Below are positions 1 through 64,000 of a stretch of DNA of 64,000 bases, one piece after another (the first letter of the stretch is position 1; each line of letters starts with the position of its first letter). The notes below the pieces were generated by a model. The model did not search any database. It was not told the origin of the DNA and was given only the letters and a program-made list of their open reading frames with translations. The stretch is from Fonticula alba ATCC 38817 (lineage: Eukaryota; Protista; Nucleariida), in the NCBI GenBank assembly GCA_000388065.2, contig KB932201.1. One strand, 5' to 3'. The position numbers and the translations under genes are program-made.

Positions 1-26
1 GCCCGCCTCCCAACACCCGCACAAGC

Positions 27-3000
27 ATGGCCGACGCCTACGCGGCCACCAGTCCCGCTGCCGCCGCCGAGCATGCCGGCGACGCGCACGCCCAGGCCTT
101 CGACACAGCCGCCGGTGATAGCCTGTCCTTCGGCTACGAGCTGCGTGTGCGTCACCATCCTCCTCACGACCGGTGTTTGCTCTCCGACGCCAACCCCATC
201 TCTCTGCCTCCCTCTCCCTCTCTCTCTCTCACCCACACGTGCTTCTCGCCTCGCCACAACCGCCACCATCACTCCCACAGGACCAGCTCGATATCATCGA
301 CCGCTATGCCCGCAACAGCATTGCCCTCATCGACGACCTGCGCGACATGGCCCAAGAGCGCGCCGAGCTGGAGAAGGATTATGCCTCGCGTCTGGAGCGC
401 CAGGCCCGGAGCTTCGCCCGGCGCCGGCAGAAGGCCGGCCGGTCGATCCTCGGCGCCGGCTCCTCCATCTGCGCCCCTGGGTCCGACCATGCGGCCACCC
501 CCTCCGACGATCCCGATGAGGCGAGGAGGTGCGCGCCCCCACATCCCGAACTGGCCCCGCCTTTTGGCTCGCCCCCTCTTGCACGTGCCCGAGCCTGACC
601 CTCCCATTGTCCCGGATCTCCCGACCTAGCTCCATCGCCTCGGCCCTGGCCACTCTCCACACCCAGACCGAGGAGTCGGCCAAGGCCCGCCAGGAGCTCT
701 CCGAGCAGATCATCAACGAGGTGGTCAACCCGCTGAAGTTCGAGTCGCGCCGCATCGAGGAGGCTCGCAACAAGCACCTCCAGTTTGCTCAGACCCTCCG
801 CCACCTCCTGGACCAGGCCCGCGACCAGTCGGACAAGGCCCGCGACGCCTACCGCAAGCAGTCTGCCAGTGTGGACGCGGTGTACAACCAGTACGACAAG
901 TGCCCGGACCACAACGCTGCCCAGAAGGTGTGTCGCCCCCTCTCCCCCCCCCCCCCCCTCCCTCTCGCTCTTTCTTTGCGAGCAGCGTCACCACGCCGAA
1001 GGACCGGATACTGACGCCCGCTCGATGCCGGATGTCGGGCGCACGCCATCCCCCCCCCCCCCCGCAGGCCAGCACCACTTGGCCCTTCCGCACAACCTCC
1101 CCCCCGTGTCGCGGAGCATCAGCTTCACCGAGGAGGATGGCGCCACGCGGATTGTCCTCCCTCGGCATGTTCTTGCCCGGATTCGCGCTGTCCACCGGAC
1201 GGCCTTGCTCCGGCCCCCCCCCCCCCCCCCCCCCCCCCGCCCCCCCCCCCCCACTCCTCCTCCCAGCTGGAGCGCGACTGGAACGAGGCCCTTCGGGAGA
1301 AGCGCGAGCGGTCCAACGAGTACCTCCTCTGCGTTGAGGCGCACAACGCCCTGCGCTTCGAGTACTACCACCACCTGTTCCCGGCCATCCTGAACAACTT
1401 CCAGGAGCTGACCGAGCACGCGGTCTGGCGTGCGCGTGAGCTGATCAACACCTTCATTGACTCGTCCAACCTGTGCATGGACACTCTCCGCAGCCAGTGC
1501 GTTTCCCCTGCTCGGTCTCCCTCGCTCTTTGTCCCTCGCTCTCGCTCTCTCTCTCTCTCTTTCCTCTACACACACATGTCCATACACATCTGTCTATACA
1601 AAAACACGCAGCTCACTGACACATGCCCCTCCGATCCGGGTCTCTGTGCTTATACAGCAACGACATTGTCACGGCTTCCGTTGCCGCCGTCGATGCCTGT
1701 GCTGATTCTCAGCTCTTCATCCGCACTGTGCGCTCTCCCCCCCCCCACACACACACACACACGCCAGGCTGACTCCCTCCCCGCTGCCGCACCCAGATCC
1801 GCAAGGACTGGATTGAGCCTCCCAACGAGGAGTTCAAGCCCTACTCCGAAACCGATGCGGCCATCCTCCACACCCAGTACCCCATGGGCACCATCCTGAT
1901 GAACACCTACCTCAAGTACCAGGAGGAGCTGGACAAGGCTCAGGGTGGCATCGACGGGAAGAACCGCGAGCTGGACGGGCTGCGCACCCTCTACGAGTCC
2001 TACTACTCCAATCCCTCCTTCGGTGATGCTGTCAAGGTTCGCCAGGACATCATTGCCGAGGAGCGCTCGATTGCCCTCTTCCGCGTGCCGCAGGTGAAGA
2101 TCGCCGCACAGAAGGCCATGATTGACCATGCCTTTGGTCCGGAGATCCTCGGCCAAATCCGGCCGCACGCTTGGAAGTCCTCCTCCAAGGGCAGCTGCCC
2201 GGCCTGTGGCAGCGGCCTGTCTCTCTTCAACAAGGGCCACTCCTGCACGTCGTGCAATGTGGCCGCCCACTCCAAGTGCCAGATCCGCCTGCCGCCCATG
2301 TGTGGCGCCGACATCGAGTCCCAGATGAAGCGCGAGACCGAAACCCCTCGGCCGTCCGGCGCCGCCGGCGCGGTGTCTCGCATCAATGCCAACAGCGGCG
2401 CCAGTCGCCCGGTGTCCATGATGTCGCAGGCATCCTCCTCCGGGGGCAGCATGCGCTCCACTTCCGGCCTGAGCCTGGGCGTGTCGCCCGGCGGCGGGTC
2501 CGGTGGGTCTCCCTTCCCCAACAGCCCGCTTGGTGCCCAGTCGCCGGTTGTGGCCGGTGGCTCGGCCACCGCCGGCGGCTCGGCCCACCTTCACAGCGCC
2601 AAGGTTCTGTTCGACTTCAGCGGGTCCGGCTCCGACGAGCTTACCGTCAAGACCGGCGACGAGGTCCAGGTGATCCTGGCCTCGGATCCCTCCTTTGCCG
2701 AGGCGGATGAGGGATGGTTCCATGTCATCCACCAGGGCATTCGCGGGCTCATCCCCATCGCCTACACGGACTTCGACGCGGCCCTCCTGCATGCGGCCCC
2801 GGCTCCCGCTGCTGCTGCTGCCGCTGCTCCTGTTGGCGTGGCTTCCCCAGTTGCTGCCACCCCGGCTGGCGATGGCTCCACCGGCGCCACCTACCTCTTC
2901 CAGGGTACGCGTCCTTCATCGTGCCATGCTCAGCCGCGCCTGCATACCTTTCCCATGCCATTTCCATCGACTATGCCTCTGCGAGAGGAAAAGCCCCTCC

Positions 3001-3215
3001 CCATCGCTGACCCACGCCCTTTGTTGAACCCCCCACCCGTTGCAGCCCGCGCCCTGTATGACTACAGTGGCGGGAGTGAGCAGGAGCTCTCCCTCACCGA
3101 GGGGAGCATCATCAATGTCATCTCGACCGACCAGGATGGCTCTGGCTGGTGGATGGGTGAGCTGAATGGCAAGGTCGGTGAGTTCCCCGGCAACTACATT
3201 GAGCGCATCGACTGA
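27..3215 (+). CDS. BZZ1: BZZ1-like F-BAR + C1 + 2x SH3 endocytic adaptor (~747 aa)
   Basis: Exons 27-146, 281-528, 630-927, 1267-1496, 1658-1727, 1797-2904, 3046-3215 join in frame via GT-AG introns. F-BAR start SFGYELR/DQLDII..ERAELEKDYASRL. C1 motif HAWK..CPAC..CTSCNVAAHSKC..C. SH3s AKVLFDFSGSGSDEL..GWF..GLIP and ARALYDY..GWWMGELNGKVGEFPGNY. Confidence 0.85.
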
Positions 3216-4111
3216 GCGCGTGCACGCACGTGTACGCGCTGGTGGCCAGCCCGCTCGTGTGCATGTTCCCCTCTCCCCCTCCCCCTCCCTTTGTGCTGCA
3301 CCCATGTGTGTGTGTGTGTATATGGCGACTCTCTAGCAAGAGCTGCTGGCTGGCCTCTGCTGCTGTCCCACGCCACCCACCTACACGCACATGCCACGGA
3401 ACACCAATCCTCGCCCTTTTTTTCTTAATACATATACCCCCCTCCCCCCTCCACACAGACACATGCACACAGACACACACACACACACACACCTCCCTCC
3501 TATTTCGGCTTCTCCCCTGCATGCAGCTCCCTCCAGTACCCAGGACCAAGCATCGTCCCAGCACAGGGATAGGGCGACTCGCCTCCACGCACCCGGGCGA
3601 TGTAGGGGCGGGGCGCGGGCCGGGGGACCGGGGATGTGCCTCCAGCGAAGCGGATAAAGTAGAACCGTGCCAGAACTGTCGGTGTGTTAACTGATCACTC
3701 GAAATTGAACGTCTCGCAAGGAACGGTTAATTGTCGTCTACCCCGGCATCCGTCGGCATCTAACCCATCCTCATGGTTCATCCTGCCGGGGGATGCGCGG
3801 ACAAACGAGCCGGAAGGACAGCCGAACCGAAGCACACGCGTTCCCTACGCACGCGCGGTTCCCTCCCTCCCTTTTCCCCCTCCAGACCTGGCAATCGGGG
3901 CGGCGATGGTGCTGGATGCAACGCACAGGGGGGGGAGACTTCTTTTTTTTCTTTTTTTTTGCCGGACCACACTCGGCGATGGCTGGTAGGCCCCTTCCCC
4001 ACCCCAAGTCACGGCCTCCGCAACCACCACCACCCGCTCCTACGCCCCCCCCCCCTTTCCTCTTTCCCCCCTTTCCCGTACTCTCTCCGCCCGCGGCCAC
4101 GCCTCGACACC

Positions 4112-4480
4112 ATGCGCCTCACCCTCGCTCGGATCTCCGAGATCGCTGGGCAAGATCCCCGGGAGATGACCTCCTTCGCCTCGCGTGACAGTGGGATCAC
4201 TGGTGCGCTTCACTCGGCCGCCGAGAGCCCTTCCCCCTGCACCCTGCCCCGTTTCAAACTGTCCACTGACGCCCGAGGCATTGCTCCTGTCGCTGGCAGA
4301 ACTGGACGATCTGAGTCCCTGTGTCAATATGGTCCGGATCGACCTGACCAAGAATGCCATCAAAGATCTTTCTGGGCTGGCACACAACTATCACCTGTCG
4401 GTGATTTACGCTAGTTTCAACCAGATTGAGGATATGTCCGATCTGGCGAAGCTGAAGTCCGCCCGCGGTGCGTCCCCCCA

Positions 4481-4521
<41 letters not shown>

Positions 4522-6049
4522 TGCCACCACCGCCACCACCGCCACCACCGCATCGAAGCCGTGCACTGACACATGCCCCTCGCCAGTCATTCACCTTGGA
4601 GGCAACAACATTACCACCATCTCCGGTCTGGAGAACTTGACCGAGCTGCGGGCATTGGTTCTCAACAACAATCGCATTACCCGCGCCGAGGGGTTCGGCC
4701 ATCTGCCGCACCTGAACACCATTGGTTCGTTCTGCCCACTTCCCCCCCTCTCCCCTCTCGAGCCGCCGCAATGGACTTACCTCCCCCTCCCCCTTTCCAG
4801 TTCTCTCGCACAACCCACTGAGCATGCCGCCGGTCATTCGCTCTTTCCCGAAGACCCTGACCAAGCTGGCCCTCGCCAACACCGGGCTGCGCGCGGTGCC
4901 GGAAGACCTGGGCAAGCACCTACCGGAGCTGCAAGAGCTGTCCCTCAATGGCAACAAGATTCTGTCGATCGGTGACGCCCTCACCGGCTGTGGCCGGTAT
5001 GCACATGCATGCTCCCTGCTCCCTCCCCCCTCCCCCCTCCCCCCTCCCCCCTCCCCCCCTGCCCCGCCTCCCTGCTTGGGTCGTGCTACAAACTGACGAC
5101 CGGATGTCTGCTCTCCACTCTCCCTCTTCACCCCCTCGTCGATAGCCTCCGCGTCCTGGATCTCGGCAACAATCTCCTTCACACCTTGGAGTACGTTCCC
5201 CTGCCAGCAACCGGCCCTTGTACCGAGTCCTCTCCCGCCTGTATCCCCCCCCCCCCCCCCGCTTTGCCCCGCGCCCTAACACATATCCACAGGACACTTG
5301 TCTCGCTGAAGGAACTCTCAGCCCTATCCAACCTCAACATCCGGGGCAACCCTTTCAAGGAGGCCCCAGAGTCGGAACAGAAGTCAGCCGCCGACGAAGC
5401 GACGGAGACCGCGAGTCCTGCGGAGGGCGACGCCGATGCATCGGAAACGGCCGACGAGCCGAACACCGCGACCGACACCAAGTCCACCCCCACCCCCACC
5501 GCCCTTCCGTGGTATACGCAGTTTGTCACGGCCAACGTTTGCCCTGGCCTGCGGATTCTTGACGGGCGTCGCTTCGATCCGGGCTTCCTGGACCGTCGCC
5601 GTAAGCGGACCCTCCTCGCCCAGAAGCGCAAAGACCCGGCCGCCTTCAAGGAGGTGACGAAGAAGCTGGCCAAGCAGGATGCTGCTCCCGCCGAGGGGGA
5701 CAACAAGAAGGAGCCTGGGATGCCGAAGCGGGATGTCGACCGCGCCGCCGATCGCCCGGCATCCAAGGGTGGTCGCTTTGAGGGGAAGCGCTCGCGTGAG
5801 CAGGGTGGCCCCTCGGATCGGCCGGAAAAGCGCTCGCGCTTCCAGCGGCCGGGGCAGCCGCAGCGCCCGCCTCGCTCGGATGGCGACGAGCAGCCGCCGA
5901 AGCCTTCGAAGCCCGCCTTCGGCAAGAGCAAGATGTTCTCCAGTGAGCCGGTCACCAGCGGGGCCGCTCGTGAGTATGGCACTCGGCAGCCGAAGCGCCC
6001 TCCGTTCCACAAGAAGCCCGGCTCCTTCCAGCCGAAGCGGGCCAACTGA
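4112..6049 (+). CDS. SDS22-like leucine-rich repeat protein with LRRcap and basic low-complexity C-tail (~464 aa)
   Basis: Exons 4112-4202, 4300-4467, 4587-4724, 4801-4996, 5146-5190, 5293-6049. Repeats IDLTKNAI, LVLNNNRI, LSLNGNKI, LDLGNNLL, LNIRGNPF; cap PGLRILDG. Tail is K/R-rich. Confidence 0.8.
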
Positions 6050-6610
6050 GACCCATTTTTCGGCGGAAAAAAAGGGAAGATGCGCCCACGGCCTCTCCTC
6101 TTGGCAAGCAAAATAGACAACACACATAGCCAGTCAGGGGAGCACCCGATGCACGGGCAGTGGCCACACACACACACACATGCGCGCAGAAACCCACACA
6201 GGTGTATGTAAACACCCATGCTGTCCGCAGCTTGGCACATGACAAGGGGGGGGGGGCAGGAAGATATTTGTAAAAAGCAGAATCTAGTTTAGGGAGGAGG
6301 AGAAAAGGGACAAGGACATGTGGGGCCATGGCGGCTTGGGTGGTGAAGCGGTAGCGGTAGCGGTAGTGGTGGCGGTGGCGGTGGTGGTGACGGTGGCGGC
6401 GGCAACGACGACGACGACGACGATCATGACATGCTATGCCGAAGACGGATCGGCCAGGCGCTCTGAATAGAGAGAGAGAGAGAGAGAGAGGGATATGTGC
6501 GCGCACACTCGCATGCACACCCGCACACGCGCACATACATACACAGACACACACTCACGCGCACACGGGGGGAGGCGAGGGGAGGGGGGGGGGGAGAGAG
6601 AGATCGCCAC

Positions 6611-7235
6611 TTAGCGGGAAGAGGTGGTGGTAAGGGCCATGGAGTCACCGGCATCTTGCTCGAAGAGGTCGGCCACCGAGTAGGTGCTGGCATTCTTGAC
6701 GTCCTCCGGGTCGCGGAGGTACATGTGGGACTGGAACTCCTTGTGGACAAAGGGAGCCTTGGGCTCGTGATGGGGCCGAGGACCCAGGCCCTTGAGGGCA
6801 CGCCGGCGGTTGACGCTCATTGGCTGGTTCAGGTGGCCGAGGGCCGAGTCCACGTCGAGGCCGAGGCGGCGCTTGTGGTTGAATTCGGTGCGGTTGGCGC
6901 GGTACTGGTTGTACTGCTCGGTGTTGGTGTGGGGCACGACCTCGACCTCGAGCATCTCCTTGCACTTCATGATCATACCGGAGATGGAGGGAGTGGCCGT
7001 GCGCAGGACGGTGTGGTTGGTGTGGCGCAGGCCGAGGGCGCGGATGGTATCGCGAGTGCCCTTGGGGGTACCTGGTATGTGCGCGTGGATGGACGGGGTG
7101 ATGAGAATGGGGCGACAGACAGGAGGGATTGGGTGATGAAGAGGAGAGGGGGAGGGCGGGCGACGTACCGATGACACTCCGGCGGAGAGTGATCTTAAAG
7201 GACTGAAGGGCGGCCGTGGCAGCGGGAGCGCTCAT
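6611..7235 (-). CDS. MRPL30: Mitochondrial ribosomal protein uL30m with C-terminal extension (~175 aa)
   Basis: Exons 7235-7169 and 7071-6611. uL30 signature FKITLRRSVIGTPKGTRDTIRALGLR..TPSISGMIMKCKEMLEV. Confidence 0.85.
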
Positions 7236-7694
7236 GGTGACGGAGGAGGCGGAGGCGGGGACGATGAGGGGCGAGATCCCAAGGGAGGGCCGCTGACACA
7301 AGGGGAAAGGCGAAGAGGCAAAGCGCAGGGGGGGGGGGAGAGAGAGAGAAAGAGGGATGGAGGGTGGTGAGGTGAGTGCCAGCGGCTGTCGAGGGGCAGA
7401 TCGTGGCCTTTCAGTAGTCCCCAAGGAAGGGGGGGGGACCAACCGAGAGGGGAAGTGCGCGGCTGTTGGCGAGGGGTGCGGTGACGTGAGGGGGACAGGC
7501 TCAGGGCGTGAGTCTGCCAGACAGACCTCGGGGAACTGTTGTCCCAGCCCCGGTGCAGCTGGTGCGCTTGGCTGGGAGCGTGCAAAGGGGAACTCGAAAA
7601 GCAGGATCAGCCATGAGAGTGCCGTGAAATGGTATTTCTCGGGGTCGTGAGCACGGCGCGTGTTCAGAATCACGCCAGAGGCCACCTACCCAAG

Positions 7695-7729
7695 CCAATC
7701 ATAGGGTGAATGCTGACGGTAATATATAA
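7695..7729 (+). promoter_or_regulatory. CCAAT box plus TATA box in an AT-rich island
   Basis: CCAAT at 7695-7699 and TATATAA at 7723-7729, in a locally low-GC patch between the divergent MRPL30 and RPS26 genes. Confidence 0.35.
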
Positions 7730-8927
7730 TGACTGATAATACTTGGTTAGCTCTTTTACAACGCCCGCACGAAAGACCTCGCCCTTTTTCCGACTCGGTG
7801 ATTTGTGAGACGTCTTTCGACATGTTGTTGCCTGAAGGTGGCCAGACAAAGTTCGGGCCATTTTGGGAATTTCCGGACGGAGTTCCGGTCTCCCTGGGGG
7901 GGGGGGGGGGCGGAGACTGGTGGCCGCTCAGGGTGTTTGTTTCCTGATCCCCTGTTCAGCACCTCCCTGGAGGGGGCGACCTCGGGGATGTCTGTGCCAG
8001 CACTTGGTGTGTGTTGGGCCCCTGCCCACCCCTTTGGGGACCCAGGGATGTGGGGTTATTTTTTCTGGAGCGTCTCCGCGTTGCCCGGCATATGCGCTTG
8101 TTTCGGGTATGCGATGTCCTGCCCGGTGGGGCGGGAGGGAGGATGCTGTGTGTGGGGGGCTGCTGTGTCCCACCGGGGTAGGGAGGGGCCTTTCAGAGGC
8201 CTTCTCCGGGGAGCTGGCTCCGGGCGAGGGAGGGATGATCGCCGGGCGTTCCGTCGCGCAGTGGCGGGCCCCCAGGGGACGCGCTGCGCCCTGGGAGGCG
8301 ACGGGCGCGTGAGTCCGCTCCCGACAGAGCCCGGCCATCCCGAATATGCCCGGCGGGGGGGCGGGGCAGAGACAACGGTGCTTTTGCCTCCCTCTCCGAT
8401 GTGGACATACGTTGGCTGAGTTGTGTCCTTCGGGCCATCGGGGAGCGGGGGGGGCGGGGGGGTGGGGGCCTGTTTGCGGGGGCGGGGGGGGTGTGGGCTC
8501 TCTCGCGCTCCGCGCCCGCCCCCCGCCCCGATGTCCCGGCCCACTGGGCTTGGTTATGTCGGCCGACCCCCCTCTCGCCGCGCCAAGTCTGCCCGGCCGG
8601 CCGGGCGCCGCCTGTGGGTGGTGGTGCCCACTCGGATCTCCTCTCTCCGCCAGCCTGTGGGTCCGCATTTGTCGGGCGACGGTGGTGGTGGTGGTGGTGG
8701 TGGTGGTGGTGGTGGTGCGGCGGTGTGGCGCGTCCCACGGTTTCATGGGAGAACACCAGTCTTGTTAGTGAGCGCGCAGGGGGAGGGGTGGCGGCGGCGG
8801 CGGCGGCGGCGGCGGGGTGTGGCGGCTTTTTTCAGGACCCGGACCGCTGGCCTCCCCTTGCAGGGGGGGTCCTCTTCTTCTTTTCTGATTTGATTTGTCC
8901 ATATCATTAGCAAAGAAGTTTCTCAAG

Positions 8928-10544
8928 ATGGTATGCACGCCATTCTCTCCTCCCCCCCCCTCCTCCTCCCTCTCCTTTCCTTTGTTCCGCCTTCTTCCTC
9001 GCCCCCCCCCCCCCGTGTCACCATCCGTGTCCCGCTCATGGTCACACCTGTCGTGGCGTTGCCGTGCGCGCGCGCGTTGCCGGAGAGAGGCGTATCTCCG
9101 CAAGCGCACGCGCGGGCGCGCCATGACCCCGCCTCCCCTCTCATCTCCGGGGCGCGCGCACGCGCGCTGTGTCCACGCACACTCCGTGTCCTGGCTGCCT
9201 CTCTCCGCGCCCCCCCTCCATCGGAACGCTCGTCCCCCACCTCGCTCCCTTTTCCGGTCCTACTCATGCTCGGGGCCCTTCGTGTGCGGTTTGCGATCGC
9301 CCTCCCCTCTCTCCCCCCTTTCCTATTGCGCCTGGCGAGGCACACTTGAGCCGCGGCTGCTCGCCGGGTTGACGTCGGATGTTGTGTGCATCCGACACGG
9401 TCTCCCGCTTCTGGAGGTGGTTTCGCTCACTGGCGAGAGAGAGGGAGGGCTATCGTCGTGCACTCGGCTCGCTGCGGCCCGGATAGTGACCCGAGGGAGA
9501 GGTGGTGCCGTCGTTCTAGCGTTGGATGCGCGGCGGTTTTTGCCGGGATCTCCTCTCCTTTGGCGGAGGCTCCAATGTCGCTGCCAATCCCCTCTCCCCG
9601 CCTGGATCGACTTGCCATTTGCTGACCATCGTCCCGTCTCGTTTGCCTCCTTCTCCATCCCTCAGACCGTCAAGCGTCGTAACAACGGCCGTTCCAAGAA
9701 CAACCGTGGCCACGTCAAGCCCATCCGCTGCTCCAACTGCGCTCGCTGCGTCCCCAAGGTACGCCCTTTCTCCCCCTCCCTTTGCGGCTTTCCCCCGTCT
9801 CTCTCTCTCTCTATGTGTCGTGTGTGTGTGTGCAGAGAGGAGAGCAGGCCCGTTCGCGCCGCCGTAATGGGTGTCTCTTCTCCTTTCTGCGGACATTGTG
9901 TGTTGTGTATCTCCTCCTATTCGTTGATGATCCTCTTTGGAATTACCGTCTGAAGTGCTGAAGACATCTTCTTTCTGGTTGGCCCCAGGTTTTCTGAGAA
10001 TATTCGCCTCGCGCGAGAGGGTTGCCCCTTCCCGGCCCGTCTCTGCCTTCTTCCTTGTCGCCCTCTCTCTAACACTCTCTCTCCTCACTTGCTTGCTCCC
10101 CCGCGCCTGCTTCTTCCCCTCTCCGGCTTACCGCCTTTTAGGACAAGGCCATCAAGCGCTTCATGGTCCGCAACATGGTTGAGCAGGCCGCTATCCGTGA
10201 TATTGAGGAGGCTTCCGTCTACGAGTGTGCGTCGCTGTCTCTTTCCCTCCTCCTTGTGGTGTACCCTGCCTCCGGGGGGGGGTTTCACGCCTTCGCCGCT
10301 CCCTTTGCTCCCCCCTCGCTTTGCCTGTCTAACTCCCTCTCTCTCTCTCTCTCTCTCGCCGCTCCCTCTTTCAGCCTACGCCATCCCCAAGCTTTACATC
10401 AAGATGCAGTACTGCATTTCTTGCGCCATCCACTCCCACGTCGTCCGTGTCCGCTCTCACGCCGACCGCAAGATCCGCACCCCCCCTGCTCGCCCCCGCT
10501 TCAAGGACGGCAAGAAGGTCGCCCCCCGCAAGGTCGCCGTCTAA
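8928..10544 (+). CDS. RPS26: 40S ribosomal protein S26 (eS26, 116 aa)
   Basis: Exons 8928-8930 (ATG only), 9666-9758, 10142-10226, 10375-10544. [61 protein letters not shown]. Confidence 0.97.
9832..9898 (+). ncRNA. Candidate single-hairpin H/ACA-like guide RNA in RPS26 intron 2
   Basis: 11-bp basal stem (9832-9842 with 9880-9890), internal loop, 7-bp upper stem (9848-9854 with 9866-9872), ACA at 9893-9895. Confidence 0.4.
9918..10002 (+). ncRNA. Intronic box C/D snoRNA, snR77/SNORD65-type guide for 18S rRNA Um578 (yeast numbering)
   Basis: Terminal stem TATTC (9918-22) with GAATA (9998-10002). Box C TGATGA 9925-30, D' CTGA 9950-53, C'-like GTGCTGA 9955-61, box D CTGA 9994-97. Guide TGGAATTACCG (9938-48) is the exact complement of the conserved SSU rRNA CGGUAAUUCCA. 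Confidence 0.85.
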
Positions 10545-12182
10545 ATTTGTTTGACGCGCCGTCTTTGCCATTCAGCCATCCATCCTCGTCTCTCTTCTTG
10601 CGATGATGCTGCTACAATGAGTGTGTATTGTAGCTTCCGGACCCGGCACTCTCTCCCCCTCCGTCTCCTTCCCCCTCCCCGGAGGACGTTTTGCCACCCG
10701 GTATTTTCGCGGCTGCGCATGGGCCACGCTCTCCCTCTCTCTCTCCCTCCTCCCCCTCACCCCGTTGTGTGCGGGCGGGTGCGTGCGTGTGGATCGTGGG
10801 CCTGCCGCGGGAGCACACATGACTCTTGTAACCTTTATAAACGCATGACTAGCTTCATACTCCCTTCTCCTGCATGTGTGTGTGTTCTCGTTCCGTCCTT
10901 TCCTCCTCCTCTCGCCTTCTCTCGCGCCATTGCGGGCGGCAGTGCGCGCCCCGACATGCGTCCCGGTGTGAAGAGGAGGGCTCCCCTTTTCTTTCCCAGC
11001 GGGCGAGGAGAGAGAGCGAGGCAAGACCCGGGAGCAGGAGGGGCGAGGATTCGCCTTTGGGCGTGCTGCTTGGTCATGCTGTTGCGCTGGGTGTGTGTGT
11101 GTGTGTGTGTGTGTGTGTCCGCGCGCGCGTGTAAGGTCCAGCCGTTTGAATGCGGCACGGTAGCCAGCTTGTTGGCCGTGTCGAATTGAGGGCTCCGAGG
11201 AGAAGACCCTCCTCCCGGCCAAAAGGCCGGCCCTCGCGTCTCCGCACCTTTCCCCGCCCACGACAAACGCAAAGGATGGAGCCCACATTGTGTGGAGGCC
11301 GAGGAGGAGAGGGCGTCCAACGCGGTTGTTCGGAGGCCCCCACCCTCAAGCCGCCTCGGTTCCGAGCGCGAGCGAGGGCTCTCCCTCGGTCCGGGCATGC
11401 CCAGTAGTCGGCCACCCTCCAGTGTCGCGAGCGGGTCTTCGTGTGCGGTCTTCTCGCCTGGTGGCTGGCCCGGACCATCGCGGACGCCCCAGCACCCTGC
11501 GCAAAGCCCTTGCGGGCATGCCGGCGGCTAGACCCGGAGAAAGCCGGGCCCGGCATTGCCGCTGCGTTGGCCGGGCCCTCCCCTGTGTGGTGGGATAATA
11601 TGGGTGAGGCACGGCGCCCCTCTGTATGAAGGGGACCCCGAGCAGGGCCATATGCCAACGCCACCATCGCAGCGGGGATAGTCACGCTCATGCACACATG
11701 CCCCAGGAACACCATTCCGATCTCGAACAGATCGACCGCCGCCCTCTCGGACCGCCACGTTCAGTTTGTCACGGCCTCCCCCCCCTCCCTTTCGCTTCGC
11801 TTCGCTGGAGACGCGACCTAGCACGCCTCCGGGCCCATGATGCCGAGACGGAGATGCCGTGCATCTCCGACGGGTTGGATCCGGTCAGTTGCCCCTTCCC
11901 CGACCGACACCCAGCCAGTGGGCTGACCACCGGCAGATTGTAGAATGGCCAGATCACCGGCTGGCGTGTGTGCCTGCCTCCAGAAGGGCGTTGGTTGGGC
12001 TGCGCCCCGTCCCTGGTGACTGTCCTCCGCGGGGATTGCCGCTCTTTTTTTGGATCGCCTTTCAGTTGCTTGGAGCATGGCCCCCGGGGCAGAGCCTCCT
12101 CCTCCTCCTACCCCCCCCTCCTCCTCCTTTTCTCCTCCCCTCTGCCCATCTTCGTGCGCTTCTCCTCCTTGCCGGCGCCGAC

Positions 12183-12781
12183 ATGTCCTTCCTCTTCGGC
12201 CGCTTCTCGGCCGTTGCCGCGTCTGCCTTCTCCCAGACCCAGACCCTCCTTTCTCGCCCGGCCGCGTCTCTCAACAATCGTACGTGCTGCGGTGCTGTGC
12301 TGAGCATGGCGGCCCTTGCGGGCCGTCTTGGCGCTTGGGAGGTTTTGCGCTTCTTCCCTTTTTGGATCCAGGCTCCCCCGCCCATCGCCCCCTGCTGTCT
12401 TGTTGACTCCCTGCTCCCCTTGCTTTTTTTTTCCTCCCCCGTTGGATTCCTCCCGGCACCCAGTGATCCCGACCGTTCAGCTCCGCAATTACTCCTTTAA
12501 GACCCACTCCGCCACGAAGAAGCGCTTCCGCCTCACGGGCAACGGTACCTTCCCCCTTCCGCCTCGCGTCTTTGAATGGGCCTCCCCCCCCTCTGTGTCC
12601 CCTTCCTCCCATCGACTGACATGCTTTCCTTCCAGGGGACAAGTTCAAGTATGAGGCTGGCGGCAAGCGCCATCTGGCCACCGGCAAGAGCCGCCAGGAG
12701 GTGGGCATTCTCAAGAAGAATGTCTACACCAACAAGACCCAGACCAGCCGCATTCGGAAGTTCCTCTTCAACTCGCGGTGA
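12183..12781 (+). CDS. MRPL35: Mitochondrial ribosomal protein bL35m (~107 aa)
   Basis: Exons 12183-12279, 12464-12544, 12636-12781. Presequence-like N-terminus, then FKTHSATKKRFRLTGNG..AGGKRHLATGKS..RIRKFL (bL35 signature). Confidence 0.9.
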
Positions 12782-12818
12782 GAGCACCCCGCCTGGCGCG
12801 CGATCGCCTCTCTCCCTT

Positions 12819-12849
<31 letters not shown>

Positions 12850-13102
12850 TCCCCCGCCTTGTGTTTCCTGTGTGCAGGGCCCGGTGCATGCGTGGCCCCA
12901 GGCCCCCCGAGCCGCTTACCTCAGAATAGAATATCCTTTTTTTCTCCAGCCCCAGCACGGGACATATGCTGGCATTTGTGCCTCTCCCACAGAGGGTGTG
13001 TCTATATGTCTAGTTCCAGCTCACTCGTTCGATCGTTCGCTCGGGGAAGCAGTGGAAGTGCGGGTGGATGACCGTGGGGGAGGGGGGGGGGGGGGGATCC
13101 CA

Positions 13103-14271
13103 TCACTCGGCCGACGGACCGCCAGTGCCAATGTCATTGGGGAAGAGACCATCCTTGCCGATGATCTCGTCAATGTTGAAGTCCTGCGGGGCTTCGCAGA
13201 AGCGCCGGAGAACCTGCTCGCCCTCCGGCGTACCGAAGGCCTTGAGGACCGAGGCGAAGAGGGACTGCGCCGCGCCGAGGGTGATGCGCTTCGGCTCGAA
13301 GTCCACCCGATAGAGGCCCAGACCGGAGGGCGTGGCATTGGCCTCGCCGCCGGTCCAGTTGATCAGATCACCAAACACCTCGGCCACCAGGGCCGGCTGG
13401 GCCTCGCTGCCGCGGGTACGGTACTCCAGCAGCGTGGTCAGGGCCATGCGGTTGTACTGGGCCTGGGCAAAGAAGAGCTCGATGCCCTCCTTGCGGAAGA
13501 GGGGAATGAGGAACTGGATGTGTGTACCCCGATGTGTCAGCGAAGGGCCGGGAGCGGAGATGGGGGAAGGGAGCGGGCGGCAGGGAGGATGGGGGTACGC
13601 ACGTGCGGGTAGCGCGAGGCATTCTTCATCAGACGCTCGTAGGTGGCCGGGTCAAGACCCCCGCCCATGCGTGCCTGCACCAGCTCCTTGGTCGGCGTGG
13701 CCGGCGGGGCGAAGAAGTCCCCGTCGTCCGGGGTGGCAGTCACTTCGACCGGCTTTGCCAGGTGCTCGGCCCAGAGTGCCGCGATCTCCGAGGCGCTCAG
13801 GCTCTTGAGGGCATCCAGGTCAAGGATGTCGGTGAGCTGGGTTGGGGAGAGGGAGGTCACAGGCGAAGTCAGCTGAGGCCCGAAGGGCGAGAGGGGGGCG
13901 GGCAGGTGCGGCGCTAAAGTGCTGGCAGATTGGGTCGGGGGGGGGGGGGCGGCGGGGGGGCAGCGCACCTTGCGATTGAAGATCTTCGGAGGAGGAGGGG
14001 TGGCCGAGGCAGCAGCAGCCTTGGCAGGGTCTTCCTTTTTGGGCGGCGCCTTGGCCAAAAGCTCGGCGTACTTGGACTTGTAGCGATCGGAGGACTCCTT
14101 GGCATAGTCATCCAGGGAGAAGAGCGCCCCCTTTTCCGGCTGGGTGGCTGAGGAGGAGGCCGAGGAGAGCCAGCGGCTGGCAATCGGCCGGAGGCGGCCA
14201 GCGGCCAAGGGGGCAGCTCGGGGGGCGATCGGAGCCCTGGAGAGGAGGGAGAGGGCCTGGCGAGGGAGCAT
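13103..14271 (-). CDS. ATP11: Mitochondrial F1-ATPase assembly chaperone Atp11/ATPAF1 (~315 aa)
   Basis: Exons 14271-13969, 13836-13603, 13513-13103. Arg-rich presequence; LTDILDLDALK..EIAALW, FLIPLFRKEGIELFF, TTLLEYRTRGSEAQP. Confidence 0.88.
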
Positions 14272-15995
14272 GGCGGCTGTGGGGGATTCGGGACAGGGAG
14301 GAGGAGGAGGAGGCGATCGGAGGGCCGGTGAGGAGGGCCGGAGGGGGGGGGGGGGCGAATCTGTCGATGAAGCGGGGGGCGGGGGAATGAAAGTCCGAGC
14401 AGGGCAGCCCAATAAATCCATCGAGGTGGGATCATGTTGTTCTCGCGAGACACATGATAACCCCCCCCAAGGGGGCATGACCTGGGCCCGCCCGGCTGGG
14501 CGCCCAGCCCCCACCAGGATGTCGGCTGCAGCAAGAAGATGCCCCCACAATCCGCCCGTGTGTCTTGAGCTGGCGGCAACGGGGCTGTAAGTCGACCATC
14601 GACCTCCCTGGTCCGGGCGCCGGACAAGGTGTCTGGTCTCTTGGGTTGGGTGGCTGATCGTCATCTGTCCGCCGTCGAGCATAGCACGCTTTTGTGTGCC
14701 CCCCTCGGGTGCCCCGTATCCGGCTCCGAGGCTTTAGGGACCGGGCCGAGCGGACCGAACGACAAAGGCCTTTGGGGGGGGGCGGGGGGGGGGGGCATGG
14801 CGCTGCTGAGGTCGTGCGGGCCATTTGTTATTTTTTCCTGGGCGTGGATGCGCGCCCCCCCCCCCACATGCCAACCATTCCCCCCGGTCGCCTCCTTGAT
14901 GGTCAGAGCAGGCTCCCCGGCTTGAGACGGAGTGGCGGCTGTTTGACGGAGTCTTCGGGAGGTGTTCTCCTCGTTCCTACAGCGGGGCATCCCCCGGTGT
15001 CGCACCCGCGGGTACAAGGCGGGGGGGGGGGGGGGGGGCAACGGGCGCCCCAGGTGCCAGCTCATCTTATGGGCCCCCCTCGCCCCGGGGCTGGGGAACT
15101 TGGTGTCGGGGAGCGCTGGGCGCGACTGACTCCCCTTGTCACCCTCGGCCTCAGGGGCACATACACAAACGGTCGTCCCTCCTCGGGGCCCCGGGACTTC
15201 GTTCCTTCCTTCAACCACCACCCCATCCCCGGGGAGATGGACCATGGGCCGACGAATTTTTAACGCTGGAATTCCGTGCCCGCGCACGCATGAGGCGTGT
15301 CCCGCGACCCGCCGCCCCTGGACCTGATCTGCTTGTGGCCGACGCAGGCCCCTGGCTGGAAGGCCTTTTTCTTTTCCCTCGGCTGTGTTCCCCTGCATGG
15401 TGCTTCCCCGGGCAATCACCCCTCCCCCCCCCCCGGGGTGTCCTCCGAGTGCGCTTGGGAAGGGGACCCGGTTCCCCCTCCCCCCCGTTCCCTTGCATGA
15501 ACATGCCACCCGGGCGCGGTCAAACCCATGAATGTGGAAAACCATATCCCTCGCCAGAAGTGCGCCATTTTTGCACGAATTCCTCCGGGGGCGATGGTGG
15601 TGACCTCCGTCCTTCCTGCTTTCTGGGGGCCACTGCGGGGGGGGGGGGAGAAGGAAACACCACCGTGGACAAACCAACAATTAAAGGGGACCAATATCCC
15701 ACCACCCCACCAACAAATTTGCGCAGGGCTGCCGTGCCTCCCGGCTGTGCGGCGTTGGCTGCGGAGCCGCTGATCCTTCAGGCACTGTCGCTCGAGCCCG
15801 AACACGCCCCCCTCCTCAAGGCCCCCCTCCCCCCCCCCTCCCCCTGCCCCTTATCCCCCACCCCCCTTTCAAACAACACCCCCTCCTTTTTGCGTCTCTC
15901 CCCACCTCCCTTTCTCGTTTGTCGGAGTAAGCGCCCGCGTCTCGCACCCGCGTCTCGCACCTGCGTCTCCCATTCGCGCATCACAGACGCATCTC

Positions 15996-18900
15996 ATGTC
16001 CCCCCCGTCCCTGGTCACTGCCGGTGCCGGCGACGGCTCCACCTCTGCCGGACGCGTGCGTTGTCTCCGGGCTGCCCCGATTGTCCACTAGCCTCTCGCA
16101 TGGCCGACTAACCTCGCCACCTGTTTCCCCCGACCAGGTCATTGTCCACCAGGGGTACCTCGAGAAGAAGAGCAACTCCTATCGGGTATGTCTACGTTTC
16201 ACTGCCTTTGCCCCCTTGACATCCCTTCCGGCCCCTGTCTCCCTGTCTTTGCCCTTTCCACCCGATGGTCTCCCCCCCCCCCCCCCCCCCCCCCGTCCCC
16301 ACGCACACACATATTTGCCAGCCTTCTAACCCCTCATGTGATGGAAGAAATTCCAACGCCGGTGGTTCGTCCTCCACACGGCTCCCGGCGGGGCCGATGC
16401 GCGGCTGTCCTACTTCGAGAGTGAGGCCAAGGCTGCCGCCCTGGTGTCGGCCATGGGGTCCGGCTCGCACACCGGCGCCGGTGAGCCCCTCTCCCCCCTG
16501 GGCAGCTCCTCCTCCGCGTACAACCTGTCCAACCTGGATGACAGTGATTCCGACAGTGAGGACACCGGCAAGGATGGCGAGGGTGCCAGCGGCGGCATCC
16601 AGCTCCTGCCTATGGCTATGATTTGGCGAACCGGCCCGTCGGCTGGGCCGGGAATTCCTTCCTTCAAGCTGTCGTCCAGCACCCGGGCATCGACCGCCGC
16701 ATCGACCGCTGCCACAACCTCCGGAATTGCCATCACCACCACACCGCCAGTCAACCAGAACCCCGAGCACACGGGTGTCATCCATGCCCATGGTGCCGGG
16801 TCCGGGGTGCCTTCCTTCGAGCTGGATGTCCTCGGCCGAACGTACTTCTTCCGGGCCTCGAGCGAAATGGTGCGCCTCCTTCCCCATGCCCTTTGCCTGC
16901 TCTTGTGCGCTCATCCTTACTCATCCCTCCCCCTTCTTCGCTCTTTGTCATTGTGGCTGTCCCCCCCCCCCTCTCCCCCTCTCCCTCCCCGGCCCATCAG
17001 GAAATGGATTCCTGGATTTCGGTCATTGCCCCGCTCATCCCCCAGCACCCAACCATTGCCTCGATTGCGCCGGTGCATCACCGGTCAGAGGATGTGTTCG
17101 GCACCGCCGACAAGCCGCTGGTCCTGTTCGCCGAGCTGGCTGGCAATCTGGACAAGCTGAGTGGCACTTTCAAGGTGTGTTTTGGCCTCTCTCCATTGGC
17201 GACTGATCCACTGTCCTTCCTTTGCCTTCTCTCTCTCTCTCTCTCTCTCTCCCCGCCTCTCTCTCTCTCTCTCTCTCTCCGTCTCTCTCTCTCCGTCTCT
17301 CTCTCTCTCTCCCCCCGCCTCTCTCTCTCTCTCTCTCCCCGCCTCTCTCTTTCCTTGCCCCGTCCCCCAATCTGACCCTGCTCTATCTTCCCATCCTTCC
17401 TCGATTGGGCATTGCTCTTTGTGCCCAGAACTGGAAAAGCCGCTACTTCGTGCTTCGCGGATACAAGCTCCTTTACTATGTGGACGAGTCTCTCCGAGAG
17501 CCGGTCGGGTCGATTGATTTGCACGATGCCACCCACGTGTCCATTGGCGCCCCGACCAGCAATGCCCCGAGCACCTCCGGCTCCAAGAACCTGATGCCGA
17601 GCATCCTGGGCTCCGTGCGCTTTGGTCGGTCGAAGTCCGGGTCCGGGTCCGGATCCAGCACCTCGCAGGCCCAGGTCCTGACCGTGTACACCCACAACCG
17701 CAGCTATCCCTTCCGGATTCCCTCGCCCAACTCCGGCATCGATGCCGATGTCTGGCTGTCGGCCCTGTCCGCGGCCGTGACCCGGGTTAGCCGATGCGCC
17801 GGCGAGCGTGCGCGTGTGTGGGGCATCACCTGGGACCCCAAGCGCCGGACAACCCTCTTCCTGCCAACCATCAGCACCCCGGCGCACTACCTCGCCGCCA
17901 AGGCCACCGCTTCTGATCTCAACAAGCGCAGCACCCTTACTGGCTTCAATTCCATCCGGGCTTCGACCATTGGGCTGGGTGTGTCAGCCAGTTCCCCGAT
18001 CAAGGAGGCATCTTCGCCAACCTCGCCAGCTAAGGAGCCTGCGGTGTCGGCTTCGCCGGTGGTCACTTCCCCCCCGGAGCCAGTCGCCTCGGAGCCAGCC
18101 GTCCCGGAGCCAGCCGTCCCGGAGCCAACCGTCCCGGAGCCAGAAGCCGATGTCGTCTTTGCCCCTGCCGTCCAGGCCCTGGAGCCCAGCACGGCCGAGG
18201 AGGCTCCCGCAACCTCGAGTGCCGCGCCAAGCTCCGACCTCACGACCGCCCCCCTGCCGATCAAGCAGCCCACTGCTCCGGATTTCGGGCGCCAGGCCTC
18301 CAGTGACCTGGACATGCTGATTGCCTCGCTGACTCCCACCGCCGGGGCTGGTACCCCCCCACCGCCGGCCATCACCCTCCCCGTGGAGTCCCTGCGGTCC
18401 GAGCACACCAGCCAGACCATTGCTTCGCCGATTCCGGATGCCGCGCTGCCCACCCCTCCACAGAGTGCATCCCTCCTGCCTCCCCCGCATCCCCTTGGCC
18501 CGGCGGGGTCGCGCGTGTCATTTGTCGGCGGAGCGGCCCTGCCCTCGCCGCTATCGGGACCGGCTCTCACCAACGACGGGGCCTCCACTGCTGCTGGTCT
18601 GCCTCAAAAGCCGTCCTCAGTGACGGCGACATCGCCAGACGGCTACATCTCCGTGGATCCGCTGCAGAGCCTGTCCGGCAACGGCTTCGATGAGTCGCTC
18701 ATTGCCCTGATCAACCCTGGTGCTGGGCCGGCTCTGCCGGCGCCGTTGCCGGCACCACTGCCTCCCGCCCTCGAGGAGGCCCAGTCGCCTGCCGAATCGA
18801 CCGATCCTGCGGCCGATCCTGCGGCCGATCCTGCGGTCGACCCTGCGGCCGATCCTGCGGCCGACCCTGATGCGATTCCTGACTCCGAGGATGCCAGCGA

Positions 18901-20943
18901 GCTGGTCGAAGAGCCGGCCGAGGAGGTCACCGTGGAGGCCATCCCCCTGTCGGATGTGCCGACAGACGCCCTGCTGTCGCTGGTCATCCTGCAGGTGTCC
19001 CTTCGCCTGCCGGGAACTCTCTTCGATGGTGATGTCTCCTCGGTGCCCGGTGGCTCCTGCCTGGAAGTGAGCTCGTCGCATATGGATTCCCCGGCGCAGG
19101 GGTTCTTCGACTCGTTGGCTATCCCCTCGCACCTGGGTGCTTTCCCGCGGGCGGCCCTTCGCCAGACCATCCCCGATGGGGCCCTTGTCGAGGCGGACCT
19201 AACTCTGGCCTTTATGGAGCTCTGGACCCGCATCGCGTGGGGTGCGTATGGGGTTCCCTCTGCGCGGCCCTTCCTCCCCCCCCCCCCGTCGGGGGCCTGT
19301 TTGTGCTGCTTTCCTTTCGCCCCTTTCCCCTCTCCCCTCCGAGGCTGACCCCCCTATCCCTGCCACAGATCCCCAGACCTTTGCCACGTTGCTGGTGGAT
19401 CATAGCACCAAGCTCGGTGAGGTGACTGGTGCCCCGGGCTGTGTGAGTTTCTTGACACAGGTGGCGCTGGCTGGGTACATCCTCCAGTGGCCGATCGCCG
19501 AGCCGGACTACCACACCCCGGCCCTGGTGGCGATCACCTTGTTGCTGATGCTCCTGGCTCGTGGGTCTCTCGGCGTCGCGGACTCGCGACTGGAGAGCCT
19601 GCTCCCGGCGTCGGCTTTCTTGGCCGTTCTGCGCCCGGTGATGTCCTTCTTCCCGGCGTGTTCCTTCCAGCCGGCCGCCCTACTTGCGACGCCCCTGACC
19701 CCGGCTACAGTGGTCATCTTCCTGGACTTGTTGCTGTCCATCGATCTGTCCGATTCCGGCGCGTCGTCGTTGGCTGAGCGTGCGTTCATCCGTCCTCTTT
19801 GCCTTTCTCATCGGGCTTTGTTTCTTCCTTTCCTTCCTTCCTCTTCTCCTCCTTCTTGTTCTTCTTCCTCTTCCCCTGTACCCACCCACTCATGTCCCTT
19901 GTTTCGGCCGCTTCCCTGTTCTTAGTCTATCCCTCGGTCACCGGGGCGGACTTCGCCCGGAGCACGGTTGCCTGCTTCCAGGCGACTTCGACCTCGGTCC
20001 GGCGCTTCACCGGGGTGGCGGCCGCCATCGAGGCTCTCGGGGCCATCTCGGCACTGCGCCTGTTGAGAGCCCTGCTTCCCCATAACTCCGACTCGGGGGA
20101 GATCCGTGCCCTGAGCACCGGGCTCGGTCAGCAGCTGTCTCCCTCGTCGCTGTCCTGGTGGTGGCTTGAGCCATCCGATCAGCTGGGCGCCCCGGCTGGC
20201 GCGGATGAGGAGGACGACGAGGAGGGGGCTCCCTGCCTGCAGGAGGCACTGGCCTCTTCGCTTGGCGCGGGCCTGCCCATTCTCTTTGGCTATTTTGCCT
20301 CGCCAACTGCTTGCATCCTGGCCACCAAGGATTTGTTCGACCCGCCATCGGCCTTCGGCAAGTTCGGCCTCGAGCTTGTTGCCTGCATCATTCGGCCGCT
20401 GTTTGATGGGGATTCCGTCCTCTCGGGCGATGTGGCCATGGATGACGTGTGTGCCGCGCTGGAGGCGGCTCTTCGCGCAAGCGTGGCCCTCTTGACGGCC
20501 TTCCCCCCGGGAGCGTCCCCAGGGGACAATTTTGCCAGCTGGCTTTTCGGAGCCATGTCCAAGCCGGCCACCGGGTCCGATCCCTCGAGCGATCCGATGT
20601 CGGCCCGGCGCAAGTGGGCTCTGGAGGCGGTATCCATCACTCGTGTGCTGGTGGCCCCGGTGCTGGTGGCCGGCGCCTTGCAGATTGGCGGCGCCACGGC
20701 TTCGGAGGACATGGACGTCTTGGCGGCCGCCCTCCAGGCCGACACGCCCCTGGTGCACCTGGTCCCAAGCGCGCTAAATGCCATCCGCCGGTCGCTTCAG
20801 CGGGCCGGGTGCCTTGAGCCGCTGGTGGACATTCTCGCCGCTCCGCCGGGCTATTGTCACATTCATGATACCACCGGTGAACTGTTGGCCCGCGCGACTG
20901 AAGCCTTGCTGTGGTTCTTGGAGGAGGGTGCGTTCTCTTTCCC

Positions 20944-20993
<50 letters not shown>

Positions 20994-23316
20994 GTCTCCA
21001 TATCCTGATCAGCCCCGAGCCCTGTCTTCTCGCCTGTCTGACCCTTTTGTCCTTCCTTTCTCCTCCCTGCAATTCCATCCTCGACCCGGGCCGTTGCTCC
21101 TGCTCTTGCTGTTGCCATCGTACACAGAGCTGTCCACGCGCGAGCTGATTCGCAGCAATGCGGCCAAGTTCCTGGTTGAGCAGTTGGCCGCCTGCTCACA
21201 CGCTGGCAGCGCTGCACTGGCCGACTCGCCGACCAGCGCCGCGGCCAATGTCACTCCTGCGCAGGCGGCTAACCTCTGGCGGCAGCGCCGGGTAGCTGGA
21301 GCCGCCGTGGCGGCCCTCTGCCGGCTGACATCGGCGGATGACTCGTCTCGCCAGGCGGTCCTGCGGGCTGGGCGCCACCGGCTGCTTCTGACCATGCTGT
21401 CGAATGCGGTGGCCCAGGCGCCGGTGCGCTTGGCACACCGGGACCCGGAGACCGGCTTTGGTCTTTGGGCACCGGGGCACTTCACCCTGGGCCAGGACCG
21501 GGTACCGGGCCCTGCCAATGGGGGGGACAGCCTTGGGGCTGGGTTCGCCACATGCGACACGGCCACCACCCTGTACCGGGCGGTGGAGTTGCTGGGCAAC
21601 CTGGCCCACGATGCGGATCCCATTCGTTTGTTGGATGCAGCCGATGCCCCGGGGATTCTAATGACCGTCCTCGCCCGGTTCCATGGCGGACAGGCGGTTG
21701 ACGGCGGCGGCGGCGGCGGCGGCGCCGAGGGTCCTGGCGACCGGGCGCCGGCCTATCGTGATGAAGAGCTGGCTCTGGCTGCGGCGGTGGCCCTGCACAA
21801 TCTGTCCCTGGACCCGGTGGCTCGGGCATCGCTCCATCGTGATGGGGCCTTCGGGCCACTGGTGGCCTTGGCCTGCCTCCGGGCGGATCTCCTGCCGGAG
21901 GTGGGAACCGCCGGGGCGACCGAGGTGCCCAAGCGCGAGCGCGGTGTCTGCGCCGGGCCCAGCCCGGCACGCACCGTGCAGCGCCTGCTACTCCGTGTGT
22001 TGCTGAATGTGTGCCAGGAGCCGCAGCATCTGGTGGAGTTGTACTGCCTGGCGGCGCATGGGGCCATCGGCCGGGTGGCCGATGCGGCCACCGCCCTCCC
22101 GAACCCGGGGGATGTAGATGAGGAGTTGGCCGACATTTCCGCCGTGTCGACCTACCTCCTGGCGGCGGTGAGTGCCATTACCCCGGAGGATCTGGCCGCA
22201 CATGCGGACGCCAATGAGGAGGGCGACACGCAGGAGGCCGGTGACGCGGATCTGGATGACGCGCCCGAGTCGGGCAAGGTACGTCATTGCTTTTGGCCCG
22301 TGTGCCATCGCCTCTGCTGGTGTGGGTTTCTCTTGCTCCCTCGTCCGTCTCCATTCTGACTGTCGGTCCCGTGTGCGGCTCCGCGTGTGTAGCTCTGGCT
22401 CCGACTGTCCTACAGCGGGACCACTCGCATGGCAACCATTCGCCGGCCGACCGCGGATCGGCCTCTGCGCAAGGCACATCTGGATGCGGTGGCCCGGCAG
22501 CGCTTCGGATCGGCCACGGCCGGCGTGTCGGCCGGGCGCATGGTCTTCTGGCACTGCGACTCCGAGGGAACGGAGCTGGCCATCGCGGCCGACGACGAGG
22601 CGGCCTACGTGTCGGAGATCCTGCTGGCCGGCGTGGCCGGGAGTGATGCCGATGCTCGGCTGACCTTGTCTCTGCGGTTGGCCATTCAGCCGCCAGGGGC
22701 CGGGGATTCGGACGATCCGGGGGCCCCGCCGCCCCCGTCCCTGGAGGCGGCCCCTCAGCGTGGGCGCCTGTTGGACGAGCTCCGGTTGATCTCCTCCATG
22801 GCCTCCAAGGGCGAGGAGGTGGCCACTGGTGTGATGGTTCCCCCGACCGGGGCGGTCACCTCGGCCTTTGGGCTGAAGAAGGTGGACCATGAGCAGATCG
22901 CTCGCGAGCGTGACGAGCGCCGTCGCCGCGAGAACCCGGTCGAGGCCCAACGCCAGGACATGTTGGCGTCCATCCGTCTGAAGGCCGCGCAGGCCGGCGA
23001 CGGGGACCTCTCGATCACCGACGCCGCGGCTGCCGTGGGAGTGAAGCTTCGCTCGGTCGAGCGCCACGCGCCTAAGCCAGTCTCCGATCCCCACGAGAGC
23101 AGTACGTTCTGCCGCCCTTTACTATGCTCTTCCTTCCCCCGGCAAGGGAGAAGACACATGAAGCTAACCTCCCCCTCCTCTCCCCTTCTCCCCTCCTCCC
23201 CGGCAGATTCTCTGATGCTGAATGTCGAGGCAGCCCGCCGGAGGATGGCCATCGCCGACGATCGCTACCACAACTCCTCCTCGTCAGACAGTGATTCCGG
23301 TGAGGATGACTGGTAG
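15996..23316 (+). CDS. Large multidomain protein: PH-PH, Pro-rich, helical/ARM repeats, PB1, 2x WH2-like, C, A(W); putative Arp2/3 nucleation-promoting factor (~1999 aa)
   Basis: Ten exons 15996-16055, 16138-16185, 16348-16869, 17001-17174, 17429-19241, 19369-19779, 19926-20927, 21128-22278, 22393-23101, 23207-23316 total 6000 nt in frame. PH1 HQGYLEKK..KFQRRWFVL..EMDSWISVI. PH2 GNLDKL..NWKSRYFVLRGYKLLYY..DVWLSAL. C-terminus SLMLNVEAARRRMAIA..SSSSDSDSGEDDW*. The 5' start is the least certain part. Confidence 0.8.
18074..18142 (+). repeat. Coding 15-nt tandem repeat (EPAVP-type)
   Basis: CGGAGCCAGCCGTCC-like units, about 4.5 copies, in exon 5 of the PH/WCA gene. Confidence 0.85.
18801..18868 (+). 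repeat. Coding 12-nt tandem repeat (DPAA x5)
   Basis: GATCCTGCGGCC units, about 5.5 copies. Confidence 0.9.
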
Positions 23317-24585
23317 TCTGAGGATGTGCGCTTCCCCTTTTCTCTCTCTCTCTCTCTCTCTCTCCCCCTCTTGAGGGTGGTTCCATCTCTACTCTTGTCT
23401 GTCGCTTTCCCGTGTCCCGTTTAGGCTCAGAATATACAGTTTTATGACTCCGGTGACTCGGTNNNNNNNNNNTCTCTACTCTTGTCTGTCGCTTTCCCGT
23501 GTCCCGTTTAGGCTCAGAATATACAGTTTTATGACTCCGGTGACTCGGTCCCTCCCCCCTTGTCCTGTCTCGCTACTCTGTCATTCCATCCCCGCCTGGC
23601 AATCCCGCCTCTCTCTCTCTCTTGGTCAATGTCGTGCCATTTTTTTGAGTCTACCTCGCGACTTGCTCGGGGGGGGGGGGGGGGGGGGCGGAATCTCGAT
23701 CGCTCAAGGCGGGGGGAGGAGCGGGGGTGCATGCATTCCGCGCAACACAATCACGTGCGTGATCATGCGCCTCATCGTGGCGTGCCTCGGGCGCGGAATG
23801 CGCGCATCCCCGGAGATGGCCGTATGGCACTCCGCCCGAACACACTGCCCTGCGTCGGGCGTCTGTGGAGGGGAGGGGGGGGGGGGGGTGCTTGCCGGCT
23901 ATTGACTAACTCTTTGGGAAAAGACCAACACCCCCGGCAAGGGTCCCGACCTACAGGGGAGAGCCCGGGCATTCCTGGCTATGGGCTCCGCCAGTCTCCG
24001 CGGGGGGAGGGGGCAGGGGTGACATTCTCCCAGGGCGCCATCCCCGTTGATGGCGGTGGTGGTGGCGGTGGCGGTGGTTGAACGCCGCCCACTCTTTATC
24101 CCCCCGCTCCTGGCGATGTTGGGCTTCCTCGGGCGAGGGCCTCTGACAGGGACGCCTCCCTCTCGGTCCGAGAACAGGGCCTCTGTTGTCCCTCTGCGTT
24201 TTCTTATCGGGGTGNNNNNNNNNNNNNNNNNNNNNNNNNNNNNNNNNNNNNNNNNNNNNNNNNNNNNNNNNNNNNNNNNNNNNNNNNNNNNNNNNNNNNN
24301 NNNNNNNNNNNNNNNNNNNNNNNNNNNNNNNNNNNNNNNNNNNNNNNNNNNNNNNNNNNNNNNNNNNNNNNNNNNNNNNNNNNNNNNNNNNNNNNNNNNN
24401 NNNNNNNNNNNNNNNNNNNNNNNNNNNNNNNNNNNNNNNNNNNNNNNNNNNNNNNNNNNNNNNNNNNNNNNNNNNNNNNNNNNNNNNNNNNNNNNNNNNN
24501 NNNATTCCCTCCTCTTCCACCCCACCCCCCCTTTCTTTCTTTCTCTCCCTCTCTCCATCCTCCCCCCCCCCCCTCCCATACAACC

Positions 24586-24784
24586 ATGTCCCACTCTCAG
24601 GGCTCCCACGACGGCGACATCCTCGACATGCTGCAGAAGGCTGCCGAGGAGGGTTCCTGCGCCACGCTGTTGCACGGTGAGGACGGCCAGAGCGCCACCG
24701 TCGACGAGATCTATGCTCTGCTCGTGGCCACTAGCCATGCTGTTGAGACCACGGTTACCAAGGTACTCCCGCTCTCTCACTCAC

Positions 24785-24821
<37 letters not shown>

Positions 24822-26114
24822 CTCTCATGGGATAGGCCCCTCCCTACGTGACACTGACTCGCCGCTTCCTACTCCTGCCGTCTCTCTCTCTCTCTCTCTC
24901 TTCCCCCAACTCCCTTCTCCAGGATAGCGAGGGAAATGTCACTGGCGTTGACACGCGCCTCCTCCCGCCGACCATCGTCTCCGAGGTTGCCGCCAACTCC
25001 AGCCTGATGACCCCCACCCCACCGATGACCCCGCGCGAGAAGGAGCCCGCCACGCCGGTCGTCTATGTTGATTTTGATTCCCTGACCGAGGAGCACTTCC
25101 GGACGGTCGCCCGCAAGGTGGTCAACGAGATCAAGTCCGGTGATGTGATTGCCCGTGGCTCCGGTGCCATCAAGTCCGCGGTCCTCGGTGTCGCGGTTGT
25201 CGAGTGGATTGTCAAGTATGCCGCCAGTCTACTGGTACGTGTTTTCTTCCCTGTGGCCATCCTGCCTTTCGTCATTTGTCCCCTTTTGTCCCCTCCCCCC
25301 TCCTCCCCTGTGCCGGCTGATGTTCACCTGGCTGACTGTGATTTCTCTCTCTCTCTCTCTCTCTCCCCCCCCCCGCCCCCTCCCGCAATCTCCTACACAC
25401 AAAGGGCATGGCTGGCCACTCGATTTCCAACGAGACTGCCGTCCTGATCGCCAACCGTCTGCTCGATCTGCACTACGCCTTCCCGACTGATCTGCAGGCG
25501 ACGCAGGATTTCTCCGATGCTAAGGCTTCCTTCCGGTGGATGGGCGTGCGTGACATCCCTCCCTTCTCTCTCTCTCTCTCTCTCCCTCCATGCATCTGCC
25601 TTTTCGCCCTTCTGCTGTCCATTCCTGACGCCTCCACAACCTTCCCCTTCTACTTCTCTCCTTCTGTTCTTCTTTCTCACCTTCCCCGGTTTGTTGTCCG
25701 GTAGCCTGCCATTCTGTCCGGAGACAAGAACGCCCTCGGTGTCATGCTGTCCCTGATGCAGGAGACCCTCGAGACCAAGGCCCAGAAGGTCATGATGCGC
25801 CAGATTGAGGGGTACGCGCATGGCTACGCACCGCCGGCCTTCGCTGCTACTTGGCTGCTGACATTTGTTTGCTGTACCCTGCCCCCCTCCCTCCTCCCTC
25901 TTGCAGCACCTTCTCTGAGGAGGTTGCCACCACCTGGATTCGTGAGAATGTTGGTGGCCTTGGCACTGATACCAAGGCCGCCAAGGAGATCTTCAAGATG
26001 CTGGTCAAGCGCGGGAGTGTCAAGAAGGCCGGGCTGCTTGCCGGGGTGTATGTCTGGCCCGCCAACAAGGCTGACGCCCCGACGTCCCCCTCGTCGGATG
26101 CCTCCTCCGACTGA
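24586..26114 (+). CDS. Tandem DEP-domain protein (~314 aa)
   Basis: Exons 24586-24762, 24923-25234, 25405-25545, 25705-25811, 25907-26114. DEP1 AVLGVAVVEWIVK..SNETAVLIANRLLDLHY..DFSDAKASFRW; DEP2 GTFSEEVATTWI..KAAKEIFKMLVKRG..VYVW. An upstream gap (24215-24503) could hide further exons. Confidence 0.65.
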
Positions 26115-26269
26115 GGGCATTGTTGTATACTCCTCCTCGCGTCGGCCCTGTTGTTTAGTTTCCTTCCTTTCTCCCCTCTCGCCCTCTGCGCCCCGTTGGT
26201 GAGATCAATACACATGTGAAAAATGCAAAATTGCCCGCCAACGTGTGTGCGCCTGTGCGTGCGCATGTT

Positions 26270-26300
<31 letters not shown>

Positions 26301-26337
26301 CTGGGAGTGGAACAAGCAGGTAAAGTGGTCCGGGCTT

Positions 26338-29082
26338 CTATGTTCCCCCCTCGAAGAGGGGCTTCTCTTCCGAGGGCGGCTGGTCTGCCGGATCGGAAAG
26401 CGTATGGTCGGAGGATGGGATGGTGATGTCGGCTGGCTCGGTGGATGCTGCCCGCAGCATGTTCGGAGACCGGTAGTCCGGGCAATATTCCAGCAAACAC
26501 CGCTTGACAATGGTCCAGTGGAGACCAAGCTCGCGGGCGATGCGCTTCACTGGCATCGGCGGATGACGCGCGGCCAACTCCATCAGGGTCCGAAGCCGGG
26601 AGTCACTGAGAGCGGTGGGCGGGTTATACTCCGGGAAGTGCCTGCGAAGGTGTCCCCGTGTCGCGGTCACACTGAGACCGATTTCGGTGGCGATTTGCGT
26701 CACCGAAAGGACCGGTCTATGTGCAACCAGCTCCCCCAGGCGGCTTTGGATGTTTGACAGGAGGGCTTCCTGGCGGGCAGCCTGATAGTCGGGAAACAGC
26801 CGCCGAAGGTGCGTGGCCACAGTTTGGGGATGGACGCCAAAGTGCCGGGCGATGGCGCGAAGACTGAGTCGCCGCCGGGCCATGTCCACCAGCTCGGCCT
26901 GCTCCTGGAGGGAGGAGAAGGCCCGTGTGCTTGATCCAGGGGTCGGCGTATTCCGAGAGGACAACCCTGCGGCGGGTGAGTGGCCAGGCGAGGATACGGC
27001 GACCGGAGGAATGTCCGAGGCCAGGGTGGCCAATGAAACGGGCTCAGCACCCGAATGCGAGCCCACAAGTGAGGCCGAGACACCGTCCATCGGCTCGCCA
27101 TCGCTTGCCTGGTTGTCCAAGCTCGGGACTTCGAGGTTGTCCTGCTGGGAGCCCTCCGGGAGGGGAGGCGCCCTGTGGGGGCTTTCCATGGCCGAGGGCT
27201 GGTGCTTGGGCCGCGCATCGGCCAGCTGGTGGGACCGCGCTCCGGCAGGGGCCCGGGACAGGTGCCGCTGGAGGGTCTTTCGCACGAGGGATTCCGGCAC
27301 GAGGAGCTCATTTGCGATGGCGGCCATGGAAAATCGGGAGTCCTTGGTGCCGGTTCGGGCCAAGGTCAAAATGCGGCTCTTGATGGTCGGCGTGGCGTCG
27401 GGCAATTCGACCCGCAAGTCCGGATGGCGTCGCCGCAATCTGGCCACAATCCACAAGACGGTCGATTCGGCCAGGCCAAAGCGCTCGGTCAAGTGCGACA
27501 GCCGGGCCGCGGGCGTGCTTTGGCAGAGGCGCAAAAAATCCCGCAACTGGGCAGCCGAGAGCCACCGAGCCACCATGCCGTCATACTCCGGAAAAAGGCG
27601 ACGAACCTGCCTTCGGGCAAACGGAGCCGAGGTGCCGAGCTCCGCGGCGATGTAATTCAATGGCGGCAGGGGATTCTGCGCCAGCAGGGCCTCGAGACGT
27701 GCCTCCAGTTCGGGAGCAAGGGGACCGGCCTGGCGAGCTTTGGATTTGCCACGGGTGTTGGGGCTGGGCGTGTCCGAGCGAAGATGCGGCATATGGAGGG
27801 TAAGGTACTCGCGATACACGCCGGCCAGGCTGGCCAGCTCCAGTATGTTCAAGGTCGGGTTTTGGGCAGCCAGCTCGCCGATGCGCGCATTCACCCGCGC
27901 ACAAGGACGAGTGCTACTCGGGTGGCGATGGTCCGGGCAGAGCCGGGCGATGGCCTTGCGAACGGCCTTCTGCTCGGCCCCCAGCGCCAGAGCCATCTCC
28001 GAAACGGAGAGGATGGGATCCCGTCGGGCGCACATGGCCACCAGGGCAGCCTCATCCGCCGGTGACAGGTGCGAGGCCTGCGGCGGGGTGAAGCCCGGGC
28101 ACACGCGTGGCAGGTGCCGGAGGGCAGTCACGGCCGGGATGCCAGCACGCCGGGCCATGTCGACGACAGTGCGGCATGTTGGATCGGCAGCCGCCTGGCG
28201 AAGGGCCTCCTCTTGCGCCGGGGTTGGGATGAGGGTCCGTGCCGGGGTGAACCCCGGCACATGGAGTTGGATGTGCTTCTGGGCCACGGCCGCCGACATG
28301 CCAAGGGCATTGGAGATGTAATTCAGACTCGGGGGGAAGACCGGCTCGGCGGTCAGGCGCCGGAGCAGAGCCAGCTTCCCCGGGTCCAGGGGGCTCATTG
28401 TTGGGATGTCCTGTGTCCAGTATTCCGGAACCAGTCGCCGGAGGTGGCCGCGCGTCTGCTCGGTCGACAGGCCCACCTCGGCAGCGATGGCAGCCACCGG
28501 CAACGGGGGCCGCATCTGGGCCAGGTCCAGCAGGTGGGTCTCCTGTTCGAAGGAGAGCATGGCTGTTCGAGGCCGGAAATCCGGGAAAAGGCAGGCCAAA
28601 ATGTGGCGCACCTGGGCCAAAGTAAGGCCGACGCGCTGGCAAATGTAGCTCAATTGCGGGGGTGGGTCAAGTTGGACGAGCTCGGCCAGGGTGGCCTCTA
28701 TCTCCGGGGTGAGGGCCCGAATGACCGGCGGAGAGTACTCCGGACACAGGCGCGCCAGGTGCCACAGAGCGACCGTCGGCGAGACGCCCACCTCACGAGC
28801 GATACCATGTAGATGCAGCACCGGGTCCGTTCGTCGGCCCAAATCCTGCAGGGTATCCTGCTGGAAGAGGGTCAAATCCGACCCAGGCGGGGCCTCATGG
28901 CTGGAAAGGGCAAAAAGAGCACCTTCCCCCGGGGCAGTGGCTGTAGTAGCAGCAGTGGCAGCAGTGGTCGTGGCCAAGCGTGGCCGCTGGATGGCGGAGG
29001 GATGTGTCAGACGTGCGGGCCGCCATTCTGGGGGGGGGGGGGGGGGGGGAGGGGCGGAGGCGCGCCAAGCACAGGAATACAC
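26338..29082 (-). CDS. Protein with 13 tandem ~50-aa helix-turn-helix repeats; true start uncertain
   Basis: Uninterrupted 914-codon ORF that begins at GTG, not ATG. Recurrent unit Lxx(E)xxLxELAxxxPxLSVxxIAxELGLSxxxVRxHLxRLxP(E/D/G)(Y/F). Confidence 0.8.
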   Translation of the reverse strand: MYSCAWRASAPPPPPPPPEWRPARLTHPSAIQRPRLATTTAATAATTATAPGEGALFALSSHEAPPGSDLTLFQQDTLQDLGRRTDPVLHLHGIAREVGVSPTVALWHLARLCPEYSPPVIRALTPEIEATLAELVQLDPPPQLSYICQRVGLTLAQVRHILACLFPDFRPRTAMLSFEQETHLLDLAQMRPPLPVAAIAAEVGLSTEQTRGHLRRLVPEYWTQDIPTMSPLDPGKLALLRRLTAEPVFPPSLNYISNALGMSAAVAQKHIQLHVPGFTPARTLIPTPAQEEALRQAAADPTCRTVVDMARRAGIPAVTALRHLPRVCPGFTPPQASHLSPADEAALVAMCARRDPILSVSEMALALGAEQKAVRKAIARLCPDHRHPSSTRPCARVNARIGELAAQNPTLNILELASLAGVYREYLTLHMPHLRSDTPSPNTRGKSKARQAGPLAPELEARLEALLAQNPLPPLNYIAAELGTSAPFARRQVRRLFPEYDGMVARWLSAAQLRDFLRLCQSTPAARLSHLTERFGLAESTVLWIVARLRRRHPDLRVELPDATPTIKSRILTLARTGTKDSRFSMAAIANELLVPESLVRKTLQRHLSRAPAGARSHQLADARPKHQPSAMESPHRAPPLPEGSQQDNLEVPSLDNQASDGEPMDGVSASLVGSHSGAEPVSLATLASDIPPVAVSSPGHSPAAGLSSRNTPTPGSSTRAFSSLQEQAELVDMARRRLSLRAIARHFGVHPQTVATHLRRLFPDYQAARQEALLSNIQSRLGELVAHRPVLSVTQIATEIGLSVTATRGHLRRHFPEYNPPTALSDSRLRTLMELAARHPPMPVKRIARELGLHWTIVKRCLLEYCPDYRSPNMLRAASTEPADITIPSSDHTLSDPADQPPSEEKPLFEGGT

Positions 29083-29568
29083 ACCTTCAGAGGGGCCGAG
29101 CTGGCCGAGTCAGGGTCGTCCGCCGGGGCCCGCCTCATCTGGCAGCGGCGGCGGTGACGGCAGCAGCGGGTGACAGAGGGAACGCCAAGGGGAGAGGGAG
29201 AGACGAGGGGGATTTGCGTGATCGAGATGCTCCGGCGCAAGCGCACGGAGGCCGGGGAGGGAGAGGGGGGAGCGTGACTCGCGGGATGGGGGCCGCGGCC
29301 TGGAGCTAACGCGGCGGCTGACAAAGGCCGCTCGAGGGCCCTGCCCGGTGGTGGCACAGCCATCTCCCCAAGATCCCCTTCTGCCAGCAAAAGCGTCCTA
29401 CGCCAGCCGGCAGTACAGCGGGTGCGCGGGAGGACCACTGGATTGTTTCACCGAGAGCGGCGCTGTGAGGCCCCCCCCCCCCCCGCATGGAGTGGCGATC
29501 TCGCGGCCACCGGGCGATGCGCATTTTCCGTGGTGCTTGATATTGGATTGGAGTCCCTGGGCACCCAT

Positions 29569-29647
29569 GGTTGGATGGCCGAGTGGTTAAGGCGCCAGTT
29601 TAAGGCACTGGTGGGAAACCGCGTGGGTTCGAGTCCCACTCCAATCA
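29569..29647 (+). tRNA. tRNA-Leu(AAG), intronless, type II variable arm
   Basis: Acceptor GGTTGGA/TCCAATC+A; D-arm GCC-GAGTGGTTAA-GGC; anticodon arm CCAGT-TTAAGGC-ACTGG; T-arm GTGGG-TTCGAGT-CCCAC; followed by a T-run terminator. Confidence 0.95.
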
Positions 29648-30647
29648 AAGATTTCTTTTTCCCGCGATCGCCAGCCAGGCCGAGACGGGTCACCCGCGCC
29701 GCCGCCAGGGGGGGGGGGGCTCTTTTCGCGGAGTTCGTTTTTGCGAGTATTTTTCTTCCGCGCCCTGCGGCGGCCCGGGAGGCCGGGGCGCCGGGGGGGG
29801 GGGGGGGCACTCCGCTCCGTGGAGGAAGAATGCCCCTCGTCCCGCGGTCGGTCGCCCCATGCCAACAGACCGCCGGGCCGCATGTGGCCGAGATGACCCC
29901 CCTGGGTGGGGACGAGTCTCCGGGGGGGGGGGGGGGGGGGGGGGGGGCGGCAGGCCCACGCGCCAGGGTCCCCTTTTTTATTCGCAGCCCAGCTTGAGAG
30001 GGCCAGATGTGTAGTCTCTAGCATCCGGGCCCGGTGTAGTGGGGGTTGGCGGGCCGTTGTCCCGGCGGCCCACCTGCCAGCGGGAACCGTTGCGTTGATC
30101 CGCGATTCCCAGGCCCCGCCTCGGGCGGGCCAGGGCAGCGGGTGGCAGGGAGGGGGGGGGGGGGGGGGCACACGCGCGCACGCCCATGGTGCCCGATCCC
30201 GCGCGCCTGGGCCGGGACAGTTTCCATCGGGCCGATTGGTCGATCTGATCCCGGCGGCAGGTGCGCCTGCCGGCCGATTGGGGGGGATTCCGGCCGGTCG
30301 GCCGGCCGGAACGGAGGGGGCTCCCACCTCTCGGTTTGCGCCTTTTCCCCGCTCTTTCTTGTCCCGCCTGTCCCGCCTTCCCCCACTCATTATCGCTCTC
30401 CATCTATGGCCTCCGGCCTGCTGCGTCCTCGCCTTCCCCCGAATATTCGCGCGCCGGCCCATGTCTGGTGGGCATCAGCTTGAAAGGGATCTGTACTCAC
30501 CACCATGTGCCCTGGGCCTGGGAGCCAGACACTCCCTCCCTTGCTCACTTCTCCTCCGCTCTCTCTCCTTGTGTCTCCCCNNNNNNNNNNCCTCCCAGTC
30601 TCAAAACCTCCCTGCTTTTTTTTTGGCCTCCCTCCCCTTTGCAGACA

Positions 30648-33349
30648 ATGCAGCCGTCCCACGCGGCTCCCGGCGGTAACCGACCTCGGCCACAGCAGCC
30701 CGTCAACCGGTTGGTGGTTTCCGCCCTGCAATTTCAGTCGTTCATGCTCCGGTCCACCTCGGGCCTCCCCGGCGAGAAAGAGGAGGTGGTCATTCGCCTC
30801 GCCAATCTCCCCAGTGCGTTTGGCCGAGCCCGGCGCCCTGTGATCACGGCCGTCACCCTTTCCCCGTTCGACCTCCCTCCTCTGGTTCCCCAACTTGCCA
30901 TTTCTTCTGCACTGCACGAGCTGACCAAATGCTTCATCAGATTTCCTGTTCGAGGTCAACAGTCTCGCCATTGCCTACTCGCGTGCTCTGTCCAAGCCGA
31001 AATCCATTCGCATTCTCGGTCCGCGCCATCTTGTGCTGCACATTCGTCTCCTCTTTCTCCCGCATTGTGCCCCCTCCCCCCCTCTCCCTCCCCTCCCCGG
31101 CAGCTCAGCCCCTCCTGAGCCTAACCACACTCTCCTCCCTCTCCTCCCTCGCCCCCCTCCCTCCTCTCCACTCCCTTTCCTTCTCTCGACCCAGGGCAAC
31201 TACGCACTAGCTACCCAAACATCCTCAAGGGCGAGGTCATCACCCCACCCTTCTGGACCATCAACAGCAACACGCCGCCTCCTGGCCCTCCAGTCCCCAC
31301 TCTCCTTCCGAGCCCTTGTTTATCTGAGATCTTGAAGCTGATTGCCTCGCTCAGTCCCCTGGAGGAGCTTCACATTTCCGGTTCGTCCGCCTTCCCGCCC
31401 GAAGACCACGCGCGGCATGTGGCTGATTCCCCCACCTTCCTCTCGCTTACCCACCCATCTCTCTCTCTCTCTCTCCTCCTCTCTCCTGTGTCTCCCCCTC
31501 TTCATCTCCCTCTCTTCTTGAACACCGCCGTGGCCGACCGACAGACGTGGACTTCGGGTCAGACGCTCAGTTGCACCAAGTTGCCACCATGTTCGGGGCA
31601 ATTCCCAGCGCGAATAGCGGTATGCTGCCTTTTTTTCTTGACCCCTTTGCCTCATCCCAGCCCTCGCTTCCCGCGCCTGTCTTCTCTCTTCCCCGTGCGA
31701 GCACTTACCCTTCCTCTTTCCGCCTCCCCGCCTCAGTGTATTATGAAATGGCCCTCACCTTCTATCACAGGCTTCTTGCCAATCGCCAGCTTCGTAGCCT
31801 GGAGCTAGTCAGTAAGTTCTCGGACCTGAGCAGTCCATACACACACACACACACACACTTGCACAATACGCCCGTCTGCACACGATGCGCGTCTCCACAC
31901 TTTCCCCCTTTTTTCCTTCCTCACCAACCTGTGCCATTGCCATCGCCACCACCTCAGGAGTGAATGTTGGCCGCTTTACCACCCAAGCCATCGCCGAGGC
32001 CCTCCCCTCCAACAGCAGCATCAATGCGTTGACCCTTTACCGTGAGATCCCCCCCTCCTCTTGCGCCAGATTGCCGCCCACCTTTCACTCTTCATCTGAC
32101 CTTTTCCCTTGGCTGTAGGCTGTGGCTGCGACGTCGACTCGCTCGGGCAAATCGTCAACACCCTGAAGACGCGCCCCGGTCCCTTCTCCCTAACCGTGTG
32201 CCTGGGTTCGTGCCGCCCACCATGCATTGTCCTGTCGTCGGCCGCCGAGATCGCCGCCATCATCCTGTCTGACACACTCTTCTCGCCGCCCCCCCCCCCC
32301 CCCCCCCNNNNNNNNNNNNNNNNNNNNNNNNNNNNNNNNNNNNNNNNNNNNNNNNNNNNNNNNNNNNNNNNNNNNNNNNNNNNNNNNNNNNNNNNNNNNN
32401 NNNNNNNNNNNNNNNNNNNNNNNNNNNNNNNNNNNNNNNNNNNNNNNNNNNNNNNNNNNNNNNNNNNNNNNNNNNNNNNNNNNNNNNNNNNNNNNNNNNN
32501 NNNNNNNNNNNNNNNNNNNNNNNNNNNNNNNNNNNNNNNNNNNNNNNCCCCCCCCCCCCCCCCCCCTTTCTCTCTCGGCCTCCTTTTGCCCTCCCCAGGA
32601 AATGCGCTCCTTCTGGCCAGCACAGCCGAGCACTTTGCCCAAGTTTTCTCCCAGCTCTCCGGTTTGGTTCATCTGTCACTTTCAGGTATACCCCCCTGGA
32701 TCCACCTCATTCCTGCATCTCCACTCAGCCTCTTGCATGGCAGTGACTGACTCGTGTGTCTTTCCCTCCCCCGTCACCCCTTTCCACGACAGATTGCAGC
32801 ATGACCCAGGACTTTGCCAAGGTCATTGCCCCGTCCCTCGGCGGCCTCACCAGCCTCGAGTCTCTCAGTCTATCATGTGCGCCGGCCCTTTCCCGCCCGG
32901 CTGTCGCCCTACGCGTAAGCCCCCTCAACTGACGCCCCTCCCGTGTGCCGGGTTTCACGTGCAGATAATCCCTTGCTTTCGGCCGGGCTTGCCCTCTTCG
33001 TCCCCGCCCTCACAACTTTGCCAAAGCTCGAGAAGCTGCTGCTGCGAGGTGCGCCCATCCTCCCTGTGTCCCTTTCCTCCGGCTGTGCAATGTCCTCGTG
33101 CCGGTCTAACTGTCCTCCTTTTCTCCAGACTGCCATCTGGACTCCAGCTCCTGGCCCCTCATCACCCAGCTTGTGCAGGGTGTACCCTCACTTCGTTCGC
33201 TTGACATCAGCTGTGCGTCGTGTCCTTTCCCCCCTGCCGTTGCTGCCTTTGTCCGGCCTTTTTTCCCCTTCCCCCGTTGGTACCTCCTCACTCTTATCTA
33301 ATCCCATGAAAACCCTCTCTCGCGTCTTTATCTGCTCCTCCCCCCCCCC

Positions 33350-33384
<35 letters not shown>

Positions 33385-34942
33385 CCGCCCGACAGTGAAC
33401 AACTACCTCAACGAGACGGGCAATTCGGTTCCCACCTTCGGAAGCGCACTCCGTTCGCTTGCCATTTCAAGTACGCATTCCTTTCCTCGGCCTTCCATTC
33501 GTGCCGCTTCGCTGACTTCCGTGCTCCCTCCCCCCGTCACCAATCAGATTTCACCACCACACCTGCCCTCATGGAGTCCATGGTCGACGAGCTGACCAAG
33601 ATGACTAGCCTGGAGTCCCTGGAATGGCAAGGTGCGACCATTTTCCGGCCTTTCTCGCTCTGGCCTTCATGCTGACCCTCCCTCTCCCCCCCCCTCCCTG
33701 CTCTCCTTTCCTCCTCCGCCGACTGTCTTTTGCAACTTCACCAGGTTTCCAGTACTCGTCCAGTGTCATCCATCCCTCCGCGCAAGCCTCCGGTATGTTC
33801 CTTCTCTATGCCTGGCCCTGCTGCTTTCCTGCTACCACAGCACTGACTCTTCTCCCCCCGCGTCCTTTCTGTTTCTCCCTCCCTCCCTCCCTCCCTCCCT
33901 CCCCCCCCCCTCTCTCTCTCTCTGTCTGCGCCTCCCGTGCTCCCCCGGTATCCAGCCGTCAACCTCGCTGTTGGCCAGGTGATCAACTCCCTCGGACGCT
34001 TCTTTTTGTCGCACCAGACGCTGACCTCCCTCGATCTGAGTGGTACTTCCCTGCATGTCTCCTGCGCAGATGGCCCCTCTCTTCTTCACCGGCCAGCCTC
34101 CCTCGCCATTCCCTCATTGCGTGTCTGCTCCCCGGCCTAACATTTCCTCCTTATCAGGCACCCTTTTCGATCAGGAGTATCCCGGCGAGACCTTCCTCGA
34201 GTCGCCAACTCTCCAAACAGTCCGCCTGTCAAAGTGCCACTTCTCGTCGTCCTTCTCCTTTGCCCTGGCCACTGGACTTGGGCGGTGTCCTGCCCTCGTG
34301 AGCCTGGACCTCAGTCGTATGTGGCACATGCCTCTTGCCGTCCCTTCCCCTGCATGGCCTTTCCGCTGGCCGGATATGGGCTTCTCCCTCGCCCACTCTC
34401 TCTCTCGCGCTCTCCCCCCCCCTCCTATACCCCCCTTCTCCCCCTGACACCTTTGCTCCTCCTCTTTCCGCCGCCCTGCCGGCCATGTAGACACTCCCCA
34501 AACGCATGGGACCCTGGGGCGCCTTGTGGCCGGGCTGAAGAACTCCACCGCCATCACACATCTGGATGTCAGCCAAACGCACTTGAACGACTTTGCGGCC
34601 GGCGTCCTGCGCAACCTGCTGGAGGGCCACCGGACACTCCTGTCGCTGAATGTCAGCTTCAACACCCTCGGCCTGGCCGGCATGTCACACATCCTGACCG
34701 GACTATTGTCGAACAACGTCCTCCGGTCACTGCGGATGGAGGCGTGCACAGTGCCAAATGCCCCTGCCCCGGAGGGGATTCTCCCTCTCCTGGGGAATCT
34801 CTTCCTGACCAACTCCTCCCTGCAGCTGCTGGACATGAGCCGGTCGCTGGAATTCGACGTGACACCGGTCTTGGACCACCTTCGGCAGAACACCTCGCTG
34901 CTTTTCTTCTACCCAACTGCCCAGAGTGGCGGGGCCTTTTGA
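30648..34942 (+). CDS. Ribonuclease-inhibitor-type (28/29-aa) LRR protein, at least 16 exons (~685 aa plus possible exon in gap)
   Basis: Exons 30648-30954, 31195-31380, 31545-31619, 31737-31811, 31958-32041, 32119-32205, 32599-32685, 32793-32876, 32965-33048, 33129-33212, 33396-33470, 33548-33631, 33745-33792, 33956-34042, 34158-34316, 34491-34942. Repeats LESLSLS-YN, LEKLLLR-DC, LRSLDIS, LTSLDLS, LLSLNVSFN. Confidence 0.8.
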
Positions 34943-35125
34943 GTGCCTTTTCATGTGTATACTTCTTGCTGCTTTCTCAGTCCCCCCGCCCTGGGCTGCT
35001 GGTTCGGCCCTCGTCCTCTTCGTTCCCCCCCGCCCCACCTTCCCTCGCTTCAAATACAGCCACCTTGCTGTTCACCTGGCACCACGTCACCGGCCTCTTA
35101 TTGTTTGCACCAACTCGATGGGCCA

Positions 35126-35160
<35 letters not shown>

Positions 35161-35723
35161 CGTGTGTGTGTGTGTGTGCGTGTGTGTGTGTGTGTGTATT
35201 TATATATATATATATATGTATGTGTGTGTATGTGTGCGTGGAAGGGGGAGAGAGAAGAAGGTGTACAGAACATTNNNNNNNNNNNNNNNNNNNNNNNNNN
35301 NNNNNNNNNNNNNNNNNNNNNNNNNNNNNNNNNNNNNNNNNNNNNNNNNNNNNNNNNNNNNNNNNNNNNNNNNNNNNNNNNNNNNNNNNNNNNNNNNNNN
35401 NNNNNNNNNNNNNNNNNNNNNNNNNNNNNNNNNNNNNNNNNNNNNNNNNNNNNNNNNNNNNNNNNNNNNNNNNNNNNNNNNNNNNNNNNTGTGTGTGTGT
35501 GTGTGTGTGTGTCGCGTGTGTCGCGTGGGGATGTGTGGGGATGTGTGAGTGTGCGCCAGGTTCGGAGAAGAAAAGAAAAAGAGGAAGAGGAAGAGAGGAA
35601 AAAGAGAAGGAGAGAGGAAACGAGACGCCAAAGAAGCAAGACAAGACGCGGAGGGAGACGAAAAAAAAGGAAGAAGAAAAAGAGACAAGAGCAATGGGCT
35701 GTAGGCGGCTGGCCAAGTCGCAC

Positions 35724-38700
35724 CTGCCACGGCTGCCCGGTGAACCGGGTCCAAGTGTGCGTCCACCTCGTCCAACAAGTAAAAGGGGGCCGGGTCAAAG
35801 CGCTGGATGGCAAAGATGAGCGATAGCGCCACCAAAGTCTTCTGGCCACCAGAGAGAGCCTGAATCGGCCGCAGATCGGCAAGGGGCTCCGATCCGCTCG
35901 GGCCAGTCGGCTCACCGAAGGCCACATGCACCGAGACGCCGGTCAATCGGCCAGAGGGCCCGGAAGACCGCTCCAGGCGCAGCTCTCCCCTTCCGGCGGA
36001 CACCAGTTCGGCGAATACCTGGCCAAAATGCCCAGCCACACTGGTCAGTGTCCGCTCGATGGCCTCCTCGCGCGTTTGTTCCAGGAACTCCATCAGCCGG
36101 CCGATGGATGCGGCCGATTGGTCCAGCTGCTGCAAGCGGGCCTGGGCCTGCCGCAGGTTGTCGGCATACGCCCCATGTAGCTCGACCGCGTGGCGGTTTA
36201 CATGGCGATAGTCCGCCAGCTGGGCATTGATGGCTTCCAGGGCCGCCATCAAGTCCGGTGTCGCCAGCTGGGCATCCACGTTGGAGGGGCTTTCCGGTCG
36301 GCCGGATGCCGCGACAGCCTGATCAAGCTCACTCAGTTCAAGGTCCTCCAGTTGGTGCTCCAGCCAGGCAATGCGTTCGCGCAGGAGCTGTTGCGACTCC
36401 TGGGCCCGGTCGCGCTGGGACATGGCACGTTGCTCATCGCGGAACATCCTCCGGAAGGAGTTCTAGCCCGGGGGAGGGCACCGCGAACAAGTGTCGGACC
36501 ATGTGAGAAGGGGTTCCCAAAGGGAGGACGGCCACGCGCAAGCGCAGCCAGTTGGAACGCATGCGAGATGAGTTGAACAAGGGGAGACACAAAACATCAG
36601 ACAGGGACGGGGCAGCTGGGCCGAGGGACACCAGGCATCGGAAAAGCAAACCACCAAACAAGCCCCGAGCGTACTTTGGAGTTCTGAATTTGCGCCTCCA
36701 GGGCTGTGGTTCGCCGGGCAGCCTCCGCTACAGCCCGCTCTTTCTCTGAGGGCAACAAGTCCCGAGTCCAATGGGGGGGGGAGCGGGGGCCGAGTGAGCG
36801 AGCAAGCGGACAGGCGACAGGGGGGAGGCGCGCATCGCTGGTCAGTGCACACAAAAGCAGGCCCCACGGGCCGAGGGGGAGGGGAAAAGGCCGATGGGGC
36901 GACAAAGCCAACCACAGGCACGGAGGCCGATCGAATCATGGCCACGCACCTCGGCGCTCCGCCTCGCAAGCAGCCAACTCCTGGTTCGAGCGAGCCAGTT
37001 CGGCCTGCAGCCACGCGAGGCGATCAGCCTGGGGGTCGGCCGTGGAATCGCCCTCCGGTCCCCGGGCGGACAGGTGTTGCTCAATGGACTGGAGCTGGCG
37101 CTCCAGATTGGCCACATGCGATCCGAGGGCTGCCCCTTCGGAGCCCAAGGCCTGGGCCATTTGCTCGGCCCCGGCCAGGCGCTCTTGCAGGGACGCCTCT
37201 TCGGCTCGGAGAGCCATGCGCTGGGCCTCGGCGGCCGGCCCTCCGGCTCGACCAACATCCTCAAGCATGGTGTCCAACTCGGCGAAGCGTTGTCGGGCCC
37301 GGTCTGCGGCTTGGGTCTGGCTGGCCAGCCGCGCGGCGAGGCCCTCAAGCTGGGCCAGCTCATCGTCCAAGGCCTCGCGCGCGGCACGGGCCTGGCGGAC
37401 CTGCTCGGCCGCCGCACCGACGGCCAGCTGGGCGGCCGCCAACGGCCCGAGCTCCAGCCGGCGCACATCCTCATCGAGCGCGCGCAGTGCAGCGGCCGCG
37501 GCAGCACCGGCCACAGCGCGCACATGGTATGCCGCACGCGCACGGGCTGCCTGGTCCGAGGCCGGGAGCAGCGCCCGGCGGGCATTCCGGAAGCCTCCCG
37601 TCAGGGTCCCGGTCGGGGAGATGACATCTCCCTCCAGGGTGACGCAAGTGATGCCATACCGGTCGGCCGCCTGGGTGCCGGTGCGCACATCCGGACACAG
37701 GGCATACCCGGCGAAGAGCATGCGCAAGATGGGATGGAAGCGCGGCTGGACATACGGCCGGAGCTCCAACTCGAAAGACCGGCAGCTGTCCGGGTAGGAC
37801 CACTCTTCGTCCGGACCGGCGGCCGTGCTGCCGGCCACGGTCAATGGGGCGAAGGTCACGGCCCCCTGGCGCCCGGGGCCACTGCGCGACCAGTCGTGAA
37901 AGGCCTGAGCCACCGAGTCGTCAGCCACGACGACATAGTGCAGACGACCGCCGGCGGCCGCCTGAACTGCGGTGCTCAGTTCCTCCGGCACACCCTGCAG
38001 CAGGCCAAAGAAGGGCCCGAAGCAGCATCGCGCGGTTGCTGCTTCGGCTGCCCCGGCAATGGCCTCCACCACGGCCGAGGCACTCTCGCTGCCAAGCTGG
38101 GACATGTCCTCCATGGCGACCAGGCGCTCCGGCGGCACAAGCCACCAGCCGGGAGCCACCCCCTGGGCGAGACTCCATTCGGCCAGACTGGCCAAGCCCC
38201 GCCGAGTGGGGCCGGGCAATGCCCGCTGCAGGTGGTGATCCGCCCGCAGGGCGTCAGCATACTGCCGAGCAAGGGCATGCTGCTCGTCGCCCTGTCGGCG
38301 GCCGGCCTGCTGACGAGCGTCCGCCAGGTCCTTCCACTGGCGGGTGGCTTCGGCATGGGCCGCTGCGGCGGCGGTGGCCGCATCCTCGGCCGCGGTCACA
38401 TTGGCATCCAGCCGACGAGCCGCGGCCGCCGGGTCAGCCGCCTCGCGCTGAGCAGACGCCACCCGGTCTTGCAAAGTCGCCAAATCGGCCTCCAACTGCC
38501 GGACAGCCTCGGCTGCCTGGCGACGCTGGTCGGCCACCCACTCGGCTCGGCCCGGGCCGTCCGCCGGCAGGGTGGCCACCGCCTGCAAGGCGGCGAGCAG
38601 CGAGCGCGTTTGCCCGAGCGAGGCCGCCAAATCCCGGCGATCGTCCGCCAGCTGGTCCACGCGGCCGTGGAGTTCCTGCTGGCGGATTTGCGCCGCATCC

Positions 38701-40319
38701 AGAGCTCGCTGGAGGGCCGCCCGGCGCCGAGTGAGCCCGGCAGTGGCCTCGCCCGACCGGGCCTCCAGCTCCAACCGAGCCTCAAGGCGCGTGGCGGCGG
38801 CCGACAGTTGAAACAATCGGGCCGCATGCTGGCGCAGCTGCTCCTGGCCAATGCGCTCATCCTCGCGACTGCGCCGGAGGGCTTCCTCCTGGTCGGCCAG
38901 GGTGGCCTGCTGGCTGTCCAGCCGGTGGGCTTGCCCGAGACGGGCTGGCGTCGAGCCGGCAAGGCTCCCGTGTGCGGCCTGGCGCGCGCGCGAACGCGGG
39001 GTCTGATATGCGGCCATGTCACCCGGGCCCAAGCCGGATGCCCCGCCGGCGGCCACACTCAACTCCTGCAAGTGGGCTTGGCTTTCTTGGAGTTCGCGCG
39101 CATAGAGAGCCCGGCTGAGCCCTCGACGACGCGCGTCCAGCCGGTTGAACTCCCGCAAGTCGGCCAATTCCTGGGTCAGTTCGGCCAGCCGGCCGGCGAT
39201 TTGCCCGACCGCGTCGTCCACCTGCGCGCGCTGCTCCTGGGTCAGGTCCAACAAGCGCCGAGCGTCGGCCTTCTTCTCTTCGAAAATCTGCGTCCCGGCA
39301 ATGCCCTGTAGCAGAGCCAGGCGCTCTTCGTCGCGCTCCTCGGCCACGGAGGAAATCTGCCAGCGGCAAAGTGTCAGCCTACGAGGGGGCACGCGTGTTC
39401 CGGGTGATTGTGTGGCCGCTGGGCCCGATATGTGCGCCGGCGGCATTTTTCAAGGGCACAAGCGAATGGATGGAAAGCACTCGGAAGCCGACTGTTCACG
39501 CACTCGGCCCTGGGGAACAATGTAGAAGGGATTCGTCTGGGAGAAGCCCACCGATTCGAGCAGGCTCAGGATTTCTTCCCTCCTAAGTGGCATGAACGAG
39601 CCCCGGCATGGAGGGCAACAATGGTGGTCAGACGTGGCACCCATCAGGGAGCCCACAGGCGCAAGAGGGCGCACCGCTTCGGCTTGTCATCCAGGAAGTA
39701 CTCCTCCTTGAGCTGGTTGATCGTCCGCCTGAGGGACAGCTCGGGCTTGGGGGTCTAGTGTGACGAGTTAGAAGAAGGCCAATCCGCTCACCCATCAAGG
39801 GAAGTGGCCACACACCGGCAAGCGACCGTCGCGATTGTCCAGAACCAGCTCCACGCTGGCATCCGTGAAGTTGACGCCGCCGCCGTGGATGTACCGGAGC
39901 CGGGTCTGGCGGCTGCCCAAATCCGCGAAGGGGCCATCTCCTAGGACGAAGCGGATGGCTAAAGGGACATCGGGCAACAGGCCGAAGGGGGTTAGGAAGG
40001 TCTGGGGCCGCCGCGGCGAGGGACCTTGAGAATGGAGCACACGTGCCTTCAAAGAAGTTTGTCTTGCCCGAGCCATTCTGGCCCACTTAATTTCCGGATG
40101 CAAAAGCGGCAGGGAGTCAGAACCAGGGCCGCCATGCTCTTCCGCCTCCCGGCCCCTCTCTTCCCTTTCGCCCGGGAGCCGAGGGGCCCATTGAGCGCTT
40201 CTTTTGAGCATCTCGAGCGTCTGTGCCAGCGTACCGATGGTATTGTATCCACTATCAAAGACCACTGTTTGATCACGAAAAGTAAGGAAATTCAATATCT
40301 TTACCCGCTTGATGAACAT
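35724..40319 (-). CDS. SMC3: Cohesin subunit SMC3; last exon(s) missing, probably in gap 35275-35489
   Basis: Exons 40319-40235, 40085-40047, 39958-39816, 39754-39675, 39582-39504, 39356-36950, 36745-36675, 36462-35724. Walker A GQNGSGKTN; Q-loop NPFYIVPQGR; hinge CVTLEGDVISPTGTLTGGF; signature LSGGQKTLVALSLIFAIQRFDPAPFYLLDEVD. Confidence 0.93.
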
Positions 40320-40787
40320 AGTGCCGTGCGAGACCCGAGTCGCATGCCCGTGGTGGCGAAAAATGCAGTGCTCTGGCCGAGACCCGGGAGGACGGGAGAG
40401 ATCGATCGAGGGAGAGGGAGAGGGAGAGGGAGAGGGAGAGAGACAGAGAGGACCACACGGGCAAAGCCAGTCTTCTGGGCGACGACGGACAAATGCGCGT
40501 GGGCGTGTGTGTGTGTGTGTGTGTGTGTATCTGTCTGCGCGTGCGAGTGCCTGCTTGTGTGTCTCTGTGTGTCTCTCTCTCTCTGTGTATGTATGTGTGT
40601 GTGTGTGTGTGCGTCCGGATGGGCAGCAAAGAGGAGCGGAGGAGGGAAGAGGGCTGTCTCAACCCTGTGTCCCCTTGGCGGGCGTGGCCGTTCAACTGAA
40701 ATACATACTGCTCGAATACCCACCCCCGCGATCCTGCTCGGCACCAGCCAGATCACTGACAAGATCCCACTAACTTGCCGCGGTACC

Positions 40788-40844
<57 letters not shown>

Positions 40845-41402
40845 GGGAGCCGAGATCTAACTTTTGGCCCCGCCTCGGGGAAACCCACACCAGAGAGAGG
40901 CGGGAGAGTGTGAGTACACAGGCACGATCGAATTCAAATCCCACCGAACTGCCAACCCATCGAGTCATGTGCGCTGATGGAACGGCATTCCGAGGTTGGG
41001 CGTGATCCGCGCCGCCGAGCGGCCCGAGTGTGTTCCTCCGCGCTCGCTGCCTCTCGTGCTTGATTCTGCGGGTCCCCGTGTCCTGCGCCCTGGCACTCAT
41101 CGCGTCTCTTTATCCTTGTCTTTCCCGCTCCCCCCCCCCCCGCCCCCCTGGAGGATGTGCGGGTGTTGTCTGGCCCTGCCTGCTTGAACCACGGATTGTG
41201 GGACCATTTTTCGGCGGAGATCCCAAGAGACTTGTCGCATGGCGGCCGACGTATCGGTGAAAAGCCATCCTCCGTCTTTCCCCCTACCCCTCATCCCTTT
41301 TCATCCTCGCCCCCTTCCCCTTCCCCCCCCCCCTCCTCCTCCTTTTTCTCTCCCTCTCTTTGCTCCCCTGCGCGCCTCTCGCCCCGCCCGCCCATCGCAA
41401 TT

Positions 41403-42166
41403 ATGAGCTCGGCCGCGCGCTCGAAGATCCACCCCAAGGATCTGATCAAGACCTGGAAGATCGTCAAGGGCGATCGCGTGCGTGTCCACCATCGGCCTGG
41501 GGCCCATATCTCGCTTACCCATGTTTCTTGCCCTTCCTGACCCTTCTCCTTCCCTCTCCGCTCTCTGGGGTCGACCACCGTCAGGTTGCTGTCATGAGCG
41601 GCAAGTCTGTCGGCCACATTGGCGAGGTCGTCAATGTTATCCGCAAGCAAAACCGCGTGGTGGTGGCCGGTGCCAACCTCGTCAAGAAGCACCAGGCCCC
41701 GACCGGTACCTCTCGTGGTGGTATCCTCCAGAAGGAGATGCCGATTCATGTCAGCAACGTGTCCCTCCTGGACCCGAAGGACGGGTGCGTTTCCGCCTCT
41801 CGCCCCCCTCCCTCCGCTGCTTTGCTCCCTCATCGCTCCGGCCCATCCATCCCCATGTGCATGCTTGCCCCTCCGCCTCCTCCCCCTTTGCCGGTCGCTG
41901 ACCTTATGGCTCTTCCGTCCTGCAGCCAGCCCACCCGTGTTGAGATGAAGTATGTGGTCGAGGGCGATGGCTCCTCCTTCCGCAAGGTCCGCGTCTCCAA
42001 GCGCTCCGGTCTGATCATCGAGAAGCCCCCTCCGTCCTTCATGACCCGCAAGCGCAACCTCGATGGTGCGTGTGGCTTGCCGGCCACCTCGGCCCCGGCC
42101 CCCGAACCCATTGATGACCATCTACTGCCTCCCCCCCCCCCCTACACGCACACGCACACGCACACG

Positions 42167-42205
<39 letters not shown>

Positions 42206-42629
42206 ACACACACACGCTTACCGCCGCTAACCCCCCATTCGCTTGGGATCTTCCCCTGGTCTCCTCCCCGGCCCCCCAGTTGGCATCAAGGACACCCCGG
42301 TCGAGGCCTCCCGTGGTGACTATGAGATTTCCCTCATCCGCAACGCCCCGCTGACTGGTATTCAGCCGACCCACCGCCCGTGGGTGATGATGCCTCGCCG
42401 GATGGTCCTCAGCGAGGACAACCCCCTGCTCGGTGGTGCCGGGCTTGGTAACGAGGCCATCGTCGAGAAGCGCCTTCAGAAGGCCGAGGCTGCGGCCCTC
42501 CGCCGGCAGGCCCTCCTCCATGCTGCGGCCCTGACCACCACCTCCACGCCGTCCGCCGACCCCGTCGACCTGGCCGACCCCGCCTCCACCCCCCAGGAGC
42601 AGAAGCCGGCCACCGAGAAGCTCGAGTAA
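41403..42629 (+). CDS. MRPL24: Mitochondrial ribosomal protein uL24m (~254 aa)
   Basis: Exons 41403-41477, 41585-41784, 41926-42065, 42280-42629. WKIVKGDRVAVMSGKSVGHIGEV..NRVVVAGAN..KEMPIHVSNVSLLDP (KOW/uL24). Confidence 0.92.
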
Positions 42630-43348
42630 GCGCCCGGGGAAGCTGTTGCGCTCTCTGTCCATCGGACATTCTTGCGCGCATCCCTCTCTTCCCTTCCCTG
42701 CGCGCCTCAGTTTTTTCCCTGCGCACGCGCGCGCGCGCGCCCCGCGAGCGTGTGCCTTCTCCTTGTGATTTCTCCCCCTCCTTTTCTCTCTCTCTCTCTC
42801 TGCTCGCTTTCTCATTTAACACACATCCAGACAAACAATAAACGCCCCTATAGATCATCCGGCATCGTCTGCCCGCCCCCCCCCCCTGCCTTTGTTTTGA
42901 TCTCCTGCAAAAACTGTGTCCGTTCGCGTACACGCTCACACACACTGGGGTCTCGAAGAGGAGTATATTGAGGGGATAGTGATGCTGGAAGCCCATGGGA
43001 AGGAGGCGTGGGGGAGTCTGGGACTCTGCCCTGGCATCTTTGCGAGCTCTCTCTCTCTCTCTCTCTCTCCACAGCGCTGTCAGGGATGAGCACAGCAGGG
43101 GGCGAGGAGAAGACAGGAGCGGAAGGATGGACCGACCTCACAGGAGCATGTGCTCGCATCTGAGCATGGCAGCCAGTGCCAGGTGTTGAGGGGGGGGAGA
43201 GAGGAAGAGAGGGAGGGAGAGAAAGAAAAAGAGAAAGGGAAGGGATACGGAGCACGCGAACTGCCACCACAATGGTGACAGGCGTGGAAATGTGAAGAAG
43301 CGGGCCAAAAAAAAAAGGGCAGGGTGCTGCTCGCTTGCATGAGCCCTC

Positions 43349-46300
43349 TCAGTTGACGGCGCGGTAATAGCGGTGCTCACTCTCGGCGAAGCCCTGGGCC
43401 TCGGCCTGGTTGGACCCGAGTGAGGTCGGCAGGATTGGCCGGGACTCCATGAGGGCCGCCTGGGAGGCACCGCCGCGAGCCTGGTCGGCATCCACCTGGC
43501 GGCTGCTGCCGAAGAAGCCCACCACCGCGGCGACGACCGCCGCACCGGCGGCCACACCGCCGACCATCAGAGCCCCGGCCGCGGCCATGGAGTTCTGCCA
43601 CAGGGTCTTGTTGTCGGTGTCCCCGCCGGCGGCAGGGGCGTCATCTTCCAGGTCCGGGAAATCACGGTACAGCTCATCGAGCGGGATCTTGGGATTGCCG
43701 ATGGGCCCGGGGTTCGGGCCGGGGCCGGGTTCGTCATGGCCAGCACCCCCCTCGGGGAGATGCTCATCCAGACGGGTGGGGCCCTTGAAGGGCCGGTCGG
43801 GAACCGGCTCCGCCGCCAGGTGGTCCTCGGGCAGATGCTCCCGGTCGGCCTCGCCATGCGGCAAGTCTACCCTCAGCTGGTCGAGCTCACTTCGCTTGAG
43901 AAAAGGAGACGGCTTCTGGAAACGGGAAGGCTTGCGCAGGCGGCCGGACCAGGGCCGGTCGGTGGACACGGTGCGCGGCCGGCCCGACGGGGTGGGCAGC
44001 TCGCTCGGGCGCTCGGTCGGATCCTCCGGATGCACGGTGGGGGTGGTGTCGTTGCCATCGCCAGGGCCCGGGCGGATGGTGGGCTCCAGGGTCGGGTAGC
44101 CGACTTCCTCATGCCACTCGCGGTTCGGGCCATCCTCCCGGTGGTCCAGGTCCGGCTGGTGCTCCGGCTCCTCGGCCCAGCCGGGGAACTTGTGCACCGG
44201 CGAGGTGGCCATCGGATACTTGAGGGGGGGAATCTTGGTCGAGGTGGGCACGCAGGATCCCTTGACGCACCACTTGCCCGAGCCACAGGGGGTACCATCA
44301 AGCTGGTAGGTGTGGTTGAGCCAGCAGCTGTCGTTGGCCTTCTTGGAGCAGAACACCTTGCAGATGTAGTTCTTGCCGTTGCTGCCGAACCAGTTGGGAT
44401 CGCAGGCCTCGGCCGACTTGCCGAAGGCCATCTTGCACTGCTGCTTGGCATCGTAGCACTTGCCAAAGATCGGGTTACAGCTGGACGAAGGCCAGCTACC
44501 GGTCTTCTCTGTGCTCGCGCGCGCGCGGAGGGCCCGCCGCGGGCGAGTAGGGGTAGGCAGNNNNNNNNNNNNNNNNNNNNNNNNNNNNCAGTGACTTGCA
44601 TGGTCTATGGCCAGGGGTGTGGCCACGCCTCCCTAAAGCCGGGGGGAGGGGGGCGCGATAGACCCAGATTCGGCCAAAGACCAAGGGTGGGTATGTGGCA
44701 CGAAAAAGACAAACAACCCAAAACGCACTGTTGTGGCACGACACGCCCCGGAGGTAGCGCTCGATCTGGCTGACTGAGCAAGTGGAGAAGCGGAAAGGAA
44801 TCTGCATGCCGGACCCGGTGGACGGGCTCATGATGAACTTGCGCGAGTTGCAAGATCCCGAAGAGCCGGAGCCATCGTGTCTGCACACGTGGGAACGCAA
44901 AGCGGCACCGCGCGGCAACACAAGCCAGGGTGCGAGAATCCCATCAAACCGAACATGACAAGCGCCGGAAGGCGAACAGGTTAGAACGAGCCACGAAGGG
45001 GGGAAACATGCCCGAGCCAAAGGTCAGGCACGGACGCCCACCCCCCGGGGGCATTCCCACTCTCTTGCTCGCCGCACAGATCGCGGAGAGGGGGGGGGGG
45101 GGCGGAGGCGAGAATATCCCGAGTCGACAGTGGAACACGTACGGCGCACTGAGAGTGTGGCCAATTTCATGGGCCACGGTCACCGCGTCGGAGAAGGACC
45201 GACCGATGGAAATGCCGGACGAGTAGGCCGAGCTGCAGGAATTGGACATCCACGCCAGGCCGGCGATCCCACCGCTCCAGGTCTCCAGGCCGGTCAGGTG
45301 GATGGCCACGTCGAAGCCCTTCTTGCCCTTGATGCCCTGCATATAGCGCGACCAGTTGTTGAGGGTGGAGTCGGAACTGTTGCTGACACTGAAGGGATCG
45401 GAGCCGCTGCTGATCATGATCTCCTTGGGCAGGATGTAGATGTTCTGACTGAACCCAGTGCGATACATGGAATCCACGACGTAGGCCAGGTTGATCAGGT
45501 AGTTGCGCATGTCGTTGGTGCTCTTGCCATGGTGCTTGACCAGCCGGCTGTCCGCGTAGTAGAATGTCTCCACGTAGTAGGCGGCCCGCTGGGCGCCGGT
45601 GTCATCGGGCTCGCCGCGCGTGGTCTTGCGCCGGGCGAGGGAGGCCGCGGCCTCGGCCGCCGCCTCGGCCGCGTCCAGGTCGTTGGCCGTGCGCTCCGCC
45701 GACAGGTTGGCATACTCCCGGCGCGCGGCCGGGGTCATCTCGCTGACCGGGACCTCCAGGATGCGGCCCAGCTCGGCCAAGCGCCGCATCTCGGCATCCG
45801 AGATGATGCTATTGCCATCGGCATCGAGCTGGATGTTGACCGCATGCGCCGAGGAGCTTGGCCGATAGCGCCACTCATGATCCTGGGACATGCCACAGGT
45901 GGGGGCCTCGGCCAGGCCGTCCGCGCGCCGGCGCTCGGCCATCCGCGCGGCCTTGAACCGCTGGAGATCGCTCATCTTGTAGACAACATGCTGCTGGGAG
46001 ACGGACGGGTCCCTGGCGCTGCGGGCGAATAGCTCGTGGTCCGGCCGATCGGCCCGGCTGGTGCCAGCGAAGAAGGTGTCCGCCGGCTCGATGAAGAACT
46101 GCTGCTCCGGGGCATCGCCGACGGTGATGATACCAAACTGCCGGCGGGGACGGGAGGGCGACAGACACCAAGCGAGTCAACCGGGGAATGGGTCAGAAAG
46201 TAGGTCCTTTTGCTTGAGGCGCAGAGGTGTGTGTGTGTGTGTGTGCGTGCGTGTGGGCGTGTGGGCGTGTGGGCGTGTGGGCGTGTGGGCGTGTGTGCGT

Positions 46301-46774
46301 CGCAATGGCGATGGGGCTGGGGACAGGGATGTGTCAAAGGGATGGCAAACGAACCATCTTCCCATCACAGGTAGACATCCGGACGTAGGAGTTCTGGACG
46401 CCGATGACCCGGCCCTCGTAGTGACAATTCTCCGCGCCGCGAGTTTGCGTCTCGGTGCCATCCTCATTGAGGATGGTCACCACAAGGTCCGAAACATCGA
46501 AGTCCGGGTTGGCCGTCAGGGCCAGCTTCATCGGCTCCCCGTCGAGCTCGACCTGGACCTCAACTCGATCGCTGTGCACACCGAGCCCTCGAGCATTCCG
46601 GTACATGACCGTATCCAGGGACGAGGCGGCCATGCGGACGGAATGACTGTCGGTGCCGCGTGCCGCACCCCGCAGAGGGTACAGCTGCCGGGGAAGCATC
46701 ATGCGGTGAGGAACCACAGCATCTGGAAACCGGGTAGTGACGCGAGCAAGAGCGCGGGGGGGAGGGGGGGAGAG

Positions 46775-46817
<43 letters not shown>

Positions 46818-47016
46818 TCAGCTAGTGTGCTTTGGCGAGTAGCAGCCAGCCAGTTGGGATCCAGCGAGGCACAGGCGGGGTGAACATGGGCGTACCACTA
46901 CGCCGGGCGAATTCGGCATGACTGCCCGACACGGCAAACAGCGACAGGCAGAGCAGGGCCAGAGCGGCCTTGACCGAGGTAACGCCCCAGCGGGGGAAAG
47001 TAGAATTCGAGCACAT
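43349..47016 (-). CDS. Type-I membrane M12B (reprolysin) metalloprotease with ADAMTS-type catalytic and Cys-rich domains (~931 aa)
   Basis: Exons 47016-46896, 46722-46355, 46137-45143, 44880-44729, 44508-43349. Signal peptide AALALLCLSLFAVSGSHA; prodomain NCHYEGRV..MSTCDG; Cys-switch PTCG; YVETFYYAD; HEIGHTLSAPHD; Met-turn FIMSP; Cys-rich YDAKQQC..FG..DGTPCGSGKWCVKGSC; C-terminal TM segment. Confidence 0.85.
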
Positions 47017-49711
47017 GTGGGTGACTTTGACAGTGCGGGTGTTTGGGAAGAGGAGAGCGGAAGGACAACGAGGGAGATACGTCAAGGAGGAGGCGACGTC
47101 GGGGCGGGGGGCGGGGGGTGTCTGTGTGGATGGGAGCAGCCCAAATCGAGGAGACTGCCGGCTATGACTTGGATGGGTGTGAGGATCGATCTGCTGAGGG
47201 CACTCAACCGGGAAGCTTAAATACCCGGCATGAGGGATCGCAAAGTCAAGGTGCATCTCCCCTTCGGCCCCGGCCGTCGCCTGGCAGCATCTTACATGCT
47301 GTTCCCCCGCGTAATTGTTTGGCTGCCTCATCGTCGCCCCCTCCCCCCCCCTCCCCCACCTCGGGTCACCCTCGCGCGCCCTCTGCACGCGGTTGTGCGT
47401 CGCCCACCCTCCGAGGTCTGGGTGCGCCTCAACCCAGGCGGGCGCGCACCTACCCACCGCCCCGGCCAAGCAGGCAGACAGTCAGCCAGGCAGACAGACA
47501 AATGAACCCACGCAGGGGAACCCAAGGCCCCTGGTCCGGCTGATGATGGGACACATGGCCTCAAGCCGGTCGATGGGCCGGCCTTGGCATCGAGGCAGGC
47601 AGTCCCACGCGGGGGCTTGACGGAGAGGGCCCGGGCCTCGATGCGCCGGTATGGACCCGGCGTGGCCTGCCTGCCTGCCCAGCCCATGATCGAACAGAGT
47701 TCGGCCCCTCCTAGCCAGTATGAGAAGGTGGCTTCGACCCTGGCCGCGTGGAATCCGCCGGCTACTCCATTGACCAAGGGCCTTGGAAATCCTCATCGTG
47801 CGAGAGGATCCAACAAGGAGCCGGATGAGGGACGAGGCTGGGAAGACACCGACAGAGCCGTCCAACATTCGGAGGAGACGGCCAATCTCCCGGGAATTCC
47901 TCCCGTCACACATTTTCAGCCCACGATCATTGCGTTTCAATCTTTCCCCAGGAACACCACAGACCTGGAAAGCCAACATAGATGGGAGAATCGAAGTGTC
48001 AAGCCTGCCCTACTTTGACTCTTCCGGTCTCCTCCTCCGCACCCCTCCCCCCCCTCCCGCACTCCCGCCCACGCCCTCCATCGCCGCGTCCCAGGAGGGA
48101 GCCCCCGGCATTGGAGGGCCGGACGAAGCTCGCCCCCATCCCCCGCGAGCAGGGGTCTCGGTTGGCTGCCCAAAATAAACATCCGAGTCAAGACCGGGAA
48201 TATTAATAACATTGTTCCCAGCGCCCGGGTCAATGGCATCCCCATGCCCGATCCCCACGCCTCCTCGTGGTCTGCGGCGCAGGCCTTGGTCTCCCGGTTC
48301 CCGGCCACTCCATATAGGGCGGCAAAAGGCCCGGCAGAAGGTGGCCAACTCACGGGTGCTTTTGCCCGCTCGATTGTGGGGTAACACCCTGGTCGCACAT
48401 CCGTCCAAATCTGCCTTTCCCTGAAAAGTGGTCGCAACTGACGGGCGAGTATCGCCCCGAGTCGCCCTCCCGCCCCAGGAAGTCCATTCCTGCCGCATGC
48501 CCGCCGGTGGATATCCAGCTGCTGCTGGTCTCCCTCACTTTCCACTGGAGGTGGCGCCCGCCACCACATTTCAAGGTGTAACGAAAGCGCGGTCACACGC
48601 GACACCGGGCATCCCACAGTAAACACCGGTCGCTGCGGATTAAAATATGACGATAATTTCGAGTTTAGGGTCGAGGATAGTCAACTCGTCGCACGTGATA
48701 TGTGCCTCGCAGTTGCCAATGAACATGGGAGCTTGCCCTTTGTCCCGCCCTGGTCCGTTGGCTGGGATCCGGCCAGTCCGGCGGCGGGGCGTGAATGGAA
48801 TCCTGCACAGGCCGCGAAGCAAACATGGCGCGGGTCCCCGATGGCCCGAACGCCGCCACGCCGTCTCCTCCGAGGAGGACACTTTTCCCACCGGCTGCGT
48901 GGTACACACGCGAATGATGAAATCCCCGGAGCCCGGCACACGAAAGGCGGCGAGGAGGTCCAACTCTCGCTCCTCCTGAAGAGAAGATGGTGGTGTCTAT
49001 GTGTCGGCGACAACGCTGGGGACTTTATTCTTTGGATATTCTTGTTGGGGGGGGGGGTCACACGAGCACGCATGTCCGTGTTGTAGGGGGAGGGGGGGGG
49101 GGACTCTGAGAAGTGGCAGACGCGACAAGCCTTTGGACGAAACGCTGCGCGGCCTCCTCCAAGGGGAGGGGAGGAAAGACATGGAGGAAGAGGAATGGGG
49201 GTGGCTCAAGGGGAAAGGCAGAGCGCGCACCACCAGGCCTCCGAGAGGGATTTGCTGTAGGCCGGTGATGCGTTTGCCAAGACGGGATAGGGGGGAGGGC
49301 GGCAGGAAGGGGAGGAGAGGAAGGGAGGGGGTGCAGGGCGAGGGGAAAGAAGGGAGGCGTGCCGGAGAGAGGGAAAAGCGCAGATAGGCATGCACGCGTG
49401 CAGGTGCACAGTCACTCAAGGGCACCAGCTCGCACAAACTCCGGTGCGTTTGGAGCTATTCTCTCGGCCTCCCCTCCTGTGCTCTGCTCGCTTCTTCGCA
49501 TGTGGCTCCCCCCTCCCCCTTATTCTCGCTCTCTCTTCCTGGCTCTTGTTCCTTCCTTTATCGCGCTGGCCTGCCCGCGCACTCCCTGGCTCTCTCCCTT
49601 TGTGGGTCTGAGGAGGAGGGGGGAGGGAGGGGGGAGGGAGGGGGGAGGGGTGCAGATACAGAGACACACAGACAGCGACACGGGCACACACATGCATGCA
49701 CCTAACCTAAC

Positions 49712-53091
<3,380 letters not shown>

Positions 53092-55245
53092 ATTGACTAA
53101 GTGCGGACTCTCTGCGTATTTGGGTGCGCGAATGGAGGAGACGGCAGGGGACCCCCGGGGGAAGAGACGGAGACGGAAGGCAGGGGGGTCAGAGAGTGAT
53201 ATGGGTCTCTACGTCTGTCGGGGACGGAAGAAGGGGGAGAGGAGAGGGGGAGAGGAGAGGGGGAAAGGGGGGGGGGGGGGGAGTCAAGGACGGAAAACAG
53301 GAAGAGAAGGCGAACACAGCCGACGGGAACCGGTGCAAAGGCATGGAGAAGGCCCAGACAGGGGAGGCGAGGGTGAGGGGGAAGGGGGAGAGACAGAGGG
53401 AGCATACAAGGTAGCGGGGAAAACCAGAGGGAAGGCACTCTGCTCGGGAAGGGAACGGCGGGGCCTCGTCGCCGGTCCACAAAAAGATGTCCTTTGGCGT
53501 TGTGTGCCAAGAGAAGCAGGAGCTCGGGGCGACATTTCCCCCCCCCCCCCCCTCCCCCCTGCAAGGAAGAGGGGAGGGGCCACACACGCTCCAAACACAC
53601 ATGCATGTGCACCCCCGCCCACACACTGGCGTTCGCGCGGGAACCCACTGGACGTGGGGCTCGCTGGGCTGGGCGCGACTCCCGCCCCCCCTTCCCCCCC
53701 CCCTCCCCCAGGGGGCGCTGGCGGGTAGACGCCACCTCAGAAAAGAGCCTTCTTCCTCGCGCCGCCCCCTTCGCCACCCCCGGGCATTCCCTCGGGCCGT
53801 TCAACCGGAGGGGGGGGGGGGGGGAGAAACAATAACACCTCCTGGAATAGCGAGGGAGAGAGAGAGAGAGATAACACAATTGTCCATGTAAAAAAGGATG
53901 TTTGTTGCCAGGCTCTGTCGGGCGACAAAGCGCCGGGCCCGGAGGAAAGTGCCTCTACACATGTCACGGTGGCGATGGTGTCTCCGAGCAGGGAGACTCC
54001 AACCACAAATGAAAAACGCTCCGGCGCCTTCTCGAGAAGCAGCCCTCCGGCGCGTGTGCTCGGCGGTGTCAGCCCCGTCCGATTGCGGCGGAGTGTGCCG
54101 CCAGCGCCCCTTTCTCTCGCCCAACGTCGGGTGAGGCTCCGGGCGCGCGCGCGCGCGCGCGCACCCGGCTCCCCTCCGCTGGGAGCTCCCGTGGCCGCCT
54201 GAGCCAGCTTCCTTTCCAAGTCCTTGGGGCTGGCGAGGACGCCGAAAGCATGATCGGTCTCCTGGGCCCTTTGTTAACAGGCCCCCCCCTCTCCCCGCCC
54301 CCTCTCTGCCCCGCCCGAAGGAGGACGGCCGGCCACGACCAGGTGGCTCAAATGCCCCCGGCACCGCCCTCCCCCTCCTCCGGCAATGCCGCCCCCAGGC
54401 GATGGCCGAAACGTACAAATCAACCCTTGCCGGTTTTGAGGGCCCGCCGCCTCTAGTGGCTAGAACCCAACTGTCAAACATGCTCGGGACGACCGCCTGA
54501 GACCCATGCTCTCCCCGGTGGCCCTTCGTCTTACCTTCGCAAACGCCTGCTAGCACTCTCCTGTGGCGAGAAGTCTCCTCTCCCTCGCCCCCCCCCCCCC
54601 ATGCTCTTCCCCAGGCGGAGAGGGGTTGTCCGGCCCCGCAGGATGCACCCCCGCCCCCCAACGACGGCCCGGCCACCTCGGGCGACTCTCGGCTCCGGGC
54701 CCGGCCCCATGCCCCTCACGCTTCATTCTCTGGGCCGCGGAACGCTGCCGAGCCTTGACAGACGCCCTAGGGTTTGAGCATGTGATTCTGACTGCCGGCG
54801 CATCGACAATACCTTCGCGCTTGCGTTGGGATGTGATGTTCCCCCCCATCCGAGGGCGCGCCGCCGGCTGGATGCACACGACGAACACACCTCCCGCCGC
54901 GGCCGCCGTCTCCCCCCCCGACACACCCACACGAACGCGCCTCGGAGCCCGCTCACGACGGCGAATACGAATCCCTGCATATAGGCCAGGCAGAGGAGGG
55001 AGAATGTACATTCTGCGAGGGAGAGGCAGAAGGGAGACGAGAAAGGCCTCTGCGTGTGCATGCACACATGCACGCACTCGGACATGGGAGTGATGGGATG
55101 ATCAAATGCATGCTCAAAGACAGTCATATACACGCGCGCACACACACACCCACACACAAACATACGTGTGCCCAAGCATGAGAAAAAGGGAAGAGAGGTC
55201 GATCCCCTGCCCGCCCCTCCGGTCACATGTGTTTTCTTCCCCTTG

Positions 55246-56169
55246 TCAGAGATCCTGCATGGAGTCCATGCTGTTGGCGGCCGTGGTGCTGGCCACAAGA
55301 TGCGCCGCATGCGCCGATGAGGAGGAGGCATTTACCGAGGACAGGCGCTGGAAGGATGTGCTGGAAGAGGCGCCCGCCGAGGCGGTTGTGGCCCCGGAGT
55401 GCGAGGAGAGGCCGGCCACCGTGCGCGACCGCATGCCCGGGCTGCTGCCAGTCGACACGGCTCCGCCATCACCGAGGGTGCGCGATGGCCCGGTCATGGT
55501 GTTGATCGGCCGAGGGCCACCGCCAGGGACCTGCTGCCGGGCTGCCCCGGCAGAGGAACCCCCCCGGCCGGTGGCATTGCTGGACGAGCCAGAAATCGGT
55601 GGTGGCGGAGGTGGCGGGCTCATGCCCATCTGCTCATAGAAATCCGCCGTGGGCGGCTCAATCAGGAACTGCGGCACCAGACAGGGAACAGCCGTGGCAA
55701 AGCGAGCCAGGCGGTTGACCCAGCCCGGGGAGGGAGTCCCAGTGAGGAAGGTGGCGAACTCCGAGGCGAAGTGGTTGCAGTTTCTGGATGAAAGAACAAG
55801 GTCAGGCACTGTGGCCTCGCAGCAGCGAGAGAGAGAGAGAGAGANNNNNNNNNNNNNNNNNNNNNNNNNNNNNNNNNNNNNNNNNNNNNNNNNNNNNNNN
55901 NNNNNNNNNNNNNNNNNNNNNNNNNNNNNNNNNNNNNNNNNNNNNNNNNNNNNNNNNNNNNNNNNNNNNNNNNNNNNNNNNNNNNNNNNNNNNNNNNNNN
56001 NNNNNNNNNNNNNNNNNNNNNNNNNNNNNNNNNNNNNNNNNNNNNNNNNNNNNNNNNNNNNNNNNNNNNNNNNNNNNNNNNNNNNNNNNNNNNNNNNNNN
56101 NNNNNNNNNNNNNNNNNNNNNNNNNNNNNNNNNNNNNNNNNNNNNNNNNNNNNNNNNNNNNNNNNNNNN

Positions 56170-56200
<31 letters not shown>

Positions 56201-56680
56201 GAGACGGAGGGCGGGAAGGGGGAAGAGGAAATGGGATACATACCGGCCGATCAGACTGTACTGCGAACCAGTGTATAGGGTGGAGCCCATCTCATCGAGG
56301 TAGGCGATGATTTCCGCGTCCGAGAGGGAGGTGTACCCCATGAGGATGGATTCGCGATAGACAGCGCCCTCGATGTTGCGAGGGGGGCACTCGAAGATGC
56401 CGGTCGAGTTGTAGGGGTGCCCGCCGAAGCAGAACTCCCGGTCCAAGATTTGTACCCCCGAGTGGAAGACACCAAGGCCGATGTGATACAGGGGCTGGTT
56501 CTTTGAGAAAAGATCGTAGACATTCAAGAAAACCGGTCGCCCGGATTGAGGGCCATTGGCTGGGGCGCCGGCTGGCCGGTGGAGGGCGTCCGCCCCGGGG
56601 GCCGGCGTCGGTCCGGTGCCCTTCACCCGTTGCGAGTACGAGTCATCGGACACGCGGCCACGGCTGAGAGTATAAGCCAT
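55246..56680 (-). CDS. DESI2: PPPDE/DeSI peptidase (C97), DESI2-like (~324 aa)
   Basis: Exons 56680-56244 and 55783-55246; the intron contains a gap. VFLNVYDL, GVFHSGV (catalytic His), FCFGGHP, RNCNHF (catalytic Cys), PGWVNRLA. Confidence 0.9.
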
Positions 56681-57327
56681 GCCAGAGAGGAGGGCGATCG
56701 CCGAGAGCGAGGCGACTGGTGCGGCATGTCAGCATGTGAGAAGAAGGGGACAGGGCATGGTGTCGGCGCGACGTACCAACAAGAACAGAGGTGGAGCTCG
56801 AGGACCCCGGAGAGGCGTCACGGAGGAGTATGTTGGCGGGGCCGCAGGGAGAGGGGCCAAGCTGAAGCAAGAAGTGTGGACGTGTGGAGGAAGAGGAGGG
56901 GCAGGAGAAGCGGGAGGAGGACGAGGAGGACGCTGGCGCGAGATCGCCGCCCGGCGATGGCACAGGCCCGGCGGCGGAAAAATGGACGGCCCCGCACCAG
57001 CTACCTCCCTGCCCCGGATGTGTCCTCGGTCCGGTCCTCAGCTCCACGGCTGGTGTGCCAGATCTCGGCTGCGGATGCGCGGGGATGGGCCCGGGGGCCC
57101 CTTGCTCGGGAAGATTGTTCGGCGGCGCTCCGCCCGGGAATTCGCCGCTGCGACCGGCTCCAGGGGTGGAGCGTGCCTGCCACTTATTTCTCAGCACCAA
57201 TGAGCGCCACCAGCGTCGAGGATGCCCGTCCGCACTGACCGTCCCCCGCCCGAACCCCTGCGGGAAGGCCAATCCCCGGTGCTCCCTGTTCAAGGCAGGG
57301 GTGGAGCGTGTGCGTCCCCCGGACTTG

Positions 57328-57371
<44 letters not shown>

Positions 57372-58831
57372 GTGTGTGTGTGTGTGTGTGTCCGTGTGTC
57401 GGTATGCCTTCCAGCACTGGGCCCGGGGGGGGGGGACCAGTCGAAGAAGAGCAGAGGCGGGCCTCAAATCGGCCGGCCGCGGTGTACATCCACCGGGCCC
57501 GCCCTGGCGCCAAGAGAATGTGGCTGACCACCAGGGAGGGTGTCAGGTCCGGGGGGGGAAACAGCGCCCCTGTTCCCCCGCCCCCGCCCCGTGCGCCCCC
57601 GCACCTGAACGAATGGGAAGAAGGTCGATTGGTGTCTCGACCAGACTGATGGGGGGCGGGGGTGGCACCGGAGCCTGGCGACCGGGAGACTTCCCGCGTC
57701 TGCCCGCGCACACCACGGCAGCCCCCGCCACCCCGGGGGGGGGGGGGGGGGGAACCGCGGGGTGCTGACCCGGAGAAACTGACCCCGCTTCGGAACTCCA
57801 ATCAGAGAAGACACAAGAGGGGGGGGCATGTAGGCGGAAACATGTGCGCACGCCTCCCCCCCCCCCCGCCCCCCAGTCTGCCCGTGTGCTGTTGGGGAAG
57901 CACCTGCCCCGCCCCGGTTCCCCGTGGGGCCGGGCCGGAGGATAACAAGCGATCAACCCGACCACCGCTCGGTCATTTGGAGGGGCATGGGCGCCAGCGC
58001 CCCGGCAGGGTACCCAGGTTTCTGGGCCCCGGGCTGCAGATCGAAGCACCCGCGCTGGGAGAACTATCTGCTCGCCTCTCTGCGCCACAGGGCCGGAAGA
58101 TTATGGATTTCATGTCTCCAGAGCGTGGCGGTCTGCACGCCGGGCCCTTGTCGCCGCCGCCGCCGCCGCCGCTGCCGCCGCCGCCACTGCAGAGCTTGTA
58201 GACAGGGCCCGGCGCCCGGGAGGGTCAGACGTTCGCATGAGACTAAGTGACGTAACTCTCTTTAGCCAATCCACCTGACACCTGGGTCCGGGCGACCCGG
58301 GAAGGAGATACAAGGTGCAGGCGTCGTGATGGACGCGTGCCCGATGGCCAGGTCCCACCAGCAGGACCGCCCCGAGCAAACAAAGGGCCGGACCGCCGAA
58401 GTCCCGGCCCCGGCGCGCAGACTCCCCCCCCTTCTCCCGAGCCCGGAGGGACACGACGGCACTCTCGGGCATTGCCTCGAACCAGGTCTTGTGCTTGTAT
58501 CGCAGATCTTCCGGATCGGGATTTCTGGTTTCACAGCCCCCTCTGGGGCGTGAATACAAAAGGGCCGAGGGGGGAAAAGGGCAAGGAGGGCAGTGTATTG
58601 GGCATGGCCTCAAAGTGAGGAGAAGGAGGCGGGGCACAATCGAACAGCCCTGCTCTCGGGCAGGCGGGCAGCAGGGGCGCCAAGCAGGGCGGGAGCGACT
58701 CCCCCCCTGGGCGTGGATGTGATCTCTGCGTCAGGCAGAGGGAGGGAGGGAAGGAAAAAAAAAACGCCGAAACACATTCATGTGTGAGTGGGGGGGGGGG
58801 GGGGGGGGCAATGACAAACACCACATGCGAC

Positions 58832-60340
58832 TCAGGCGGAGTGTCCGCCATGGGAGCGGCCCGGGGCACGTCCTTCGCAGCGGCACCCGGCCAGCGCCTG
58901 CTCCAGGTGGCGAACACGCTGGCGCAGGCGATCCACGGTCTCCCGGAGATTTCGCTGTTGCAGGTGCTTATTTTCGCGGCACCGGCGTGCGGCAATGCGG
59001 TTCTTCGTTTGACGAACCTGCGCCCGACGAATGCGCTCACCCAGCTCCGGCAGCGACCGGGCGGTGAAGCTCTTGGCAGCCGGCAGCGGCATGGTCCGGG
59101 CGATGCTGACCGACCCCGGGCCCGAGGGCGCCTGCAGGGAGCCCTCCCGCTGAGCCAAGGGCCCAATGGCGTCATACAGGGCGAGGAAGTCCGCGGCCTT
59201 TGGGGTGGTGAATTCGAAAAAGCGCCCGGGCCCCGTGCCGGCTGCGCCGGCGGTCGCAACGACCGACCGTCGAATCGGAATTCGCAGACGCCCAGCCACC
59301 ACCACGCTGTCCGAGAAAATGGCAATGTCACAGGGCAATAGCGCCAAGGGCCGGCCAGCCGGGCGCCCAGTGTCCCGCAGAGCCTGGCTGATGGCCTGGC
59401 CCACCTCCTCGGGCGATGGGCCCAGGCCACCGGTCAGATCGGGTGTGGATCTTGGTGAAGAGGTGGCCTCCCGGTCGAGATCTGTCCACCAGTCGACATC
59501 GTCTTTGTCCGGGGCCGGAGCCGGGACACCACGCTTGAGAGCGGGGGCGAAGCGTGCACGCTTGCGACCGGCATCGGTGGCAGCCGGTGCCGTATGAGGC
59601 CGCAGGGCCGGCGAGCTGGCCGGTGGGGAGGTGGATTCATAGGCACCCAGCCGGTGGGATGCCGGTGGGGTGGTTGGATTTTCCGGCCATATCCGCGTGC
59701 TGCCGCCCTCCAACTTGATGAGATCCTGCACTTCGTCGCAGTTGCTGGAGGCTGAGGCGAAATCCGCCTCCAGAGCCACATCCAGGCCGGGCCCGACCTG
59801 CTGGGGATCGGCCTTGGCCATGGCAGGAAAAGATCCCCGCTCCGGCGGGGATCGACCAGCATCCTCCTCCGCCTTGCTGTGCCTCCGGTGCTCCGGCTCC
59901 TGGCCTTCCTTGGCCACCTCGTCCGGCCCGTCCGCCTCGCTTGCCTCATCTGCCTCGTCGTCCGCGGTGACGGTACTTTCCGCGGATCCCGTGGCCCCCG
60001 CGGACAAGCAAGCCTCCTCGCCCATGTGGCTGTCCATTGGAGTCGACGAATCCGACGGCGATGCGGCAGGTGGGCAGAATATCAAACTAAAAGCCTCCCC
60101 CGGGCAGGGCACCTCCATGTCGATAACCGGTGCGGTCGGGGCGGACATCCACGACATCCCCCGGGGATGGGAGAAAGTGCGCTGGAAAAGGTACTGGAAG
60201 TCCGTGAGCGACTGGTGCGAAGGGCAGGCCGCCGTTGAAGCCGGCCCGGCAATCTGACTCGACAGGCGCATGGCTGTTCCAGAGACCGAGCGGCACATGG
60301 AGATGCGCGCGCGAATGTCAGAATGGCTTGAACTTCGCAT
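58832..60340 (-). CDS. bZIP transcription factor with C-terminal basic leucine zipper; 5' end uncertain
   Basis: Long ORF with first ATG at 60340; a possible upstream exon begins at 60781. Basic region RRAQVRQTKNRIAARRCRENK is followed by heptad leucines LRETVDRLRQRVRHLEQAL. Confidence 0.8.
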   Translation of the reverse strand: MRSSSHSDIRARISMCRSVSGTAMRLSSQIAGPASTAACPSHQSLTDFQYLFQRTFSHPRGMSWMSAPTAPVIDMEVPCPGEAFSLIFCPPAASPSDSSTPMDSHMGEEACLSAGATGSAESTVTADDEADEASEADGPDEVAKEGQEPEHRRHSKAEEDAGRSPPERGSFPAMAKADPQQVGPGLDVALEADFASASSNCDEVQDLIKLEGGSTRIWPENPTTPPASHRLGAYESTSPPASSPALRPHTAPAATDAGRKRARFAPALKRGVPAPAPDKDDVDWWTDLDREATSSPRSTPDLTGGLGPSPEEVGQAISQALRDTGRPAGRPLALLPCDIAIFSDSVVVAGRLRIPIRRSVVATAGAAGTGPGRFFEFTTPKAADFLALYDAIGPLAQREGSLQAPSGPGSVSIARTMPLPAAKSFTARSLPELGERIRRAQVRQTKNRIAARRCRENKHLQQRNLRETVDRLRQRVRHLEQALAGCRCEGRAPGRSHGGHSA

Positions 60341-62454
60341 GAGCCCGGGGAGAAAGTGCACTTGAGCAGGGCTATATCACGGACACTCGAGTCGAGGCGG
60401 CCAGGCATTTTGGGTACTATTTTGGGGGAGAAACCAACTCCCGGTGCTCGGAAGTTCGCTTTGGCTCAGGATTGAGGCTTGCGGATCCTGCTCTGTTGGG
60501 AGGCACACTCGAGCGGTGAGTCAGGAGAGATGACCAGGGGGGGAGGGGGGGGGGGGGGGGGGAGAGAGAGAGAGAGAGAGAGAGAGGAGGGTGATCGGTA
60601 TCGATCGGGCGCGATGGGGGGGAGTGGAAATCCCGCGACGGGGGGACGCACCGAGCAGGACCGAACGGTCGCATGTCATGAGGGTCGCCATCCGGCCGAA
60701 GGCATCCGGCTGAGCGAGGGACTCGTGCTCCGGACCCGAATCGATCTCAAGGGCCCGGGTGTCAAGAAGTTGGCTGCTCATGTTGGTGTTTCTGAGAGGA
60801 GGGGGAGGGGGAGCCGATGCCGCCGCCGCTGGCGTTGCCGTTCAGAGGCTTGGAAGACAAAGAAGATGCAGGAAGATCGCGCACGGGAGGGGAGGAAAAG
60901 GTGGGGAAAGTCAACCGCACAGGCATGTGCTTGCTGGTCATGGCCAGGGACCGGCTGCCGTGGTCTAGCATGCTCCCCAAAAAGACCGAGATACGCGAGC
61001 GGAATGCCGCGATGCCCGGCCAGGCTCGACAACGGACGTCGGGGGATCCGGCGGCCGAGGACATGCAAGAGGAGAATCCAGGCCAACCGAGTGCCTCAAT
61101 CTCGCCCCTTCACCGTGGGCTTGGCCTCGGCCTGGCCCTGCCCCTGGTCGGTCCCTCGCCCGCTCCAAGAGCGGAGAGGGCCGGACGTCCTCCGGTGGCC
61201 TGGTGGCTACATCGTCTGCTCGGCATCCGAGATCGGTCTAGTGGCCCCCCCCNNNNNNNNNNNNNNNNNNNNNNNNNNNNNNNNNNNNNNNNNNNNNNNN
61301 NNNNNNNNNNNNNNNNNNNNNNNNNNNNNNNNNNNNNNNNNNNNNNNNNNNNNNNNNNNNNNNNNNNNNNNNNNNNNNNNNNNNNNNNNNNNNNNNNNNN
61401 NNNNNNNNNNNNNNNNNNNNNNNNNNNNNNNNNNNNNNNNNNNNNNNNNNNNNNNNNNNNNNNNNNNNNNNNNNNNNNNNNNNNNNNNNNNNNNNNNNNN
61501 NNNNNNNNNNNNNNNNNNNNNNNNNNNNNNNNNNNNNNNNNNNNNNNNNNNNNNNNNNNNNNNNNNNNNNNNNNNNNNNNNNNNNNNNNNNNNNNNNNNN
61601 NNNNNNNNNNNNNNNNNNNNNNNNNNNNNNNNNNNNNNNNNNNNNNNNNNNNNNNNNNNNNNNNNNNNNNNNNNNNNNNNNNNNNNNNNNNNNNNNNNNN
61701 NNNNNNNNNNNNNNNNNNNNNNNNNNNNNNNNNNNNNNNNNNNNNNNNNNNNNNNNNNNNNNNNNNNNNNNNNNNNNNNNNNNNNNNNNNNNNNNNNNNN
61801 NNNNNNNNNNNNNCACATGAATACTACAAAATTGAAACCCACGTTCATCCACACCCATCCAGTAGGAATTCCACGGAGAGGAGATGGAAAAGGGCGTGCA
61901 TACATTCAGCAGCAGGGAACAAAAAAAGGAAGAGTGAGAGGGGATTTTGTATTTTCGGTTTTGAGGTCGGTGCCCATTTGCGTGAGCACACATACTGCAA
62001 CGATACTCAGGCATGTAACCATATGTGGAGCGATAAAACGGAGACGACCAGCGCCTGCAAAGGAGCATATCCTTCAGGGAACACATCAGCTCCCTGTCCA
62101 AATTCGGCACCTCGCCAATGGTGCTGAGGCGCAAAAAGAGCACAGGGCAGAACGCTTCGTGGGGCTGTGACGCAGGATGTGCAAAGAAAGAGAGGCGCAA
62201 TGGATGGAATCGCAAGACACTGTCCCCTTCTTCAGGCTTCCCCCGCACTCCGCCCCCTTCGCCTCAAGAGGGAGGGGCGGCAGGCCCTAGACTTGGGAGC
62301 AAGCTGGACACAGAGCAGTCAACGAAGAGAGAGAGAGAGGGGGGGAGAGAAAGGAAGAAGAGGCAGGTCCCAGCGAGACATGCGGAGTGCTGCGCAATAC
62401 ACGCATTCACGCGCGCACACACACACACACGCACACACACACACACATGTGCGC

Positions 62455-63485
62455 TTAGTAGTTGCTGAGAAGCAGGCGAGAGATGATCATGCGCTGGATC
62501 TGAGAGGTGCCCTCGTAGATCTGGAAGATCTTGGCGTCACGCATGAGCTTCTCCACCGGGTACTCGGTGTTGTAGCCGTTGCCGCCGAAGATCTGGACGG
62601 CATCGGTGGCGTTCTTGTTGGCAACGTCACTGGCCAGGGCCTTGGCAATGGAGGCGTAGTAGGTGTTGCGGCGACCCTGGTCGATCTCGTAGGCAGCGCG
62701 CCAGACGGCCAGACGGGAAGTCTCAACACCAATGGCCATGTCAGCCAGCATGAAGGCGACGGCCTGGTGCTCGGAGATGGGCTTGCCCATGGTCTTGCGC
62801 TCGAGCGAATAGCGAGCCGCCTCGTCCATGGCACGGCGAGCCACACCGACAGCCCCGGCGCCAACCAGCGGGCGGGTGATGTCGAAGGCACCCATGGCGA
62901 TCTGTCGGGATGGGTGGCAAAGGCAGAGGTCGATGGAAGCGATGGCGAGGGGGAGGGGAGGGGGGGAGGGGGAGGGGGAGGGTGTTAGGCGCTTCAAAAG
63001 GGGCAGGGCGCCCCCCGCCAGGCATGCTTGAACGCCGTGGGGCGAGGGGCGAGCACCGAGCACACTGGGTGGAAAGGAAGGACGTACCTTGAAGCCCTCG
63101 CCCTCGGCACCAAGGCGGTTGCAATCGGGAACAACCACATCCTCGAAGGTGATGCCGCGGGTGTCGGAGCACCGCTGGCCCATGTTCATCTCCTTGCGGC
63201 CGACAGTGATACCCGGGGTGTCCTTGTCGACGATGAAGCAGGTGAAGGCGCGCCCGGCGTTGGCGTTCGGGTCGCTGCGAGCCAGGACATAGTACCAGTT
63301 GGCCACGGAGCCGTTGGTAATCCACATCTTCTGGCCGTTGATGACCCACTCGTCGCCCTTCTTCACGGCAGTGGTCTTGATGCCAGCGACATCCGAGCCG
63401 GCAACTGGGGGAGCAGGAGTGCGCAGGAGGATGTCAGAAAGAGCAGGGTGGACATGTCCCGGAATGCCGCAGTCAACGGCGTCGG

Positions 63486-63564
<79 letters not shown>

Positions 63565-63887
63565 CGGAAAAGCCGGGGAGATGAGACCGGTGCGCGTGCT
63601 GCACGTACCGGGCTCAGTGACGCAGTACGCGGCCATCAGGCACTCCTCGGTCATGCGGCCGAGATACTTCTTCTTCTGCTCGTCATTGGCGGCCAGGATG
63701 AGCGGGGCCTCGGCCAGGTTGTTGCCCTCGATGGCGGTGGAGATACCGGAGCAGCCATAGGCCAGCTCCTCCGAGAGGATGGCGCCGTCCAGGGCACCGA
63801 GACCAAGGCCACCATACTCAGCGGGAATGTGGGTGTTCATCAGGCCGGTCTCCCAGGCAGCCTTGACGATATCCCAAGGGTACTTGG
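62455..63887 (-). CDS. ACADM: Medium-chain acyl-CoA dehydrogenase, 3' part (5' exons outside the window)
   Basis: Exons 63887-63609, 63404-63088, 62901-62455. [58 protein letters not shown]. Confidence 0.95.
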
Positions 63888-64000
63888 CTGCGGGAGGGGG
63901 GTGGGGGGGGGGGGGATAGGATAAGTCAGCACTGAGTGCAGGGCGCGCAACAGGGGGAGCGGGGGGCACGGGCGAACCACCAATGTGCAAGGTGAAGCGC

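What the first reader, a model, noticed from the sequence alone, without database searches (positions are those of the whole stretch)
15996..23316. Candidate new class of Arp2/3 nucleation-promoting factor: PH-PH-ARM-PB1-WH2-WH2-CA (~2000 aa)
Seen: ten exons join in frame into one protein ending GVKLRSVE..SNSLMLNVEAARRRMAIA..SSSSDSDSGEDDW*. That is an LKKV-type motif, a hydrophobic-RR-x-AI central helix, and an acidic tail with terminal Trp. Upstream are two PH domains, a Pro-rich region, about 6 ARM-like repeats and a PB1-like domain. The ORF track splits this into unrelated pieces. Established: this WH2-C-A ending defines WASP, WAVE/SCAR, WASH and WHAMM/JMY, which carry WH1/CRIB, SHD, WAHD or coiled-coil N-termini; WAWH and WAML are further proposed families. 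None of those N-terminal domains is visible here, and I know of no NPF with ARM plus PB1. Inference: a phosphoinositide-recruited, scaffold-coupled Arp2/3 activator.
Basis: partly seen in the sequence, partly recalled or inferred. Interest (0 to 1): 0.9.

Follow-up and report, generated by a model that had tools for sequence, protein, structure and literature searches.

The report
Orphan WASP-like actin nucleation factor candidate
A real, expressed 1999-residue gene of the amoeba Fonticula alba ends in motifs resembling the tail that WASP-family proteins use to activate the Arp2/3 actin nucleator, behind an N-terminus found in no described activator; no activity has been tested and no relative was found.

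Summary
Ten GT-AG exons (15996-23316, + strand) join into a 6000-nt ORF. Two 2012 RNA assemblies each carry one spliced contig with exactly the junctions predicted for introns 4 to 9. The 1999-aa product is identical to the public model Fonticula alba H696_00210 (XP_009492327.1, "hypothetical protein").

- **Two PH domains:** confirmed by Pfam.
- **Tail:** the published WH2-helix pattern occurs exactly twice in the protein, both in the last 150 residues. After them come LKKV or LRSV, an RRRMAI helix and a Ser/Asp-rich end in DDW.
- **Weak points of the tail:** the WH2 linkers are 29 and 23 aa (4-10 is usual). Pfam WH2 does not hit. The strict published C pattern is not met.
- **PB1:** rests on language-model features (0.89) and an OPCA-like motif.
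- **ARM:** rests on an all-alpha, low-confidence model.

No homologue turned up in 1.84 billion representative proteins, three word-based searches or a metagenome scan, so "class" is unsupported; this is a single-species orphan. No paper in the library names it.

I read it as a candidate new variant of WASP-family activator. The same stretch was also noted from an overlapping window of this genome (s1-065377, s1-066830).

The parts
15996..23316 (+). Whole gene: 10 exons, 9 GT-AG introns, 6000-nt CDS including the stop (23314-23316); Fonticula alba H696_00210
   Evidence: model; spliced RNA contigs; identical to the public 1999-aa protein
16138..17036 (+). PH domain 1 (aa ~21-222), spread over exons 2-4 and interrupted by a ~130-aa Ser/Gly/Thr-rich insert
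   Evidence: Pfam PH / PH_20 / PH_3 / PH_6 stretches at aa 18-60 and 149-219
17139..17815 (+). PH domain 2 (aa ~257-397), exons 4-5, carrying a K-x6-K-x2-K-S-R-Y-F phosphoinositide-type basic signature at aa 262-275
   Evidence: Pfam PF00169, best stretch aa 257-315; regex hit
17882..19144 (+). Pro/Ser/Ala-rich low-complexity linker (aa ~420-840) with PxxP runs (aa 491-507) and PPPP (aa 578)
   Evidence: Composition per 100 aa and regex
19202..22278 (+). All-alpha region of ~870 aa (aa ~860-1727), a possible ARM/HEAT-like solenoid; no sequence relative anywhere
   Evidence: AF2 single-sequence model with ~40 helices, pLDDT 41. Foldseek top hits are beta-catenin and designed ARM proteins, but TM <= 0.25. 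No Pfam hit, no internal repeat by BLAST, only itself found among 1.84e9 representatives
22393..22689 (+). PB1-like beta-grasp candidate (aa 1728-1826) with an OPCA-like acidic motif DSEGTELAIAADDE (aa 1783-1796)
   Evidence: Atlas features: 28 of 100 hits are PB1 clusters, best 0.89 with 173 shared features (weaker). Regex. Pfam PB1 not hit; the AF2 model is uninformative
22726..22737 (+). PPPP (aa 1839-1842), 10 residues before the first WH2-like helix
   Evidence: Regex
22768..22884 (+). WH2-like motif 1: helix LLDELR (aa 1853-1858), a 29-aa linker, then LKKV (aa 1888-1891)
   Evidence: Published WH2 pattern from PMC3298513 applied; AF2 predicts a helix at aa 1850-1855
22960..23058 (+). WH2-like motif 2: helix MLASIR (aa 1917-1922), a 23-aa linker, then LRSV (aa 1946-1949; compare LKSV in N-WASP's second WH2)
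   Evidence: N-WASP sequence read in PMC6624021
23212..23253 (+). C-like amphipathic basic helix LMLNVEAARRRMAI (aa 1966-1979), exon 10
   Evidence: Relaxed C pattern met, strict pattern not met; AF2 helix at aa 1960-1985; the only [KR][KR][VILM]A[VILM] in the protein
23254..23313 (+). A-like tail ADDRYHNSSSSDSDSGEDDW (aa 1980-1999): 7 acidic residues, 6 Ser, terminal Trp
   Evidence: The only [DE][DE]W in the protein; S-x-x-[DE] sites at aa 1988 and 1994

Best explanation
H696_00210 is a lineage-restricted, WASP-family-like (class I) candidate activator of the Arp2/3 complex in Fonticula alba. Shown: it is a single spliced mRNA, it has two N-terminal PH domains, and it has a C-terminal set of V-V-C-A-like motifs in canonical order. 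Inferred mechanism: PH2 carries the K...K-x-R basic signature of phosphoinositide-binding PH domains and would bring the protein to PIP-rich membrane. The short PPPP and the two WH2-like helices would deliver actin monomers. The RRRMAI helix and the Ser/Asp-rich tail ending in Trp would engage Arp2/3 as WASP/WAVE C-A regions do, and the serines could be CK2-type phosphorylation sites as in WASP and WAVE2 (own knowledge). The PB1-like domain directly upstream would oligomerise or heterodimerise the tail, which for WASP-family VCA strongly raises potency (own knowledge: Padrick et al. 2008/2011). The ~870-aa helical region would act as a scaffold and perhaps as an autoinhibitory dock for the V/C helices. 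That would be analogous to GBD-C in WASP, Sra1-VCA in the WAVE complex, or DID-DAD in formins.
For: One transcript with every tested junction as predicted and identity to the public model. PH x2. The WH2-helix regex derived from 1080 WASP-family WH2s (PMC3298513) hits exactly twice in 1999 aa, at 1853 and 1917. Shuffles give a mean of 0.10 hits per protein, and 0 of 2000 place two hits in the last 200 aa. The six-frame background of the window gives 5 hits in 128,000 aa. The only strict LKKV, the only RR[M]A[I] and the only [DE][DE]W of the tail follow in the canonical order V-V-C-A, and Trp is the last residue. The spacing from LRSV to the C helix is 16 aa, against 20 aa in N-WASP, whose second WH2 also reads LKSV (PMC6624021). 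PPPP lies just upstream. AF2 puts helices on the WH2-1 and C segments. PB1-like features score 0.89 with 173 shared features.
Against: No profile-level support: Pfam WH2 gives nothing at E<=10, and phmmer against PDB finds no VCA chain. The WH2 helix-to-LKKV linkers (29 and 23 aa) are far outside the 4-10 aa known. The strict three-hydrophobic C pattern is not met; Ala or Arg sits where the third hydrophobic residue should be. No orthologue exists, so conservation of the motifs cannot be checked. The main Pro-rich region lies ~1100 aa upstream of the tail rather than adjacent to it. The presence of Arp2/3 and of canonical NPFs in this genome was not checked here. No biochemical data exist.
Confidence: 0.55

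Rival explanations
1. The tail binds Arp2/3 through its C-A part but does not activate it. The protein would be a membrane-bound recruiter, weak co-factor or competitor (in the way of Arpin's acidic tail or amoebozoan CARMIL's weak V+A), and the two 'WH2' helices would not bind actin productively because of their long linkers.
For: The A motif is the cleanest part. The WH2 linkers are 23-29 aa, and Pfam WH2 is negative. The strict C pattern is not met. Amoeba CARMILs show that PH + solenoid + V-like + A proteins exist (PMC5491179).
Against: Both WH2 helices fit the published six-residue pattern perfectly and each is followed by an LKKV-type motif. A basic amphipathic helix lies at the canonical distance before the acidic tail. 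Inhibitors such as Arpin lack V and C (own knowledge).
Confidence: 0.2
2. The tail motifs are coincidental or serve another partner. The protein would be a PH-anchored helical scaffold with a PB1-like module, working in polarity or signalling and unrelated to Arp2/3. The WH2-like helices could, for instance, be DAD-like autoregulatory peptides that dock on the helical region.
For: No profile or homology support for V, C or A. It is an orphan protein with much low-complexity sequence. The whole-protein Atlas neighbours are ELMO-type ARM+PH proteins, which use autoregulatory helices (score 0.80, a weak lead).
Against: The joint occurrence, order and terminal position of four independent motifs is very unlikely by chance. 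A terminal acidic Trp preceded by RR-hydrophobic-A-hydrophobic is the hallmark of Arp2/3 ligands (PMC3298513).
Confidence: 0.2
3. The gene model is an artefact that fuses two neighbouring genes: a PH/helical protein and a small PB1-WCA protein.
For: The contigs are assemblies, and the tool warns that a contig across two genes shows no single transcript.
Against: One contig in each of two samples is spliced at all tested junctions and keeps a single 6000-nt open frame. Intron 8 (22279-22392), which joins the two halves, is removed precisely and in frame. The public annotation is identical.
Confidence: 0.03

Closest known systems
N-WASP / WASP (WASP family, class I NPF)
   Same: Two tandem WH2-type helices (N-WASP ALLDQIR x2; here LLDELR and MLASIR). 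The second LKKV variant is LKSV in N-WASP and LRSV here. A 16-20 aa spacer follows, then an LM...basic...AI helix and an acidic tail with Trp at or near the end (PMC6624021). A short polyproline lies just upstream.
   Different: No WH1, basic region or CRIB/GBD. WH2 linkers are 23-29 aa instead of 4-5. The C helix is 1-2 residues longer and lacks the third hydrophobic position. The protein is four times larger, with PH-PH, ~870 aa of helices and a PB1-like module.
SCAR/WAVE
   Same: The C-A core RR-[IM]-A-[VI] followed by Ser/Asp-rich acid and D-W (WAVE sequence from my own memory, not checked with a tool). The Ser-rich acidic region resembles the CK2-phosphorylated WAVE2 tail (own knowledge).
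   Different: No SCAR homology domain, two V motifs instead of one, and no evidence of a regulatory complex.
WAWH and WAML (Kollmar et al. 2012, PMC3298513)
   Same: Both are precedents for VCA tails attached to non-canonical N-termini in amoeboid lineages. WAML couples a membrane-binding module (IMD) to VCA, as PH-PH would here.
   Different: WAWH is defined by a GBD and WAML by IMD + WAID. Neither is present here.
Amoebozoan CARMIL (Acan125 / Dictyostelium p116)
   Same: A large protein with an N-terminal PH domain, a long solenoid, a Pro-rich region, and verprolin-like plus acidic regions able to activate Arp2/3 (PMC5491179).
   Different: CARMIL's solenoid is LRR, whereas this region is predicted all-alpha. 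No CPI motif is present. CARMIL's V/A is internal, not a terminal V-V-C-A. There is no sequence similarity.
WISH/DIP/SPIN90 (Dip1) family
   Same: An Arp2/3 activator built on an armadillo-repeat domain (PMC12618257, PMC9168731). This shows that an alpha-solenoid can itself contact Arp2/3.
   Different: WDS proteins lack a WCA and activate without a mother filament. No Pfam SPIN90 match here, and the fold here is unresolved.
ELMO and Diaphanous-type autoregulated scaffolds
   Same: A PH + ARM-like helical region + ubiquitin-like or beta-grasp module. The whole-protein Atlas neighbours are ELMO clusters (0.80). A C-terminal amphipathic helix that could dock on the helical region (inference).
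   Different: The domain order differs. There are no ELMO, FH2 or DID Pfam hits, and the Atlas score is within the range that shuffled proteins reach.

Membership tests
WASP-family class I NPF (VCA-bearing) | [quoted passage not shown] | tested here: inconclusive
   The helix pattern is met twice (aa 1853, 1917). LKKV at 1888 and LRSV at 1946 are present, but the linkers are 29 and 23 aa. Pfam WH2 gives no hit at E<=10.
WASP-family class I NPF (VCA-bearing) | C (central) helix: three large hydrophobics spaced by three residues, an R/K doublet or triplet, then a closing hydrophobic residue | tested here: inconclusive
   The strict regex is not met at the tail. The relaxed form (two hydrophobics + RRR + M-A-I) is met at aa 1966-1979. 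AF2 predicts a helix there.
WASP-family class I NPF (VCA-bearing) | A: acidic C-terminus with Trp at or near the last residue | tested here: met
   ADDRYHNSSSSDSDSGEDDW*: 7 acidic residues, terminal W, and the only [DE][DE]W in the protein.
WASP-family class I NPF (VCA-bearing) | Proline-rich region upstream of V | tested here: inconclusive
   Only PPPP at aa 1839 lies adjacent. The large Pro-rich region (aa ~470-760) is ~1100 aa away.
WASP-family class I NPF (VCA-bearing) | Stimulates actin nucleation by Arp2/3 complex | not testable with these tools
   Needs a pyrene-actin or TIRF assay.
WASP, WAVE/SCAR, WASH, WHAMM/JMY, WAML, WAWH subfamilies | Subfamily-specific N-terminal domain (WH1 + GBD; SHD; WAHD1; WMD / coiled coil; IMD + WAID; GBD without WH1) | tested here: not met
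   The Pfam scan of the full protein and of its parts at E<=10 returns PH families plus one sub-threshold DinB_2 match (E 0.14), and none of these domains. No CRIB regex match.
PH domain | Match to Pfam PF00169 above the gathering score | tested here: met
   68.4 bits against a cut-off of 25.1, in three stretches covering two domains. PH2 carries the K..K.R basic signature.
PB1 domain | Match to the PB1 profile / beta-grasp fold with an OPCA motif or a conserved Lys | tested here: inconclusive
   Pfam PB1 is not hit. Atlas features score 0.89 with 173 shared features, and 28 of 100 hits are PB1 clusters. An OPCA-like DSEGTELAIAADDE is present. The AF2 model has pLDDT 45.
Armadillo repeat | Tandem ~42-aa three-helix repeats forming a superhelix | tested here: inconclusive
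   No Pfam ARM/HEAT hit and no internal repeats by BLAST. The AF2 model is all-alpha but has pLDDT 41. Foldseek top hits are beta-catenin and designed ARM proteins with E ~3e-4 but TM <= 0.25.
CARMIL | LRR domain and CPI motif LxHxTxxRPK | tested here: not met
   No CPI regex match and no LRR Pfam hit.
WISH/DIP/SPIN90 | SPIN90/Ldb17 leucine-rich (ARM) domain | tested here: not met
   No Pfam hit at E<=10 on aa 840-1730. The fold could not be resolved.

The most novel reading that the evidence does not exclude
A genuinely new, nucleariid-specific subfamily of WASP-type Arp2/3 activators. Phosphoinositide-binding PH domains and a PB1 oligomerisation module would replace the GTPase-binding or regulatory-complex logic of WASP and WAVE. 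Actin would be delivered by 'split' WH2 domains whose helix and LKKV parts are separated by 23-29-residue loops, a WH2 geometry not described before.
Probability: 0.3. Interest if true: 0.75.

Novelty: new variant of a known kind. Interest (0 to 1): 0.5.

Why it matters
WASP-family activators are classified by what is fused to a shared V-C-A tail, and each new N-terminus has revealed a new way of switching on branched actin assembly. Fonticula alba belongs to the sister lineage of fungi. It is an amoeboid, aggregative organism that can be cultured and imaged (PMC9097593).

An activator that couples PH-mediated lipid binding and PB1-mediated clustering directly to a WCA tail would be a compact, testable alternative to Cdc42-WASP or Rac-WAVE control. 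Its long-linker WH2 motifs would also test how much spacing the actin-WH2 interface tolerates.

Against that, the protein is so far confined to one species and has no biochemical support. Its general importance is therefore uncertain.

Tried and rejected
- **Pfam on the eight exon pieces and on the full protein and its parts**: only PH passes its cut-off. A DinB_2 match (E 0.047-0.14) is noise.
- **phmmer against PDB** with exon 9, exon 10, the joined tail and the helical region: only chance-level hits (uS11, Utp4, ArsR).
- **HMMER over 1.84e9 representatives** with aa 1345-1727 (the first job was lost): only itself.
- **Three word-indexed searches**, on regions 840-1999, 1724-1999 and 1-420: only itself. 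These searches are limited to proteins of 1100-3500 aa.
- **Metagenome locus scan**: 599 pattern matches, none confirmed.
- **AlphaFold2 without an alignment** on aa 1722-1999 and 860-1730: pLDDT 45 and 41, too poor to settle PB1 or ARM. Foldseek on the second model is treated only as a hint.
- **BLAST self-comparison for repeats**: nothing.
- **RNA runs X12 and X13** ('organism B'): no reads laid on the stretch, so they are uninformative.
- **Literature**: no paper in the library names this protein or a PH-PB1-WCA activator. The Fonticula paper PMC9097593 does not mention Arp2/3 or WASP.
- **Alternative splice choices considered and rejected:**
  - An acceptor at 22415 paired with the 22279 donor shifts the frame and is not seen in RNA.
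  - The ATG at 16100 is followed by a stop after three codons.
- **Not done:** I did not type reference WASP/WAVE sequences into tools for alignment. The comparison with N-WASP is by eye from PMC6624021.

Full report
**What is there**

The window is GC-rich (about 0.63-0.67 across the gene) eukaryotic DNA with short introns. On the + strand between 15996 and 23316 the open frames change register at places flanked by GT and AG. For each junction I enumerated donor/acceptor pairs that keep the frame open.

That gave ten exons: 15996-16055, 16138-16185, 16348-16869, 17001-17174, 17429-19241, 19369-19779, 19926-20927, 21128-22278, 22393-23101 and 23207-23316. The donors read GTGCGT, GTATGT, GTGCGC, GTGTGT or GTACGT. 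CTAAC branch-like sites are visible in the two introns I inspected for them (introns 1 and 2).

**Transcript evidence**

Four 2012 RNA runs of 'organism A' hold 85% of the sampled words of 17400-23340. That share is about what is expected if the introns are absent.

Laying X1 and X2 on 17345-23340 gave one contig per run, 6050 and 6073 nt long and 100% identical to the window. Each breaks at 19241/19369, 19779/19926, 20927/21128, 22278/22393 and 23101/23207.

The unaligned sequence just before 17427 is the end of exon 4. The contigs extend 800 and 823 nt further upstream, against 804 nt for spliced exons 1-4. So introns 4-9 are directly confirmed, and introns 1-3 are consistent by length. Two raw-read runs of 'organism B' contributed nothing.

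**Identity**

A HMMER search of 1.84 billion representative proteins with exon 8 (aa 1345-1727) returned a single protein, P0001. P0001 has 1999 aa and is identical to my model. It is Fonticula alba H696_00210 (XP_009492327.1, KCV72626.1, UniProt A0A058ZF96), named 'hypothetical protein' or 'PH domain-containing protein', and sits alone in its 90% cluster. The gene model is therefore already public. What is new is the reading of its tail.

**Domains**

- **PH domains.** Pfam on the full protein finds only PH (PF00169, E 9e-19, 68 bits) as two domains, each split by a low-complexity insert. PH2 carries K-x6-K-x2-K-S-R-Y-F (aa 262-275), the basic signature of phosphoinositide-binding PH domains (interpretation from established knowledge).
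- **Linker.** Residues ~420-840 are Pro/Ser/Ala-rich.
- **Helical region, aa ~860-1727.**
  - It has no Pfam hit and no PDB sequence relative.
  - It shows no internal repeat by BLAST.
  - AlphaFold2 without an alignment gives about 40 helices at pLDDT 41.
  - Foldseek ranks beta-catenin, designed armadillo proteins, Vac8 and HEAT proteins first, but with TM <= 0.26.
  - 'Alpha-solenoid, possibly ARM/HEAT-like' is a reasonable guess and no more.
- **PB1-like module, aa 1728-1826.**
  - It looks PB1-like to the Atlas language-model features. The best hit scores 0.89 with 173 shared features, and 28 of 100 hits are PB1 clusters. The rest are related beta-grasp oligomerisation modules such as CIDE-N, TDP-43_N and the Par3 N-terminus.
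  - It contains an OPCA-like DSEGTELAIAADDE.
  - Pfam PB1 is silent and the AF2 model (pLDDT 45) is uninformative.

**The tail**

Kollmar et al. [quoted passage not shown]

- **WH2 helices.** The helix part occurs exactly twice in the 1999 residues, LLDELR at 1853 and MLASIR at 1917. Shuffles average 0.10 hits per protein, and none of 2000 puts two hits in the last 200 residues. The six-frame translation of the whole window has 5 hits in 128,000 aa.
- **LKKV parts.** LLDELR is followed after 29 residues by LKKV. MLASIR is followed after 23 residues by LRSV; N-WASP's second WH2 reads LKSV (PMC6624021).
- **C-like helix.** Sixteen residues after LRSV comes LMLNVEAARRRMAI, the only RR-hydrophobic-A-hydrophobic in the protein.
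- **A-like tail.** The protein then ends ADDRYHNSSSSDSDSGEDDW, which holds its only [DE][DE]W, with Trp as the last residue.
- **Polyproline.** PPPP lies 10 residues before the first helix.
- **Predicted helices.** AF2 predicts helices on the WH2-1 and C segments.

The order V-V-C-A, the spacing to C and the terminal Trp are those of N-WASP.

**What does not fit**

- The linkers are two to three times longer than any described.
- Pfam WH2 and PDB phmmer searches find nothing.
- The strict C description (three hydrophobics at i, i+4, i+8) is not met, because Ala or Arg occupies the third position. The only strict match is a chance one at aa 1285 inside the helical region.
- The large Pro-rich region is far from the tail.
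- No relative was found. This covers the representative search, three word-indexed searches limited to proteins of 1100-3500 aa and a metagenome scan. Conservation, the best argument for short motifs, is therefore unavailable.

**Comparison with known systems**

No WH1, PBD/CRIB, SCAR, WASH, WHAMM/JMY or IMD domain is detectable. It is therefore not a member of WASP, WAVE, WASH, WHAMM/JMY, WAML or WAWH as those are defined (PMC3298513).

It works like a WASP-family tail on a new chassis.

The closest precedent for the overall plan is amoebozoan CARMIL, with a PH domain, a long solenoid, a Pro-rich region, and verprolin-like plus acidic regions that activate Arp2/3 (PMC5491179). This protein, however, has no CPI motif or LRR. 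Whole-protein Atlas neighbours are ELMO-type ARM+PH proteins at 0.80, which is only a lead.

**Mechanism proposed (inferred)**

- PH2, and perhaps PH1, target the protein to phosphoinositide-rich membrane.
- The PB1-like module clusters tails or links them to another PB1 protein.
- PPPP and the WH2 helices supply actin monomers.
- C-A engages Arp2/3.
- The helical region scaffolds, and may sequester the V/C helices until the protein is recruited.

I put this at 0.55. The rivals are an Arp2/3 binder without activating power (0.2), a coincidental or DAD-like tail on an unrelated scaffold (0.2), and a fused gene model (0.03).

**Verdict**

This is a single-species, unconserved candidate for a new variant of a known kind, not an established new class. 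No paper in the searchable library mentions the protein or this architecture.

The scan had already noted the same stretch from an overlapping window (s1-065377), and the split WH2 motifs separately (s1-066830). Interest is 0.5. The case is well defined and directly testable, but a further VCA-bearing chimera is not very surprising in a family that already includes WAML, WAWH and WHIMP (named among the papers found).

Noticed in passing
window 17225-17350 and 20945-20995: Long (CT)n / CTCTC-rich microsatellites fill introns 4 and 7. Read laying reported that reads seem cut at 20933-21006 because of the repeat.
   Followed up: no
window 22393-22416: A second, stronger-looking acceptor (CTACAG at 22415) lies 23 nt inside exon 9. 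Used with the 22279 donor it would shift the frame and remove the PB1-WCA part. The RNA contigs show only the 22392 acceptor, but contigs drop rare isoforms.
   Followed up: partly
P0001 aa 1893-1927 (window ~22888-22992): AF2 predicts one long, highly charged helix (HEQIARERDERRRRENPVEAQRQ...) running straight into the second WH2-like helix. It was the only part of the tail model with pLDDT of 70-85.
   Followed up: no
P0001 aa 60-190 (window ~16417-16809): PH1 is interrupted by a ~130-aa Ser/Gly/Thr/Asp-rich insert that includes DDSDSDSED. That is unusually large for a PH loop.
   Followed up: no
window 23463-23472 and 24215-24503: Assembly gaps (N runs) lie just downstream of the gene. The 3' neighbourhood is therefore incompletely assembled.
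   Followed up: no
one search run list: Twenty RNA runs of 2026 listed under 'same species label' (organism B) are a different organism code. The two that I tried held no read of this gene.
   Followed up: partly

What the first reader, a model, noticed from the sequence alone, without database searches (positions are those of the whole stretch)
26338..29082. Array of 13 tandem helix-turn-helix units: possible modular DNA reader
Seen: 13 divergent ~45-55-aa repeats between about 28875 and 26473, arranged as 10 units, a ~110-aa Ser/Pro linker, then 3 units. Each has a lead helix, PxLSxxxIAxxxG(L/V)S, a variable recognition helix and a conserved P(E/D/G)(Y/F) cap. Recognition helices differ: SPTVALWH, TLAQVRHI, STEQTRGH, SAAVAQKH, PAVTALRH, SAPFARRQ, HPQTVATH, SVTATRGH, HWTIVKRC. 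No DDE, nuclease or other catalytic motif is visible. Established: this tri-helical HTH type occurs in Psq/CENP-B, Tc1/IS-family transposase N-termini and bacterial regulators, usually in 1-4 copies. Inference: a lineage-specific long-site or programmable DNA-binding protein, possibly domesticated from a transposase HTH.
Basis: partly seen in the sequence, partly recalled or inferred. Interest (0 to 1): 0.8.

Follow-up and report, generated by a model that had tools for sequence, protein, structure and literature searches.

The report
Thirteen-unit helix-turn-helix array protein
A gene of the amoeba Fonticula alba encodes a 900-residue protein that is little more than 13 small DNA-binding-type (helix-turn-helix) modules strung together; it belongs to an undescribed gene family of this species, and what it binds is untested.

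Summary
The window is Fonticula alba and the finding is gene H696_00212: two exons, 900 aa, minus strand.

- **Units.** There are 13 units of about 52 aa at exactly the stated coordinates (28875-26473), arranged as 10 units, a 105-aa disordered Ser/Pro linker, then 3 units. Eleven units are strongly supported by leave-one-out profiles (21-57 bits; shuffles reach at most 11). Units 7 and 10 are degenerate.
- **Fold.** With a 17-row alignment, AlphaFold2 models units 11-13 at pLDDT 89.6 as three separate three-helix HTH domains. Single units superpose on GcrA, Tc3 transposase, Hin/resolvase, LuxR-type and Myb HTH domains.
- **No other domain.** No catalytic or other domain was found.
- **Repeat age.** The units are old and divergent (mean 25% identity, no DNA repeat). 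This is not a TALE-like near-identical repeat code.
- **Relatives.** The nearest relatives are two other F. alba proteins (H696_05449, H696_04164) with the same P-(E/D)-(Y/F) cap. Earlier notes of this scan report more members on other DNA of this genome.
- **Analogues.** Uncharacterised bacterial poly-HTH arrays exist. So do TnsD-like Tn7 target selectors with 5-8 detected HTH repeats, which are the closest analogue with a known mechanism.

The most likely function is non-enzymatic binding of extended DNA sites, which is inferred and untested. Evidence of expression is weak. The transposase origin is unproven.

The parts
29085..29138 (-). Exon 1 of H696_00212: ATG plus 17 codons. It is acidic (3 Asp in the first 10 residues). 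Its last residue, Lys18, together with the first three residues of exon 2 gives K-R-P-R, which looks like a nuclear localisation signal.
   Evidence: It translates to residues 1-18 of P0001. No RNA read confirms it.
28987..29084 (-). Predicted 98-nt GT..AG intron containing a 25-nt homopolymer tract.
   Evidence: Splicing is needed to join the only upstream ATG to the frame of units 1-2. The next in-frame Met is residue 161.
26338..28986 (-). Exon 2: residues 19-900 plus the TAG stop.
   Evidence: GC by codon position is 0.69 / 0.53 / 0.75, a coding-type pattern.
27241..28875 (-). N-terminal block of ten HTH units (residues 56-600). Unit boundaries, from 5' to 3': 28875-28735, 28734-28576, 28575-28420, 28419-28249, 28248-28090, 28089-27928, 27927-27757, 27735-27583, 27582-27415, 27414-27241. 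Units 1-3 are acidic or neutral; units 9-10 are strongly basic.
   Evidence: Alignment A1, leave-one-out scores, coordinates, charge. Units 7 and 10 are weak.
26926..27240 (-). Disordered, acidic Ser/Pro/Ala-rich linker (residues 601-705).
   Evidence: pLDDT 25-31, composition and pI 5.06, no Pfam match.
26473..26925 (-). C-terminal block of three basic HTH units (residues 706-856): 26925-26785, 26784-26626, 26625-26473.
   Evidence: AF2 model with alignment A3: pLDDT 89.6, three helices per unit. Fold matches. pI 9.3-11.5.
26341..26472 (-). Acidic, low-complexity C-terminal tail (residues 857-900).

Best explanation
H696_00212 is a genuine, native F. alba gene. Its product is a non-enzymatic 'beads-on-a-string' array of 13 divergent tri-helical helix-turn-helix domains (11 clear, 2 degenerate), split 10 + 3 by a disordered acidic linker. 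It belongs to a Fonticula-specific family of poly-HTH proteins.

The most likely mechanism is inferred, not shown. Several of the basic units, above all units 9-13, each place their third helix in a DNA major groove. The chain would thereby read an extended or composite double-stranded DNA site. This is how the multiple C-terminal HTH domains of TnsD read Tn7 attachment sites, and how Myb repeats or paired/Tc3 bipartite domains read adjacent half-sites.

The acidic N-terminus and the K-R-P-R motif point to the nucleus rather than the mitochondrion. Each unit has its own fixed sequence, so any specificity would be hard-wired per unit, as in zinc-finger or TnsD arrays. It would not follow a simple repeat code.
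For: Shown:
- Gene identity and structure and a coding-type GC pattern.
- 13 units, 11 of them robust in leave-one-out tests.
- Pfam HTH families above their cut-offs and nothing else.
- A confident three-helix-per-unit model.
- Single-unit structural matches to DNA-binding HTH domains: GcrA Z 7.3 at rmsd 1.2 A, Tc3 Z 6.3, plus Hin, resolvase, DosR and Myb.
- Multi-unit Foldseek neighbours are tandem HTH DNA binders with low TM scores, meaning flexible inter-domain geometry.
- Core positions are conserved while surface positions vary.
- Overall pI is 9.3, with basic C-terminal units.
- Family membership: the units score best against a profile of H696_05449 and H696_04164 units (291 bits summed, against 133-257 for the bacterial groups), and they share the P-(E/D)-(Y/F) cap.

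Precedent: TnsD-like selectors carry multiple C-terminal HTH domains that recognise att sites, and deleting one such domain (about 60 aa) abolished TnsD-mediated transposition in McCAST (PMC10293859, PMC11837452). TniQ/TnsD proteins with 5-8 detected similar repeats were found here.
Against: - No binding data of any kind exist.
- Units 1-3 are acidic or neutral (pI 4.9-6.9), which is poor for DNA binding.
- Units 7 and 10 are degenerate.
- Expression rests on one 176-nt, depth-2.9 contig in a small library labelled RNA. Three other runs gave no reads and are no test.
- Exon 1, and with it the localisation argument, is only predicted.
- VIA Z-scores of 6-7 are in the range the tool warns can reflect a common arrangement.
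- HTH folds also bind RNA or proteins; SelB and Cef1 were among the hits.
Confidence: 0.55

Rival explanations
1. It is an organellar nucleic-acid-binding repeat protein. The array would work in the mitochondrion on mtDNA or mtRNA, playing an mTERF- or PPR-like role, as earlier notes of this scan proposed for other family members.
For: The paralogue H696_04164 has an Arg/Ser-rich, almost acid-free N-terminus. Earlier scan notes report mitochondrial-type leaders in several family members. Helical repeat arrays are typical of organellar gene-expression factors (established knowledge).
Against: The predicted N-terminus of this member has three Asp in its first 10 residues and a K-R-P-R motif. Those features are unlike a presequence. 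No targeting predictor was available and exon 1 is unverified.
Confidence: 0.15
2. The HTH folds are used as a protein- or RNA-binding scaffold rather than for reading DNA, as with the Cef1/CDC5 Myb domains in the spliceosome or the SelB winged helices on SECIS RNA.
For: SelB and spliceosomal Cef1 chains appear among the structural neighbours. The first three units are acidic or neutral. The long disordered acidic linker and tail suggest interaction regions.
Against: The best sequence and structure matches are overwhelmingly DNA-binding HTH domains. Helix 3 keeps basic residues at several positions.
Confidence: 0.15
3. It is a relic of a mobile element: an amplified transposase or target-selector HTH region that lost its catalytic partner and has no host function.
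For: - There are weak hits to the N-terminal double HTH of IS21 (27 bits against a 160-bit cut-off) and to IS1 and IS481.
- Pfam HTH_38 (IS30 type) and HTH_Tnp_ISL3 score above their cut-offs.
- IstA and Tc3 are structural neighbours.
- The IS630/Tc1 double HTH is nearest by shape in the Atlas, at TM 0.35-0.41.
- TniQ-linked arrays share an FPE-type cap.
Against: - No DDE/rve or TniQ domain is present.
- No terminal inverted repeats flank the gene, only homopolymer and microsatellite matches.
- No second copy lies in the window.
- The paralogues are dispersed single genes.
- The hydrophobic core is kept across 13 units at about 25% identity, which argues for long-term selection on the fold.
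- The units are not closer to TniQ arrays than to other groups.
Confidence: 0.08
4. It is a non-functional or mis-annotated ORF in GC-rich DNA.
For: Many long overlapping ORFs occur in this 64-68% GC region. RNA support is minimal.
Against: Eleven independent HTH-profile matches in one frame cannot arise by chance. GC3 > GC1 > GC2. The frame stays open for 2.6 kb.
Confidence: 0.05

Closest known systems
TnsD / TniQ-family target selectors of Tn7-like transposons (solved TnsD 8v32; PMC10293859, PMC11837452)
   Same: They carry several consecutive tri-helical HTH domains in one chain, used to read a long specific DNA site. Metagenomic members found here (P0009, P0010, P0015, P0087) carry 5-8 detected repeats of about 57 aa. 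Those repeats have the same helix layout and an F-P-E-L cap after helix 3.
   Different: The Fonticula protein has no TniQ/zinc-finger N-terminal domain and no transposon neighbours. Its units are no closer to TniQ repeats than to other HTH arrays. It is eukaryotic and has an intron.
Fonticula alba paralogues H696_05449 (P0038) and H696_04164 (P0119)
   Same: They share the unit layout and the P-(E/D)-(Y/F) cap. A profile of their units gives the best summed score to the 13 units. P0038 is also the second-best AFDB fold-cluster hit.
   Different: Only 4-6 recognisable units lie in about 745 aa, with long non-HTH stretches. Those genes are intronless and sit on other scaffolds. Identity to P0001 is about 25-27%.
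Myb/SANT repeats (R1R2R3, Reb1, SNAPc4) and paired/Tc3 bipartite HTH domains
   Same: These are three-helix units of about 50 aa repeated head to tail, each helix 3 reading an adjacent stretch of DNA. They are structural neighbours.
   Different: The Fonticula units have no conserved tryptophan triad. No Myb or Psq family is among the 25 best of 29 Pfam hits. The array has 13 units, against 2-5 in these families.
Uncharacterised bacterial or phage poly-HTH arrays (P0002-P0006, P0008, P0014, P0046; Bacteroidota DUF7317 clusters)
   Same: They have 5-15 matched HTH stretches per protein. The 'LTPE...GLP(H/Y)' group matches nearly the whole unit, profile positions 5-50.
   Different: They have other caps and other lineages. 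Profile-profile scores are equal across all groups (about 97.8%), so no specific kinship can be shown. None has a known function.
TALE / BurrH-type programmable repeats
   Same: Both are modular helical repeats proposed to read DNA one unit at a time.
   Different: TALE repeats are near-identical 33-35-aa two-helix units with one hypervariable di-residue, packed as a superhelix. Here the units are independent three-helix domains at 11-46% identity, with variation spread over all surface positions.

Membership tests
Tri-helical helix-turn-helix DNA-binding domain (Pfam HTH clan) | Sequence match to curated HTH models above their gathering scores | tested here: met
   HTH_24 53.8 bits (cut-off 21.9, 5 stretches), HTH_38 38.2 (27), HTH_Tnp_ISL3 37.3 (27.4), HTH_IclR 32.7 (22), and others.
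Tri-helical helix-turn-helix DNA-binding domain (Pfam HTH clan) | Three-helix bundle with a tight turn between helices 2 and 3 (conserved Gly) and a conserved hydrophobic core | tested here: met
   AF2 model at pLDDT 89.6 with helices of 12, 8 and 11 residues per unit. Gly in 12 of 13 units at the turn, with conserved L/I/A core columns. Z 5.5-7.3 to solved HTH domains at rmsd 1.2-2.9 A.
Tri-helical helix-turn-helix DNA-binding domain (Pfam HTH clan) | Actual binding of DNA through helix 3 | not testable with these tools
   Needs EMSA, DAP-seq, SELEX or a complex structure.
IS30 / IS21 / Tc1-type transposase | DDE (rve / DDE_3) catalytic domain after the N-terminal HTHs | tested here: not met
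   Pfam finds no catalytic family. The NCBIfam IS21 hit covers only model positions 4-95 at 27 bits, against a 160-bit cut-off.
IS30 / IS21 / Tc1-type transposase | Terminal inverted repeats and multiple genomic copies | tested here: not met
   Only homopolymer and microsatellite matches flank the gene. There is no further unit match in the 64-kb window.
TnsD/TniQ target selector | N-terminal TniQ domain with a zinc finger, and Tn7-like neighbours (TnsA/B/C) | tested here: not met
   P0001 has no TniQ hit. The domain is present in P0010, P0087 and P0015, and P0015 lies in a Tn7-like element.
Myb/SANT repeat proteins | Regularly spaced Trp/aromatic triad and a Pfam Myb_DNA-binding match | tested here: not met
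   No conserved Trp column. No Myb family among the 25 best of 29 Pfam hits.
TALE-like programmable repeats | Near-identical repeats with variation confined to one or two specificity residues | tested here: not met
   Mean pairwise identity 25.5% (range 11-46%). Entropy is as high in helix 1 as in helix 3. No DNA-level tandem repeat.
Fonticula poly-HTH family (undescribed; also noted elsewhere in this scan) | Several tandem tri-helical HTH units ending in a P-(E/D)-(Y/F) cap, in an F. alba protein without other domains | tested here: met
   The cap is present in 10 of 13 units by eye in A1; a stricter pattern finds 6. Paralogues P0038 and P0119 are verified as F. alba proteins carrying the same cap. 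Best summed profile score of all groups.
Mitochondrial helical-repeat factors (mTERF, PPR, OPR) | N-terminal presequence free of acidic residues, and solenoid packing of the repeats | tested here: inconclusive
   The predicted N-terminus has 3 Asp in 10 residues, but exon 1 is unverified. The units model as separate domains. No targeting predictor was available.

The most novel reading that the evidence does not exclude
Fonticula alba has evolved its own class of sequence-specific DNA readers: long chains of individually diverged HTH modules (13 here, reportedly up to about 20 in paralogues). Together the modules would recognise sites of several tens of base pairs. That would be a eukaryotic counterpart of TnsD-type HTH arrays, filling the niche that C2H2 zinc-finger arrays fill in animals, and a possible new modular scaffold for DNA targeting.
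Probability: 0.2. Interest if true: 0.75.

Novelty: new variant of a known kind. Interest (0 to 1): 0.55.

Why it matters
Nearly all characterised HTH proteins use one to four HTH modules. A eukaryotic family built from 13 or more, with no other domain, would be a new way of assembling long-site nucleic-acid recognition. The only mechanistic precedent is the multi-HTH tail of TnsD.

If the units bind DNA additively, the family offers a natural set of diverged modules for studying how HTH chains read long sites. It would also be a lineage-specific regulator class in a deep-branching relative of fungi. If they do not bind DNA, it is a striking case of HTH folds being reused as a scaffold.

No paper in the library searched mentions these genes.

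Tried and rejected
- **Word-indexed homologue searches.** The full protein, residues 706-866 alone, and a three-paralogue alignment each returned only the query. The last did not even recover its own input paralogues, so these blanks are uninformative.
- **Overlapping three-unit alignment (A2).** MAFFT staggered the identical segments, so I discarded it and replaced it with non-overlapping windows (A3).
- **Full-length single-sequence AF2.** Mean pLDDT 49.7, too poor for a fold search.
- **Foldseek against PDB with the three-unit model.** Nothing reached E < 0.06.
- **Profile-profile comparison across unit groups.** About 97.8% probability for every group, so no discrimination. The shared 'FPE' cap with TniQ arrays therefore cannot be called homology.
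- **RNA runs X9, X10 and X14.** No reads laid, so they are no test.
- **Search for TIRs or extra copies.** Negative.
- **Literature.** Searches by locus tag and for tandem HTH arrays found no description.
Full report
**Identity and gene structure.** The 914-codon ORF at 26338-29082 (-) is the longest in the window. A search of 5.8 billion proteins returned a single hit: Fonticula alba hypothetical protein H696_00212 (P0001, 900 aa), 100% identical over 97% of the ORF. The lister's GTG start at 29082 is not the real one. The annotated model, which I verified against the DNA, has three parts:

- Exon 1 at 29138-29085 (ATG plus 17 codons).
- A 98-nt GT..AG intron at 29084-28987.
- Exon 2 at 28986-26338, ending in TAG.

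The splice is needed because the next in-frame Met is residue 161, downstream of the well-conserved units 1 and 2. GC by codon position is 0.69 / 0.53 / 0.75, as expected for a real coding frame in this GC-rich genome. A tRNA-Leu(AAG) gene lies about 430 bp upstream.

**The repeats.** Thirteen units of 47-58 aa align in register (A1). I rebuilt a profile from the other 12 units for each unit in turn:

- Eleven units score 21-57 bits, against a maximum of 11.4 bits for 200 shuffles each.
- Unit 7 (6.6 bits) and unit 10 (10.6 bits) are not separable from shuffles.

The units are ancient. Mean pairwise identity is 25.5% (range 11-46%). Adjacent units are no more alike than distant ones, and there is no DNA-level tandem repeat. 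Conserved columns are the hydrophobic core, the turn Gly (12 of 13) and an invariant Pro in the cap. Surface positions of helix 1 and helix 3 are about equally variable. The linker (residues 601-705) is Ser/Pro/Ala-rich, acidic and disordered. The N-terminus, linker and C-terminus match no Pfam family.

**What the units are.** Pfam reports only HTH families, ten or more of them above their gathering scores: HTH_24, HTH_38, HTH_Tnp_ISL3, HTH_IclR, AsnC-type, HTH_11, MarR and others. The unit profile hits IclR, ArsR/SmtB and AsnC/Lrp HTH cores in the PDB at E from 1e-4 to 1e-2.

A single-sequence AF2 model of the whole protein is poor (pLDDT 49.7), but it shows three helices in most units. I then built a 17-row alignment of non-overlapping three-unit windows from this protein, a paralogue and bacterial arrays (A3). 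With it, units 11-13 model at pLDDT 89.6 and pTM 0.54, as three repeats of helices of 12, 8 and 11 residues.

Fold searches gave the following:

- VIA-align places single units on the GcrA DNA-binding domain (Z 7.3, rmsd 1.2 A over 44 of 49 residues), the Tc3 transposase HTH (Z 6.3), Hin, Tn3 and gamma-delta resolvase HTHs, DosR/NarL, Myb R2R3 and IstA.
- These Z values lie in the range the tool warns may reflect a common arrangement. The fold call therefore rests on their agreement with the sequence profiles.
- Whole-model Foldseek neighbours are tandem-HTH DNA binders (AraC, tandem homeodomains, DUX4, Reb1, SNAPc) and SelB. They have high rmsd and low TM scores. This points to independent domains on flexible connectors rather than a rigid solenoid.

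**Relatives.** A profile search of 1.84 billion representatives found 764 proteins at E <= 1e-3, many with 5-15 matched stretches. Thirty were looked up, and three kinds stand out.

1. Fonticula paralogues. P0038 is H696_05449 and P0119 is H696_04164. Both have the same P-(E/D)-(Y/F) cap. A profile of their ten units gives the highest summed score to the 13 units here: 291 bits, against 133-257 for four bacterial groups. P0038 is also the second AFDB fold-cluster hit. Both are dispersed, intronless genes on other scaffolds, with no further copies within 10 kb.
2. Bacterial stand-alone arrays of unknown function. P0003, P0004, P0014 and P0046 are built from 'LTPE...GLP(H/Y)' units that match profile positions 5-50. 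P0004 sits among housekeeping genes. ESM Atlas also points to multi-HTH Bacteroidota clusters (lead only).
3. TniQ/TnsD proteins. P0010 and P0087 have a full TniQ domain, P0015 and P0009 a C-terminal part of one. Each is followed by 5-8 detected HTH repeats that end in F-P-E-L. P0015 lies in a Tn7-like element. The N-terminus of P0010 matches solved TnsD at E 7e-76.

Profile-profile comparison gives about 97.8% probability to every group. I therefore cannot claim specific descent from any bacterial array or from transposases. The IS21 hit (27 bits against a cut-off of 160) is only a resemblance.

Earlier notes of this scan describe further F. alba poly-HTH genes with 5-20 units, several with mitochondrial-type leaders. 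I confirmed independently that a family exists. I could not map or census those loci.

**Mechanism.** What is shown is a non-enzymatic chain of HTH domains. What is inferred is nucleic-acid binding, most likely to double-stranded DNA, with several units engaged along an extended site. The precedent is TnsD. Its long C-terminal region folds into multiple HTH domains that recognise the attachment site (PMC10293859). Deleting one such domain (about 60 aa) abolished TnsD-mediated transposition in McCAST (PMC11837452).

Charge argues that not all units are equal. Units 1-3 have pI 4.9-6.9, while units 9-13 have pI 9.3-11.5. The predicted N-terminus has three Asp in its first ten residues, and K-R-P-R sits at the exon junction. 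This fits the nucleus better than the mitochondrion for this member, but exon 1 lacks RNA support.

Because each unit is individually diverged, specificity would be hard-wired per unit. A TALE-like code is not supported.

**Expression.** One small library labelled RNA holds a 176-nt, depth-2.9 contig at 26640-26815, across units 11 and 12. It also holds a 1066-nt, depth-88 contig from the downstream neighbour. Three other runs laid no reads and are no test. Transcription is thus only weakly supported.

**Verdict.** 'Programmable' and 'transposase-derived' remain unsupported. This is a new variant of a known kind, multi-HTH nucleic-acid binders. It is a member of an undescribed Fonticula family that this scan has also met on other DNA of the genome. 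No paper in the library mentions these genes.

Noticed in passing
window 29568-29648 (+): tRNA-Leu (anticodon AAG), about 430 bp upstream of the gene's ATG and on the opposite strand. It is the only Rfam/ARAGORN hit in the window.
   Followed up: no
window 29030-29054, 29471-29488, 29922-29947, 30148-30166; 24520-25610: There are long G or C homopolymer tracts, one of them inside the predicted intron. CT/CA microsatellites fill the intergenic DNA, and they generate all the 'inverted repeats' found.
   Followed up: partly
window 26266-26300: A (TGT)n microsatellite of about 12 copies, starting about 40 nt past the stop codon in the presumed 3' UTR.
   Followed up: no
window 25906-26230: A 1066-nt RNA-library contig (depth 88) ends on this stretch, with a 255-nt loose end at 25906. 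This suggests a spliced, well-expressed neighbouring gene just downstream.
   Followed up: no
P0010, P0087, P0009, P0015; L002 10001-11938: These are TnsD/TniQ-family proteins of 600-917 aa with 5-8 detected tandem repeats of about 57 aa ending in F-P-E-L. Some are far longer than solved TnsD (462 aa). P0015 sits in a Tn7-like element interrupted by an IS21.
   Followed up: partly
P0003, P0004, P0014, P0046, P0013; L001 8001-9506: An unnamed bacterial family of stand-alone proteins made only of 5-9 'LTPE...GLP(H/Y)' HTH units. P0004 lies among housekeeping genes.
   Followed up: partly
P0002 (957 aa), P0008 (1557 aa), P0012 (1312 aa): Metagenomic proteins that appear to consist of 15 or more HTH modules. 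Their function and taxon are unknown.
   Followed up: no
P0017 and AFDB A0A137P832 / A0A137NUY9 (Conidiobolus coronatus): A fungus, Conidiobolus coronatus, also has proteins made of about 7-9 tandem HTH units, named 'Mos1 transposase HTH domain-containing'. This is a second eukaryotic poly-HTH expansion.
   Followed up: no
window about 30600-30640: Translations show a short run of X, which indicates an assembly gap or masked Ns in the neighbouring gene region.
   Followed up: no
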